From Ranitomeya imitator (lineage: Eukaryota): 64,000 bases of DNA. Below, one piece after another: positions 1-64,000 of this stretch. Where the stretch lies: assembly GCF_032444005.1 (NCBI RefSeq), contig NC_091285.1, positions 54,870,001-54,934,000 on the forward strand. The letters run 5' to 3'. Each line of letters opens with the position of its first letter. Positions within the stretch are counted from its first letter, which is position 1. The translations under genes were made by a program, and so were the position numbers. The notes below the pieces were generated by a model that had not been told where the DNA came from, searched no databases, and saw only the letters and a program-made list of their open reading frames with translations.

Positions 1-1635
1 TAGAGGAGGAGATCCACTGTCTTTAGCCATCACTTGGAACTGAAATTCCCGCAACTGTTCATAGTCAAATGATCTCTGGGCGTAGAGAACTCCAGTTATA
101 GAATTAATGGAAACATAAGATGTCACAGGAATATCTTCTACATTGCTGTTGAGAATGCTGTAACTAATCTTCCCATTTTCATCACCATCAGGATCTGAGG
201 CTCGGACATTGTGTATTGATGTACCTGGTTGGTTATTTTCTCCAATATACAGAACATATTTCATCTTCTCGAAAACTGGAGCATTGTCATTCACATCTGA
301 GATATTGAGCTGAATGGTTTTGTTGGTGGACAGTGGAGGAGATCCGCCATCCATACATTGTATGGTGACATTGTAGGAAGGATTTCTTTCTCGGTCCATG
401 CTAGCTGCAGTTACCAGTTTATAGTAAGTACTAGAAGATGGAATTAGCTGAAAAGCCAAAGTGTCTGAGATGTGACAAACAACTTCACTATTCATCCCAG
501 AGTCCAAGTCCTGGACATTCAGTAATGATACCACAGTTCCTGGTGGTGAGTCCTCTGGAATTGATGCTGAGAGAGATGTGATAGTTATTTCAGGCTGATT
601 GTCATTGACATCTATCACTTGCACTGACACCTTGCAATGGGTTACATGACCTCCACCATCTTTAGCCATTACTGTCATTTCATAGGAATCTGTTGTTTCA
701 AAATCCAAATCTCCTATTACTTTGATGTCCCCATTTAATGAGTCTATAGTAAATAACTGATGAGCATTGTCAGAAATATGACTAAAGGAATAAGCTATTT
801 CCGCATTGGACCCTTCATCTTCATCAGTTGCATTTAGCTGAATTACAAGAGACCCAATAGCTGCATCTTCATGTAATCTTACACGATATGTGTCCTGATT
901 AAACATCGGCAGGTTGTCATTAACATCATGTACAATAATCCTGACTGTAGCAGTGCTTGACTTCTGTGGGTTACCTCCATCCAAGGCTGTTAATATTAAC
1001 TCATAGTAACTCTGTTTCTCTCTGTCCAGTGACTTTTCCAGAATAATTTCTGGATATTTAATTCCATCTGTTGTAATTTTTTCTCCAAGGCCAAAGTTTT
1101 CATTACCGGTCAGTGTATAACTTTGTATGGAGTTGGTGCCTAAGTCTGGATCTTGTGCATTTCGTAAAGCAAAACGAGCTCCCAGTGAGGTGAGCTCACT
1201 GATTTCTACTTCAAAATATTTGTCTGCAAATATCGGTGAGTTATCATTCACATCCTGGATTTCTATGGTGATTGTGTAAAAAGTCAAAGGATTTTCAATT
1301 ACAGCCTCCAGGTTTATAAAGCAGTTTGGTTTATTTCCACATAACATTTCTCTATCAATTCTGTCTGATACAAATAAGTCTCCATTTTCCAAATTAATGC
1401 TGAAATATTGTTTTCTTTTTGCTTTTGAAATTAGTTGAAATTTTCTATTTGCAAATTCATCCACATTTAATCCTAGATCTTTTGCCACATTCCCAATTAC
1501 AGATCCTTTCTTCATTTCTTCAAGTACTGAATATTGTAACTGGCCATAGGTATCACTGATAAAGAAGAAAATAATGGAAAATAACTGATATATCTGCTGC
1601 CATTGTTTTTTCCTGTTTCCTGCTGTATGATTCAT
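1..1635 (-). CDS. pcdhg: Clustered protocadherin gamma-type variable exon, partial (signal peptide to EC5; continues past the left edge)
   Basis: ATG at 1635 (MNHTAGNRKKQWQQIYQ...GQLQYS). The frame reaches VMAKDSGSPPL at position 1, the same 1635 nt length as the equivalent stretch of the exon at 12166. It is missing from the ORF track because it has no stop inside the window. Confidence 0.93.
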   Translation of the reverse strand, partial: MNHTAGNRKKQWQQIYQLFSIIFFFISDTYGQLQYSVLEEMKKGSVIGNVAKDLGLNVDEFANRKFQLISKAKRKQYFSINLENGDLFVSDRIDREMLCGNKPNCFINLEAVIENPLTFYTITIEIQDVNDNSPIFADKYFEVEISELTSLGARFALRNAQDPDLGTNSIQSYTLTGNENFGLGEKITTDGIKYPEIILEKSLDREKQSYYELILTALDGGNPQKSSTATVRIIVHDVNDNLPMFNQDTYRVRLHEDAAIGSLVIQLNATDEDEGSNAEIAYSFSHISDNAHQLFTIDSLNGDIKVIGDLDFETTDSYEMTVMAKDGGGHVTHCKVSVQVIDVNDNQPEITITSLSASIPEDSPPGTVVSLLNVQDLDSGMNSEVVCHISDTLAFQLIPSSSTYYKLVTAASMDRERNPSYNVTIQCMDGGSPPLSTNKTIQLNISDVNDNAPVFEKMKYVLYIGENNQPGTSIHNVRASDPDGDENGKISYSILNSNVEDIPVTSYVSINSITGVLYAQRSFDYEQLREFQFQVMAKDSGSPPL

Positions 1636-1862
1636 TGTCAGAAAGATATGATAAAAAAAGTTTCCTCTGTTGTAATCCACAATAAGGGAATATTATTCCA
1701 TAAAATGGGAATTCACCAATGAAGAATGTTTTGGTTGTCCAGACTGCAGGGTGTCCTCCAGAAAAATATCTGTGCTTTCTTATACTCGGCTCTGTGAGAT
1801 TGTAGTGATTTTAGTTGATTTTCTTTCTTTTGTTGGTGGAAAAAATTGATAAGCAGTCTTAT

Positions 1863-1895
1863 ACTGCCGCTTAGTGTTCAAAAATACTAACTGCT
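1863..1895 (-). promoter_or_regulatory. Pcdh promoter conserved element (CSE), CTCF-like site
   Basis: Minus strand reads AGCAGTTAG-TATTTTTGA-ACACTAAGCGGCAGT, ~230 bp upstream of the ATG. Near-identical copies precede the exons at 12166 and 24025. Confidence 0.75.
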
Positions 1896-2353
1896 ACTGT
1901 CCTGCAATATGACTTTGCAACTAGTTTGTGTCAGCTTTAATTCATAATTCATCATATTTTAAGTGAAAATAAAATATATCAATATAATAAATGCAATAAG
2001 ATTGTGCAACTAGTTTGAAAGTTTCAGTTTTGCATTTTTAATTTTCTTTGATAAAATATGTAAATATTTTAATTAACCTAAAAATATATAATTCTTGTTA
2101 AAAAGTATATCAATATAATAAAACATGATAGGAGTATGTAACAAAGTTTTTTGCTTAATTTTCTTATATTTTGAAACAAAACAGTTTTCTTTAGTCCTAA
2201 CTAGATGTGAGCGAATATGTTCAGAAAATGATCGCCGAACAAAAATTCTGCAAAAATATGGTACATATGGTACATTTGGATTCGTGATCGGTAACACAAG
2301 CATTTTTTTTAAAAAAATCAGTAAAAGTCGGTAACATAGGTAAAAGATAGAAT

Positions 2354-2433
2354 AAAAGCCAGCAATTCATGAGCTGCATACAGTAAAGTGACAGGTTAGA
2401 ATAGAAAAGATAGATTAGGCATATACACATAGA

Positions 2434-2478
<45 letters not shown>

Positions 2479-3836
2479 TGTCAATGACACACACATATGT
2501 ATATGTATTTGTATTGCATAGATAGATAGAAAAAAAAACGGCAATTCAGCTGCCGCATAGTGTAAAATCACAGCAGGAGCCAACAGGATAGAAGAGATGG
2601 ATTACACACAGTAAATACATATAGAATAGGTAGATATATAGATGTCAGTGACAAATGCAATTAGCACAATGTGTGTGCAGCTTACTGTATATATATATAA
2701 CAATTATTTTTCTGAAAAAAATGGCGTGGGCTCCCGCATAATTTTCATAACCAGCAGAGAGAAAGCCGATGGCTAGTTGCCGATGTTTATAGCCTGGAAA
2801 GGGGGTAATACCCATGGAGCTTCCCAGGCTATTAGTATCAGCTCACAACTGTATACTTAGCCTTTACTGGCTATTAAAATGGGGGACCCTAAAAAAGTGA
2901 CGTAGGTTTCCCATATAATTAATAATAAACAAAGGCTTTGCAGACAGCTGCATGACGATTTTAATAGTCTAGGAAGGAGCCATGGATACTAGCCCAGGCT
3001 AAAAACTTCAGCTCTTAGCCGCCCCAGAAGAGGCGCATCTCTAAGATGCGTCAATTCTGGCACTTAGCCTTGCTCTTCCCACTTGCCCTGTAATGGTGGC
3101 AAGTGGGGTGATAGTTGGGGGTTGATGTCACCTTTGTATTGTCAGATGACATCAAGGTCCGAGGTTAGTAATGGAGAGACATCAATAAGACACCCCCATT
3201 ACTAACCCCATATTCACATTGTATAAAAACAGACACCCAGAAAAAAGTTATTTCATTGAAACACACAGACTAGTTTAACTCACTGCACCTATGTGACGTC
3301 GGCACTCGTGCACTGACATCAGAAAGTTGAATTGAGTTCATTGGACATGAACCCACAGAACCTGTCAGACTGGCTAATTGCAGAATTGGCATATCTTAGA
3401 GATACATCTTTTTTGGGGAGGCTAAGAGCTGATGTTTTTAGCCTTGGGAGTGAAGTATCCATGACCCCTTCCTCTATGCTATTAATTTCAGTTGTCTGCA
3501 TAGCCTTTGCTGGCTATTAATTATAGGAGGACCCCACATCATTTTTTGGGGGTCCTCCACTTTAATAGCCAGTACAGGCTAATTATATAGCTGTGAGTTG
3601 ATATTAATAGCCTGGAAAGCTCCATGGTTATTACCCCCTTCCCAGGCTATAAACATCGTCCCCCAGCCATCAACTGTACATGTACAGCAAGCTGCACACA
3701 CGCTGTACAATTTGTATATGTCCCTGACATCTGTATAACTCTCTATTCTATGTGTATTTACTGTACATAATCCATCTCTACTATCCTCTCAGCTCCTGCA
3801 GTGAATTTAGAGTACGCAGCAAATGAATTGCCGGCC
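2354..3836. mobile_element. Non-autonomous fold-back DNA element with long imperfect inverted arms
   Basis: 2540-2900 is the imperfect reverse complement of 3520-3836 (e.g. gatggattacacacagtaaatacatatagaata vs tattctatgtgtatttactgtacataatccatc; agcctggaaagggggtaatacccatggagc vs gctccatggttattaccccct). No coding signature recognised. Confidence 0.55.
2438..2476. repeat. (AT)n microsatellite
   Basis: Uninterrupted AT run of ~19 units. Confidence 0.95.
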
Positions 3837-4114
3837 CCAATAAGATCTTCTGCTATGGGACGCCTTGATTTCTTTGTGCGCCCCTACCCACGAGGATATA
3901 CCGAATGCCCCAACTATATGGTCTGTGTCTTAAGATTTATGAAATAAAATGTACTTTTTGTGGGACAACCCTTTTAAGTTTGTTTCCATATTAGATCATA
4001 AGGAAAAATATCCTCAATTATACACATTATTTTCAATAAATATCAAAATTGACCTGCAACTTTGTGCAAATTTTACATTTTGGCCCTCTGTGTATTTGAG
4101 TTTGACATCACTGC

Positions 4115-4500
4115 ACTACACCGATGCATCTAGCCTGTGCCAGTCGCACCGGTTGCACATCAGCTACAGAGTTCAATATAAACTTATCACTCTCACCCAC
4201 AAACTGCTCCTAAGTTTAACACCACTCTGCTTCTCCTCCCTTGTCTCATTCTACCACACTACCTGTGCCCTCTGTTCACCTAATTTAATCTAGACAATCT
4301 ATCACGTCACTCCTTATTAAATCAGGTGCTCAGAGAAGGGATGCCACCCTAATGACCTAAAACTAACATGTGCTGTGCCAATTGTTGGGAATGTACTACC
4401 GAGGACAATTTGGTCAATTCCCAATTCCAATACTCACAGTTTTAAGCGTGGCCTAAAAACGCATTTCTTTAGACTGGCCTATTGCCTCTCCTTACTTATA
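4115..4500 (+). mobile_element. L2-clade LINE ORF2 C-terminal fragment
   Basis: Peptides SYRVQYKLITLTHK and HSFKRGLKTHFFRLAY match the L2 ORF2 C-terminus pattern. A homologous piece lies at ~17750-17900. Confidence 0.7.
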
Positions 4501-4509
4501 TCACTAAAC

Positions 4510-7500
4510 CCATTTTGCTCCAGTGGATGGCAAGGGCTGCATGAGGTGGCATCTCCTCCTCTTCCTCAACCTTAACATAACACACAGTACAATCCTCAGT
4601 GGTGGCACCCTATTACCCTTATTTCCTCCCACGTCACAACTCTCCAACCGCTCAATTGAATGTGGTAAACCACAGATGGATCTAGTCTGCAGAGCTGTTC
4701 ACACATTGTATTCCATGGGCATCAGAACTCTACCCAAAGATTCACAGAATCCAGAAGAGTAAATCATCTACACCGATTCACAAAATGATTTCCTGTTGGA
4801 TCCGGGGCCAGACTAAGTAGGGTCCGAGCAGCATCCAGACCCTTGTTACCAGACGAGGGAGTGGACATGATCCTGATGAGACCAAGACACCTGAGGCGCA
4901 CATGGACTCTACTGTGCTGTCAGGGCAGGAAAAGGAGGGTAACTGTCAGGGTGAGGATGTCGGAGAACAGAGAGGATGACAATAAGGTTGTAGATCCCAC
5001 TTAGTGTTACCCCAGACGTACGCAACTGAGTAGGTCAGCAAAGGAGCTGAAGAAAAAGGAATATGAGGAGGTTATGTTGTGGATTCCTGCACAGAGTGAT
5101 GCAAACATGACAAGCAATGCATCCTGAGCCACAGCTTTGGCTGCGGCTAGCAGTGATTGTGAATCTACAGTTCGCAGGGGTGGCAAGGGTCACCTAGCTT
5201 TGGCCTTTTTTGAGATTGCAAAAAGATGACTCAGTAGAAGCAAAAATTGCGATAATTTGACTACTACATGCATGAACCAACAAATGCAAGATCAACATGC
5301 GTTGGTCTGCGAATCTCACTGCGCAAAAATGCAGTCTAGACGGCTTCACCAACCACAAGCTGTCCCATCAACCGCATCTGATGCTTCTTCCTCCTCCATC
5401 ACCATGCAAAGTGTACTCTCACAGGGACACAGAACCACCACTTGTTTACCCTCTACAGTTAGGGTGAGTAAGAGCCCATCAGCTGTTATGGAAGTGGAGA
5501 AAACTCTGGCTTTCGTTTCACCTACCACACACCATATCTTTCTCAATCCGACATAACAAATTTTTTGATATGCGATGTGCCAACACGGTGGAATTCTGCT
5601 CTGTCATGTTGCAGCAACTGTGGCAGTAGCAACGAGCCCTGGTGCACTATGTACTTTTGCATAGCCTAAGATAACTCAGTACAGACATGGTCCAATCATG
5701 CTTCTGGAATGGGAACAGATGAAGGACCTCTGCACCCTTCCACACAGTTTCAAAATGGCTACTAAGAGGGCTAGCACTGAAGATGCCATCATCAGCATCA
5801 GTATTCCGGTCATCTATATGCTGGAGCACACTTTGAAAATTCTGCGGGAGGAGGTGGTGGTCCCTGAGGAAGAGGTGGAAACAGAGGAGGATGCGGAAGG
5901 GATAACAATATCTCTAAGTTCCTGACTGTCATTGCACAGGCGGGTGCCTTGGGAGGGTGGATTACAGTGATCGAGGGGGGCTCATGGTACCAGATCGAGG
6001 GGGGTTCATGAAAGGTATAGGAGCTGGGGAGCAAATGGAGGACAAGGAGGAAGAGGTGTTGGGCACGCAACAATCAGGAGATGAAGAAGATAATGATAAT
6101 CATTATTTATATATTCCGCAGTGCTTTACAGTTTAACAGTTCATATACAAATCATAAGTCAAAATATTCAAAGGCATAATGAGCTATTGAACCTGTTTTT
6201 GTTTTTTTAAATGTTTTTATGAGTCTGTCTTGTTGCACGTGATTTGTTGTTGTTTACATTAATAAAGTTCAAATTTTATATATTTTATATATTTTCCTGG
6301 GATTTTCCTATTTTTTAACATGCATCTTTTTCTCTTCTATTTTCTCCAACATTCAAAGTAATACAATAATGAAAGCAAAATAAGACGACCCTGCTCATGA
6401 GAGCTTATAGTCTACAATGAAGTAGGGGGAGACACAAAGTACAGGTGCATATTTACAATGATGGTTCATCCAACTTGAGGGAGTGAGGGATAAATAAATA
6501 AATGACGTAGTCACCAGCCAGTTTTTGTGGTGCTGTTGGTTGTGGTGGAGTTTAATGGAGGGTTATTCTCAAATAGATAGTGAATGGGCTGCACACACAC
6601 ACACACACACACAAAAAAGGACATTGATTAGGGAACATGATAGGCTGCTCTGAAAAGATGTGTTTTAAGGGAGCACCTAAAACTGTGTAAGTTGTGGACC
6701 GTCCTAATTTTTGTGGGTAGAGTATTCCAGAGGATTGGCGCAACGAGGCAGAAGTCTTGGATCTGGCATTTGAAGGTACGGATTACTGCAGAGGTTAGTC
6801 AAAAGTCGTTTGCAAAGCATAACGAGCAGGTAGGCCAAAAAACAGAAATGAGGGAGGAGATGTAGGGGGATGCCGCACTGTAGAGAGCTTTGTGGGTGAG
6901 GACAAGCAGTTTGAATTGGATCCTATAATGAATGGGCAGCCAGTACCGATTAGCCAGATAGATGACACTGGCTAATGCACTAAGGATGGAATGGAGAGGA
7001 AAAAGTTGACAGTGAGGCCAGTTAATAGAGCATTACAATAATCCAGGCGTGAGTGGATCAGGGCAACAGTGATGGTTTTTTTTGTTTCCATGGCAAGAAA
7101 GGGGCGTATTCTATAGATGTTCTTTAGGTGTAAGCAGCAAGAGTGGGCAAGAGATTGTATATGGGAGGTGAAGGAAAGATTGATGTCAAGCATAACACAC
7201 AGACAGCACGCCTGCTGCCTCGGCGCTTTTATGGTGCCAATCACAGATAGGGAGATGTCAGATTTAGGGATATTAGACATCGGGAGCAGATGAAGTTCAT
7301 TTTTGGACAGGTTGAATTTCAGATAGAGAGTGGACATGATGTTGGAGACTACAGACAGTCACTGGTGTTCTGTAGTACAGTAGGGCTAAGGTCAGGGGAT
7401 GAGGTGTATAGTTTTGCATCATCAGTATAAAGATGGTACTGAAAGTCAAATCTGCTGATGGTTTGTCTAATTGGGTCCATGAAGAGAAAGAGAAGAGAAG

Positions 7501-8995
7501 GGGGCCAAGGAATGAACACTGAGGGACCCCAAGAGTGAGAGGAAGACGAGATGAATTGGAGACAATGAACGATACACTGAAGGAGCGGTAAGAAAGATAG
7601 TTAGAGAATCAGGAGAGAGCAGTGTCCTTAATCCCTATTGACTGGATCATAGAGAGAAGGAGATGGTGGTCACCGGTGTCATGGTTGGCGGGATGGGACA
7701 GAGTGTTGAGTTTTACCCCACCACAAGCATACCATGAACTTGGACCTCATGGATACGCCCGACACAGGACCTCATGGATGCGCCCAACAAATGAGCGCCT
7801 TCTTGCTGCATCTGAAACATGAAGCTCGTATTGTTCAGATTAGAAATAATGCTGACTACTGAGTTACTACTCTGTAAGATCCACGATACAAGCGTACATT
7901 TTGCCAGATGCTTCCCCACTGGAAAGGATGCACGCATGCTGGAATATCGAAACACGCTTGTAGAAAATCTTAATAGAGGTTTTCCTCAAGACAGCAGTGA
8001 GGCACACAGTGTGCATCACAGTTATAGACTCCCAACCCTGGGAAACGTCAAGTTGTCAATGCAAAAATATTAGCAGCAGCAGCAGTGTAAGTTTCAGAAG
8101 CAATACCTGTTAGTTTATTCCCACATTTTTTAGACCAACCGATGCACCTGCAGAACAGAGTACAAGTCTGACATGTTGTGAACGACTGTAGAGGATGGTG
8201 CATGAGTATCTCGAGCTCAATATCAATGCCATAAGGAGGAATTTGGACCCTTTTGCATTTTGGTCTTCAAAAATTGAAGAGCGGCCTGAGCTTGTCTGTC
8301 ATGTCTTGGAGGTTTTGTCATGCTCGGTAGCAAACATTCTCTTACAACGTGTCTTAAGCGCTGCTGGTGGTTGTCTGAAGGATAACCTTTGTCATGGCTT
8401 CTGTGCATTCTGTTGCTATTGTTGATGATGTTACAAGCAATTTAGTGAAATGTGGAGACTCCAAGTTGGGTCTCCATCTGGTGGTGGAAGGTTGGGTCTC
8501 CAGCCTGTGGTGGAAGGGGTGTCAGAGCCCCATTATACTATTTTTACACTGGGGAAATTAATGCCACTTTAATGGTGTTTGGCAAACATTTTTTAAATTT
8601 GAAGACTCCAAGTTGAGTCTCCAACTGGTGTGTTGCCTGTAATGGAAGCTGTGTCAGAGACCATTATACTATTTCTACTGAGGGGAAATTGAGGACACTT
8701 TAGTGGTATGTGACAATAATTTTTTGAAATATGGAGACTCCAAGTTGGGTCTCTTTCATATGTGTTGCCTGAATTTGGCAGGGCTTTCAGAGCACCAGTC
8801 CTATACCTGTCACTTATCCACCTGTTACTGATAAATGTTTTAGCTAGAAATGCTGGTCCAATCCCTGTCTCAGGCCCTATTCCATGCATCCATGCTGCAC
8901 AATTATACTATTTGTACTCTGGGTCAATTGATGCCACTTTTCCTGCTGTCTGCCCCTACTTTGAGCTATTTTGGCAGTTTTTTTTGTTTGTTTTT
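4510..8995 (+). mobile_element. Decayed hAT transposon (copy 1), interrupted by an L2 insertion
   Basis: BED-finger remnant (WPFFE...TTCMNQ, ~5190-5290); EWEQMKDLCTL..FKMATKRAS (5698-5800); DY*VTTL*DPRYK (~7853-7895); hAT dimerization remnant DPFAFW...RVLSAAGG (8235-8375). Multiple stops and frameshifts. Confidence 0.8.
6085..7710 (-). mobile_element. 5'-truncated L2 LINE (RT domain to 3' tail), degraded
   Basis: Minus strand [13 protein letters not shown] (~7490-7530), YTDD (~7430), LKFNLSK...LDINLSFTSHI...SRLDYCNALL (ORF 6972-7337), WLPIHYRIQFKLL (~6900-6945). L2-type tail near 6090-6130. Confidence 0.85.
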
Positions 8996-9757
8996 GCTCT
9001 TCTCTGCAGACGTAGATTCACATATGTGTGGTTTGCTTCTAAATCAAAGGCTCAAACTATAAATCATCAAAAAAGCAAACATATTGGTAGACAGAAATAT
9101 GACAATAATAAAAGGGAGGATGTAAACGGTCTTGCGTTGTCTACGTTGGCATGACCATTGAGTCCAGTGATTAGTTGCAGCAATGACATGCTCTTTAGAT
9201 GTAACGTCACTGCTGCAGTCAGTCAATAAAGAAAGGAGAAGCACAAAGACATAACTCAACCTGTAGAGGGTAAGTAAGGCTGATTTTGGCATTTTTATCA
9301 AGCGAATACCACTGACTAGAAAAAAAAGGCTTATAACAAATAAACACTTTAATAATGAGACAGTAGGTGAACCCTCAAGTGTGCAGTACAATCCATAGCA
9401 GTACTGCCTAATTCTTTTCAAGACTTATAATCATCTAGGACAGGCAGACCAAAATATAGAATTGGTTACATAAAGTTTACATAAAAAGTATAAATCCAAA
9501 TTACTTCTGCAGATAAATGTAGAATAATAAAATGGCGTGCCTATTCTGTATCTGTATCTGTATCTAATAAATTAGAAGGCCTTAAAGTTTTTATAAAAGT
9601 ATATTTTGAACACTCATGCCTGTAAACCAAAAATGTAAAGTAAAACCTTCCATTAGATAAGAAACATGCTGCCGTAGAAATTAAAATAAATACAGAACAG
9701 AAAATGTTCTCTATCAACACAACTATAAAACACATATGAATAAGATTTGCTTCATAC

Positions 9758-12166
9758 CTGTGCAATGTTTCCACGACTCAGATCACTCCCAGCAGTAGTT
9801 TCCTCAGTGTCTATGAGATTCTCTGTGGGGACGTTCTGCACTGGTTTCAGATAAGCGATTTCATTCTGCTTGGAGTCCAGAGTCACACACACATCATATG
9901 AGAATGGGAAAGGTAAACTGGTATCACTGATCTCAGAAGGACATCCCAGGGTGAACTGAGGATACACGTTTCTGTTGTATGCCCCATAGCTTGTAGGGGT
10001 GCTTGATTTTCTGCATTTTAAGACTACAGTAATTAATACTGTTGCAATGAAAACAATTGATATAAGAGCGATGGAAACCACCAAGTAGAAAGTCACGTTA
10101 GAAGAAATATTGGAAATATTAGGTTGTTTCTTAATCTCTGGAACGACTTGTTGAAAGTTTTCAGCCACAACTAATTGTAATAAAACTGTACATGACAAAG
10201 ATGGGACCCCATTATCCTTCACCAGAACCACAATCTTTTGTCGCAAAATATCTGTGTCCTGAATGTCACGTCCAATTTTGATTTCACCAGTATATTTGCC
10301 AATGGTGAAAAAAGAAGGATCGGGAACTTGCAGTAAGTGATAGGAGAGCCAGGCGTTGTGTCCAGAGTCAGCGTCCACTGCAATCACTTTGGTGACTAGA
10401 TAACCTTTCTCAGCAGAGTGAGGAATAAACTCAAATAATGCTGATCCCTCAGTGTCTGGTGATGGGTAGAGGATCTTCGGAGCATTATCATTCTTATCAA
10501 TGATACATATCCTCACTGTGACATTACTGCTTAGAGGAGGAGATCCACTGTCTTTAGCCATCACCTGGAACTGAAATTCCCGCAACTGTTCATAGTCAAA
10601 TGATCTCTGGGCATAGAGAACTCCAGTTATAGAATTGATGGAAATATAAGATGTCACAGGAATATTGTCTACGTTGCTGTTTAGAATGCTGTAACTTATT
10701 TTCCCATTTTCATCACCATCAGGATCTGAAGCTTGGACATTTTGTATTGATGCACCTGGTTGGTTATTTTCTCCAATATACAGAATATATTTCATCTTCT
10801 CAAAAACTGGAGCATTGTCATTCACATCTGAGATATTGAGCTGAATGGTTTTGTTGGTGGACAGTGGAGGAGATCCGCCATCCATACATTGTATGGTGAC
10901 ATTGTAGGAAGGATTTCTTTCTCGGTCCATGCTAGCTGCAGTTACCAGTTTATAGTAAGTACTAGAAGATGGAATTAGCTGAAAAGCCAAAGTGTCTGAG
11001 ATGTGACAAACAACTTCACTATTCATTCCAGAGTCCAAGTCCTGGACATTCAGTAATGATAGGACAGTTCCTGGTGGTGAGTCCTCTGGAATTGATGCTG
11101 AGAGAGATGTGATAGTTATCTCTGGGGCATTGTCATTGACATCTATCACTTGTATTGTCACCTTACAATGGGTCACATATCCTCCACCATCTTTTGCTAC
11201 TACAGTGATTTCATAGGAATCCAATGTTTCATAATCCAAATTTCCTATTACTTTGATGTCCCCATTTAATGAGTCTATAGTAAATAACTGACGAGCATTG
11301 TCAGAAATATGACTAAACGAATAAGCTATTTCCGCATTGGACCCTTCATCTTCATCAGTTGCATTTAGATGAATTACAAGAGACCCAATAGCTGCATCTT
11401 CATGTAATCTTACACGATATGTGTCCTGATTAAATATCGGCAGGTTGTCATTAAAATCTTGTACAGTAATCCTGACTGTAGCAGTGCTTGATTTCTGTGG
11501 GTTACCTCCATCCAAGGCTGTTAATATTAACTCATAGTAACTCTGTTTCTCTCTGTCCAGTGACTTTTCTAGAATAATTTCTGGATATTTAATTCCATCT
11601 GTCGCTATTTTTTCTCCAAGGCCAAAGTTTTCATTGCCGCTCAGTGTATAACTCTGTATGGAGTTGGTGCCTAAGTCTGGATCTTGTGCGTTTCCTAAAG
11701 GAAAACGAGCCCCCGGAGAGGTAACTTCACTGATTTCTAAATCAAAATATTTGTCTGCAAATATCGGTGAGTTATCATTCACATCCTGGATTTCTATGGT
11801 GATTGTATAAAAAGTCAAAGGATTTTCTATTACAGCCTCCAGGTTTATAAAGCAGTTTGGTTTATTTCCACATAATGTTTCTCTGTCAATTCTGTCTGTT
11901 ACAAATAAGTCTCCATTTTCCAAATTAACACTGAAATATTGTTTGCTTTTTGCTTTTGAAATTAGTTGAAATTTTCTATTTGCAAATTCCTCCACATTTA
12001 ATCCCAGATCTTTTGCCACATTCCCAATTACAGATCCTTTCTTCATTTCTTCAAGTACTGAATATTGTAACTGGCCATAGGTATCAGTGATAAAGAAGAC
12101 AATAAAGGAAAATACCTGATAAATCTGCTCCCATTGTTTTCTTCTGTTTCTTGTTGTATGATTCAT
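9758..12166 (-). CDS. pcdhg: Clustered protocadherin gamma-type variable exon (complete)
   Basis: Six cadherin repeats, EC1 C-X5-C (CGNKPNC), VAVDADSGHNAWLSY and FYLVVSIALIS TM resembling gamma-B type. Ends in CAG|GTATGA donor at 9758/9757 (phase 0). Confidence 0.96.
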
Positions 12167-12390
12167 TGTCAGAAAGATGTGATATAAAAGTTTCCTTTGC
12201 TGTAATCCACAATAAGGGAATATTATTCCATAAAAAGGGAAATCACCAATGAAGATATTTATTGTAGTCCAGACTGCAGGGTGTCCTTCAGAAAAATCTG
12301 TGTTTTCTTATATCCGGCACTGTGAGGTTGTAATGATTTTAGTTGATTTTCTTTCTAGTCTATTTGGAAAAAATTTATAAGCAGTCTTAT

Positions 12391-12423
12391 ACTGCCACTT
12401 AGTGTTCAAAAATACTAACTGTT
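12391..12423 (-). promoter_or_regulatory. Pcdh promoter CSE, CTCF-like site
   Basis: Minus strand ACAGTTAG-TATTTTTGA-ACACTAAGTGGCAGT, 225 bp upstream of the ATG. Confidence 0.75.
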
Positions 12424-13362
12424 ACTGCTTTGCAATAAGATATTGCAATTAGTTTGTAAGAGTCAGCTTTACATTGTTCATTAATTTAGCATGATTGAGT
12501 GTTAGTAAAATACATAATTATTATAAATGCAATAAGATTTTGCAACTTGTTTGGAAGTTTCAGCCTTACATTTCTATTTTTGTATGGAAAATATGTTAAT
12601 ATTATATGTAACCCACAAATATATAATATTTATGAAAAAGTAGTTTATCAGAAGTGTATAAAATATTTCTAGATTCATTTAAAATATCACTTCAATAAAA
12701 CATAATTACAGTATGTAACACTGTTCTTTGTTTCATGTTCTTTTATTTAGAGACTAAACAGATTTCTTTACACTCTAAACATTTTACAATAAAAAAAGAA
12801 AAGAAAAAGAAATGCTACCACCTTTAGTGCTCTCTAGTTTATTATCTGGCAAACAAACTTTTTAAACTCATATTTTTTGCATATTTATAATAACACCTAA
12901 TGTGAGTATTTGCAGGCACATTGCTAAATTAAGCAAAAATCTTTAAAACTAGCTGTGTCTAACCATTCCAGGCTGCTCCAGTTCACTTATGATAATTGAG
13001 TATACAGACACAAGACAGAAGAGGCTCACAGCTGCTGCTTTCCAAGGAAACACAATTCCCTATCTGATGTAATATATTTTCCTGTCAGTTGTATCACAGG
13101 AGTTAGTGTTTCTGGTATGTCAGGAGTCGTGTGATCTTATCATTATTCAAATCATGAAAAATAGGCTCATCGGTAACTGGAGCTCACATATCACTTACTT
13201 GATTTATCATGAGCTCAGAGGGTTGGAAACACTCCTGTGATAAAATAGACAGGAAAATGTGTAACATCAGAAACTATCAGCTGTCAAACCCTGCTGTGTC
13301 ATCTGTATACTCCCTTATCTTAAATGATTTAAGATTCCCACCATGGCCAGGAGCTATGTATG

Positions 13363-13973
13363 TGTCATGCTGGGTGAGGGAGCTAAGTGCACAACAACGG
13401 AAGAGGGTGAGGGAGCCCAAACACTAGGAAAGGAGGGGAGTGGAAACCCTTAGGCAGATCTGACAACACCCTGTCTGCCCTAAATGTCCCTAAATTGATT
13501 CCGCACCTTTTGCCGAACAGGAACCTAATACCTGAATGCCCCTCGCGATAGGCCCTGGATGGGGAGGGAACAGAGTGAGTGCTAGGCAGACCCCACTACC
13601 ACTAAAGACAATGAAGGATGACGAACGAGGGAATACACTTAGCTTGAGAGGACACAAGAGAGCTCATGTCAACAATCCTCATAAAAGCTCCAAGAAAAAA
13701 CTGGTCGACTTCTAGCACACACTTCCAACCAGACAGAGGAAAATAGAGCTAACATCAGCACCTAGCTGAAGGGACTTACGACATTTAAACATCCAACAAG
13801 GTTGTGTCAATAAGCAGCAGAAGGTGGAGGTCGCTGCTAGGTCCTAAAGAGAGGAAGATATCACTCCATAACAGGGATGCAAAAATCAAGAAGGTATTTT
13901 CAAAGCCAAGCGTAATAACCTTCTACAGTCAAATCCAAAATTACTGTCAGTTGCACCTGGCACACTCGTGACA
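13363..13973. mobile_element. Solo LTR-like element
   Basis: Starts TGTCATG and ends CGTGACA (inverted TG...CA termini), ~610 bp. No matching TSD seen. Confidence 0.5.
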
Positions 13974-14760
13974 TTATATTGACAAATAATACAGATAACA
14001 ATTATCACAATTATCATCTTATTACTCTGTTATTCAATTCTCATACGGACATAAACAGACAAAACACAAAATTCACTGGTGATGTGGATTCTTTGAACCG
14101 TGTTCACAGCCTTTTACCCAGAGGTATGGAGAGATCCAGAAGAGAGATTGCAAGTGCAAAACAGATTGTAAGAATAAAATTTCTCACCTTGCTGCAGCTG
14201 GTGTTTTGCATGTCCAATCTCCCAGGAAGCTCCCACATACGGATTCCGAATAGGCTGGTTACATGGCCCCACGTTGGGCGCCAAAACTGTCGTAGCTGTT
14301 TGCGTTTTGACCCAATGTCAGATGACAGATCACCAGTGAGGCCAAATCAGGAGGTTACACCCGACATTTTTCAAGTGCGCTTGGAGACAAAGGACACCTC
14401 ACACATATACTGTTAGCAAGTCACTTTTATCTGATGTAATGCAGCAAAAGGCAGTATTTTATACCATTTACAACAAATGTAACTCTTATGTAATTCATGT
14501 AGCCCCCACCATCACCCAGGGTCATACTGACCTTTATTCGTCACCACGTACCAAGAACATGTTGTGGCTGACTATTGAGAACATACAAGATAAGAAGTGT
14601 AGTCTCCTTGAAGCGGAGACCATCAGACTACTGCATAAACAGATTCTAGTAATTATAGCAATTAAAGGCAAAAGGCACTTAAAAGCAAACTATTAACCCT
14701 TCCATATCACCCCCCTTCTACAAGTGGCCTTCTGACACTCAGGACCTGGTTTCTCATCAT
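13974..14760 (-). mobile_element. ERV-like LTR (14288-14709) with tRNA-Lys PBS and leader
   Basis: Minus strand ...ACGACA-GTTT-TGGCGCCCAACGTGGGGC (PBS 14266-14283, the known Lys1,2 PBS sequence). LTR begins TGATATGG at 14709 right after the purine tract AGAAGGGGGG. Confidence 0.75.
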
Positions 14761-14789
14761 GAGAGGAATGGAACAAATGAACCAGCCTA

Positions 14790-15115
14790 GGGGCATTCAC
14801 CTCTGATGCTGAAACCTACATCCAACCTTCTGGACCTTAACCCCTACAGTGCACCAAGTACTGCAGGGAATGATGCTGAATATGAGAATAAACAATCTTT
14901 GAAATCTGGAACTCCAAATTAGCATCAACAATGATTGGGGGTGGTGGCAGGGGAGAGGACTCATGAGGTTCATCATACGTCTTGAGCAGAGACCTGTGGA
15001 ACACATTGTCAATTTTAAGGGCCAAAAAGCTGCAGGGTTAATGACGGCGGTTATTTTATAACCAATAAACCTAGATCCCAGTTTCCTGGAAGGGATCTTC
15101 AAGTAAGGCATAAAG
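14790..15115 (-). mobile_element. Gypsy/chromovirus pol C-terminal fragment (integrase GPY region plus chromodomain)
   Basis: KIPSRKLGSRFIG, IDNVFHRSLLK and LQYLVHCRG across frameshifted frames. Confidence 0.8.
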
Positions 15116-15119
15116 TCAG

Positions 15120-15592
15120 TTACTTCCTCGGTGTTCCGGTCACCGGCTACGCGCCACAGTAGGAAGTTGCCGTTCTCGGGGCACGACTCCTACTGGCTCT
15201 CCTTTGTGCTTGATCTCGTTTCTCACTTTCCACAATATCCTTCTCTTCTTGTCCTTTCTTAGGATACCGTTGCAAGGTAGTGCAGGTGCGGTTCCGTTGC
15301 TTTCTATTCGTTCTGCTAGGCCCCTGTCAGGAACCCACCCCTGACAGGTCCTCCCTGGACTCTCCCCAGGCTGCGTTCTGTTCTAACGTCCTATCTGACC
15401 CCTAGTTTTACCAGTGTGAGGAGTGGCCTAATACATAGTGCCTTTTGCTCCCCCTAGTGGCCAGAGTGTGAAGTGTAATGTGTGCTTGTGATACCTGGTC
15501 AGGTGAACTCCTTTAGTGCAATCAGACATAACATCACTCCCCTTAGTGGCAGAGCGACATTACTGCAACGACCAAGACTCTGGGGCGCTGCA
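15120..15592 (-). mobile_element. LTR fragment carrying two CTCF-consensus motifs
   Basis: Minus strand starts TGCAGCGCCCCAGAGTC at 15592. CTCF-like motifs at 15446-15464 and 15535-15567. Confidence 0.55.
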
Positions 15593-15596
15593 CTTT

Positions 15597-17528
15597 CACT
15601 TCACAGGTGTGCCCTGTCAGGTTTAATAAGTGGGATTTCTTGCCTTATAAATGGGGTTGGAATCATCAGTTGTGTTGTGCAGAAGTCTGGTGGATACACA
15701 GCTGATAGTCCTACTGAATAGACTGTTAGAATTTGCATTAAGGCAAGGAAAAAGCAGCTAAGTAAAGAAAAACGAGTGGCCATCATTACTTTAAGAAATG
15801 AAGGTCAGTCAGTCCAAAAAATTGGGAAAACTTTGAAAGTGCCCCCAAGTGCAGTGGCAAAAACCATCAAAGAAACTGGCTCACACGAGGACCGGCCCAA
15901 GACAGGAAGACCAAGAGTCACCTCTGCTTCTGAGGATAAGTTCATCCAAGTCACCAACCTTAGAAATGGCAGGTTAATAGCAGCTCAGATTAGAGACCAG
16001 GTCAATGCCACACAGAGTTCTAGCAGCAGACACATCTCTACAACAACTGTTAAGAGGAGACTTTGTGCATCAGGCCTTCATGGTAAAATAGCTGCTAGGA
16101 AATCACTGCTAAGGACAGACCACAAGCAGAAGAGACTTGTTTGGGCTAAAGAACTGTTATGACCTGGTGGTCAGGACAATAATGGACCTGGTGGTTAAGA
16201 GCACACGGAATGACCTGATAGTTACTGATAATAAGGACGAGCTCTGGGACGTGGGAACTCTGCTGACCGCAATCCCTAATCCTATCAAACACACTAGAAA
16301 TAGCCGTGGATTGCGCCTAACGCTCCCTATGCAACTCGGCACAGCCTAAGGAACTAGCTAGCCCTAAAGATAGAAAAATAAAGCCTACCTTGCCTCAGAG
16401 AAATTCCCCAAAGGAAAAGGCAGCCCCCCACATATAATGACTGTGAGTAAAGATGAAAATACAAACACAGAGATGAAATAGATTTAGCAAAGTGAGGCCC
16501 GACTTACTGAACAGACCGAGGATAGGAAAGGTTACTTTGCGGTCAGCACAAAAACCTACAAAAAGACCACGCAGAGGGCGCAAAAAGACCCTCCGCACCG
16601 ACTCACGGTGCGGAGGCGCTCCCTCTGCGTCCCAGAGCTTCCAGCAAGCAAGACAACAATAGAAATAGCAAGCTGGACAGAAAAATAGCAAACCAAAGAA
16701 ATACAAGCTGGAACTTAGCTTCTGCTGGGAAGACAGGTCACAAGAACGATCCAGGAGTGAACTAGACCAATACTGGAACATTGACAGGTGGCATGGAGCA
16801 AAGATCTAAGTGGAGTTAAATAGAGCAGCCCGCTAACGAATTAACCTCGTCACCTGTGGAAGGAAACTCAGAAACACCCACCAGAGGAAGTCCATGGACA
16901 GAACCAGCCGAAGTACCATTCATGACCACAGGAGGGAGCCCGACAACAGAATTCACAACAAAGAACACAAGGAATGGACATTAGACCAGTGGAAATCTGT
17001 GCTTTGGTCTGATGAGTCCAAATTTGAGATTTTTAGTTCCAACCACTGTGTCTTTGTGCAACGCAGAAAAGGTGAACAGATGGACTTTACATGCCTGGTT
17101 TCCACCGTGAAGCATGGAGGAGGAGGTGTGATGGTGTGGGAGTGCTTTGCTGTGACACTGTTGGAGATTTATTCAAAATTGAAGGCTTACTGAACCAGCA
17201 TGGCTACCACAGCATCTTGCAACGGCATGCTATTCCATCCGGTTTGCATTTAGTTGAACTATTATTTATTTTTCAACAGGACAATGACCCCAAACACACC
17301 TCCAGGCTGTGTAAGGGCTATTTGACCAAGAAGGAGAGCGATGGATTGCTACGCCAGAGAATCAAGAGAATGCCAAGAGTGTGCAAAGCAGTCATCAAAG
17401 CAAAAGTTGGCTACTTTGAAGACCCTAGAATATAAGACATATTTTCGGTTGTTTCACACTTTTTTGTTAAGTATATAATTCCACATGTGTTAATTCATAG
17501 TTTTGATGCCTTCAGTTTGAATTTACAA
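15597..17528 (+). mobile_element. Defective Tc1-family transposon split by a solo LTR
   Basis: Paired/HTH N-terminus (GRPRVTS...TVKRRL...RLVWAKE) resumes at 16961 as KEHKEWTLDQWKSVLWSDESKFE, then KHGGGGVMVW and FQQDNDPKH. The WPxxSPDLNPIE segment is deleted and both ends are truncated. Confidence 0.9.
16155..16960. mobile_element. Solo LTR (806 bp) inserted in the Tc1 transposase
   Basis: TGTTATGA...TCACAACA termini; AAGAAC duplicated at 16149-16154 and 16961-16966; removal restores WAKEHKEW. Confidence 0.88.
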
Positions 17529-17909
17529 TTCAATGCTCCCATTATGTTGTCTGTCTCTTAAGATTTAATAATTTAAATGTACTTTGTTTGTGGGACAACC
17601 CCTTTAAATTTGTTTTCATATTAGATGATAAGGAAATACATTTTCAATTGTACACATTTTTTTCAATAAAGATCAAAGTTGGCTGGTGACTTTGTCCAAG
17701 TTTTAAATTTTGTCCCCCTGTGTATTTGAGTTTGACATCACTGTGCTGTACCGATGCCTCTACCCTGTGCCATTCGTTGCACTGGTTGCCCATCCGCTAC
17801 AGAATTCAATATAAACTTATCACTCTCACCCACAATTGCTCCACAGTTTAGCAGCACTCTGCTTCTCCTTCCTCATCTCAGTCTACCACAAACTATCATG
17901 GTATATCCA

Positions 17910-20478
17910 AAATGAGTGGGAAAATGCGAGATTGAGGTAGAAGGGGAATAGGCTTGGTGTTCGACATGTACATGAGTTAGGTGGTAATGCTACTGAAAGC
18001 TCAATTGAACAAACGCCATCTCGTCCTATCCAAAGACAACAGAGAACATCTTTTACTGGATGGGCTACTCAACTCCCTTTCTTTGGTAGCCGCACAGCGG
18101 TATACCTTGTAGATGAGGGCCAGAAAGAGCATGTGCTCCAGTGGATGGCAAGTGTTGCATCAAGTGGCCTCTCCTCCTCTTCCTCCACCTTAACATCACA
18201 CACAGTTCAATCCTCAGAGGTGGCACTCCAATTACCCTTATTTCACCCTGCATCACAACTGTCCAAATGCCCAACTTACTGTGGTGTACCACAGATGAGC
18301 GAGTCTGCAGAGCTATTCGCAGATTCTATTTCATGGGCATCAGAGTTCTGCTCCAAAGATTCACAGAATCCAGAGGAGGAAAGAATCTGCACCAAAACAC
18401 TAAATTATTTCCTGTTGGATCCGGGGCCAGATGAAGAAGGGTTCAAGCAGAGTCCAGACCCTCATTACCTGACGAGGGGGTGGACATGATCCTGATGAGA
18501 CTCAGACACCTGAGGCGCACTCTGACTGTACTGCGCTGTCAAAGCAAGAAGAGGAGGAGGGTGACTGTCAGGGTGAGGAGTGAGAGAACAAAGAGGATGA
18601 TGAGATTGTAGATCGCACTTAGTATAAAACCAGAGGTGCACAGTTGAGTAGCTCTGCAGAGGAGATGGATGAAGATGAAGACTAGGATGTTACGTTGTTG
18701 CTTGCCATACAGACATGGAGTGATGCAAACATGACAAGCACTGCATCCTCAGCCACAAGTCTGGCTGCGGCCAGCAGCTATCCCGAATCTGCACCTCACA
18801 GGGGTGACAAGGGTTGCCTAGCCTAGGCCTTTTTTGAGACCACAAAAGGATGACAAAACTCACATTATCTGCCAACTTTGCAAACAGCAACACAGTAGAG
18901 GTGAAAATTGCAATAATTTGACTACTAGATGCATGAGCCAGCACATACTGTATGTTAGTCTGGGAATATCACTGTGCAAAAATGCGGACTAGCAGGCTTC
19001 ACCAACCACCAGCTGTCTCATCAACCTCATCCATCACCATGCTAAGTGTTCTTTCACAGTCACACAGAACCTCCACTTGTTTACCCCCTACAGTCAGGTG
19101 AGTGAGATCCCATCAGCTGTTATGGAATTGAAGATGATTGCTGTTTTCATTTCACCTAGCATACCACATCTTTCTCAAAGCACCATAACATCTCCGCCTG
19201 CACCTCACTCACGATCCAGCAGTTTGTCATGTTCACCCTACTTCACCCTCTCTTAGCACAGCAACCAGCCCTCGATCCTGGTCCTGGTCACATAAAAGAA
19301 TGTTTTTTTCCTACACATACCAAAGCTAAGAGCTTGAATTTCACCATCTCCAATCTGTTGGCAATGGAAATGCTGCCTTTCTACCTTTCCAAAAGCTGAT
19401 GGCCATCGCAACCTTTGTTGTGGCTTCTCTGCATGCTGTTTCTACTGCTGATGTTACAAGAAATTTATTGAAATGTGGAGACCCCAAGTTGTGTCTCCAT
19501 CTAGTGGATTGCCTGTAGTGGAAGGAGCGTCAGAGCACCATTATACTACTTCTACTCTGCAAAAATTAATGCCACTTTAGTGGTGTGTGGCAATAACTTT
19601 TTGATATGGGGACACTCCAAGTTGAATCTCCAACTGATGTGTTGCCTGTAGTGGAAGAGGTGTCAGAGGCCCATTGTACTATTTCTACTGAGGGGAAAGT
19701 ATCCTTCATGTGTGTTGCCTGCAGCACTAAGCATCCCAGATCAGCATGCCTGCACTTACTTTTAGTCAACTATCTGTGTTACCATCCTTAAATTTTTCTA
19801 ACATTTGTGGTCTACCAAGCTCATACTTGTGCCTCCTGAGTGTGACTGAGCAAAAAAACATGTTGAGATGTTGAATGAGGTATCAGGGATCCAAGCCCAG
19901 CAGGCTTACGTTGGTACGTCACAAACCTCATCTTTATTTAAGCTTAAATCCAAAGCTCTAAATGCAGGCCCAGACCCTGATACTTCATGCATGGTCCATG
20001 GCTGACTGCTGCTTTGCCATTATCAAATTTCTACTGTGGGTCAATTGATGACACTTTTCCTAGTGTCTGTCTCTAATAATTTTTGCAAATGTTTGGACTC
20101 CAAGTTGGCTCTCCTTTACGTATGTTGCTTAATTTGGCAGGGCTTTCAAAGCACCAGACCTACACCTGTCACTCATCCACCTGTTATTGATAAATGTTTA
20201 AGCTAGAAATGTTGGTCCAAGCCCTGTTGCAGGCCCTATTCCATGCATCCATGCTGTGCAATTATACTGTACTTACAGTAAATTTGTACTCTGGGTCAAT
20301 TGATGCCGCTTTTCCTGCTGTGTGCCCATATTTGAAGTAAATTTGCAGCTTTTTGGTACCCCAAAGGTGTTGTCTATACATTTGGTTTTGCATCTCATTG
20401 AATATTGAGATGTTCTTTGAACATTGGGATGTTCACTGAACCGAATCGAACCAAACCTTCAATAGTTTGCTCTTCTCT
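17910..20478 (+). mobile_element. Decayed hAT transposon (copy 2), internally deleted
   Basis: BED finger ICQLCKQQHSRGENCNNLTTRCMSQH (~18865-18945); LNFTISNLLAMEMLP (~19330-19380); right terminus gtttgctcttctcta at 20464-20478. Colinear with 4510-5560 and 8420-8995. Confidence 0.8.
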
Positions 20479-21055
20479 ACTCTCTGCAGATGTAGATTCA
20501 GGTATGTGTGGATTGTTTCTCAATCAAAGACTCAAACTATAAGTAAATCATCAAAAAAGCAAATACACTGGTAGACAGAAAGAAGACAAGATAGGCAAAG
20601 AGGGATGTAAAAGGTCTTACATTGTCTACATTAGCATGACCATTGAGTCCAGTGATTAGTTGCAGCAATGACATGCTCTTTAGCTGTGATATTACTTCTG
20701 CAGTCTGTCAATTAAGAAAGGAGCAGCACAGAGACATAATTCAACCTGTGGAGGGTAAGTAAAGCTGATTTTGTCATTTTTATCTAGCAAATACCACTGA
20801 GTAGAAACAAGCTTTGTAACAAAAAAAAAATCTATAATAATGACACAGTAGGTGAACCCTCAAGTTCACTGTACAATCCATAGCAGTACTGCCTAATTCT
20901 TTTCAAGACATATAATCATCTAGGACAGACCGAAATATAGAATTGGTTACATGAAGTTTCCATATAAAGAATAAATACAAATTACTTCTGCAAATAAATG
21001 TAGAATAATAGAATAATGTGCCAGCTATGTATCTAACATGAATTAGAAGGCCTAA

Positions 21056-21425
21056 GGGTATGTTTCCACGTGCAGGAAACGCTGCGTGTTTGACGCTGCG
21101 TTGAGTCGCAGCGTCAAGCACGCAGCGTCCTGATGTTACAGCACAGTGGAGGGGATTTTATGAAATCCCGTCTCCACTATGCAGCCCTGCGAATCCGGAC
21201 ATGCGGCACGTCTTTTTAGATCGCAGCATGTCCATTTACCTTGCGGCGACGCTGCGGCGCCGCAAGGTAAAACACAGGGCCCTATGCGTGGGGTGCGATG
21301 ATTCCGGATGTGTGCAATTAACACATCCGGCATCATGGGGTCCCCAGAAGGTGGCGAAGCTTTGGGCGGAGCGAGTTTTCCGCTCCGTCCAAAGCGCCGG
21401 CCATCCTGACCGTGGACATGTACCC
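21056..21425. mobile_element. Harbinger-type MITE
   Basis: TIRs (a)gggtatgtttccacg / cgtggacatgtaccc(t) with TAA/TTA flanks. The paralogous site at ~9575-9590 (gaaggccttaaagtt) is empty. Confidence 0.85.
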
Positions 21426-21601
21426 TTAAAGTTCTTAAAAAGATATATTTTCAACATTCATTCCTGTAAACCAAAAATGTAAAGTGCAAACTTCCATTCG
21501 GTAAGAAACATGATGCTATAGAAATTAAAATAAATACAGAACAGAAAATATTCTCTGTCAATACAACTATAAAACGCATATGAATAAGCCTTGAATCATA
21601 C

Positions 21602-24025
21602 CTGAACAATGTTTCCAGGATTCAGATAATTGCTGGACGGACCATTCCCAGCAGTAGTTTCCTCGGTGTCTATGAGATTCTCTGTGGGAACGTTCTGCAC
21701 TGGTTTCAGATAAGCGATTTCATTCTGCTTGGAGTCCAGAGTCACACACACATCATATGAGAATGGGAAAGGTAAACTGGTATCACTGATCTCAGAAGGA
21801 CATCCCAGGGTGAACTGAGGATACACGTTTCTACTGTATGCCCCATAATTTGTAGGAGTACTTGATTTTCTGCATTTTAAGACTATGGTAATTAATACAG
21901 TTGCAATGAACACAATTGATATAAGAGCGATGGAAACCACCAAGTAGAAAGTTGCATTAGAAGAAGTATTAGAAATATTAGGTTGTTTCTTAATCTCTGG
22001 AACGACTTGTTGAAAGTTTTCAGCCACAACTAATTGTATTGAAACTGTACATGACAAAGATGAGACCCCATTATCCTTCACCAGAACCACAATTTTTTGT
22101 CTTAAGGTGTCTGTGTCCTGAATGTTACGTCCAATTTTGATTTCACCAGTATATTGGCCAATGGTGAAATAAGAAGGATCTGGTACTTGCAATAAGTGAT
22201 AGGAGAGCCAGGCGTTGTGTCCAGAGTCAGCGTCCACTGCAATCACTTTGGTGACTAGATAACCTTTCTCAGCAGAGTGAGGAATAAACTCAAATAATGC
22301 TGATCCCTCAGTGTCTGGTGATGGGTAGAGGATCTTCGGAGCATTATCATTCTTATCAATGATACATATCCTCACTGTGACATTACTGCTTAGAGGAGGA
22401 GATCCACTGTCTTTAGCCATCACCTGGAACTGAAATTCCCGCAACTGTTCATAGTCGAATGATCTCTGAGCATAGAGAACTCCAGATATTGAGTTTATGG
22501 AAATATAAGATGTCACAGGAATATCGTCTACGTTGCTGTTTAGAATGCTGTAACTTATTTTCCCATTTTCATCACCATCAGGATCTGAGGCTCGGACATT
22601 GTGTATTGATGTGCCTGGTTGGTTGTTTTCTCCAATATACAGAATATATTTCATCTTCTCAAAAACTGGAGCATTGTCATTCACATCTGAGATATTGAGC
22701 TGAATGGTTTTGTTGGTGGACAGTGGTGGAGATCCGCCATCCATACATTGTATGGTGACATTGTAGGAAGGATATCTTTCTCGGTCCATGCTAGCTGCAG
22801 TTACCAGTTTATAGTAAGTACTAGAAGATGGAATTAGCTGAAAAGCCAAAGTGCCTGAGATGTGACAAGCAACTTCACTATTCATCCCAGAGTCCAAGTC
22901 CTGGACATTCAGTAATGATACGACAGTTCCTGGTGGTGAGTCCTCTGGAATTGATGGTGAGAGAGATGTGATAGTTATTTCTGGGGCATTGTCATTGACA
23001 TCTATCACTTGTATTGTCACCTTACAATGGGTTACGTGACTTCCACCATCTTTTGCTACTACAGTCATTTCATAGGAATCCAGTGTTTCATAATCCAAAT
23101 TTCCAATTACTTTGATGTCCCCATTTACTGAGTCTATAGTAAATAACTGACGAGCATTGTCAGAAATATGACTAAAGGAATAAGCTATTTCAGCATTGGA
23201 CCCTTCATCTTCATCAGTTGCATTTAGATGAATTACAAGAGACCCAATAGCTGCATCTTCATGTAATCTTACACGATATGTGTCCTGATTAAACATCGGC
23301 AGGTTGTCATTAAAATCTTGGACAATAATCCTGACTGTAGCAGTGCTTGATTTCTGTGGGTTACCTCCATCCAAGGTTGTTAATATTAACTCATAGTAAC
23401 TCTGTTTCTCTCTGTCCAGAGACTTTTCTAGAATAATTTCTGGATATTTAATTCCATCTGTTGTAATTTTTTCTCCAAGGCCAAAGTTTTCATTGTCGCT
23501 CAGTGTATAACTTTGTATGGAGTTGGTGCCTAAGTCTGGATCTTGTGCATTTCCTAAAGCAAAACGAGTCCCCGGAGAGGTGAGCTCACTGATTTCTACT
23601 TCAAAATATTTGTCTGCGAATATCGGTGAGTTATCATTCACATCCTGGATTTCTATGGTGATTGTGTAAAAAGTCAAAGGATTTTCTATTACAGCTTCCA
23701 GGTTTATAAAGCAGTTTGGTTTATTTCCACATAACGTTTCTCTATCAATTCTGTCTGATACAAATAAGTCTCCATTTTCCAAATTAACACTGAAATATTG
23801 TTTGCTTTTTGCTTTTGAAATTAGTTGAAATTTTCTATTCGCAAATTCATCCACATTTAATCCCAGATCTTTTGCCACGTTCCCAATTACAGATCCTTTC
23901 TTCATTTCTTCAAGTACTGAATATTGTAGCTGTCCATAGGTATCAGTGATAAAGAAGAAAATAAAGGAAAATACCTTATAAATCTGCTGCCATTGTTTTC
24001 TTCTGTTTTCTTCTGTATGATTCAT
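21602..24025 (-). CDS. pcdhg: Clustered protocadherin gamma-type variable exon (complete)
   Basis: MNHTEENRRKQWQQ start at 24025 chosen by homology with the paralogs (an in-frame upstream ATG exists at 24058). EC1-6, TM, VCD; CAG|GTATGA donor at 21602/21601. Confidence 0.96.
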
Positions 24026-24226
24026 TGTCAAAAGAATGTGATATAAAAGTTTTCTCAACTGTAATCCACAATAAGGGAATATTATTCCATGAAAAGGGAA
24101 TTCCAGACTGCAGTGTGTCCTCTGTAAAAATAGTTGTGCTTTCCTATATCCGGTACTGTGAAATTGTAATGATTTTAGTTGATTTTCTTTCTCTTGAAGG
24201 TGGAAAAAATTGATAAGCAGTCTTAT

Positions 24227-24259
24227 ACTGCCGCTTAGTGTTCAAAAATACTAACTGCT
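24227..24259 (-). promoter_or_regulatory. Pcdh promoter CSE, CTCF-like site
   Basis: Same motif as 1863-1895 (ACACTAAGCGGCAGT), ~200 bp upstream of the ATG. Confidence 0.75.
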
Positions 24260-24740
24260 ACTGTTCTGCAGTAAGATTTCGCTTTAGCTTTACATTCTTA
24301 ATTTAGTCATCATGATTTAGTGATGGTAAAATATATCAATATAATAAAAAAAATATATTAAAAAATAGATCATAAGTAGTGGATAATCTAGTTATAAATT
24401 TCCTTTAAATATCAATAAAATAAAGTATAAAGGCAATATGTAATAAACAGTTCTGTTTCAATACTTACATTTTTACAAAACATTTTTCTTTAATATCTAA
24501 ACATTTCACAATAAAGCAACAATAGAAAATCAGCCATTGCCAACTACATTGCTCTCTAGTTTAATGGTAACCTGATTATATATTTAAGTTGACATTTTTT
24601 GCAACTTCATAATACTTATGGTCAATATTTGCATTGACTTTTTTAAGTAACTAGTGAAAGGAGTTAATAAAAGAAGTTGATTAGTATTAGTTGAATATAC
24701 TGAATTGTACAGATAACCAATTGTTATAAATCTTTATAAA

Positions 24741-26496
24741 TTAACCCCTTCACCCCAAAGCCTGTTTTCACCTTCCTAAACAGGTCAAATTTTACAATTC
24801 TGACCAGTGCCACCTTAAGTGGTAATAACTCTGGAACGCTTCAACAGATCCCACTGACTCTGAGAAAGTTTTCTCATGACATATTATACTTTATGATAGT
24901 GGTAAAAAAACATTTGATATGACTTGCATTTATTTGTGAAAATATTGGAAATTTAGCAAAAAATTGGAAAATTTTTCAAACTTTTAATTTTTATGCCCTT
25001 AAGTTAAAGAGTTATGTCACACAAAATAGTTAATAAAAAATATTTCCTTCATGTCTACTTAACATCAGCACAACTTTTGAAACATCATTTTATTTTTTCC
25101 CCAAAATTTACAAAGCCATTTTTAGGGACCACCTCACATATCAAGTGACTTTGAAGGGTCTATATGACAGAAAAAAACACAAAAGAGACACCATTCTAAA
25201 TATGTCACCCCTCAATGTGTTCAAAGCCCCATTCAAGAAACTTATTAACCCTTCAGGTGCTTCACAGGAATTAATGGAATGTGGAAGGAAAAAAATGAAC
25301 ATTTAACTTTTTTCACAAAAATTTTCACAAGGGTAACAGGAAAAAATGGTCCAAAAAATGTGTTGTGCAATTGCTTGAGAATATGTGGGAGAAAACCACT
25401 GTTTGAGCGCACAGCAGAGCTCAGTATGGAAGGAACGCCATTTAACTTTTTGAATTTAAAATTTGCGGGAATAATTAGCTGATGACATGTCGCATTTGGA
25501 AAGGCCCTGATGGGCCCAAACAGAGAAAAACATTCAAATGTGACATAATTTTGGAAACTAGACCCATCAGGAAACTTTTCTAGATGTATGGTGAGCACCA
25601 TGAATGCCCATGAGCTTCACAGTAGTCTATAAGGTTGAGGCGTGAAAATAAAAAAAATCACATTTTTCACACAAAAATGTTTCTTAGCCTCAAATTTTTC
25701 CATTTTCACAAGGGTATCAGTTGAAATTGCACCATAAAATTTGTCGGCAGGATTCAGAAGGAATGAGCGCAATTTGAGTTTTTGAATGCAACATTTTTTT
25801 AAATCATTAGTGGACGCTATGTCGTGCTTTGGAGAGCCCCTGATGTGCCTAAAAAATGGAAACACGCCACAAGTAACCCTATTTTGGAAACAAGACCCCC
25901 TCAAAGAACTTATCTAGATGTGTGGTGAGCACCTTGAACCCCCAGGTGCTTCACAGAAGTTAATAAGGTTGAGCTATGAAAATAAAAAAATCACCTATTT
26001 CCCACAAAAAAATGTTCTTTTAGCCCCAATTGTTTTTATTTTAAGCAAGGTTAAAAGGAAAGATGGACCCCAAAATTTGTTGTGCAATTTCTCCTGAGTA
26101 CACCAATGTCCCATATGTGTCCAAAAACTGATATTGAAGCACAGTGCAAAGTTCAGAAGGGAAGAAGTATGAAAGTACGACATTAGAGTTCAGATTTTGC
26201 TGGACTGGTTTGCGGGTGCCATAACTCATTGGCAAAGCCCCTGAGGTGCCAAAACAGTATAACCTCCCATAAGTTACCCCATATTACAAACCATACCTCT
26301 GAATGAATTCATCTAGTGGTGCAGTGATCATATTGACACGACAGGTGTCACAGAATTGTATACTATTGGGCAGTGAAAAAAAAATAATTACGTTTTTAAG
26401 ACACAAATTTTTTTTAGCCCCCAGATTTTATATTTTCACACTGGGAAATGGATAAAAATGGAACCAACATTTGTCACTGTGTGACAAAAGGGTTAA
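24741..26496. mobile_element. Non-autonomous piggyBac-like element with internal repeats
   Basis: TTAA|CCCCTTC start and AAAGGG|TTAA end; repeated ccaggtgcttcacag-type blocks inside. Its left ~500 bp recurs inverted at 32700-33214. Confidence 0.6.
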
Positions 26497-26636
26497 GGCA
26501 GCTTTATTCTTCGAGTCAGTACTATTACTGCAATGCCACACTTAAAGTATTTTTATGCTTTTTCGCTTTTACATAAAGTGGTGAAATATATATATATATA
26601 TACTGTATATGCTGTGGACTATGTATAGATTTATTG

Positions 26637-27511
26637 TGTCATCGGCAATAATGTAACATCTGTCTTGAAAAGCTGCAGGTCGCACTCAGGTGTTAATATG
26701 TATTTTCCTGAGACATGAAGACTTCTGTCTCCAATCTCTCCAGGGGTCCTGCTGGAAGCCAAGAAGAAAAGTAACATTTGACACCTCCTAGCTCTTGGAA
26801 GAGAGATGTTAATTACGGCCTGATAGTATCTCTGTGAGAACTTTTACACAAAGGATCTCAAGAGAAAATAATATATTCATTGGGGGGGCGCGGCCATGGT
26901 CCAATCAAAAAACAAGCAATTATGATATTAACCTAAGGGGCTGGTCTAGAAACCTGACCTCCAGACAAAACTATAAATTAGGCCTATATACCTAAAAAAC
27001 TGGTTCACATGTGAGGGCAGCCTGAGACGCTGATGTATTCCACCAACTCCATTCACCCCCCCCCCACCCCACAGGGAGCAGAAAGCAAACTAACAGTTAG
27101 ATTAGTTCTGTAAGTTTTCTCATGTTTATTTTTATACTGTTTGCATGAGTTGTATGTCTTTTTATTATCATATTTTTATACCTTTTCTTACTTTAAGCAC
27201 CAAACCTTTTTGTATTAAAGTATAAAACTTTAACAAGTGGAACCTTGAATGTTCTAAAAGAATCCATAGCCTAAGGTGTGTGAGCCTTATGAGTAGTAGA
27301 CATTATTGGTATTAATATTTCCGGGACTCATCGCCTGTGTATTTGGTGAGTGGTGGCAGCGTGTATGATCGGGTGTGTGGCCTGGGTCAGTGTGTGATTT
27401 ATGCTTCCATTATAGCATAGGACAGAGGTTGAATGCTGGACTGAGAGTGGGGAGATAGATTAACCCTTGCAGGCACAACCCAAGTCACGTGCTGAGAGCG
27501 GGCACGAGACA
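26637..27511. mobile_element. Probable solo LTR
   Basis: TGTC...GACA ends, internal ATTAAA followed by a GT-rich tract, composition break from the flanks. No TSD found. Confidence 0.4.
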
Positions 27512-28437
27512 AATTAGTTACACCACGGAGTGGAGATCCGCAACACATAATAAAAACTTTTTTCTAGAAAAAAGAATTGTTTTTACATCGTCGAGAAATA
27601 TAGATTTTTATTTATCCACTAACAGTCCTATAGCAGATTGTAATTTGCATTAGAATATAACCTATACAGCTATGCCATTTTTATTTACATTTGTCCTTTT
27701 GATCGCAATTTATTCCACTTTTTGTTTGACAATCATAAAGTGATGAGAAAGTATAGTTTTTTGTCATTTTTATACAGTGTTTACTGGATGAGTTAAATGG
27801 TGTGACAGTTTTATATTTCAGGTCATTCCAGATGCAGTGATACCAAATATGTGTACTTTTTTTCAAATACAGTAAATATACGGATTTATTTGTAATATAC
27901 TGTATATATTTACAATTTTTTTTAACTTTTTTACTTAGACTTTCTATGGGATTTTAACTTGTATTACTCTGATCACTGGTATAATGCATGGCAATGCATT
28001 ACTGCTGTCAGTATTGCCCTGACCGACCGCCTTTTAAATTATGATTCTGGCATGGTCTAAAGGCCCCGTCACACTGAACGACGCAGCAGCGATCCCGACA
28101 ACGATACGACCTGTCCGGGATCGTTGCTGCGTCGCTATGAGATCGCTGGTGAGATGTCAAACAGAGCGATCTTCCCAACGACGCAGCAGCGATGCGGCGA
28201 CCTCTAGCGACCTGTACAACGACATCGTTGGTCGTTGTGACCCTGTCACATGGCTGCTATGATAACGATACAGACCTCGATGAGGGACGTCTTGTGTGAT
28301 GTTGTAGTCACACAGGCGTGCCTTTGTGTTGCCTTTTCCGCCCCCATTCAGTTAATTCGTGGTCGCTACTGCGTTCTGATTGGTCGGCGGCCTAGCCATA
28401 TGAGGCGACACGATAGCTCTTCCGTCCTTTGTTCCTG

Positions 28438-28572
28438 AGCGCGTGGTGGTGGATTGCAGATCGTTGTAGAGTTCTCCGGCCTGCGACTTCTAGCGCGTGG
28501 TGGTGGATTGCAGATCGTTGTAGAGTTCTCCGGCCTGCGACTTCTAGCGCGTGGTGGTGGATTGCAGATCCG
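28438..28572. repeat. 54-bp direct repeat, ~2.5 copies, in the Harbinger left arm
   Basis: agcgcgtggtggtggattgcagatcgttgtagagttctccggcctgcgacttct starts at 28438, 28492 and (partial) 28546. Confidence 0.9.
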
Positions 28573-29071
28573 TCCTGCGACTTCTATTCGTTTCTATTCT
28601 TCAACGGTTCTTCGGATATCTATACTTTGTGCACGGTAGGTATCGTTTGGGGTCTCAAATGCGTTTCCATTCCCTTTCCATTCCCTTGGCACCTATTATT
28701 CTTATATTTTTGCTCTGGAAGGAGGGAGGGAGTGCTTTGTTGGTATCTGTGTATATATATTTTAGCACATGGAGCCATTTTAAGTAGTCTCATGGGCACA
28801 GATAGGGTTACTAGGCCTTATTTTTTAAATAATAAATTTGGCTCTATGCCGGTTCCATTTGCATGGCAGGGGTACACAGCCTGCACTGGTGTGGTCAGTG
28901 GAGGACTATTGGAAGGAGGGACTGCAGACTGGCTGAGATTATTAGCAGTCCAGGCGAATTGTTCTCTATTTTACATTCACAGTAGTGTGGCTCATACATA
29001 AATCTTTTGAAATTCAAAATGTTGTTTAAAATTTTCCATATATGCTCACTGTATGCTATTCTTTCTTTCAG

Positions 29072-30329
29072 ATGTCTTTCAATACCGAGGAGTTTGTTCG
29101 GGAATTGATTGAGATGTATAGATCCCTGCCCTGCCTTTGGCAGATTAAATCCGCAGAGTACAGCAACAGAAACAAGAAGAGGGAGGCTTTTGCCAAACTT
29201 GTTGCTCTGTTTCAGTAGCATAACCCCAGCGAGAAGGTGGATGAAAGTGTAGTCCGAAAAAAGATCCAGGGTCTAAGAACAGTTTATAAAAAGGAGCTCA
29301 ACAAGGTGGTGAGGTCAAAGAAGTCTGGTGCCGCCACAGACGAGGTTTATGTGCCATCGTTATGGTACTTTGACTTACTTGGCTTCACCCGTGACCAGGA
29401 GCTCCCGCGTACAATGGCATCTTCAATGCGGCAGACCCTGGATGAAGACCCTGTGATCACGACTGACACCCCTGTTGGAGATGTAAGTACCTTCTTTGCT
29501 TGCTTCCCTGTAAAAAGCTTTAAAACTTGGTCTCTCATGCCATAGTCGAGTAGAAAATAGTAACTAAGTTTTTTCCTCTTTTATTATGCTGCATTTTATC
29601 CAAGTTATCCCTTCCACTTCAGATAAGTGCAATCCTTAACTTTTTGACCCCACTCAGTGCTCATACGGTTGAATTAAAAAAAATCCTATCCTGTACTACT
29701 AGTTCCCCCACTTATTTACTTCTAAATTTTCTGTTCCTGCAGCAAAATCGCCATGATGATCAGTCCACCCCGACCGGTGACAACCTGCTGTGACATGAAC
29801 CAAGCCGGGTGGAGGCTAATGAGGGGTCTATTGAAGACCCTGCACCCTCAACCCCCAACACAGCTTATTTACCACGTCGGATGAAGAATGGTCATAAAAA
29901 AAGGACACAGTGTCGCCATCGACAGAGTTGGTCACTTTGGCCAAGCAAATGTTGAGCCAGCAGACCAACAGTACAGGGGACAGCTTCGCCAACTTTGCCG
30001 CTGACCGGCTAGGGAAGCTGCAAGCCGCACAAAGAATCCATGCCGAGAGGGTGATATTTGAAACTTTAAGTAAAGCGGCAGCTGGACAGCTCGATGAAAG
30101 TTCAAGTGTGCACAGTTTTATGGAACGTGATCCGTGTTCATGGCAGCAAATGAATGAAACACCTCAGGCAATGCATGGCACACAAGCACACCGTCATAGA
30201 TCTCATCTGAACATGCCACTTGCCCCTCCACCACAATATCCCCGGTTTTCCCATTCTTTTCTTGGGCAATTATCATCTCCGCCCAGCCAAGGATTTTTGA
30301 ATGGTGAAAACCAGTATGAAGAATTATAG
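29072..30329 (+). pseudogene. Harbinger MADF-domain accessory gene, disrupted (2 coding exons: 29072-29482, 29743-30329)
   Basis: MSFNTEEFVRELIEMYRSLPCLWQIKSAEYSNRNKKREAF...KKIQGLRTVYKKEL...LWYFDLLGF (MADF pattern). GTAAGT donor at 29483, acceptor ttcctgcag. In-frame TAG at 29216, TGA at 29791, and a 1-nt frameshift in the A7 run near 29900. Confidence 0.82.
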
Positions 30330-30701
30330 TTCCATTAAATAATTTGGGTTATAAGTATAATTGTTGTATAGTTTAGTTATTTTATATTAAAGAGTTAAAT
30401 TTAAATGTTACTTTATGTTAAAAATTGTTATAAATAAAAAATTTTTGATAATTCAAAACTTGCAGCCTGCTTTACTGAATTCAGCATATAGTTATTAGCA
30501 GGTCTAGTAGGTGGGGTTATGTGCTGGGTGCATGTATACAGATGCATACATATAATGAGTGTTCGTGATGGAATTTGTTTGTTGTTTTTTACAAAGCGTA
30601 CACTTCAGGGGATATTAAATTTTTTTTTTTTATAAACAATATTAACAACCAACATCCTAATAAAACTTTGAACAAAAGCATCAACATAACAAAAAAAAAA
30701 A

Positions 30702-32251
30702 TTAATGGCTGCCGCTCTGCTGTTGTGCAGCCACAAAACGATCCAGCATCACTCCGTGCTGTTTGACTTGCTCAGCCAGTGTCCCCTGTGTCGCCATCAT
30801 CCTCCTGTGTGATGCCTGGAGGTCCTGTAATGTTGGGATTTCTATGGAGGGAATGGTAAAACTTAGTTTTGTACATGCATCAAACTATCATGTACGTGTT
30901 TGTTATTTAACAATTACGGTTTTCGGGTAAATCGGGTGAGGAAGAACTAAGGGACCACCCGGATCCTCTGGCATCACCGCCTAGGGAAAGATACAACACT
31001 TGATAGTACACGACAGTCCTATCCTTTACGAGTTGTATGGACCTATTTTTTAGTGCAATAATTACCGGGGGACATGACTTCACCCATGTCACGGAGTGAT
31101 GCTGGCGACCCTGTTGGTGACGAGCCTGTCGTTGACTCCTGCTGGGGCTCCGGGTCTGCTGGTGCTGGAGGGAAATAATTATTACATTATTACATATGAG
31201 GCGTGCGGAGCCGAGCCTGGTGTGTGTACGAGGCGTGCGGAGCCGAGCCTGGTGTGTACGAGGCGTGCGGAGCCGAGCCTGGTGTGTGTACGAGGCGTGC
31301 GGAGCCGAGCCTTGTGTGTGTACGAGGCGTGCGGAGCCGAGCCTGGTGTGTGTACGAGGCGTGCGGAGCCGAGCCTGGTGTGTGTACGAGGCGTGCGGAG
31401 CCGAGCCTGGTGTGTGTACGAGGCGTGCGGAGCCGAGCCTGGTGTGTGTACGAGGCGTGCGGAGCCGAGCCTGCTGTGTGTACGAGGCGTGCGGAGCCGA
31501 GCCTGGTGTGTGTACGAGGCGTGCGGAGCCGAGCCTGGTGTGTGTACGAGGCGTGCGGAGCCGAGCCTGGTGTGTACGAGGCGTGCGGAGCCGAGCCTGG
31601 TGTGTGTACGAGGCGTGCGGAGCCGGGCCTGGTGTGTGTACGAGGCGTGCGGAGGCGAGCCTGGTGTGTGTACGAGGCGTGCGGAGCCGAGCCTGGTGTG
31701 TGTACGAGGCGTGCGGAGCCGAGCCTGGTGTGTGTACGAGGCGTGCGGAGCCGAGCCTGGTGTGTACGAGGCGTGCGGAGCCGAGCCTGGTGTGTGTACG
31801 AGGCGTGCGGAGCCGAGCCTGGTGTGTGTACGAGGCGTGCGGAGCCGAGCCTGGTGTGTGTACGAGGCGTGCGGAGCCGAGCCTGGTGTGTACGAGGCGT
31901 GCGGAGCCGAGCCTGGTGTGTGTACGAGGCGTGCGGAGCCGAGCCTGGTGTGTGTACGAGGCGTGCGGAGCAACACTCACCACGATGTGGAAGGCTCTGT
32001 GACCGGATGCTGGCTAGGCGCTCACTGGACCTGTACTGCAGATCCGCCAGCTTCTTCCGGATCTGGGTACTGGAGCGCTGCACCCCAAATCTCTGGTCTA
32101 GGCCCCAACTGATCCTCCGCAGCACAGCCTGCTTATGGAGGACGGGATGCTCTTGGTGATTCTGACACCCATAATCACGGGCATCTAATTCAGTTATGAG
32201 GTAACGCACTTCTGCGTCACCCCAAGGCGTTGCACGACGCCTGGCCGCCAT
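30702..32251 (-). CDS. Predicted 4-exon, 184-aa Myb/SANT-like protein inside the Harbinger (exons 32251-31981, 31164-31084, 30980-30918, 30841-30702)
   Basis: Exon 1 RRRATPWGDAEVRYLI...K..VLRRI...FGVQRSSTQIRKKLADL has Myb/SANT-like spacing. Three GT-AG introns, all phase 1; the spliced 555 nt is open to TAA. Family assignment is by eye. Confidence 0.72.
31193..31970. repeat. CpG-rich 32-bp minisatellite (~24 copies, some 30-bp variants)
   Basis: Unit gtgtgtacgaggcgtgcggagccgagcctggt; it explains the six overlapping repetitive ORFs in the track. Confidence 0.97.
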
Positions 32252-32520
32252 TTTGCCGCCACTAGTGAAAAGCAAGGCCACAGCACTGTCCTTTCACCCG
32301 CCCACAACGCATCAGCGCCGTAAACCACGCCCACGACGCATCAACGTCACCGCGATTATTATAGACGACGCTGCTGCGTTCGCGAAGGAAGCGGTCTGTA
32401 TTGTAATCTCCAGATCACAACGAAGACGCTACTGCGTTCTGAATGTGACGCATTCTCAATACAACGTCTCCGGTTGCACTGGTAGACTGGAGTGTTGGTG
32501 GTTTCATGTATGGATATGTA

Positions 32521-33214
32521 TTAACCCTTTCCCGACCTGTGACACAGCGTATGCGTCGTGAAAGTCGGTGCCAATTCGACCAGTGACGCATATGCTGTGT
32601 CACAGAATGATCGCGTCCTTTTAGATCTGGTGAAAGGGTTAACTCCCATTACACCCGATTTGCAGTGACAGGGGGAGTGATAGTTTAGCCCGGGGGGGTG
32701 CATTTTTTAGAATGGTGTCACTTTTGGGTATTTCAGCCATATAGACCCCTCAAACTGACTTCAAATGTGAGGTGGTTCCTAAAAAAATTGGTTTTGTAAA
32801 TTTCATTCTAAAAATGAGAAATCGCTGGTCAAATTTGAACCCTTATAAGTTCCTAGCAACACAAAAAAAATTGTTTCCAAAATTGTGCTGATGTAAAGTA
32901 GACGTGTGGGAAATGTTATTTATTTTGTGTCACATATCTCTCTGGTTTCACAAAATAAAAATTCAAAATGTGAAAATTGTGAAATTTTCGAAATTTTTTA
33001 TAAATTTTCATTTTTATCACACATAAACGCAAAATTTATTGACCTAAATTTACCACTAACATGAAGCCCAATATGTCACGAAAAAACAAAATCAGAACCG
33101 CTAGGATCCGTTGAAGCGTTCCAGAGTTATTACCTCATAATGGGACACTGGTCAGAATTGCAAACAACGGCAAGGTCTTTAAGGTCAAAATAGGCTGGGT
33201 CACGAAGGGGTTAA
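32521..33214. mobile_element. piggyBac-type insertions nested in the Harbinger (small palindromic MITE 32521-32642 plus a terminal fragment)
   Basis: TTAA|CCCTTT...AAAGGG|TTAA hairpin. 32700-33214 is the reverse complement of the left end of the 24741 element and ends GAAGGGG|TTAA. Confidence 0.65.
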
Positions 33215-33455
33215 TGTTTAGGTAGGTGTTTAGATTTGTATGTATGTGAGTATGTATGTGTATATGTAGGTATCTGTGTAGATTTCAATGTTGATGTATA
33301 TGGATGTATCAGTATACATAGGAATACACGTATGTATATACGGGCCCTTACTGCAGAAAGAATGAGAAACAAAGCTTTTTCAAAGTAAAACAAACAGTTT
33401 ATTTGACAGATCAGTGCAATAACTAAAACAGTGTATAAATGTCAGTAGTAGCCCA

Positions 33456-34712
33456 CTATAAGTTCTGATGCTGCCAAGTAACAGCACCAGGACCGTTAAA
33501 ATATTGGCAGTAGTTGTCTCGGCAGGTCTTCGCATCGTGGGTGTTTCTGCCAGGTAACAATGGTTGAAGGCCTGCAATTGCGGGATCATTTGCGCGCCAT
33601 TCACCGAGCTGCACTTCCCCATTTAATAGGCCCACAGAGTCCATGAATCCAGGAGGACTATACGCCAAAGCATCGCGACGGCGAAGGAAGTTGTGAAGCA
33701 CACAACAAGCCAAAACAACAGAGTCTATCGATTCAAGCTTCATGTTAATAGGCGTGTGGAAAACTCTGAAGCGATTGGCCATGATACCGAAGGCATTTTC
33801 TACAACCCGACGTGCCCTTGACAAACGGTAATTGAAAATTCTTCTTTCCTCTGTTAGATTTTTTTGGGGGAACGGTTTGATAAGATTGGGATGAAGCGGG
33901 AAGGCCTCATCACCGACAAAAACAAAATTAAGGTTGCCTCTAGTCTCGGAGTTGGGAGGTAAGTGAAGGTCATAGTTGTTCAAACGCTCTCCAAAGAGTG
34001 TGTGCTCTAAAACGCCACCATCGGAAACCCTTCCATTCATGCCAACATCTACATTTATAAATTCATAATTCGCGTTAACAATGGCCATCAGGATGATGCT
34101 GAAATAGCCCTTATAATTAAAGAAGTAGGATCCGCTGTTCGGTGGTTGAGTGATCCGGACATGTTTCCCGTCCAAAGCCCCACCACAGTTTGGGAACTGC
34201 CAAAGCTGCTCAAAATCGGAGGCAATCTTTTTCCATTCCTCCTCCGTGTTGGGAAACTGCATGTAGCTACGTAGACTGTGGAAAATCGCATCACATGTCT
34301 CTGGAATTAGAACGCTGAGCAGGGTCCTTGAAATGGCTGAAGAAAAATGCAAGTCTTGCAGCGAGCGCCCGGTGGCCAGGAATCGCAGCGTGACTGCCAA
34401 TCTTTCATCGGCCGGGATGGCAGCACGCATCACTGTATCCTTCCGTTGAATCAGTGGAGTAATTCTTTCCAGTAAATGTTTGAAGGATTCCTCAGACATC
34501 CGCAGATAGTTGCGGAAATCATGAGGATTGTTATCCTGAAGCTCTCTTACAAGTTGCATGTGGGACAAATCAGACCTCTTCTGCAGCCATTCTCTGGTCC
34601 ACATGCGACGCTTTCGTTTAGAACGCCTCTCTTGCATCCGGGCCTCATCTTGACGCCGAGCTTCCTCAACCAGCAATGCAGCAAACACAACAGCACACTG
34701 CGCATTGTTCAT
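33456..34712 (-). CDS. Harbinger DDE transposase (HARBI1-like, DDE_Tnp_4 type), intact ORF of 418 aa
   Basis: GALDGKHV, GRVSDGGV, VGDEAFPL and FNYRLSRARRVVENAFG motifs with no stops. ATG at 34712 lies just after a pyrimidine-rich acceptor (tttcag, 34724). Confidence 0.95.
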   Translation of the reverse strand: MNNAQCAVVFAALLVEEARRQDEARMQERRSKRKRRMWTREWLQKRSDLSHMQLVRELQDNNPHDFRNYLRMSEESFKHLLERITPLIQRKDTVMRAAIPADERLAVTLRFLATGRSLQDLHFSSAISRTLLSVLIPETCDAIFHSLRSYMQFPNTEEEWKKIASDFEQLWQFPNCGGALDGKHVRITQPPNSGSYFFNYKGYFSIILMAIVNANYEFINVDVGMNGRVSDGGVLEHTLFGERLNNYDLHLPPNSETRGNLNFVFVGDEAFPLHPNLIKPFPQKNLTEERRIFNYRLSRARRVVENAFGIMANRFRVFHTPINMKLESIDSVVLACCVLHNFLRRRDALAYSPPGFMDSVGLLNGEVQLGEWRANDPAIAGLQPLLPGRNTHDAKTCRDNYCQYFNGPGAVTWQHQNL

Positions 34713-36084
34713 GATGCTGCACACTGAAACACATAAAAGAAAAAGAAGATAAATTTAATAAATAAAAAATTCAATTACGTTACCATGCATTACAGAAAAG
34801 ACCCCCTAAAATATCAGCCCGTGTAAAAGTATATCTACACAGATAGCAGACAAGCCCTCACTCCATCCCTCCACAGCAATGATAGCAGGAAATTATCTTT
34901 AGTTGCCCTGTATAAAAATTTAGGGGAAAATGAAAACGCAATTGCGACCACAAATACATACCATACACAATGTATAGTTGTCAGAAGAATCCTTGCAGAA
35001 CAGATTATCGAAATGGAAGAGGAGTCGCAGGCCGGAGAACTCTACAACGTTCTGCAATCCACCACGCGCTCAGGAACAAAGGACGGAAGGGCTATTATGT
35101 GTCGCCTTAAAGCATGGCCGCAAACCAATCAGAACGCAGTAGCGACCACCAATCGGAACAGAATGGGCGCGGAAAAGGCAACGCAAATGCACGCCTACAT
35201 GTCGGTGTCTGAGTCGTCAATGAGGTCGTTGGTAGGTGTCAAACAAAGCGATGTGTGTTCCCCAGCGGGACCTCAACGATCGAAAAATGGCCCAGGCCAT
35301 TCCGACATGACCAGCGATCTCACAGCAGGGGCCTGATCGCTGCTACGTGTCACACATAGCGAGATCGCTAGCGAGATCGCTGTTGCGTCACAAAACTTGT
35401 GACTCAGCAGCGATCTCGCTAGCGATCTCGCTATGTGTGACGGGGCCTTAACAGAACACCATAGCTGGCAGACCTGAAGGTTCTCATTTGACCTCCGGTT
35501 TCCATGGCTATCATTGGCAGACCATGATTATGTTATGAGGTGCCGATTGGGTGGGAGATGGAGTCGCCCCCTCCCCCTCATAGCCTTCTAAATGCTGCTA
35601 TTGCTATTGATTGCAACATTTAGGGGGTAAACAGCTGGGGACAGTGTGGCTTACAGTTACGTCATGAGTTGTGAAGTGGCTAAGTTCCCTAATTGGAGGA
35701 GTTAAAAAAAATTGGTTCTCATGCTTAGAAAAAAGGCACAAAAAGCAAGGGCTTCTGCTTTCATAAGTAACTCATTTCCCTACATGTTTTATCACAGGAG
35801 TATTTCTGCTGCATCAGTAGTCTTATGAGCTCATCATAAATCAAGCCAGTATATCTTCTAAATCACTGATATGATTTATGGTAAGCTCGGAAAGCTGGAT
35901 ATGTGGCAAAAACACTCAATCCTGGGATCCAATAGATAGTGAAATATGTTAACTTAGGCAGGAAAATGTTTTGCATCAGAAAATAGCAGATGTGAAACCC
36001 TGCTGCATCATCTGTACACTCACTTATCATATTAAGTGGTTTAAATGACTTACAGGCTCACAGGAAAAAAAAAATATATATATA

Positions 36085-37654
36085 TCTACTATATAATTGT
36101 CTAAGGGTCACTTCCGTCTTTCTGTCTGTCTGTAACGGAAATCCCAAGTCGCTGATTGGTCGCGACTCGCGGCAAAACAGCCACGACCAATCAGCGACAG
36201 GCACAGTCCAGCGGCAAAATGGCTGCTCCTTACTCCCCGCAGTCAGTGCCTGCTCCATACTCCCCTCCAGTCAGCGCTCACACAGGGTTAATGGCAGCGT
36301 TACCGGACCAAGTTATACCATGGTGTAACGCAGCCCATTAACGCTGCTATTAACCCTGTGTGACCAACTTTTTACTATTGATGCTGCCTATGCAGCATCA
36401 ATAGTAAAAAGATCTAATGTTAAAAATAATAAAAAAAATAAAAAATAGTTATATACTCACTGTCCGTCGGCCCCTCGGATCCAGAACAGGCCTTTACCGC
36501 TCCTCGCGATGCGCCGGTGACTGCTCCATACATTGTGATCTCGCGAGATGATGACGTAGCGGTCTCGCGAGACGGCTACGTCATCATCTCGCGTGACCGC
36601 AAAGCACTCTTGGGACCAGAGCACGTGAGAAGCATCGGTAAATGCTTCGCCTGGATCCGGGGGCCAACGGAAGGTGAGTATATAACTATTTTTTATTTAA
36701 ATTCTTTTTTTTAACAGGGATATGGTGCCCACATTGCTATATACTACGTGGGCTGTGCAATATACTACGCGGGCTGGGTAATATACTACGTGGGCTGTGC
36801 AATATACTACATGGGCTGTGCAATTTACTACATGGGCTGTGCAATATACTACGTGGGCTGTGTTATACACTATATGGGCTGTTATATACTACATGGGCTG
36901 TGCAATATACTACGTGGGCTGTGCAATATACTACGTGGCTGTGCAATATACTATGTGGCTGTGCAATATACTACGTAGTTGTGCTATATACTACGTGGAC
37001 TTTGCAATATACTATGTGGCCTGTGTTATACACTACGTGGGCTGTGTTATACACTACGTGGGCTGTTATATACTGCGTGCGAGGGCTGTTATATACTACG
37101 TGAGCTGTGTTATATGCTACGTGGGCTGTTATAAACTACGTGGCTGTGTTATATGCTATGTGGGCTGTTATACACTCCTTGGGCTGTGCTATATACTACA
37201 TGGCTGTGCTATATACTCCGTGGGCTGTGCTATATACTCTGTGGGCTGTGCTATATAGTACGTGGCTGTGCTATATACTACGTGGCTGTGCTATATACTC
37301 CATGGGCTGTGTTATATACTATGTGGCTGTGCTATATACTCCGTGGGCTGTGCTATATACTCCATGGGCTGTACTATATACTACATGGCTGTGCTATGTA
37401 CTACGTGGCTGTGCTATTTACTATGTGGGCTGTTATATACTACATGGCTGTGCTATATACTATGTGGCCGGCAGCGAACAATCAGCGACAGGCGCGGTCC
37501 GCCCACGAATTGGCGCGGGATTTGAACCACGCTTCGCTAATTGGTCATGACCGGCCGAATCCTGTGTATTCAATGTATTTTTCTAAAATCTTCATAAATA
37601 AACTACATACATATTCTAGAATACCCGATGTGTTAGAATCGGGCTACCATCTAG
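36085..37654 (+). mobile_element. Non-autonomous Helitron
   Basis: A|TC start at 36085, CTAG|T end at 37654, subterminal hairpin cccgat(37624)...atcggg(37643), no TSD. Confidence 0.85.
36735..37468. repeat. ~20-21 bp minisatellite inside the Helitron
   Basis: Degenerate unit tgtgctatatactacgtgggc; source of the YYVGCAI / YTTWAV ORFs. Confidence 0.95.
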
Positions 37655-40600
37655 TATATATATATATACATATATATATATCTGTACCATATTGCAAAAA
37701 TATACTCAGTGATCAGTTAAAAAAACTTATGGCCAGGGACAATGTTATGTGCAGACCATGAGCTGCAGCACTTCTGATACAGCAACTAACAATCCACAGC
37801 AGGGCACATTTAGCGGATAAGCTCGCATGCCTCCAAAGACCCACCTGCTAACGGACACAAGTATTAATATCTTTACCTTCTTTTTTAATGTTTGCCTATG
37901 ATACCAAACCTGTAGATGACATATAAATTAATCTGCTACCAAGACACAAAGAAACAAAATCATATTGAATTGCACTACCCAATGTTTTTATGGGGTTTTT
38001 GAAGCATTTCTAATGAATAAAACTATCTTAATTAAACATGTACTGTAGCCAAAGCATATTTAATCCACACCCCAAAAAAGTTGCAAAAAATGCCATTTTG
38101 CTGATTTCATGAGGTGTGAATTACAAGAAATCTGCATTCTGTTCAATACAGATTTTTGTAAAATTCAAGTAACCTTTTTCTATGCTCAAATATAATTATC
38201 CAACCTATATTGCCTTGCTAGACAGGTTAAAGGGTCTTCAGAGCACAAAAAAATACTGTTTGGCTGTTGTAAAGTGATCATGGGTGACAGCCATAGACGA
38301 GCTGCTGCTCCTTAATCGTGTCCTAGTCTCAATGTGCTGTCAGGTGTGGGGTGTATCACACTCACTTGAAGGCATCAGGCCTCTGCTGTCTGCAGGGCTC
38401 CATCTTCAGGAGTCCCCACACGTAACTCAGGGGACACCATGCTCATTTCAACAAACAATAGTTTACTGGACAGTTCAAGTTTATGAGATTGTAACATTCA
38501 GTGTTGGACAAAACACTTCTTATTTTTGTTTCCTTAAAACCGTATGTGTTCAGCATTGCTATGAGTTCCTCATGGTCTATCCCTATGTTTACTGTTTCTG
38601 TCATCACCAGGGATTTCCCATCTCATCTGCACTACACCTGGGATCCGTTACCTTCCCTTCACGCGGTTCCATTGTCCCCTGTATGCCAGATGATAATGAA
38701 CTCTCCATAGTACCTGTATTGAGCCTTGAGCAGCAGACATTGCAGGAGTGTCCGCAAGGGATTTCAGTAAGGCCTCCCACTGCCTTGAGTAATAAATGTT
38801 TGCTGACACTAGCAGCCCACTGCTCCTGAGCTTGACCTTGATTACTGTACTTCCCTATATGCTGCTACCAGGAAGTAGTTCCTTTTTATTGGGACTAGTC
38901 CCACCTTCTATGGGCTAGTCCCAACTATGTCTCTCCCTACACTGTGTAACTGGGCAGATATCCCTCACAACACAATGTATTATATCAGTTATCTTTTACT
39001 TTACATTCCCTATATTCCTGATGTACACTGTGCCTTTTATACTAACAATACTTATCCCGCACTATACATTATACATTACCATATCACATTATTTACACCT
39101 AAAACTGCAATGCACAGTCCACGCTTCACATGGCAAAATGTATGTCAAACCACATGACACTATTCACATTATAATGCACAGCACAGCATGATTGGTGTCT
39201 TCAAGGGCTGGAATGTGACAATACTGTCTATTTTGTCTAACAATCTTACACTAGCTCTGTAATGAGTCCTTGAACCCCAATTATTACCTTTATTTTCCTT
39301 TTTAGGCTCTCCTGCAGCCTCATACAGCCATCCTTGTGTTTTGTTATGGTTCACTTCCTGAACTTTCTGCCAGTTCTCCATTTCAGCTGTAGGCTACTTT
39401 TCCCAAGAATTTGGGCTGAATCTGTCCCACTCCACACATACTCCTACCATCACTACCCACCAACCCCAACTTCAAATGCAAAGCACTACGTGGAGACTCC
39501 CATACAGTCCTAAGATGGATAACTCATTGCAAACTCTACAGGTCTTATACCTAACATTCCTCCCACTTCACCTAGTATTTTCTATCCTAACACTTTCCTG
39601 AGTCAGTATTGTTACATGTGCTGACACAATGTAGGTGGGCAATGATTCACACAATGTAGTAATTTATTCTGATTTAATCTAGCATTTTGGAATATTCAGC
39701 TACATCCCCTCTGATTAAGTTCACAAATTGATAAGATTTTTTGCTCCCAGCTCTCCCTCCCCTCCCTGTGCACATCCCCAGTTACTGTAAACTTGCTGAG
39801 GATAAGAGGTCGTACTCCTTTATGAAATCATTATTCAGAGGTCACTGCATAGCTGCTGACTGAGCTGCTTACAGCATATACAGGAGATATCTGCTCTCTG
39901 CTTTGAAAAGGCCTGTAGCAAAATTAAAAGCACAACACTCATTTAAAGTGCTTTTTTTTACCACTGGAGTGGTGTCACTACTCAAAGTTCCTTGCCCTTA
40001 GTATTATACTTACCAGGGGCCACCTTCATCTGTTTTCGATGCTATTCTAGCCATCTTCTACTATTGTGTCACCTGCCAGATCACTCTAGTGTTTGCTAGG
40101 TGTTCTGGAAGGCACAACTGTTTATAAGTCTATAGGAGCCAGAAAGAAGCCAGAATGAGGCCTTCATAGATTTACATTGAGAGTTTGTCACCATTACCAA
40201 TGACTTCAGTCAGTCAGATGATGACATGGAACCAGAGAGGTTGCCAAGAACAGCTGAAGATGGTGGTTGTTAAATATAATACTAGGGGCAGGGAACTTAC
40301 ATTAATGGTGCCACTCTAGAGATGAAAAAAAAAACAAGAAAACGCAATAGCGGTTCTTCAGTAAACTTATCTATGGAGTTTCCATACTAGAGAACCGAAC
40401 TTAGGATGAGAGTATGGTGAATGAACCCTCTTATTCACCATACTAACCACAGCAGTGCTGTCTTATTTTTTTTCCAGACATATAATCATCAAGGATAGAC
40501 AGACAGAAATACAGATTGCTTACATAAAGTTTACAATATAAAATAGAAATCCAAATTACTTCTGTAGCTAAATATAAAATAATAAAGTGCAAACTGTGTA

Positions 40601-40699
40601 GCTGTCAGTAGATAAGGAATGTGCAGCTACAGAAATTAACACAGAAAAAAGTAAATAAATAAAACAATTAAACACATATGAATAAGCTTTGCTTCCTAC

Positions 40700-43120
40700 C
40701 TGTATGACGTTTTCAGGATTCTGATCACTACCGGAAGGACCATTCCCAGCAGTAGTTTCCTCAGTGTCTATGAGATTCTCTGTGGGGACGTTCTGCACTG
40801 GTTTCAGATAAGCGATTTCATTCTGCTTGGAGTCCAGAGTCACACACACATCATATGAGAATGGGAAAGGTAAACTGGTATCACTGATCTCAGAAGGACA
40901 TCCCAGGGTGAACTGAGGATACACGTTTCTACTGTATGGCCCGTAGCTTGTAGGAGTACTTGATTTTCTGCATTTTAAGACTACAGTGATCAGTACAGTC
41001 ACAATGAACACAATTGATATGAGAGCGATGGAAACCACCAAATAGAAAGTTGCATTAGAAGAAGTATTAGAAATATTAGGTTGTTTCTTAATCTCTGGAA
41101 CAACTTGTTGAAAGTTCTCAGCCACAACTAATTGTATTGAAACTGTACATGACAGAGATGGGACTCCATTATCCTTCACCAGAACCACAATTTTTTGTCT
41201 TAAAGTGTCTGTGTCCTGAATGTCTCGTCCAATTTTGATTTCTCCAGTATATTGGCCAATGGTGAAAAATGAAGGATCCGGAACTTGTAGTAAGTGATAG
41301 GAGAGCCAGGCGTTGTGTCCAGAGTCAGCGTCCACTGCAATCACTTTGGTGACTAGATAACCTTTCTCAGCAGAGTGAGGAATAAACTCAAATAATGCTG
41401 ATCCCTCAGTGTCTGGTGATGGGTAGAGGATCTTCGGAGCATTATCATTCTTATCAATGATACATATCCTCACTGTAACATTACTGCTTAGAGGAGGAGA
41501 TCCACTGTCTTTAGCCATCACCTGGAACTGAAATTCCCGCAACTGTTCATAGTCAAATGATCTCTGGGCATAGAGAACTCCACTTATAGAATTAATGGAA
41601 ATATAAGATGTCACGGGAATATCGTCTACGTTGCTGTTGAGAATGCTATAACTTATTTTTCCATTTTCATCACCATCAGGATCTGAGGCTCGGACATTGT
41701 GTATTGATGTACCTGGTTGGTTATTTTCTCCAATATACAGAATATATTTCATCTTCTCAAAAACTGGAGCATTGTCATTCACATCTGAGATATTGAGCTG
41801 AATGGTTTTGTTGGTGGACAGTGGAGGAGATCCGCCATCCATACATTGTATGGTGACATTGTAGGAAGGATTTCTTTCTCGGTCCATGCTAGCTGCAGTT
41901 ACCAGTTTATAGTAAGTACTAGAAGATGGAATTAGCTGAAAAGCCAAAGTGTCTGAGATGTGACAAACAACTTCACTATTCATCCCAGAGTCCAAGTCCC
42001 GAATATTTAGTAATGATACCACAGTTCCTGGTGGTGAGTCCTCTGGAATTGTCTCCGAGAAAGATTTCATCAATATATCTGGCGCATTGTCATTGACATC
42101 GATCACTTGCACTGACACCTTGCAATGGGTTACATGACCTCCACCATCTTTTGCCACTACAGTCAGTTCATAGGAATCTGATATTTCATAATCCAAATTT
42201 CCTATTACTTTGATGTCCCCATTTAATGAGTCTATAGTAAATAACTGACGAGCATTGTCAGAAATATGACTAAAGGAATAAGCTATTTCAGCATTGGACC
42301 CTTCATCTTCATCAGTTGCATTTAGATGAATTACAAGAGACCCAATAGCTGCATCTTCATGTAATCTTACATGATATGTGTCCTGATTAAACATCGGCAG
42401 TTTGTCATTAAAATCTTGGACAATAATCCTGACTGTAGCAGTGCTTGATTTCTGTGGGTTACCTCCATCCAAGGCTGTTAATATTAACTCATAGTAACTC
42501 TGTTTCTCTCTGTCCAGAGACTTTTCCAGAATAATTTCTGGATATTTAATTCCATCCGTTGTAATTCTTTCTCCAAGGCCAAAGTTTTCATTGCCGGTCA
42601 GTGTATAACTTTGTATTGAGTTGGAGCCTAGGTCTGGATCTTGTGCATTTCCTAAAGCAAAACGAGCCCCCGGAGAGGTAACTTCACTGATTTCTACTTC
42701 AAAATATTTGTCTGCAAATATCGGTGAGTTATCATTCATATCCTGGATTTCTATGGTGATTGTGTAAAAAGTCAAAGGATTTTCTATCACAGCCTCCAGG
42801 TTTATAAAGCAGTTTGGTTTATTCCCACATAATGTTTCTCTATCAATTCTATCTGATACAAATAAGTCTCCATTTTCCAAATTAACACTGAAATATTGTT
42901 TATTTGTCTGGGACAGAACTTGGAATTTTCTATTTGCCAATTCATCCACACTTAATCCCAGATCTTTTGCCACATTCCCAACTACAGATCCTTTCTTCAT
43001 TTCTTCATGTACTGAATACTGTAGCTGTCCATAGGTATCAGTGATAAAGAAGAAAATAAAGGAAAATACCTGATAAATCTGCTGCCATTGTTTTCTTCTG
43101 TTTCTTGATGTATCAGTCAT
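40700..43120 (-). CDS. pcdhg: Clustered protocadherin gamma-type variable exon (complete ORF)
   Basis: MTDTSRNRRKQWQQ start; EC1-6, TM, VCD; CAG|GTAGGA donor at 40700/40699. The extra ORF length in the track is intronic read-through. Confidence 0.95.
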
Positions 43121-43345
43121 TTTCAGAAAGCCGTGGTGTAATATGATCCTTTACTGTAATCCTCAAGAAGGCGAGTTGAATTCTTTAAAATCAAAAATCA
43201 TTTGTAAGGATGATACTTTTAGAACAGACAACACCGTGCTCTCTGGAAAGATTGCGAGGTTCCTTGTCTTCTGCACTATTAAACTACAATGAAATGCTAG
43301 AGGATTTTTTTCTTGTTTGAATGAAAATTCATACACAGTATTCTT

Positions 43346-43377
43346 GTGCCACTTAGTGTTTAAAAACGGGAACTGCA
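43346..43377 (-). promoter_or_regulatory. Pcdh promoter CSE, CTCF-like site
   Basis: Minus strand TGCAGTTCC-CGTTTTTAA-ACACTAAGTGGCAC, 225 bp upstream of the ATG; full TGCAGTNCC upstream module. Confidence 0.8.
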
Positions 43378-44696
43378 ACCTCTCTATGAAGTGTAGATTT
43401 TTCAGACACGAAAGTTTTATTTCACATTTTTTGTGCCTTCTAACCATGCTTGAATGATTTTAAATATGAGAAAAAATCTAGTAATTGCATAGATAACAGG
43501 TTTCTTTACTGTGAAGTCAAAGTAAAGCTGCTTTATCATATACTGGCTGAAATGCTCAATTTACAATTAATATTGATTTACTGATATTTTTCTAATAAAA
43601 ATTAATCACATCCTAAAAATGACCTTTGTTACATTAGCATATACTTCAATAATATAAAACTGCTTAATCTACTTCACTCATTTATAAATTCGATAATCCA
43701 AGAGCAGAAAACATAAGTATTTGTTAAAAGGGTTACTCAGGATTATTTTATTTTTTAACTATAGGTTTAAAAACTAGCAGGCAGGTAGTTGTTGCCTGTT
43801 CTGCCTGCCACCGATTTCTGATGGCTCCTTCCGGTGATTCTGCAACTTCCGCTGACGTCATATTGATGGAGTAGCAGCTCTGTTGACAATGAGTGACAGC
43901 TTATGTCATACAGATTGATAATGGCTTCCCTGGTGCATGACTGCGGGGAGCTGTTTGTCAATCAGCATGACATCCGCTGTCACACCCCATCGACAGAGAA
44001 ACTAGGAAGTAGAGCTGCTCTGTTAATGTGAAGCAGCAGGATCACCGGTTGGTTTGGTCCATGACCGCTCTGAGTTGCACAATGGTAGAACAGACAGCTA
44101 GTTAGCAAATACCTACCTGTGAGCACTTAGGGCCCACAGTAAAAAAAAAATTGGAAATTAGTCCTCGGTAACATCTATAAGTTAGAATTAGCCATAATTT
44201 AATAACACATGTATGCAAATATTGGGTTTATGAAAAGTGTTTCAAATCCTATGACTGATTCTTATGTTTTCTTTTGCCCCGATTTAAAAAAAAAACATTT
44301 ATTTTTTAGCCATCATGAATGGATTTTGAGCAAAATGTGTTAGAAATTGTATGCAAGAGTTCCGAACAAGAAAAATCTTTATTGCAGTCAAAAATGTACA
44401 CCATATTCTAAATAAAATAGAGCCAAAAAAAACACATGGGCTACTTGCACAGTGAACAAGTCTGTAGAAACTTGTGCACACCACCAAGAAACTTGAAGAC
44501 ACAAAAAGAGCACAGCGAGGTCAAAAAATACTCTGTTGTAAAGAAGTCACAGTAAATGAGCAAGTGCTAGTCAAAAAATTAAAAAAAATACAGGGTATTT
44601 AGTGAATACTTTTTTTACAAAAAAATGTATATTAAGCTGCATTAGATAGGACTGCTCTATTATGGGTATACCTTGGCGATTGGTGGAGCAGCTTAA

Positions 44697-45118
44697 GGGT
44701 ACTTTCACACCAGCGTTTTCTGCAATCCGTCACAATGCGTCGTTTTGCAGAAAAAAACGCATCCTGCAAAAGTGCTTGCAGGATGCGTTTTTTCCCCATA
44801 GACTTGTATTGACGACGCATTTGCGACGGATTGCCACACGTCGCATCCATCGAGCGACGGATGCGTTGTGCTTCTGCGGACCGTCGGGAGCAAAAAACGC
44901 TACATGAAACGTTTTTTGCTCCTGACGTACCGTTTTTTCCGACCGCGCATGCGCGGCCGGAACTCCGCCCCCACCTCCCCACACCTTACAATGGGGCAGC
45001 GGATGCGCCGGAGAAATGCATCCGCTGCCTCCATTGTGCAATGCGCTAAATGCTAGCGTCGGAATCTCTCCCCGAAGCATTGCGACGGGGAGATTCCGAC
45101 GCTAGTGTGAAAGTAGCC
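44697..45118. mobile_element. Harbinger-type MITE
   Basis: TIRs gggtactttcacac / gtgtgaaagtagcc with TAA/TTA flanks. The duplicate sequence at ~45560 (gcagcttaatatag) lacks it. Confidence 0.85.
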
Positions 45119-45789
45119 TTATATACATTTTTTTGTAAAAAAAAAGTATTAACTAAATACCCTGTATTTTTTTCATTTTTTGACTAGCACTTGCTCATTT
45201 ACTGTGACTTCTTTACAACAGAGTATTTTTTACCTCGCTGTGCTCTTTTTATGTCTTCAAGTTTCTTGGTGGTGTGAACAGGTTTCTACAGACTTGTTCA
45301 CTGTGCAAGTAGCCCATGTGTTTTTTTTTGGTTCTATAATTGTTCTCTTGTTTCTACAAGACTGGGGAGTCCACCACTCCTCTGTGGGCCATTTGCATAG
45401 AAGCTGTTCCACCCTGGATGTCCACATGGATATTTTCTCTCTGAACCCTGCTTATACAGGTACTATACAGATGATCAGGTTTTTAATACATCAGATAGGG
45501 ATTATATACATTAGATAGGACTGCTCTATTATGGGTATACCTTGGAGATTGGTGGAGCAGCTTAATATAGATTTTTTTGCAAAAAAAGTATTAACTAAAT
45601 ACCCTGTCTTTTTTTTCACTTTTTGACTAGCACTTTCTCATTTACTGTGACTTCTTTACAACAGAGTATTTTTTGACCTCGCTGTATTCTAAATAAAATG
45701 TATTGAACATTTATTCTGAAACTTTATTGGAAATAAATTCTTGCACCTTTTCCTTTTTTTCTCAAAACCTCTCTTAATACCTTGTCTCT

Positions 45790-46660
45790 TATAGAAGGCC
45801 TGAGGTTTTTCTCTGTGAAGGGGTGAAGAACCCCATCATGTTCACGCTCCATCTACCTTGGTATTGTTGTTTCTTCTCCTTGATATCTCCTTGCTTTTCA
45901 CTAACAGCACCAAGATTTTCAGGAAAGTAGTCCAAATGGAAATGTAACTTCAAATTCATAAGACAACCCACGGCTTTGAAATTTTTCATCATGTTCTCCA
46001 AAGTGGACTTACATTTTGGATCTTTGTTGTTACCTAGAAATTTTTTAATGACTTCTTTAAAAGAATCCCAAGCCCTTTTTTCTCAACAGCTTTAATTTTT
46101 GTCTCAAACACATATTCCTTCATGAGTTTCCGAATATCCAGATCCCAAAAAAGTTCTTTCTTCAGTTTTGCTTCAGACAGTCCCTGAAACTTGGTGCACA
46201 GGTACTTTAAGGTCTCTTCTTCTTTCGGTAGAGTTTTCACAAATTGCTTCATCAGTCCAAGCTTAATGTGGAGTGGTGGCAGGACTGGGATCAACCAAAC
46301 TTTCCACAACTATATTCTTGAGTCCAGGTTGCAAAGATGTTTTCGTTGGACAACTTTCTTAGCTCCAGAGATGAGTCCTATCCTGGCTTTCTCATTCAAG
46401 TAAAAAGCATGTGTACTTCTTGTATTCGCCTTGCGGACAAAGTAGCAAAGGGAGAACTTTCAGATGACCACATATTGACCATGCTTGATCCTCATAGCTA
46501 ATTGCGTTGAAAATAAAGTCTAAATTCTTATAGCTTTCCTTCAAGTGCACATAAAGCCCTACAGGCACTGAAGCATACTTGCTGCCATTGCGCAGTAGCA
46601 CAGCTTGCAGACTTTTTTGGGATGAACCAACAAAGAGTCTCCACTCACCCACATTGTACT
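45790..46660 (-). mobile_element. Decayed DDE transposase, probably CMC/Chapaev3-like
   Basis: WRLFVGSSQKSLQAVLL, WSICGHLKV, LPPLHIKLGLMKQFVK and HLDYFPENLGAVSE across broken frames. The superfamily name is from memory of these motifs. Confidence 0.6.
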
Positions 46661-48097
46661 CAATGTCAGTGCTTGTAAAAGAAAACTACATGATGGAATT
46701 TTTTTGATATTTTTACTGAGTTCAGCGATTGAAAGTAAATATGATTCACCACTCACTTTTCAAAAAATGTTACCCTGTGTATTTATTATATTAGAAAATA
46801 AATGTAATCATTAAAATGAGATCCCCGTATATGCACAGTACTAATTATAATTATTTATTAGTATATTAGTTCTACATAAGGCCCACATCGATACACCAAA
46901 TCAGCAATTGTGTTTTTGTTGCCTTTTCACCAATCATGTGCTATTTATAATATTAATGTCTTTTTAGGGTTTGTTCACATAGTGCTTTTTTCATAATTTT
47001 TTGGTAAAAATGCAGAATGTTGGCAGAAAAAACGGCATGTACTTAAAGTGTGTTATTGATGCATTTCTCATACATAGGTTTATGCTTCTTTATTGCATTT
47101 TTTATTCATTCATTGAATCGGTAAAAAAACACATTATAAACGCGGTAAGAATAAAAGAAGAAAAAAAATGTACAGCAGCACAAAAAAAGCAAACAAATAA
47201 ATACACTTTCATTTATTTGCCTGCTACTGTAAAGCACTTTTGACAAACGTAGCTAAAACTCTACATGTGATCAAGCCCTTAGATGGAGGGGAGTGTTTGG
47301 CTCCTCACAGGCACTCTCCGATTACTGCTTCCTGTACATCTCCTATAGCTACACCCCTGTATTCTTGCTCCTTCAAGTCCCATATCTACAATTCACTATT
47401 AGGATTATCAATACATTCCAAAAGTCGAATATTCTATTAATACTAGAAGACGACTATTTGCCAGTCACTTCTCTTACTCCCATTTGCCAGATCAATTAAT
47501 ATATTTGCGTTGCAACCCATGATATGTTTTGATAAGACATTATGACATATTCTATATATTATATTATATATGTCACGTTACTAAAAATGTATAAAAATGC
47601 TAGAAATCAATTTGAATATGGTAAAATTTATGATTAAGCTTCTTTTTAGTATAGATTATGTTAGTATATATACTTTTGTGTTAGAGATATTATGACTAGT
47701 TATACACTTTATATGTTTTTTCTACTTCACAGTGGAGGATATTTTATGCATTTTATGGCTAAAAAGGGAACCTGTTACTTGATTCAAGCTATCCAAACCA
47801 TGGACAGCATGAATCAGAGTCTGGCTGCATGATTGCTGTCACTGTGACATATAAGAGGAAATATAATATGAAGATCCACTAAACCCAGGGACTAGAGGGA
47901 GCGACAAGATTAGCCTGGTGTGGCCCTTGCCACCTTTTCCCCACCTTTCAAGTGTTTGACAAGTCTCTTCCATGTTGGTACCTAGCGAGACACTTGTCAA
48001 TCACCTGGATCGACACTGGGAAAATCTGTCCAAGGATGTCTCCAAACTAGTCTGGTCTCTGCCTATGGTCCTAAGCTTTTCAGTTTTTCAAACTATG

Positions 48098-48499
48098 GGG
48101 GTGATTCATCAAAGATTTTTTGCCAGATTTCTGGTGAAAAAATCTTTGAAAACATTCAATGTTATTGTGCAACCCAAGGTTACACAAAAGGTGACTATTG
48201 GCGTCATTCTTGCCCAAGCTCTGACAAAGTGGGTGGAGGTGGGACAGAACAGGAGCATCGAAGGATGAGGAGGCCACTGCTTGTCAAATTCATGACAAGT
48301 GGTGGCATTCGCTAAGTCACAAGACTTATTCCAACAGAGGTTGGAGTAAGATTTTTGGCGAGGCGCACAGAGCAGTGCATGCCACTATGTGCCTGATTCA
48401 TTAACAGGTGTGCGCCTCTTAATTATTCCGGAGAGTCTTCTCTAAAACACCCCCTCATCGAGATCAGCCAGAGAATCACTGATCTTGATGAATCGCCCC
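48098..48499. mobile_element. MITE
   Basis: TIRs ggggtgattcatcaa / ttgatgaatcgcccc. Confidence 0.65.
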
Positions 48500-48662
48500 T
48501 TATATTTTCTCTGAAATGATGAAGTATAAAATATACCTGGCTGAAATCGTGCAGTCGGGCTCTAATCCTAGCTGCCCTTTGTTTTGGCAACATGAAGGAC
48601 ATCACAATTTCCCTTTAATTTTTCCATTATGTTGAAAAATATATTAATGAAGAAAACTGTAA

Positions 48663-49421
48663 GGCTATATTCACACTTAGCGGTTTTTACCGCGGAACCG
48701 CCGCGATTTTGATGCTGCGGGTCCGCAGCAGTTTCCATAGCGTTTACAGTAACATGTAAACCCTATGGAAACCGCAAACCGCTGTGCACATGCTGCGGGA
48801 AAAACCGCGTGGGATCGCAGCGGTTTACAACCCGCAGCATGTCACTTCTTTGTGCAGAATCGCTGCGATTCTGCACCCATAGGAATACATTGGGGCTGTG
48901 CCCACGTTGCGGGAAGTAAGCGGATAATGTGCGGGTGGTACCCGGGGTGGAGGAGAGGAGACTCTCCTCCAGGCCCTGGGAACCATATTTGGGGTTAAAA
49001 AATAAAAAATCTGGTTATACTCACCCTCTGATGTCCGGAGCTCCTGGGCGCTGCACGCGGCCGTCCGGTCAGAGTTGCTGTGCGACCAGGACCTGCGGTG
49101 ACGTCGCGGTCACATGACCGTGACGTCACGAAGGGTCCTTCTCCCACAGCATCTTTGGAACCGGACCGCCGGGTGCAGCGCCCAGGAGATCCGGACATCA
49201 GAGGGTGAGTATAACCAATTTTTATTATTTTTAACATTACTATTGATGCTGCATATTGCTGCATATGCAGCATCAATAGTATAGGCAGAAACCCGCAGCG
49301 GAAAACGTGGAACAAACCGCGATAAATCTGCAGGGAGAACCGCAGTTGTTTTGCCCTGCAGATTTATTAAAACTGCTGCCGGAGAACCCGCAGGGACCCG
49401 ACGCAAGGTGTGAACATAGCC
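48663..49421. mobile_element. Harbinger-type MITE with internal inverted repeats
   Basis: TIRs ggctatattcacac / gtgtgaacatagcc with TAA/TTA flanks; internal palindrome around 49010-49215. Confidence 0.8.
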
Positions 49422-50736
49422 TTACTTGACAAAACACAGCAAAAGTTGAGTGTTGGATTAGTTTTTCGCATCTAGATATCTTGATTAATTGTGGCATGTG
49501 TGTCACATTAAAAATGTGACCCCGTATGGGTCTCTTAATTGGAAACATTAGATATTTAATTGTCTGTTTGCATCAGAAACTCTTATTCCTGTATGTGGTC
49601 CAGTGATATGTGAGAATATCACCTTTTTATATTTCTAATGGAAAGCAGAATATGCAACCCATACTGGCAGAGAATCATGCAGTATGATTCCAATGAAACA
49701 GAAATGTCAAAATTATACAATTCAATGCTCTATCAATATACACTGCACAGTAATTATAAAAGTACCATCATAGCACAGCAGAGAGCATAGTACTACTACT
49801 ACTTCCATACATGAATATACATGAATATAAAAATTAGAGATTAGATCCTCAATAATGTACAGAGGTTGGATACAGACACATAAGGATTTGTAGTGCACAT
49901 CACCAGAGAACAAAGTTGTAATAGATGTAATGGTAAAATGGGACTGAAACCAAAACCGTTACTTCAGAGGGGACGGGTCACCCTCATACTGAAAATTGAA
50001 GCATGGCTCAATCATAACCTAAAGGGAAACAGAGCTAGCACTCTAAACATCTGATCCCTATTCAGTCATGACTTCCTGCTGTGAACAGGTGATTGAAGTG
50101 GGTTGTCTGATGGAGAGCAGACATGAAGTCTATACTTAAGGCTGGGAGGCCACACTTTTAGCGCCTGTGGAGATCAGGCTTCCTATGTTCCTATGTTCAA
50201 TAGAACTACAAGCAGACTCTTTAAACCTAAAAGTTATGAAAATTGGGTGTTTTGTGCAAGGCGTAGGTCCTATAGTTATGGGAGATATATTTTCGGTGTT
50301 GTGACGAAGTGTCAAACATAACTCATTTACTTACATCGCAATGCAGCCTGCCGATAAGCCCACAATAATATCATACAGATGGATAACAATAAATATGCCA
50401 TGTTTCCTGTCTATAGAAAAATCATGATGGGAAATATGGCATTAATATCTCCTGCCTGGGACCTCCAAGTGGGCAGATATTCTGATAGCTCAGAATCCTA
50501 TAATTTTTTGGCACTGTAGCCTCATTCCATGGACAAGCCCCATCTGAGGTCACTAATATGCATATTTGTGTGCAACCTCTCATTGCGCAAAAATTTGCAA
50601 CACTTCAAAAAATTTTACACGTAGCAAATTTGAAAAATCGAAGCTAGTGTCAACCATAAAACTATACAAATATCCTAGTAACTACACAAAGATTTTATCA
50701 ATATTTTACATCATTTTAAAATTAATTGCTTCCTAC

Positions 50737-53160
50737 CTGGACGACATTGTTGCTTGTAGACAAGATGGCACTTACAGAATCAGTTCCAGGAGCTGCAACT
50801 TCGGTGTCTATGAGATTCTCTGTGGGGACGTTCTGCACTGGTTTCAGATAAGCGATTTCATTCTGCTTGGAGTCCAGAGTCACGCACACATCATATGAGA
50901 ATGGGAAAGGTAAACTGGTATCACTGATCTCAGAAGGACATCCCAGGGTGAACTGAGGATACACGTTTCTGCTATATGCTCCATATGTAGTCGGGGTGTT
51001 GTCTTTTCGGCATTTGTAGATGACTGTGATGATAACAGTTATAATGAATAGACAAGAAATCAGAGCTATGGATAAGACTAGATAGAAAGTTACTGAAGAT
51101 TTAGTATCTGAATTAGCCGGTTGTTTTCTTATTTCTGGCACAATTTGCTGAAAATTCTCTGCCACAACTAAACTCAAGGTGACTGTAGATGACAAAGATG
51201 GGGCTCCATTATCCTTCACCAGAACCACAAGTTTTTGTCTTAAATTATCTGCATCTTGAAGATCTCTCACAATCTTTACTTCCCCAGTATATTGGCCAAT
51301 TCCAAATAATGAAGGATCGGGAACTTGTAGTAAGTGATAGGAGAGCCAGGCGTTGTGTCCAGAGTCAGCGTCCACTGCAATCACTTTGGTGACTAGATAA
51401 CCTTTCTCAGCAGAGTGAGGAATAAACTCAAATAATGCTGATCCCTCAGTGTCTGGTGATGGGTAGAGGATCTTCGGAGCATTATCATTCTTATCAATGA
51501 TAAATATCCTCACTGTGACATTACTGCTTAGAGGAGGAGATCCACTGTCTTTAGCCATCACCTGGAACTGAAATTCCCGCAACTGTTCATAGTCAAATGA
51601 TCTCTGGGCGTAGAGAACTCCGGTCATTGAGTTTATGGAAACATAAGATGTTACAGGTATATCGTCTACATTGATATTAAGAATACTATATGTTACTTTA
51701 CCATTTTCATAGTTGTCAAGATCTGAACCATGGATGCGCTGAATTGAAGTCCCTGGTTGATTATTTTCTACAACGTAGACAATGTAGTTTGTTTTCTCAA
51801 AAATAGGAATATTGTCATTCACATCTGAAATAGTCAGCTGAATACTTTTTTTGGTAGACAGTGGAGGAGATCCTTGGTCCAAACATTGAATTGTAATATT
51901 ATATAACGAATCTCTTTCTCGGTCCATGCTAGACGCAGTCACAAGTTTATAGTAAGTACTTGAAGATGGAATTAGTTGAAATGCAAATGTCTCTGAAATA
52001 TGACAAACAACATCTCCATTTATATCAGAATCCAAATCACGAATATTAAAAATTGCAATGACAGTACCAGGTGGAGAATCTTCTGGAACTGACGTTGACA
52101 AAGAGGTGACTGTTATTTCAGGTGAATTATCATTCACATCAATCACTTGTACTGACACCTTGCAATATGTCACTTGACCTCCTCCATCTTTAGCCTCTAC
52201 AGTCATTTCATAGCTTTCTGCTGTTTCATAGTCCAAATTCCCTATTATCACAATGTCTCCATTCAATAAATCAATAGTAAATAATTTCTGAGCAGTTTCA
52301 GGAATGTGGCTAAAAGAATATGAAATGAGCCCATTGGGGCCCTCATCTTTATCTGTTGCATTTAGATGGATTACTAGAAAACCAACAGGTGCATTCTCAG
52401 GTAATCTTATCTGATAGGTGTCTTGCAGAAATACTGGAAAGTTGTCATTCACATCTTGTACTGTGATTTTAATTATGGCAGTGCCAGTTTTAGGAGGTTT
52501 ACCCCCATCGGACGCAGATAAGATGAACTCATAGAAACTCTGCTTTTCTCTATCTAATGACTTTTCTAAAATAAGTTCTGGATACTTAATTCCCTCCTTA
52601 ATTATTCTTTCTCCAAGTTTAAAGTATTCATTACCAGGAAGAACATAACTTTGTATAGAGTTGATACCTATATCTGGATCTTGTGCATTTCCTAATGGAA
52701 AATGTACTCCTGGTAGAGAAGACTCACTGATGCCTATATCAAAATGTTTCTTAGAAAATGTCGGGGCGTTATCATTCACATCCTGGATCTCTATTGTGAT
52801 TGTGTAAAAATACAAAGGATTTTCAATCACAGCTTCCAAATGTATAAAACAGACTTGCTTAGCCCCACATAATGCTTCTCTGTCAATCCTGTCCGATACA
52901 ATCAAATCTCCATTTTCTAAGTTTACAGCAAAATATTGCTTCTTAGTTTGAGAGGCAGTTTGCATTTTTCTCAACTGCAGTTCCTTAACATTTAAACCTA
53001 GATCTTTAGCCACATTCCCGACTACAGATCCTTTCTTTAACTCTTCAGGTATTGAGTATTGTAACTGACCAGAGACCTGCCTGGAGAAAAAAAGCAGAAA
53101 GATAAATACTTGCCAAGCAATAAACCTTCGAATGCGACTTTCTCTAGTGGAATTCTTCAT
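50737..53160 (-). CDS. pcdhg: Clustered protocadherin gamma-type variable exon, divergent subtype
   Basis: MKNSTRESRIRRFIAWQV...GQLQYSIPEE; C-X5-C (CGAKQVC); six EC repeats, TM, VCD; CAG|GTAGGA donor at 50737/50736. Confidence 0.96.
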
Positions 53161-53370
53161 TGCAAGCCAAAGTGTCTCTGGTGCTTGTTTTCTTCAGGAA
53201 CTTCGAAAAACAAGGAATAGAAAATATCCAGGATTTTCATCTAAAGATGCTCAGGGTAATCCAGACTGGAGGATAAAGGTTCGTAATATTGCAGTGTCCT
53301 ATAATTCTACACTTTAAGACTATGATTGGTTCCCACATCCAGAGAGAAGAAAACCATTTTACAGTCTTCT

Positions 53371-53403
53371 AGTGACACTCAGAGCTCAGAATAAGGTACT
53401 GCA
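53371..53403 (-). promoter_or_regulatory. Pcdh promoter CSE, CTCF-like site (divergent core)
   Basis: Minus strand TGCAGTACC-TTATTCTGA-GCTCTGAGTGTCACT, ~210 bp upstream of the ATG; same 12-nt GCAGT-to-core spacing as the other four sites. Confidence 0.65.
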
Positions 53404-53452
53404 GTGATTTTATTTTCAATCCTACAATCCATGCACATTAAGAAGTCCATTA

Positions 53453-53479
53453 TACTACTACTACTACTACTACTACTAC

Positions 53480-53518
<39 letters not shown>
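53453..53518. repeat. Compound (TAC)n(TAA)n microsatellite
   Basis: Directly visible, ~50 bp upstream of the CSE. Confidence 0.95.
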
Positions 53519-53520
<2 letters not shown>

Positions 53521-53672
53521 TCTTATTATTATACAATTTTATATGATGATTCCAAATAAAATTATTAATTATTGCTGCGTTCAACCAGTTCCAACAAATG
53601 ACAGCATTTTTAAAACTTTTAATCAAAATTTGTACCCAGTACAGGAAATATTTCTTGCATCATTTAGTTTTC

Positions 53673-54931
53673 TTAAAGGGAATCTGTCACCTACTTTTTC
53701 TCGGACCTTTCTCGGCGCCTGCACACTGCAGTACTTTGCTCTGCCCTCAGGCAGACAAAGTACGCCTGCGCCGGAGCTGCGACAGGAAGCAAGGAAGAGG
53801 ACGTCATCGCATGAAGATAGGAGTCGCCGGACCTGGACCACGATGCCCATCGGACCCGGATTGCACCAGACCGCCCCTGGATAAGTGGTAAGTATAATGT
53901 AATTTGTTTTTCTTATTTGTCAGGTTAGATCGGGGGCTTGTCTACAGCATTACAGAATGCTCTGGCGGTGAGCCCGCATCAAAGCCGGGACATGTCAGCT
54001 GTTTTGAACAGCTGACATGTGCCTGCAATAGCGGCGAGTGGAGTCGCGATCCACCAGCTGCTATTAACTAGTTAAATGCCGCTGTCAAATGCTGACAGCG
54101 GCATTTAACTACTGCTTCCGACCATCCGGCCGGAAATGAGCACATCGCTGACCCCCGTCACGTGATCGGGGGTCAGTGATGCATCAGCATAACAACCAGA
54201 GGTCTATTGAAGACCTCTATGGTTGTTGATGCCGGCTTGCTGTGAGCGCCACCCTGAGCCTGTAATTCAGCTACATAGGGGCGATCAGAGCATTGCTCTT
54301 ATGTAGCAGAGCCGATCAGGCTATGCCAGCTTCTAGCCTCCCATGGCTTACGTTTTTTAGAATTACTTTTTTTTGGTTGCCGCAACATTACATTAAAATG
54401 CAATAACGGGCGATCAAAAGAACGTATCTGCACCAAAATGGTATAATTAAAAACGTCAGCTCAGCACGCAAAAAATAAGCCCCACCTGGCCCCAGATCAA
54501 GAAAATTGGAGACGCTACGGGTATCAGAAAATTGTGCAATTTTTGTTTTAGCAAAGTTTGGAAAAAAATTTACCACTTAGATAAAAAATAACCTAGACAT
54601 GTTTGGTGTCTATGAACTCGGAGTGATCTGGAGAATCATAATGGCAGGTCAGTTTTAGCATTTTGTGAACCTAGCAAAAAAGCCAAACAAAAAACAAGTG
54701 TGGGATTGCACTTTTTTGCAATTTCACCGCACTTGGATTTTTTTTCCTGTTTTCTAGTACATGACATGGGAAAACCAATGATGTCGTTCAAAAGTACGAC
54801 TTGTCCCGCAAAAAAATAAGCCCTCACATGGCCAAATTGATGGAAAAATAAAAACGTTATGGCTCTGGGAAGGAGGGAAGCGAAAAACGAAAGCGCAAAA
54901 CCGAACAAAACTGGGGTCATGAAGGGGTTAA
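53673..54931. mobile_element. Composite: Kolobok/T2-type left end joined to a piggyBac-type right portion
   Basis: TTAA|AGGGAATCTGTCAC at 53673 and GAAGGGG|TTAA at 54931. Confidence 0.55.
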
Positions 54932-56196
54932 CTATAATATTTCATTTTTTTTACTTTGAGTACATATTCATATAGACTTATGCACCTACCTTCCTGGAAG
55001 TGGCACTAAGGTGTCGACACCCTTTAAATTTGACTTGGTGCTTTCTGCCTTTTACCTCTTGTTGTCTATGCATTGTTTATATATGGAATACATTTGAATA
55101 TGTAATTTTCAATATTGCTTGACTGTCCATTTTTTTCTTTGGTTATCTAAATCATTGATTCAACCTACATGGTCTCACAGGGGCCCAAGAGATTAGAGGT
55201 CCAACTTCTACACCTTCAATGCAGGTGGAATTTTGCTTTATAATGAGTTATTGGACGTCAAAGGGTCCCTATACTGTTCTTGCACTTGGACCGTTTTTGG
55301 TCTGTGTCCACCAGTCTGCAACTTGCTATATAATTTTAGCTTTCATATACCCACAAATCTGACAACACCATATTCTTGTGACTACATCCAAAATATGAAC
55401 CTGGAAAGCTCCTAGGAAATATACTAAACGTAGCCCATTGCTAAAAAAGTATAAGTATAAAGGACTGAGGTGTGACCATGTGGTCTCCATCAGTTGGAAT
55501 GAGCAATATATAAGTAAATTAATATATACTGCACAGTATTCTGTATAGTATCGGTTCGTCTGTTTTACACCGTGGCTGATGTTTGCCTCTCTAGGGCTAT
55601 ATGGTGTTGTGGGTCATTAGTGGATGTCCACATTAGTGGAGGTACACATTGAGGAATGCTTCGACCCTATATCTCAGACATATAGAATAAATTATGTCTG
55701 CACTTCACCCAACATAGTTATGAATATATCACACAAGATCTGCTGATGACTGTACAATTCTCACAAGGTACAACTACATGATGGCCAGAAGTTCAGCATG
55801 AATTTCATTTTTTTTATCTTTTAGCAATGAAAGAATGATTATAAACTAAGAAACCAATGGTGAAAAAGTCTAAATAACAGCTACATATAATAATTCTTTC
55901 AAACCATTAAGCCCACCATAAATATGAACTATCTGAGACATTTGGCCAACAACTATCTCTCCTGACTACGCATCCCACCAAGCGCTCGGCCAAACATTTA
56001 TGTCTTTTCTCCTGAAACCAAAAGGATTAGCTGTTAAAATGCTTAAAATTCCAAGAGCCGAATTCCTCTATCCAAAGACGCTACTTGTTGAGTGGGATCT
56101 AGAGGGTCCCAATACACATTAGATCATTATCTAGTCCCGGCAAGATATGCTGGGTTGGCAAACAATTATCCAATCTGTATGTGCATTTCTTGCATG

Positions 56197-57178
56197 TGTA
56201 AGGGGGTGTGCAGGCCGCTGGTTTGAGCCCTGCATTCCTGTGCATGCCTACCTAATGAAATGGGGTTTGTTTTGTGTTTGCTGTGTGCCCGGTGTAGTTT
56301 ATGATAGCTGACACTGTGTAATATGGTAATGGCTGACACTGTTCTGATATCTGTGTGTTGGGGACAGGACTAGGGGCAGTCAGTGGCAGTGGTAGGTCAG
56401 CATTGGTAAGGGTTATGGCAGTGTAGTTGTGGGTTAGTGTAAGGGGGCACTGTGGAGTAGGAGATTAGATTGTGTTGAGAACTGGTTTCAGTCAGAGTGG
56501 TGACCGTTGAGAAAGGGGCGGAGCCAGGCAGCGGCAGGGGGAGCGTCTTCCTGAGGTAATTTTCAGGTAGTGGGAGGAGCTAAAGCTGTGTGAGGAGGAT
56601 TGTTCTAGAAGGAGGTTGTGTCAGAAAGCTGAACAGAGCAACAGTGTAGAGTTGAGAGAGTGAGGCGGCCTGGAAGAATCAGTGGCTGGTCTGTGGGTTA
56701 CCTCCCGTGACGTCCGGGACTTACGGTCCGAACAGGAATTGCGGAGGCAACCTGAATTTTCACCCAAGATGGGGAAAGTGGACGGGCAGTACTCAGTATC
56801 AGCTAGCTGGATGGCTCAGGAAGCTGCGGGCCTGGGAGACATGGTGCAGGAAGAAAAGCTGAGGAAGCAGACCAGGGAAAACGCAGGAGATGGATTACTC
56901 ATGTATTGGGAAAATGGATGGACTATAACTGTTATGAAGATGCACGAGTTAAATAAAGTTTTATTGAAAATGATTCGGGACTTTGATAACATTTGTGTGT
57001 GTCTGCGACGGATTGGAGCCCTTATGCTGTGAAGGATTCTGACTCACAGGTGGGTGAACTACTTGACACACACAGCACACCACAAAATGGACACGATATT
57101 TCTGTAGCGGAGCGTCAGGGTGTGATGAAGAAGCAGCAGCAATCCCTCGGTACGGCTACCACCCTGGCCCCCGTTACA
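56197..57178 (+). mobile_element. Solo LTR (982 bp), Gypsy-like
   Basis: TGTAAGGGG...CCCCGTTACA termini; 4-bp TSD CATG (56193-56196, 57179-57182); internal AATAAA near 56951. Confidence 0.88.
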
Positions 57179-57264
57179 CATGTCACATATCAAAAATGTA
57201 CAAGATAAAATTAATTTCACATATGGTTCAACTATAAAAGTGTTTTCTAATTCAAATGGAATCC

Positions 57265-57715
57265 TTAAAGGGAATTGGTCACCAGTTTTTTGCGACAGAG
57301 AGGAGCCAAATGAGAGCAGCATGATGTAGGGGCAGAGACCTTAGATTCCACTGATGTATCACTTACTTGGCTGCATGCCATTATTTTGACAAATTTGTGA
57401 TTTTAGCTCTTGCATATCTAGCATTTCTCTTAATGCTGAGCTCTGTATAACCACACCCACAACACTGATTGGCACATTTTTGTTCATAGGCAGAAAGCTA
57501 CTTATCAGTGGTAGGGGTGGGGTTATTCAGAACTCATGAATATGGAGCAGGTTTAGTAGTAGTCCTTTAGTAATAAAGTGCTGACAAAACAATAATTTTA
57601 TCATATTATAACTACAGCAATCAGCCCAGTAAGCGACACATCACTGGAATCAGAGTCTCTGTCATTATGCTGCTCTCAGATTAGGTGTCAAAAACCTAGA
57701 GACAGATTCTTTGAA
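57265..57715. mobile_element. Degenerate Kolobok/T2-type MITE
   Basis: TTAA|AGGGAATTGGTCAC start and a decayed GACAGATTCTTTGAA end. Confidence 0.55.
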
Positions 57716-57806
57716 ATAATTACATTCAAGGACTGAAAATTGTTTTCTAGAAATATCATGATGCATAAAAAGACCCAACATAGTGGTCTTCAGTGGTCTC
57801 TACTCT

Positions 57807-57918
57807 GTGAGGAATAAACTCAAATAATGCTGATCCCTCAGTGTCCGGTGATGGGTAGAGGATCTTCGGAGCATTATCATTCTTATCAATGACACACTGT
57901 GAAATCTTTAGCCATCAC
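57807..57918 (-). pseudogene. pcdhg: Protocadherin EC5/EC6 junction remnant
   Basis: About 85 nt nearly identical to the IDKNDNAPKILYPSPDTEGSALFEFIPH coding sequence of the intact exons, preceded by a deleted VMAKD piece. Confidence 0.9.
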
Positions 57919-58530
57919 ATTTTCTAAGATCACTATTAACCACGTAACCGCTATTTTTACATTTCTCATAATCCCTAAAACTTGTGTTTCCATTTTAGAC
58001 ACATACTGTATTTCCGCAGTATACACCACAAATTGCAATTTCAAGCCCTGGTAACCAAATTTATCAGAATGGGGGTCTTCTGACTGCAGTGAACCAGTTG
58101 CAAAAACAATCTCCATAAGCTTCAATAGAGGCATGACTGAGTTTGTTGATGGCACTGTCATTTTAGGTCTATGGAAGTTAGACAAAGAGCAATCTGAAAT
58201 GAATTACATAGATGGAAAATTGATTTTGAAGTGCAATTCTTTTGATGTACGCCCCATATATACATATTTTCTACAATAGATTAGTGTCATTATTGACCAT
58301 ATGCAGTAATATTGTTATAGTAGTATGCAAAGAAATAAGAAAAAGTAGTGATTGTAAGGATTCTACAGATATGCCTTTATGTTAAGAACTATACTTTTTA
58401 GAGAAATAATGCTCAAAAACTTCAGTAAAGCAAATGTATTATATTTACAGTTTTGTTTTATGAATATCTTTTTAGATCTCACTGCATTAAAAATCTTCTA
58501 CATATACCGGGGGCCGGCTTATACTCGGGT

Positions 58531-58556
58531 CGGCTTATACTCGAGTATATACGGTA
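58531..58556. mobile_element. Isolated Tc1/mariner (pogo-like) MITE terminus
   Basis: cggcttatactcgagtatatacggTA, with a second partial copy just upstream. Confidence 0.45.
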
Positions 58557-59721
58557 TTTCAAAACTAAAGAAAAAATATTTACTTTAAATAACGTATCAC
58601 TACAATGTAAATAAAAATAAATTCTTATTAAAAAAAATGAATTAAGGCTCACAACTAGAGTTGAGCGACCTTGACCTTTTTAGAGTCGAGCCGGGTTTTG
58701 CGAAACCCGACTATGTCCAAAGTCGGGTCGAGTGAAATCGGCCGATTATGACGTAAAGTCGGGATCGACCGAAACACGAAACCCAATGCAAGTCAATGGG
58801 GCAGCATAGTCGGCAGTGAGTGGGGGCCAGGAAAACACCTAGAGTGGCCATTTTAATGTCAAAACCATCCATTCTTCTTAATGAAGCTTGTCAAGCGTAA
58901 TTTACCTTATAATAATTGGAAGGCATTTGAAATTGGGGGTCATTTGGCTAAAGTTGTGGGGGGTAGGGCTGGTTCAAGTAATTAGTGGGCCCAGGAAATC
59001 TGGACCACGTCACGGCAGTGGAGCAGGGAGAGGTAAGTATTTCAACTTTGCAAGTGCTGTGAACCTGAGCAAGCAGGGGGGGCCCACTCGTTGGCATTGG
59101 CACTGGCACAGGGCCCCTCAAAGTACAGCGGTGTGTTTGCACGGCGGGGGCGCCTCCCACCGGCAGCAACACTTTTGCGTACTATGAGAGGCCCTGTGCC
59201 AGTGACGTCGCCAACTAGTATTCCTCCCCCCACCTGATGAAGGAACCTGCACTTTCATCTGCACCTTCCTCTTTGTCCCCGTGTAAGGTGGTATGGTATG
59301 CGGGAAGAGCAACCTGACTTTCAGCAGGGTCACAATGTTGTTGTGTAGCGTGCACGGGGAATGTTGCGTTATGGGTCAATGTACCAGCAGACTCATCTAT
59401 CACTGGCTGGGCAATGGGCACGATGAAGTGGAAACACAGATATAGGCCCAAAGAAGAAAGTGGGCTAAATGCAGTTCAAAATTGGTAACACAGGAATAAC
59501 CAGGGGGCATTGCAGTGGAGGACAACTGGAATGAGAGGCTGACACAGAGAGTAGGGCCAAATCAGTAAGTAGTCGAAATGCAGTTCAAAATTGGCAACCG
59601 TAGTAAACAGGCGGCACAGCTTTGTTCAGTGGAGGAGAACAGCAAGGAGTGGCAGACACCGATAGTAGGCCCCAAACCAACTAGTACGCCAAATGCAGTT
59701 GTTCCATTTAACCACAATTTA

Positions 59722-60565
59722 ATGAGAGCCTGAAGATAGAAGCTCAGGAAAGGCAACCTGGGGAACACCTTGGAGTGTAACACACCATCTCTCTCCACCC
59801 CATACCCATTTTGTATGGCCTAATGCAGTGTACTTTTCTACAACTACTAAACGAGAGTCGGAAGACCGAAGCAATGGCAAGGAAACCTGGGGAACACCTT
59901 AGAGTGTAACACACCCTCTCTCTACACCCCATACCCAATTTGAAGGCCTAATGCAGTGTAGTTTCCAAGAACTACTAAACGAGAGCCGGAAGATCGAAGC
60001 TCAGGAAAGGCAACCTGGGGAACACCTTGGAGTGTAACACACCCTCTCGCTACACCCCATACCCAATTTGAAGGCCTAATGCAGCGTAGTTTCCAACAAC
60101 TACTAAACGAGAGCCGGAAGATCGAAGCTCAGGAAAGGCAACCTGGGGAACACCTTGGAGTGTAACACACCCTCTCTCTATACCCCATACCCAATTTGAA
60201 GGCCTAATGCAGTGTAGTTTCCAAGAACTACTAAACGAGAGCCGGAAGATCGAAGCTCAGGAAAGGCAACCTGGGGAACACCTTGGAGTGTAACACACCC
60301 TCTCGCTACACCCCATACCCAATTTGAAGGCCTAATGCAGCGTAGTTTCCAACAACTACTAAACGAGAGCCGGAAGATCGAAGCTCAGGAAAGGCAACCT
60401 GGGGAACACCTTGGAGTGGAACACACCATCTCTCTACACCCCATACCCAATTTGAAGGCCTAATGCAGAGTAGTTTCCAAGAACTACTAAACGAGAGCCG
60501 GAAGATCGAAGCTCAGGAAAGGCAACCTGGGGAACACCTTGGAGTGTAACACAACGTCTCTCTAC
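59722..60565. repeat. 128-bp tandem repeat (~6.5 copies)
   Basis: tcaggaaagg recurs at 60001, 60129, 60257, 60385 and 60513. Confidence 0.95.
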
Positions 60566-61014
60566 ACGACGGAAGGGCTGATTCTTAGGAAGGAAGGCTG
60601 TTGGAAATAAGCATTGCGCGTCCGAGGGTGATTATATTCTTATTAGGTATATACTCACCCTCGGACGCGCCCTGCTTCTTTATTTGGAATGAATGTTTAT
60701 TTGCAATGTGGTGTTGACTTTCTCTATTATTTTGGTAATTAATGATTTTATTATTTTCATTATTTTGCATCTTCTCGGCAATAATATAAAGAAGACGCGA
60801 CAGGACAACACTCGGTGGATGCCATATGTGTGTTTTCAATTTAAAAAAACTTTCAGTTAACTACTTGCAGGAGAAAGTAATTGTAGCTGGTGGCCATTTT
60901 TAGTACTGTACCAGATTAGAGTTGTGTGTTTGTTTTTAATGTTAAAATTTCTGCATTTGATATCTCACCAGTATTTTCTTTTTTATAAGCAAAATACTTA
61001 TTTTTATATTTTCT

Positions 61015-64000
61015 GATGTTGGTTCCAGGGGTACACGGCCAGCAGTGCCCTGGTCAGTGTAGTAGTAGTTGAAAGAATGGACCGCAGACAGGCATCGAAG
61101 GCCTAAAATAAAAAAATTGGGCTGGCTGTAGGCAATTTTAAATTGGTTCCAGGGGTACACGGGCAGCAGTGGTGTGGTCAGTGGAGGCCTAGTGGAAGGA
61201 GTGACCGCAGACAGGCATCGAAGGCCTAACATAACAAACTTGGGCTGGCTGTAGGCACTTTTAAATTGGTTCCAGGGGTACACGGGCAGCAGTGGTCTGG
61301 TCAGTGGAAGTCTAGTGGAAGGAGTGACCGCAGACAGGCATCGAAGGCCTAAAATAATAACACATGGCTGTAGGCAATTTTAAATTGGTTCCAGGGGTAC
61401 ACGGACAGCAGTGGTGTGGTCAGTGGAGGCCTAGTGGAAGGAGTGACCGCAGACAGGCATCGAAGGCCTAAAATAATAACACATGGCTGTAGGCAATTTT
61501 AAATTGGTTCCAGGGGTACACGGACAGCAGTGGTGTGGTCAGTGGAGGCCTAGTGGAAGGAGTGACCGCAGACAGGCATCGAAGGCCTAAAATAATAACA
61601 CATGGCTGTAGGCAATTTTAAATTGGTTCCAGGGGTACACGGGCAGCAGTGACCTGGTCAGTGTAGTAGTAGTTGAAAGAATGGACCGCAGACAGGCATC
61701 GAAGGCCTAAAATAAAAAAATTGGGCTGGCTGTAGGCAATTTTAAATTGGTTCCAGGGGTACACGGGCAGCAGTGACCTGGTCAGTGTAGTAGTAGTTGA
61801 AAGAATGGACCGCAGACAGGCATCGAAGGCCTAAAATAAAAAAATTGGGCTGGCTGTAGGCAATTTTAAATTGGTTCCAGGGGTACACGGGCAGCAGTGG
61901 TGTGGTCAGTGGAGGCCTAGTGGAAGGAGTGACCGCAGACAGGCATCGAAGGCCTAACATAACAAACTTGGGCTGGCTGTAGGCACTTTTAAATTGGTTC
62001 CAGGGGTACACGGGCAGCAGTGGTCTGGTCAGTGGAAGTCTAGTGGAAGGAGTGACCGCAGACAGGCATCGAAGGCCTAAAATAATAACACATGGCTGTA
62101 GGCAATTTTAAATTGGTTCCAGGGGTACACGGACAGCAGTGGTGTGGTCAGTGGAGGCCTAGTGGAAGGAGTCACCGCAGACAGGCATCGAAGGCCTAAA
62201 ATAATAACACATGGCTGTAGGCAATTTTAAATTGGTTCCAGGGGTACACGGGCAGCAGTGACCTGGTCAGTGTAGTAGTAGTTGAAAGAATGGACCGCAG
62301 ACAGGCATCGAAGGCCTAAAATAAAAAAATTGGGCTGGCTGTAGGCAATTTTAAATTGGTTCCAGGGGTACACGGGCAGCAGTGACCTGGTCAGTGTAGT
62401 AGTAGTTGAAAGAATGGACCGCAGACAGGCATCGAAGGCCTAAAATAAAAAAATTGGGCTGGCTGTAGGCAATTTTAAATTGGTTCCAGGGGTACACGGG
62501 CAGCAGTGACCTGGTCAGTGTAGTAGTAGTTGAAAGAATGGACCGCAGACAGGCATCGAAGGCCTAACATAACAAACTTGGGCTGGCTGTAGGCACTTTT
62601 AAATTGGTTCCAGGGGTACACGGGCAGCAGTGGTCTGGTCAGTGGAAGTCTAGTGGAAGGAGTGACCGCAGACAGGCTTCCAAGGCCTAACATAACAAAC
62701 TTGGGCTGGCTGTAGGCACTTTTAAATTGGTTCCAGGGGTACACGGGCAGCAGTGACCTGGTCAGTGTAGTAGTAGTTGAAAGAATGGACCGCAGACAGG
62801 CATCGAAGGCCTAAAATAAAAAAATTGGGCTGGCTGTAGGCAATTTTAAATTGGTTCCAGGGGTACACGGGCAGCAGTGACCTGGTCAGTGTAGTAGTAG
62901 TTGAAAGAATGGACCGCAGACAGGCATCGAAGGCCTAAAATAAAAAAATTGGGCTGGCTGTAGGCAATTTTAAATTGGTTCCAGGGGTACACGGGCAGCA
63001 GTGACCTGGTCAGTGTAGTAGTAGTTGAAAGAATGGACCGCAGACAGGCATCGAAGGCCTAAAATAAAAAAATTGGGCTGGCTGTAGGCAATTTTAAATT
63101 GGTTCCAGGGGTACACGGGCAGCAGTGACCTGGTCAGTGTAGTAGTAGTTGAAAGAATGGACCGCAGACAGGCATCGAAGGCCTAAAATAAAAAAATTGG
63201 GCTGGCTGTAGGCAATTTTAAATTGGTTCCAGGGGTACACGGGCAGCAGTGACCTGGTCAGTGTAGTAGTAGTTGAAAGAATGGACCGCAGACAGGCATC
63301 GAAGGCCTAAAATAAAAAAATTGGGCTGGCTGTAGGCAATTTTAAATTGGTTCCAGGGGTACACGGGCAGCAGTGGTGTGGTCAGTGGAGGCCTAGTGGA
63401 AGGAGTGACCGCAGACAGGCATCGAAGGCCTAAAATAATAACACATGGCTGTAGGCACTTTTAAATTGGTTCCAGGGGTACACGGGCAGCAGTGGTCTGG
63501 TCAGTGGAAGTCTAGTGGAAGGAGTGACCGCAGACAGGCTTCGAAGGCCTAACATAACAAAATTGGGCTGGCTGTAGGCACTTTAAATTGGTTCCAGGGG
63601 TACATGGGCAGCAGTGTATGGTCAGTGGAAGTCTAGTGGAAGGAGTGACGGCAGACAGTCTTCGAAGGCCTAACATAACAAAATTGGGCTGACTGTAGGC
63701 ACTTTTAAATTGGTTCCAGGGGTACACGGGCAGCAGTGACCTGGTCAGTGTAGTAGTAGTTGAAAGAATGGACCGCAGACAGGCATCGAAGGCCTAAAAT
63801 AAAAAAATTGGGCTGGCTGTAGGCAATTTTAAATTGGTTCCAGGGGTACACGGGCAGCAGTGACCTGGTCAGTGTAGTAGTAGTTGAAAGAATGGACCGC
63901 AGACAGGCATCGAAGGCCTAAAATAAAAAAATTGGGCTGGCTGTAGGCAATTTTAAATTGGTTCCAGGGGTACACGGGCAGCAGTGACCTGGTCAGTGTA
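61015..64000. repeat. 119-124 bp tandem repeat array (about 25 copies, continues past the edge)
   Basis: aaattggttccaggggtacacgg anchors each unit; several unit variants. Confidence 0.97.

What the first reader, a model, noticed from the sequence alone, without database searches (positions are those of the whole stretch)
15446..15567. LTR delivers two strong CTCF motifs into the Pcdh promoter array, in promoter orientation
Seen: minus strand CTGGCCACTAGGGGGAGCA (15464-15446) and TGCAGTAAT-GTCGCTCTG-CCACTAAGGGGAGTG (15567-15535). The second has the upstream TGCAGT module at the same 12-nt spacing as all five promoter sites. Both cores match the CTCF consensus better than the native sites, point the same way, and lie ~3.1 kb upstream of the 12391 CSE. 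Established: clustered Pcdh promoter choice depends on oriented CTCF sites and cohesin extrusion. Inference: TE-borne decoy or insulator sites could bias isoform choice on either side.
Basis: partly seen in the sequence, partly recalled or inferred. Interest (0 to 1): 0.7.

Follow-up and report, generated by a model that had tools for sequence, protein, structure and literature searches.

The report
Frog retrotransposon carrying a CTCF motif
A broken piece of a very common jumping-gene end, which carries a predicted docking site for the chromosome-folding protein CTCF, has landed between two protocadherin promoters; other copies sit nearby facing both ways, so it is most likely a passenger rather than a purpose-built switch for neuron-identity genes.

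Summary
Both motifs are at the stated coordinates. They lie in the 5' 495 bp (15098-15592, minus strand) of a ~1.2-kb LTR, truncated here. Site A (15463-15445) is the best CTCF core in the window (22.8 bits, recalled MA0139.1 matrix). Site B (9.0 bits, TGCAGT at 12 nt) is not better than the neighbouring promoter site (12.0).

Both are family traits: B's 31-mer occurs 1,754 times in the genome, A's 18-mer 6,455 times, and an A-type 16-mer 22,846 times. Placement is not special. The two arrays examined (1.04 Mb) hold 6 A-type sites against 4.0 expected, 2 in promoter orientation and 4 reversed. Inserted copies show no constraint on the motifs (3.2% vs 3.1% mismatch) and faster CpG decay.

What stands out is the family. 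Site A is the most conserved 14-nt window across 12 LTR copies 53-88% identical to this one, and conservation follows CTCF information content; B is not conserved. The element itself probably selected the site. Ectopic CTCF sites do insulate mammalian Pcdh promoters, in either orientation, so a local effect is possible (~15%) but untested. Verdict: TE-borne CTCF motif, new member of a known kind.

The parts
15098..15592 (-). 5' 495 bp of a ~1,197-bp LTR, starting at the TG terminus at 15592; the 3' ~700 bp is missing and there is no target-site duplication here
   Evidence: Alignment to 29 other loci ends at 15098/15592 for most copies; those copies continue ~700 bp further; solo LTR L004 is 1,197 bp
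15445..15463 (-). Site A: near-consensus CTCF core, no upstream module, no CpG; LTR position ~130; the conserved motif of the LTR superfamily
   Evidence: 22.8 bits, top hit of the window; conserved across diverged lineages
15534..15567 (-). Site B: TGCAGT module (15567-15562), 12-nt spacer, weak core (19-mer 15552-15534)
   Evidence: 9.0 bits; shared by most close copies; 15.4 bits in a sister subfamily; lost in distant lineages
12390..12423 (-). Native promoter CTCF/CSE-type site of the downstream exon (AACAGT + 12 nt + core)
   Evidence: 12.0 bits; same position and register in paralogous promoters
9752..12307 (-). Clustered protocadherin variable exon downstream of the LTR (stop-to-stop frame)
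   Evidence: 851-aa frame; Pfam Cadherin_2, Cadherin x5, Cadherin_C_2
21596..24241 (-). Protocadherin variable exon upstream of the LTR
   Evidence: 881-aa frame; PF08266 hit
15594..17530 (+). Tc1-like DNA transposon (label from recall, no Pfam scan of this copy). Its left end is cut where the LTR begins, so it is the likely insertion target.
   Evidence: Other copies match from 15594; contigs of run X11 run on unlike the window before 15594
16154..16960 (+). A second, unrelated solo-LTR-like insertion inside the Tc1-like element, carrying a reverse-oriented CTCF-like motif at 16923-16941
   Evidence: 812-bp skip with 7 shared letters in contigs of 4 of 4 runs; motif 15.9 bits
13363..15102 (.). 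Older repeat (13363-13976 and 14709-15102) split by another repeat (13976-14709); it abuts the broken end of the LTR with ~5 bp overlap

Best explanation
This is the truncated 5' half of a high-copy LTR that carries a predicted CTCF site as a family trait and sits in the protocadherin array most likely as an unselected passenger. Shown: the LTR anatomy of the family (TG...CA ends, 4-bp target-site duplications, primer-binding site, polypurine tract); thousands of copies; loss of the 3' ~700 bp here; absence from the homologous sister interval; no enrichment or orientation bias in the arrays; and conservation of site A, but not site B, across diverged LTR lineages in the pattern of the CTCF matrix. 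Inferred: the element kept site A for its own benefit (a chromatin boundary or promoter-tuning site near the 5' end of the LTR, as CTCF sites act in the BLV LTRs). The copy entered a Tc1-like element after the tandem duplication of these exons and was later cut by a deletion. Like most TE-borne CTCF motifs, it is probably masked by H3K9me3-type chromatin in neurons, so it has little or no effect on promoter choice.
For: Element: (TSD at two-LTR elements L031 and L228; at least 9 solo copies with matching 4-bp flanks). The PBS is complementary to a tRNA-like 3' end. Copy number: 1,754, 6,455 and 22,846 exact pattern matches against 0, 0 and 2 for reversed controls. Family trait: among 29 loci chosen by the LTR's 3' half, 22 aligned over both sites; 21 of 22 keep A >=15 bits and 20 of 22 keep TGCAGT at 12 nt. 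No enrichment: 6 A-type 16-mers in 1.04 Mb of arrays vs 4.0 expected (P=0.21), 2 forward and 4 reverse (P=0.69). Non-promoter hits >=15 bits: 7.2 and 7.4 per 100 kb unmasked in the arrays vs 8.5 in 40 random 10-kb stretches; forward:reverse 19:18 and 9:8. No constraint after insertion: mismatch 24/748 in motifs vs 305/9710 elsewhere, P=0.91; CpG sites mismatch 6.5% vs 2.7% for other C/G. The sister interval lacks the LTR. Element-level selection on A. Masking precedent: PMC9067402, PMC10762014.
Against: Site A has no CpG and outscores 48 of 49 promoter cores found in the array, so CTCF would be expected to bind it if it is accessible. This copy has 0 private changes in 34 motif positions vs 16 in 461 others, though that is uninformative (P=0.30). 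At the looser 12-bit threshold array 1 shows a forward excess, 53:29, P=0.01. Part of this comes from repeated words (7 copies of one, 5 of them in a 143-bp tandem at the array edge; 5 of another), and it is absent in array 2 (15:13). No chromatin data from this species were available; masking is extrapolated from mouse. Only about 1.04 Mb of the Pcdh arrays was scanned; 56.17-57.56 Mb was not.
Confidence: 0.72

Rival explanations
1. Site A is occupied by CTCF/cohesin in neurons and works as an accidental insulator or decoy anchor. It would compete with the weak native promoter sites for the downstream enhancer and lower the use of exons 5' of it; the reversed copies 21 and 34 kb further 3' would add to this.
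For: Single or tandem forward sites inserted between the human PCDHA cluster and its enhancer, and reverse sites inserted at places in the cluster, reduced enhancer contacts; the forward insertions also lowered expression (PMC7087399 passages). Site A is 22.8 bits against -2.6 to 12.0 for the 17 recognisable promoter sites of this 5' exon group. No CpG in the core. It is 3.1 kb from a promoter.
Against: No occupancy data. The site is buried in a nest of repeats. SETDB1/H3K9me3 represses CTCF occupancy at mouse Pcdh-gamma in neurons and at TE-borne motifs. The array tolerates background densities of such motifs in both orientations, which suggests that most are inert.
Confidence: 0.15
2. The insertion has been exapted and is kept by selection as a tuned, promoter-oriented pair of CTCF sites.
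For: The deletion spared the part of the LTR with both motifs, and neither motif carries a private change. B has promoter-like spacing.
Against: The motifs are identical to the family's commonest state. Orientation in the arrays is 2 forward, 4 reverse. The copy is young, 98-99% identical to other copies over 216 bp, and absent from the sister interval. Zero private changes is expected 30% of the time.
Confidence: 0.03
3. Site A is conserved in the LTR lineage for another reason, such as a different GC-box or zinc-finger factor or a structural signal, and only resembles the CTCF motif.
For: The invariant part includes a G-run that is also fixed at low-information matrix positions. There is no upstream module. 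Binding was not tested, and the matrix is mammalian and recalled.
Against: Conservation follows CTCF information content (Spearman 0.63, P=0.004; 0.51, P=0.027 in the 10 copies found by their terminus alone). The variable positions are matrix positions 7-8 and 18-19. The 16 distinct changes cost 1.07 bits on average vs 3.62 for all possible changes (0 of 20,000 permutations as mild). CTCF is described as highly conserved across animals (PMC4840295).
Confidence: 0.1

Closest known systems
TE-borne CTCF sites of mammals (rodent B2 SINEs, ERV LTRs; PMC7156512 abstract and section 7, PMC9067402 section 3)
   Same: A high-copy retroelement carries a near-consensus CTCF motif and spreads it by the thousands; many copies are expected to be masked by H3K9me3 and to decay.
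   Different: Here it is an LTR family in a 6-Gb genome that is probably a frog's (inferred). Binding is unshown. The motif is conserved among element lineages down to ~53% identity, which points to selection on the element before any host co-option.
CTCF sites of the bovine leukemia virus provirus (PMC8989512, abstract)
   Same: Conserved CTCF motifs in an LTR-bearing element that tune LTR promoter activity and loop to host chromatin.
   Different: BLV is an exogenous retrovirus with shown occupancy. This is an endogenous family, non-autonomous in the two-LTR copies seen, and this copy has lost its 3' 700 bp, including the AATAAA at LTR position 638.
Clustered-Pcdh promoter CTCF sites (CSE) and ectopic CBS insertions (PMC7087399, PMC7811963, PMC4978886; passages)
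   Same: Same orientation as the promoter sites; B has the upstream module at the same 12-nt spacing.
   Different: Not about 200 bp upstream of an exon, not shared with paralogous intervals, TE-derived, and accompanied by reversed copies. The experiments inserted sites into cultured human cells.

Membership tests
LTR retroelement LTR | TG...CA termini and short target-site duplication | tested here: met
   Family copies start TG and end CA, with 4-bp TSDs at solo copies and two-LTR elements. The window copy keeps only the 5' terminus.
LTR retroelement LTR | Paired direct repeats with PBS after the 5' LTR and PPT before the 3' LTR | tested here: met
   L031 (LTRs 95.9% identical) and L228 (95.0%). 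The PBS is complementary to a tRNA-like 3' end with CCA and a CGA anticodon-like loop; ARAGORN called 0 genes in those 3 loci, so Ser(CGA) is a recalled assignment.
Ty3/Gypsy (Metaviridae) rather than ERV or other LTR class | Own gag-pol with RT-RNaseH-integrase order | tested here: inconclusive
   The pol frames found between LTR pairs belong to nested elements: a chromovirus with its own LTRs in L178, and an endonuclease-RT (LINE-type) frame in L228. L233's gag-pol shares no sequence with the family's internal region. The family's own 1.6-2-kb interior has no Pfam hit. No autonomous parent was found.
CTCF binding site | Core motif match | tested here: met
   A 22.8 bits; B 9.0 bits, weak (recalled matrix).
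CTCF binding site | Upstream (ZF9-11) module at canonical spacing | tested here: inconclusive
   Present for B at the spacing used by the promoters, absent for A. The module is found at 15-25% of sites (PMC4840295), so it is not required. That TGCAGT is that module is recalled.
CTCF binding site | Occupancy by CTCF/cohesin in vivo | not testable with these tools
   No ChIP or CUT&Tag data; the runs found were contigs.
Pcdh promoter CSE | About 200 bp upstream of a variable-exon start, shared across paralogous promoters | tested here: not met
   3.1 kb beyond the real promoter site; absent from the homologous sister interval.
Exapted TE-derived insulator | Locus-specific constraint or enrichment | tested here: not met
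   No enrichment, no orientation bias at >=15 bits, and no motif constraint among inserted copies. Power for the single copy is low (P=0.30).

The most novel reading that the evidence does not exclude
This LTR superfamily is an amphibian counterpart of the rodent B2 SINE. It has kept a CTCF site under its own selection across lineages as little as 53% identical and has seeded over 20,000 near-consensus sites. The copies inside the protocadherin arrays, stronger than the neighbouring native promoter sites and facing both ways, are bound in neurons and bias which isoforms are chosen, so that transposon insertions reshape the neuronal identity code between frog lineages.
Probability: 0.15. Interest if true: 0.65.

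Novelty: new member of a known kind. Interest (0 to 1): 0.3.

Why it matters
At the locus level it matters little unless occupancy is shown, because one such insertion is what background density predicts. At the family level, a CTCF motif conserved among retroelement lineages and present in over 20,000 copies would be a large non-mammalian supply of potential loop anchors in a giant genome. It makes two questions testable: how such genomes mask TE-borne CTCF sites, and whether natural insertions in a Pcdh array skew stochastic promoter choice as engineered ones do in human cells.

Tried and rejected
Classing the family as a chromovirus from the pol in L178: rejected. That pol has its own LTRs, and the LTR pair there is a duplication without a PBS. 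L228's RT is a nested LINE-type frame.

Finding the priming tRNA gene: the Rfam tRNA search was uninformative and ARAGORN found 0 genes in 3 loci.

Presence/absence of this insertion in other animals: contigs of 4 runs were laid. Only X1, possibly the assembly's own sample, holds unique flank, and no listed piece bridges the LTR junctions. X4 and X8 (organisms B, C) cover the LTR family and X11 (organism D) does not cover 15196-15557 at 92% likeness; contig gaps prove nothing.

Reverse-oriented enhancer sites in 180 kb downstream of the array: none stood out; the hits >=16 bits include words seen elsewhere in repeats.

Further copies of the most distant lineage: the search gave 2,548 candidates but their 5' ends could not be read, so that lineage rests on single copies. 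The remaining 200 kb of array 2 was not obtained.

Earlier findings of the scan: none. Jiang et al. 2017 was not held and is known here only through PMC7811963 and PMC10762014.

Two searches for a printed TGCAGT spacing rule gave nothing specific.

Full report
Setting. The window is G000:C4:54,870,001-54,934,000 of a 5.96-Gb assembly. It holds five clustered-protocadherin variable exons on the minus strand. PF08266 gives 137 hits among 150 scored of 164 candidates; 123 lie on C4 between 54.31 and 57.56 Mb. The window is near the 5' end of the most 3' array (54.31-54.98 Mb). That the animal is a frog and the array gamma-type is my inference from genome size, repeat content and the parallel with the X. 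tropicalis layout (PMC4978886; passages and section 18 read); I did not test it.

Observation. Both strings are present as written. I scored them with JASPAR MA0139.1, typed from recall. Site A (19-mer 15463-15445) scores 22.8 bits, the best in the window. Site B (15552-15534) scores 9.0. The five native promoter sites score 7.8, 12.0, 7.8, 9.0 and 0.6. So only A beats the native sites. The 12-nt spacing holds at all five promoters, but the hexamer is TGCAGT in 2 of 5, and A has none. In 100 Markov simulations of the window, 0 reached 22.8 bits and 3 produced a B-type composite; hits >=9 bits averaged 12 against 18 observed.

What carries them. A search with 15380-15595 gave 1,646 candidates; the 40 scored were 97-100% identical. 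Similarity to most of the 29 other loci spans 15098-15592. Those copies run on ~700 bp to a CA end; solo copies have 4-bp target-site duplications, and others are followed by a primer-binding site. Solo LTR L004 is 1,197 bp. L031 and L228 are two-LTR elements with TSD, PBS and polypurine tract. The PBS is complementary to a tRNA-like 3' end found 6 times in the genome, but ARAGORN called no gene in the 3 loci examined. The family's own interior is 1.6-2 kb without a Pfam match, and the pol frames that I found between LTR pairs belong to nested or unrelated elements, so the class is open. The window's copy starts where a Tc1-like element breaks off and ends against an older repeat. I infer insertion into the Tc1 end followed by a deletion. 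The homologous interval between the next two exons matches at 76-87% on both sides and lacks the LTR, so the insertion probably post-dates the exon duplication.

Family trait. B's 31-mer occurs 1,754 times (870 forward, 884 reverse; reversed control 0). A's 18-mer occurs 6,455 times (control 0), and a looser A-type 16-mer 22,846 times (control 2). To avoid selecting on the motifs I fetched 29 loci by the LTR's 3' half. Of these, 22 aligned over both sites (7 did not and were dropped); 21 of 22 keep A >=15 bits, 17 of 22 keep B at ~9 bits, and 20 of 22 keep TGCAGT at 12 nt. The window's sites equal the commonest state.

Is the placement special? I read 704 kb of array 1, 340 kb of array 2, 180 kb downstream and 40 random 10-kb stretches. 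Four close copies with a high-scoring A lie in array 1: this one forward and three reversed, two of them at window -5,348 and -18,520. One of the reversed copies keeps B intact and one has a deletion in it. The A-type 16-mer occurs 5 times in array 1 and once in array 2 against 4.0 expected (P=0.21), 2 forward and 4 reverse (P=0.69). With exons and promoters masked, hits >=15 bits are 7.2 and 7.4 per 100 kb, forward:reverse 19:18 and 9:8, against 8.5 per 100 kb in the controls. Against my reading: at >=12 bits array 1 has 53 forward to 29 reverse (P=0.01) and the downstream 180 kb 25 to 10 (P=0.02), while array 2 has 15 to 13. Repeated words explain part of the array-1 excess. Among 22 inserted copies, motif positions mismatch at 3.2% and others at 3.1% (P=0.91). 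CpG positions mismatch at 6.5% against 2.7%, as expected of germline-methylated repeats. This copy has 0 private changes in 34 motif positions and 16 in 461 others (P=0.30).

The real signal is in the element's history. A pattern for the LTR's 5' terminus found 14 starts in 1.62 Mb of sequence not chosen for the family. One (L144) is spurious and was dropped. Of the other 13, 12 have a core >=15 bits at position ~121-131, and 6 have B >=9 bits. I aligned 12 natural copies, 53-88% identical to the window's copy; two of them were noticed through site A itself. The A core is the most conserved 14-nt window (1 of 161). Its conservation follows matrix information content (Spearman 0.63, P=0.004), while B's does not (-0.32, P=0.18). 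The 16 distinct changes cost 1.07 bits on average against 3.62 for all possible changes. For the four most distant copies, neutral retention of >=15 bits has P=0.003-0.008 each. Without the two motif-ascertained copies, 5 of 8 high-information positions are invariant against 26 of 137 background (P=0.012; Spearman 0.51, P=0.027). With five deep lineages it is 8 of 8 against 43 of 137 (P=0.0002). The copies are related, so these P values are optimistic. A sister subfamily (19 of 20 loci aligned over both sites) has a better B, 15.4 bits or more in 18 of 19, so B may be functional in the younger lineages. By my reading, at least 9 of the 10 A-type 16-mers in the sequence examined lie in this superfamily.

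Mechanism. Inferred: active elements kept site A as a boundary or promoter-tuning site, as CTCF does for the BLV LTRs (PMC8989512, abstract). Inserted copies then drift. In mouse, H3K9me3 masks CTCF motifs in B2 repeats (PMC9067402, section 3), does so independently of DNA methylation, and represses CTCF occupancy at Pcdh-gamma in neurons (PMC10762014, passages). That fits CpG-free cores in a nest of repeats. If site A is nonetheless bound, it could insulate: ectopic forward or reverse sites did so at human PCDHA, independently of orientation (PMC7087399, passages; PMC7811963, passages). I put a measurable local effect at about 15% and selected exaptation at about 3%.

Known and new. TE-borne CTCF sites are well established in mammals (PMC7156512, abstract and section 7). 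Four searches (listings only) showed no paper on a CTCF motif in an amphibian LTR family or on a natural TE insertion in a Pcdh array; the library lacks most subscription journals. PMC4840295 was read as passages. No supplements were read and figures are not held; Figure 4 of PMC4978886 bears on the promoter motifs. Verdict: new member of a known kind; interest 0.3.

Noticed in passing
G000:C4:54.31-54.55 Mb (L049-L073): The 29 most 3' exons found in this array have strong forward CTCF cores (12.1-22.9 bits, 28 of 29 >=14.5) without a CGCT box, most with a TGCAGT-like hexamer at 12 nt, while the 17 recognisable sites of the 5' group score -2.6 to 12.0. The strong group may be the 'novel 13-bp motif' of X. 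tropicalis gamma2 15-36 (PMC4978886), which would then be a CTCF core; the paper's logo could not be seen.
   Followed up: partly
window 16154-16960; also window -16107 to -15326 (L035): A second LTR-like family carries its own CTCF-like motifs (15.7-21.9 bits); the copy 1.4 kb from site B has a reverse-oriented one at 16923.
   Followed up: no
G000:C4:55084970-55085218: A single protocadherin exon on the + strand, inverted relative to the other 122 hits of the cluster, in the gap between two arrays (847-aa open frame).
   Followed up: no
window 33456-34754 (-): Open 432-aa frame with DDE_Tnp_4 (Harbinger/PIF-type by recall) transposase domain between two exons.
   Followed up: partly
window 14267-14283 (-): PBS-like 17-mer (tRNA-Lys type by recall) inside the repeat 13976-14709, which gave 2,725 candidates in the genome.
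   Followed up: partly
window 30907-32293: GC-rich (64%) stretch with long open frames on both strands, probably a tandem repeat.
   Followed up: no
G000:C1:39.0-39.8 Mb: About ten exact copies of the site-B 31-mer within 0.6 Mb, suggesting tandem segmental duplication of a block that holds the LTR.
   Followed up: no

What the first reader, a model, noticed from the sequence alone, without database searches (positions are those of the whole stretch)
30702..32251. Hidden third gene in a Harbinger: intact 4-exon Myb/SANT-like protein
Established: Harbinger elements typically encode two proteins, a transposase and one Myb/MADF DNA-binding partner. Seen: this TIR/TSD-bounded copy has a further minus-strand gene convergent with the MADF gene. 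Exons 32251-31981 (271 nt), 31164-31084 (81), 30980-30918 (63) and 30841-30702 (140) join through GT-AG introns that are all phase 1, with similar ttccct..ag acceptors. The product is an unbroken 184-aa protein: Myb/SANT-like N-terminus (RRRATPWGDAEVRYLI...QRSSTQIRKKLADL), Ser/Pro/acidic linker, and an amphipathic C-terminal helix (LQDLQASHRRMM...LAEQVKQHGVMLDRFV). The ORF track misses it because intron 1 is a minisatellite. Inference: a three-gene Harbinger lineage with two different DNA-binding proteins. Extra ORFs may already be known in some Harbingers, so novelty is unconfirmed.
Basis: partly seen in the sequence, partly recalled or inferred. Interest (0 to 1): 0.82.

Follow-up and report, generated by a model that had tools for sequence, protein, structure and literature searches.

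The report
Third gene in frog Harbinger transposon
A Harbinger jumping gene in a poison-frog genome carries, besides its transposase and MADF partner, a real, spliced third gene for a small DNA-binding-type protein, and the same three-gene set also sits inside Harbinger copies of the clawed frog Xenopus, so it is an old, conserved feature of this transposon lineage and not a chance reading frame.

Summary
The four minus-strand exons splice through GT-AG, phase-1 introns into an open frame. RNA contigs and annotated homologues use an exon-2 donor 18 nt further on (exon 2 = 31164-31066), which gives 190 aa instead of 184. The exon 1-exon 2 junction was not seen in RNA.

The gene lies inside a TAA-flanked Harbinger (28061-35448) with an intact DDE_Tnp_4 transposase. 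The MADF gene of this copy is broken by an in-frame TAG.

The product has a confidently modelled three-helix Myb/SANT (trihelix) domain, a disordered linker and a long C-terminal helix. Its nearest folds are GT-1 and the Harbinger-derived NAIF1 and MSANTD proteins. Pfam hits stay below threshold.

All named homologues come from frogs and are multi-copy. In Anomaloglossus one lies just downstream of a Harbinger transposase. In Xenopus laevis, three loci on different chromosomes carry transposase, MADF and the homologue together. Two of them share the same TIRs with TAA-type duplications and have unrelated flanks. Gene order differs from the window.

Function is inferred: a second, NAIF1-like accessory or regulatory factor. 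I found no published description, but Repbase and Dfam could not be consulted. Unchecked first-reader notes elsewhere in this genome also report three- and four-gene Harbingers.

The parts
28058..28074 (+). Left TAA target-site duplication (28058-28060) and left terminal inverted repeat AGGCCCCGTCACAC (28061-28074).
   Evidence: Read directly. Inverted-repeat pair I23.
28088..28171 (.). Left subterminal AGCGATC motifs (3 copies), candidate binding sites for an element-encoded Myb-type protein.
   Evidence: All 9 AGCGATC matches in the 64-kb window lie within about 135 nt of the two element ends. Chance expects 2.4, and 0 of 100 shuffles reached 9.
28314..28790 (+). Left arm of a long inverted duplication shared with 34799-35196. 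It is the likely promoter, 5' exon and start of intron that drive the MADF gene, mirroring the transposase side.
   Evidence: Inverted repeats I1, I2, I4, I5 and I7 at 70-96% complementarity.
29072..30329 (+). MADF partner gene. The first coding exon runs 29072 to about 29482 and the last exon about 29904-30329. It is broken in this copy by an in-frame TAG at 29216-29218, inside the MADF domain.
   Evidence: The two pieces either side of the TAG hit MADF_DNA_bdg profile positions 1-34 (E 2.5e-6) and 39-83 (E 3.4e-4). The Xenopus copies read through at the aligned position. Splice candidates.
30702..30841 (-). Third gene, exon 4: the C-terminal helix and the stop codon.
   Evidence: The junction 30841|30918 appears in RNA runs X1, X2 and X6. 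One RNA contig has 2 changes in this 140-nt exon against 16 in the 178-nt 3' UTR.
30918..30980 (-). Third gene, exon 3 (63 nt). It is skipped in some R. imitator models of 167-169 aa.
31066..31164 (-). Third gene, exon 2 as supported by RNA (99 nt).
   Evidence: Junction 30980|31066 in run X2. Six extra residues in P0001-P0003.
31198..31971 (.). 32-nt minisatellite, 24.4 copies, filling intron 1 of the third gene.
   Evidence: Tandem Repeats Finder, 96% matches.
31981..32251 (-). Third gene, exon 1 (271 nt): the start codon and the whole Myb/SANT-like trihelix domain.
   Evidence: AF2 pLDDT 95-98 over helices 12-24, 36-55, 61-73 and 76-86. X. laevis homologues also have a 271-nt, phase-1 exon 1.
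32252..32523 (-). Upstream region of the third gene, with a TATAATAA box near 32350 and a tandem GATGCGTYGTGGGCG pair. This is the likely own promoter.
   Evidence: Sequence read. An RNA contig reaches 32291, and depth is zero at 32323-32439 and 33259-33492, so there is no read-through from the transposase.
32524..33213 (.). Nested insertion(s) with TTAA flanks and CCC...GGG ends (piggyBac-type MITEs). Not part of the Harbinger proper.
   Evidence: Read. RNA-contig depth is in the thousands. A related copy lies at 24791-25211.
33456..34724 (-). Transposase open reading frame (first ATG at 34712), intact, with a complete DDE_Tnp_4 domain.
   Evidence: Pfam E 3.3e-33 over profile positions 1-158 of 158. 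Covered by RNA contigs.
34799..35196 (-). Right arm of the long inverted duplication: promoter, 5' exon and intron start of the transposase gene.
35313..35451 (-). Right subterminal AGCGATC motifs (6 copies, 35313-35427), right TIR (35435-35448) and TAA duplication (35449-35451).

Best explanation
Window 30702-32251 (minus strand) is a real, element-borne third gene of a frog PIF/Harbinger lineage.

It has its own TATA-type upstream region and four exons. It encodes a protein of about 190 aa with three parts:
- an N-terminal Myb/SANT (trihelix) three-helix domain with a basic third helix;
- a variable, disordered Ser/Pro/acidic linker;
- a conserved C-terminal helix of about 39 residues.

This is the architecture of NAIF1 and the MSANTD proteins, the host genes derived from the classical vertebrate Harbinger Myb-like partner.

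Shown here: the frame is real, introns 2 and 3 are spliced, the protein family is conserved across frogs, and it sits together with the transposase and MADF genes inside the TIRs.

Inferred mechanism: the protein acts as a second accessory factor. Its trihelix domain would bind element DNA, either the subterminal repeats or an internal promoter. Its C-terminal helix would pair with itself, the transposase or the MADF protein. The jobs that a single Myb-like partner does in two-gene Harbingers (end recognition, recruitment and nuclear import of the transposase) would then be shared between two proteins, or one of them would regulate transposition.

This particular copy cannot be autonomous on its own, because its MADF gene carries a premature stop.

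The confidence of 0.8 is for the claim that this is a real, conserved, element-borne third gene. The specific cofactor mechanism alone is about 0.45.
For: Reading frame and splice signals.

RNA junctions for introns 2 and 3.

Homologues: R. imitator paralogues at 82-98% identity and 167-191 aa. Phyllobates, Anomaloglossus and Dendrobates relatives keep the domain and the C-terminal helix while the linker diverges. A profile search gave 59 hits, and every named one is a frog protein.

Context: MADF gene convergent downstream in three R. imitator loci. DDE_Tnp_4 gene upstream on the same strand in Anomaloglossus. X. laevis L003, L004 and L005 on three chromosomes each carry transposase, MADF and the homologue. 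L003 and L005 share identical TIR ends and TAA-type duplications, with unrelated flanks.

Gene structure: exon 1 is 271 nt and phase 1 in both Xenopus and the window.

Fold: AF2 mean pLDDT 81, with the domain at 95-98 and the C-terminal helix at 94-98. Foldseek top hits are the GT-1 trihelix domain (probability 0.95), Zeste, NAIF1 (0.99) and MSANTD1-5. The protein-language-model neighbours are all Myb_DNA-bind_4/5 clusters.

Long-term constraint: the two Xenopus subfamilies are saturated at synonymous sites but keep open frames and 64% identity in the domain.

Known role of the Harbinger Myb-like partner (binds the transposase, imports it into the nucleus, binds the TIRs): PMC9179366.
Against: - The exon 1-exon 2 junction was not seen in five RNA runs, and two contigs retain intron 1 sequence.
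- Pfam Myb hits are below the gathering score.
- Foldseek E-values are weak (0.02-0.7) and whole-chain TM is under 0.5.
- Direct selection tests lack power: 7 synonymous against 9 non-synonymous variants in RNA contigs, and only 8 differences between two Xenopus copies.
- No transposase gene was called next to four R. imitator copies.
- Unchecked notes report two-gene Harbingers in the same genome, so the third gene may be dispensable.
- No DNA-binding or protein-interaction data exist.
Confidence: 0.8

Rival explanations
1. The third protein is a regulator encoded by the element and not a transposition cofactor. It would act as a repressor or anti-silencing transcription factor, binding element promoters or host chromatin to tune expression of the transposase and MADF genes, or to limit copy number.
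For: It has its own promoter region, separate from the duplicated terminal promoters that appear to drive the MADF and transposase genes. It evolves faster than its neighbours: 38% identity between Xenopus and the window, against 60-70% for the transposase and 50-61% for MADF. The conserved MADF protein could already cover the canonical partner role. Two-gene Harbingers are reported in the same genome in unchecked notes.
Against: No AGCGATC-type or other element-wide motif was tied to it. The architecture matches NAIF1-type partners that act in transposition (PMC9179366). Nothing here distinguishes regulation from cofactor activity.
Confidence: 0.3
2. The segment is a captured or transduplicated fragment of a host gene that rides along in the element and has no role for it.
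For: DNA transposons do capture host fragments. Exons 2-4-like sequence turns up in chimeric gene models with PHD-type zinc fingers or Tc1-like N-termini in Anomaloglossus and others.
Against: No single-copy host parent was found, and every named homologue is an uncharacterised, often multi-copy frog protein. The gene is complete, with a promoter region, start, stop and conserved intron phase. It is kept with the transposase and MADF genes in pipid and dendrobatoid frogs, despite saturated synonymous divergence.
Confidence: 0.05
3. The segment is an unrelated nested transposon, or a chance reading frame stitched together from weak splice signals.
For: This copy does contain nested MITEs right next to the gene. 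The exon 1-exon 2 junction is unobserved.
Against: No inverted repeats or duplications flank 30330-32520 other than a low-complexity CATA match. Dozens of homologues keep the same frame, and two of the three junctions are seen in RNA. Identical TIRs enclose all three genes at two Xenopus loci.
Confidence: 0.03

Closest known systems
Canonical two-gene PIF/Harbinger elements of vertebrates (for example Harbinger3_DR: a transposase plus one Myb-like partner)
   Same: DDE_Tnp_4 transposase, short TIRs, a 3-bp TAA duplication, subterminal repeated motifs, and a separately transcribed Myb-type partner gene (PMC9179366).
   Different: This lineage carries two partner-type genes instead of one: a MADF gene and a trihelix plus C-terminal-helix gene. 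The papers I could search describe only two ORFs, or one in Spy elements.
NAIF1 and the MSANTD1-4 proteins (host genes derived from Harbinger Myb-like partners)
   Same: The same domain order: an N-terminal Myb/SANT trihelix, then a long helix towards the C-terminus. They are the best Foldseek matches among reviewed proteins (NAIF1 probability 0.99, MSANTD4 0.90).
   Different: No significant sequence similarity was detected. The protein is much shorter (190 against 278-345 aa). It is multi-copy and sits inside a mobile element, not at a fixed host locus. The family was found only in frogs.
Plant GT-1 trihelix DNA-binding domain (Pfam Myb_DNA-bind_4)
   Same: It is the best solved-structure match (2ebi probability 0.95, TM by target 0.60) and the best Pfam family for the window protein.
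   Different: The Pfam score is below the gathering cut-off. Only one of the usual conserved tryptophans (W10) is obvious. There is no evidence of common function beyond the fold.
MADF-partner Harbingers of insects and nematodes
   Same: The element also carries a MADF partner gene of that type (PMC9710019 and PMC13668399 listed).
   Different: Those elements are described with MADF as the only partner. Here MADF co-exists with a second, NAIF1-like gene.

Membership tests
PIF/Harbinger DNA transposon (the element as a whole) | DDE transposase of the DDE_Tnp_4 / Plant_tran type | tested here: met
   PF13359 E 3.3e-33, full profile coverage, intact ORF 33456-34724.
PIF/Harbinger DNA transposon (the element as a whole) | Terminal inverted repeats and a 3-bp TWA target-site duplication | tested here: met
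   TIR AGGCCCCGTCACAC at both ends, flanked by TAA at 28058-60 and 35449-51.
PIF/Harbinger DNA transposon (the element as a whole) | A second gene for a Myb/SANT/MADF-type partner | tested here: met
   MADF gene at 29072-30329, although a TAG at 29216-18 interrupts it in this copy.
Myb/SANT-like trihelix domain (Pfam Myb_DNA-bind_4 / Myb_DNA-bind_5) | Score above the Pfam gathering threshold | tested here: not met
   18 bits (window form) and 22.1 bits (P0001) against a cut-off of 27. Among 35 family members, 14 hit Myb_DNA-bind_5 and 10 hit Myb_DNA-bind_4, with a best E-value of 1.5e-4.
Myb/SANT-like trihelix domain (Pfam Myb_DNA-bind_4 / Myb_DNA-bind_5) | Three-helix bundle fold matching solved Myb/SANT/trihelix domains | tested here: met
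   AF2 helices 12-24, 36-55 and 61-73 at pLDDT 95-98. GT-1 2ebi probability 0.95, TM by target 0.60. Zeste 5cqq TM by target 0.67, rmsd 2.7. E-values are weak, 0.2-1.3.
Myb/SANT-like trihelix domain (Pfam Myb_DNA-bind_4 / Myb_DNA-bind_5) | Sequence-specific DNA binding | not testable with these tools
   The only indication is a basic third helix (R65, K66, K67), invariant in the dendrobatoid alignment.
NAIF1-type Harbinger Myb-like partner | N-terminal trihelix domain plus a C-terminal helical region | tested here: met
   The model aligns end to end with NAIF1 (residues 1-189 to 3-252, probability 0.99) and with MSANTD4 and MSANTD1.
NAIF1-type Harbinger Myb-like partner | Detectable sequence homology to known Harbinger Myb-like proteins, NAIF1 or MSANTD | tested here: not met
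   Profile searches returned only uncharacterised frog proteins.
NAIF1-type Harbinger Myb-like partner | Binds the transposase, promotes its nuclear import and binds the element ends | not testable with these tools
   Known for Harbinger3_DR from PMC9179366.
Nested independent transposon | Own terminal repeats and target-site duplication around the segment | tested here: not met
   No credible inverted repeat flanks 30330-32520. In Xenopus the element TIRs enclose all three genes.
Transduplicated host gene fragment | A host parent gene outside transposons, with the element copy being a partial derivative | tested here: not met
   No such parent appeared among the hits. The gene is complete and conserved with its Harbinger neighbours across frog families.

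The most novel reading that the evidence does not exclude
Frog Harbingers run a two-partner system. The MADF protein and the NAIF1-like trihelix protein would both be needed and would divide the labour, for example one reading the subterminal AGCGATC repeats and the other bridging to or importing the transposase, or each marking a different end. This would be the first natural DNA transposon of the superfamily with three obligatory trans-acting proteins. It would also give a living model of how NAIF1- and MADF-type partners were exchanged during Harbinger evolution.
Probability: 0.3. Interest if true: 0.7.

Novelty: new variant of a known kind. Interest (0 to 1): 0.58.

Why it matters
Harbinger elements are the textbook case of a DNA transposon that needs a second, DNA-binding protein. 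Both of their genes have repeatedly been domesticated in vertebrates (HARBI1, NAIF1, MSANTD1-4).

A lineage that stably carries two different Myb-type genes from pipid to dendrobatoid frogs raises several testable questions:
- Is the partner function split, duplicated or regulated?
- How do MADF-type and NAIF1-type partners replace one another?
- Do the many uncharacterised multi-copy frog 'LOC' proteins derive from this gene?

In practice, frog genome annotations currently list these proteins as unnamed host genes, and some as chimeras with KRAB or PHD exons. Recognising them as transposon genes would clean up those gene sets.

Tried and rejected
- DNA of other dendrobatid copies could not be fetched because the assembly files are too large. 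No copy-based dN/dS was therefore possible for the window's own family.
- As substitutes I classified RNA-contig variants (7 synonymous, 9 non-synonymous) and compared two Xenopus copies (omega 0.45 from 8 changes). Both lack power.
- Look-ups of Xenopus isoform X2 proteins failed because only the longest product is indexed.
- The first AF2 model, built from six sequences, was poor (pLDDT 62). A 35-sequence alignment fixed this.
- A wider profile search with the 35-sequence alignment did not reach beyond frogs.
- I considered and rejected alternative splicing from the transposase transcript. It was suggested by Phyllobates models that fuse the first 30 transposase residues to exon 1. The window has no GT donor at that point, and RNA depth is zero between the genes, so an internally deleted derivative in Phyllobates is more likely.
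- I considered and rejected own TIRs around the gene.
- Literature searches for a three-ORF Harbinger found nothing relevant.
- The primary paper on Harbinger3_DR is not held.

Full report
**1. What is in the sequence**

Every intron begins with GT and ends with AG. All are phase 1, and the acceptors share a ttccct..ag pattern.

Intron 1 (31165-31980) is almost wholly a 32-nt minisatellite of 24.4 copies.

The surrounding element is a Harbinger:
- It spans 28061-35448, has the TIR AGGCCCCGTCACAC at both ends, and is flanked by TAA on each side.
- All nine AGCGATC heptamers of the 64-kb window lie within about 135 nt of its two ends. Chance expects 2.4.
- A long inverted duplication (28314-28790 against 34799-35196) places similar upstream sequence in front of the MADF gene on the left and the transposase gene on the right.
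- The transposase frame (33456-34724, minus strand) is open and has a complete DDE_Tnp_4 domain, E 3.3e-33.

The MADF gene (from 29072, plus strand) is not intact in this copy. An in-frame TAG at 29216-29218 splits the MADF domain into pieces that match profile positions 1-34 and 39-83. Xenopus relatives read through at the aligned position.

Between the transposase and the third gene lie nested TTAA-flanked MITEs (32524-33213).

**2. Is the gene expressed and spliced as proposed?**

I laid Logan contigs of RNA runs on the parts beside the minisatellite.
- The intron 3 junction (30841|30918) is present in three runs.
- The intron 2 junction is present once, but as 30980|31066.
- This matches the Ranitomeya imitator gene models, which carry six extra residues at that point. 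Some of those models skip exon 3.
- Exon 1 is covered at low depth. One contig reaches 32291, and depth is zero further upstream and between the transposase and the MITEs. Transcription therefore seems to start at the gene's own upstream region, which holds a TATAATAA box.
- The exon 1-exon 2 junction was not seen. One contig runs through the exon 1 donor, and another has intron 2 removed but keeps 27 nt of intron 1.

Indirect support for that junction:
- RefSeq and other gene models in Ranitomeya, Dendrobates and Anomaloglossus join the domain to the C-terminal part.
- In Xenopus laevis, exact splice reconstruction of two homologues gives a 271-nt, phase-1 first exon, the same length and phase as in the window. 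The intron falls within two aligned codons of the window's.

**3. What the protein is**

Pfam gives only a sub-threshold match to Myb_DNA-bind_4: 18 bits for the window form and 22 bits for P0001, against a cut-off of 27. Of 35 family members, 14 touch Myb_DNA-bind_5 and 10 touch Myb_DNA-bind_4, all weakly.

With a 35-sequence alignment, AlphaFold2 gives a confident model with mean pLDDT 81:
- helices 12-24, 36-55, 61-73 and 76-86 at pLDDT 95-98;
- a disordered stretch at 88-145;
- a single long helix at 149-187, pLDDT 94-98.

Foldseek places the domain next to the Arabidopsis GT-1 trihelix domain (probability 0.95, TM by target 0.60) and Zeste. It places the whole chain next to NAIF1 (probability 0.99), MSANTD4, MSANTD1, MSANTD5, MSANTD2, MSANTD3 and MYPOP. 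According to PMC9392472, these are the vertebrate genes derived, or suspected to derive, from Harbinger Myb-like partners.

E-values are weak (0.02-0.7) and whole-chain TM is below 0.5. This is a consistent resemblance of fold and architecture, not proof of family membership. Protein-language-model neighbours are all Myb_DNA-bind_4/5 clusters.

**4. Does it belong to the transposon?**

- Close homologues (82-98% identity) are multi-copy in R. imitator. The host is therefore a dendrobatid, probably Ranitomeya.
- In three of four R. imitator loci, a MADF gene lies convergent just downstream, as in the window.
- In Anomaloglossus, a full-length homologue (P0016) sits 1.5 kb downstream of a 415-aa DDE_Tnp_4 gene on the same strand.
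- A profile search of 1.84 billion representatives found 59 relatives. Every named one is a frog protein: Xenopus, Engystomops, Lithobates, Aquarana, Nanorana, Eleutherodactylus, Hyla, Hyperolius and the dendrobatoids.

For X. laevis, DNA was available.
- Loci L003, L004 and L005, on three chromosomes, each carry a transposase 60-70% identical to the window's, a MADF gene (50-61%) and the third-gene homologue (38%).
- L003 and L005 have identical 20-nt terminal sequences in inverted orientation that enclose all three genes.
- They have TAA-type flanking triplets, nearly identical interiors and unrelated flanks. The three genes therefore move as one unit.
- Gene order differs. In Xenopus it is transposase, then MADF on the opposite strand, then the third gene. 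In the window it is transposase, third gene, then MADF on the opposite strand.

No inverted repeat or duplication of its own flanks the third gene in the window.

**5. Selection**

Direct tests are weak.
- RNA-contig variants in exons 2-4 split 7 synonymous to 9 non-synonymous.
- Two young Xenopus copies differ at only 8 sites, giving omega 0.45.
- One RNA contig has 2 changes in the 140-nt exon 4 against 16 in the adjacent 178-nt 3' UTR.

The stronger argument is long-term retention. Two Xenopus subfamilies are saturated at synonymous sites yet keep open frames and 64% identity in the domain. Dendrobatoid proteins keep the domain and the C-terminal helix nearly invariant while the linker changes freely.

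**6. How it probably works**

In two-gene Harbingers, the single Myb-like partner binds the transposase, brings it into the nucleus and binds the element ends (PMC9179366).

This lineage has a conserved MADF protein and, in addition, a NAIF1-like trihelix protein with a long terminal helix. My best reading is a second accessory factor whose domain binds element DNA and whose helix mediates pairing with itself, the transposase or MADF. A regulatory role (repressor or anti-silencing factor) is the main rival. Neither can be separated with sequence alone.

This copy has an open transposase frame and an open third gene, but a broken MADF gene. It would need MADF supplied from another copy.

**7. 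Novelty**

Papers on fish, insect, nematode and newt Harbingers describe two ORFs, or one in Spy elements. None that I could search mentions a third ORF. Repbase and Dfam could not be consulted, and the Xenopus consensus entries may already list it. Public databases name the homologues only as uncharacterised proteins.

First-reader notes on other pieces of this same genome report a three-gene and a four-gene Harbinger, as well as two-gene ones. These are unchecked and are not independent evidence.

I rate this a new variant of a known kind, of moderate interest.

Noticed in passing
window 29216-29218: An in-frame TAG inside the MADF domain of this copy's partner gene. The element is otherwise young-looking, with an open transposase frame and perfect TIR cores.
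   Followed up: yes
window 32524-33213 and 24791-25211: TTAA-flanked insertions with CCC...GGG ends (piggyBac-type MITEs) nested between the transposase and the third gene. RNA-contig depth is in the thousands. A 74-82% related copy lies outside the element, in opposite orientation.
   Followed up: partly
window 61019-64000 and 28867-28933: A 124-nt tandem array of 24 copies running off the window end. Each unit contains a 67-nt stretch 81-87% identical to a piece of the Harbinger's MADF-side intron region.
   Followed up: partly
window 21596-24058 (minus strand): An 820-aa single-exon protocadherin-type frame (five Cadherin domains, Cadherin_2, Cadherin_C_2). The Harbinger sits in a clustered protocadherin region.
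   Followed up: partly
Phyllobates terribilis proteins P0008 and P0015: Gene models that fuse KRAB-type host exons and the first 30 residues of the Harbinger transposase directly to exon 1 of the third gene. This looks like an internally deleted element read as part of a host gene.
   Followed up: partly
Anomaloglossus proteins P0013 and P0014; protein P0023: Models that attach a PHD-type zinc finger or a Tc1-like N-terminus to sequence resembling exons 2-4 of the third gene. They are either annotation chimeras across nested repeats or real exon shuffling.
   Followed up: no
window 28446-28560: A 54-nt unit present about 2.5 times in the left long inverted repeat but only once in the right arm (35020-35065).
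   Followed up: no
window 36748-37761: A long tandem repeat giving Tyr/Cys/Ala-rich open frames in several phases. Probably a minisatellite, not a gene.
   Followed up: no
L003 8631-8997 (X. laevis): The MADF gene of this Xenopus copy has a frameshift, while the L004 and L005 copies read through. The third gene is open in all three.
   Followed up: partly
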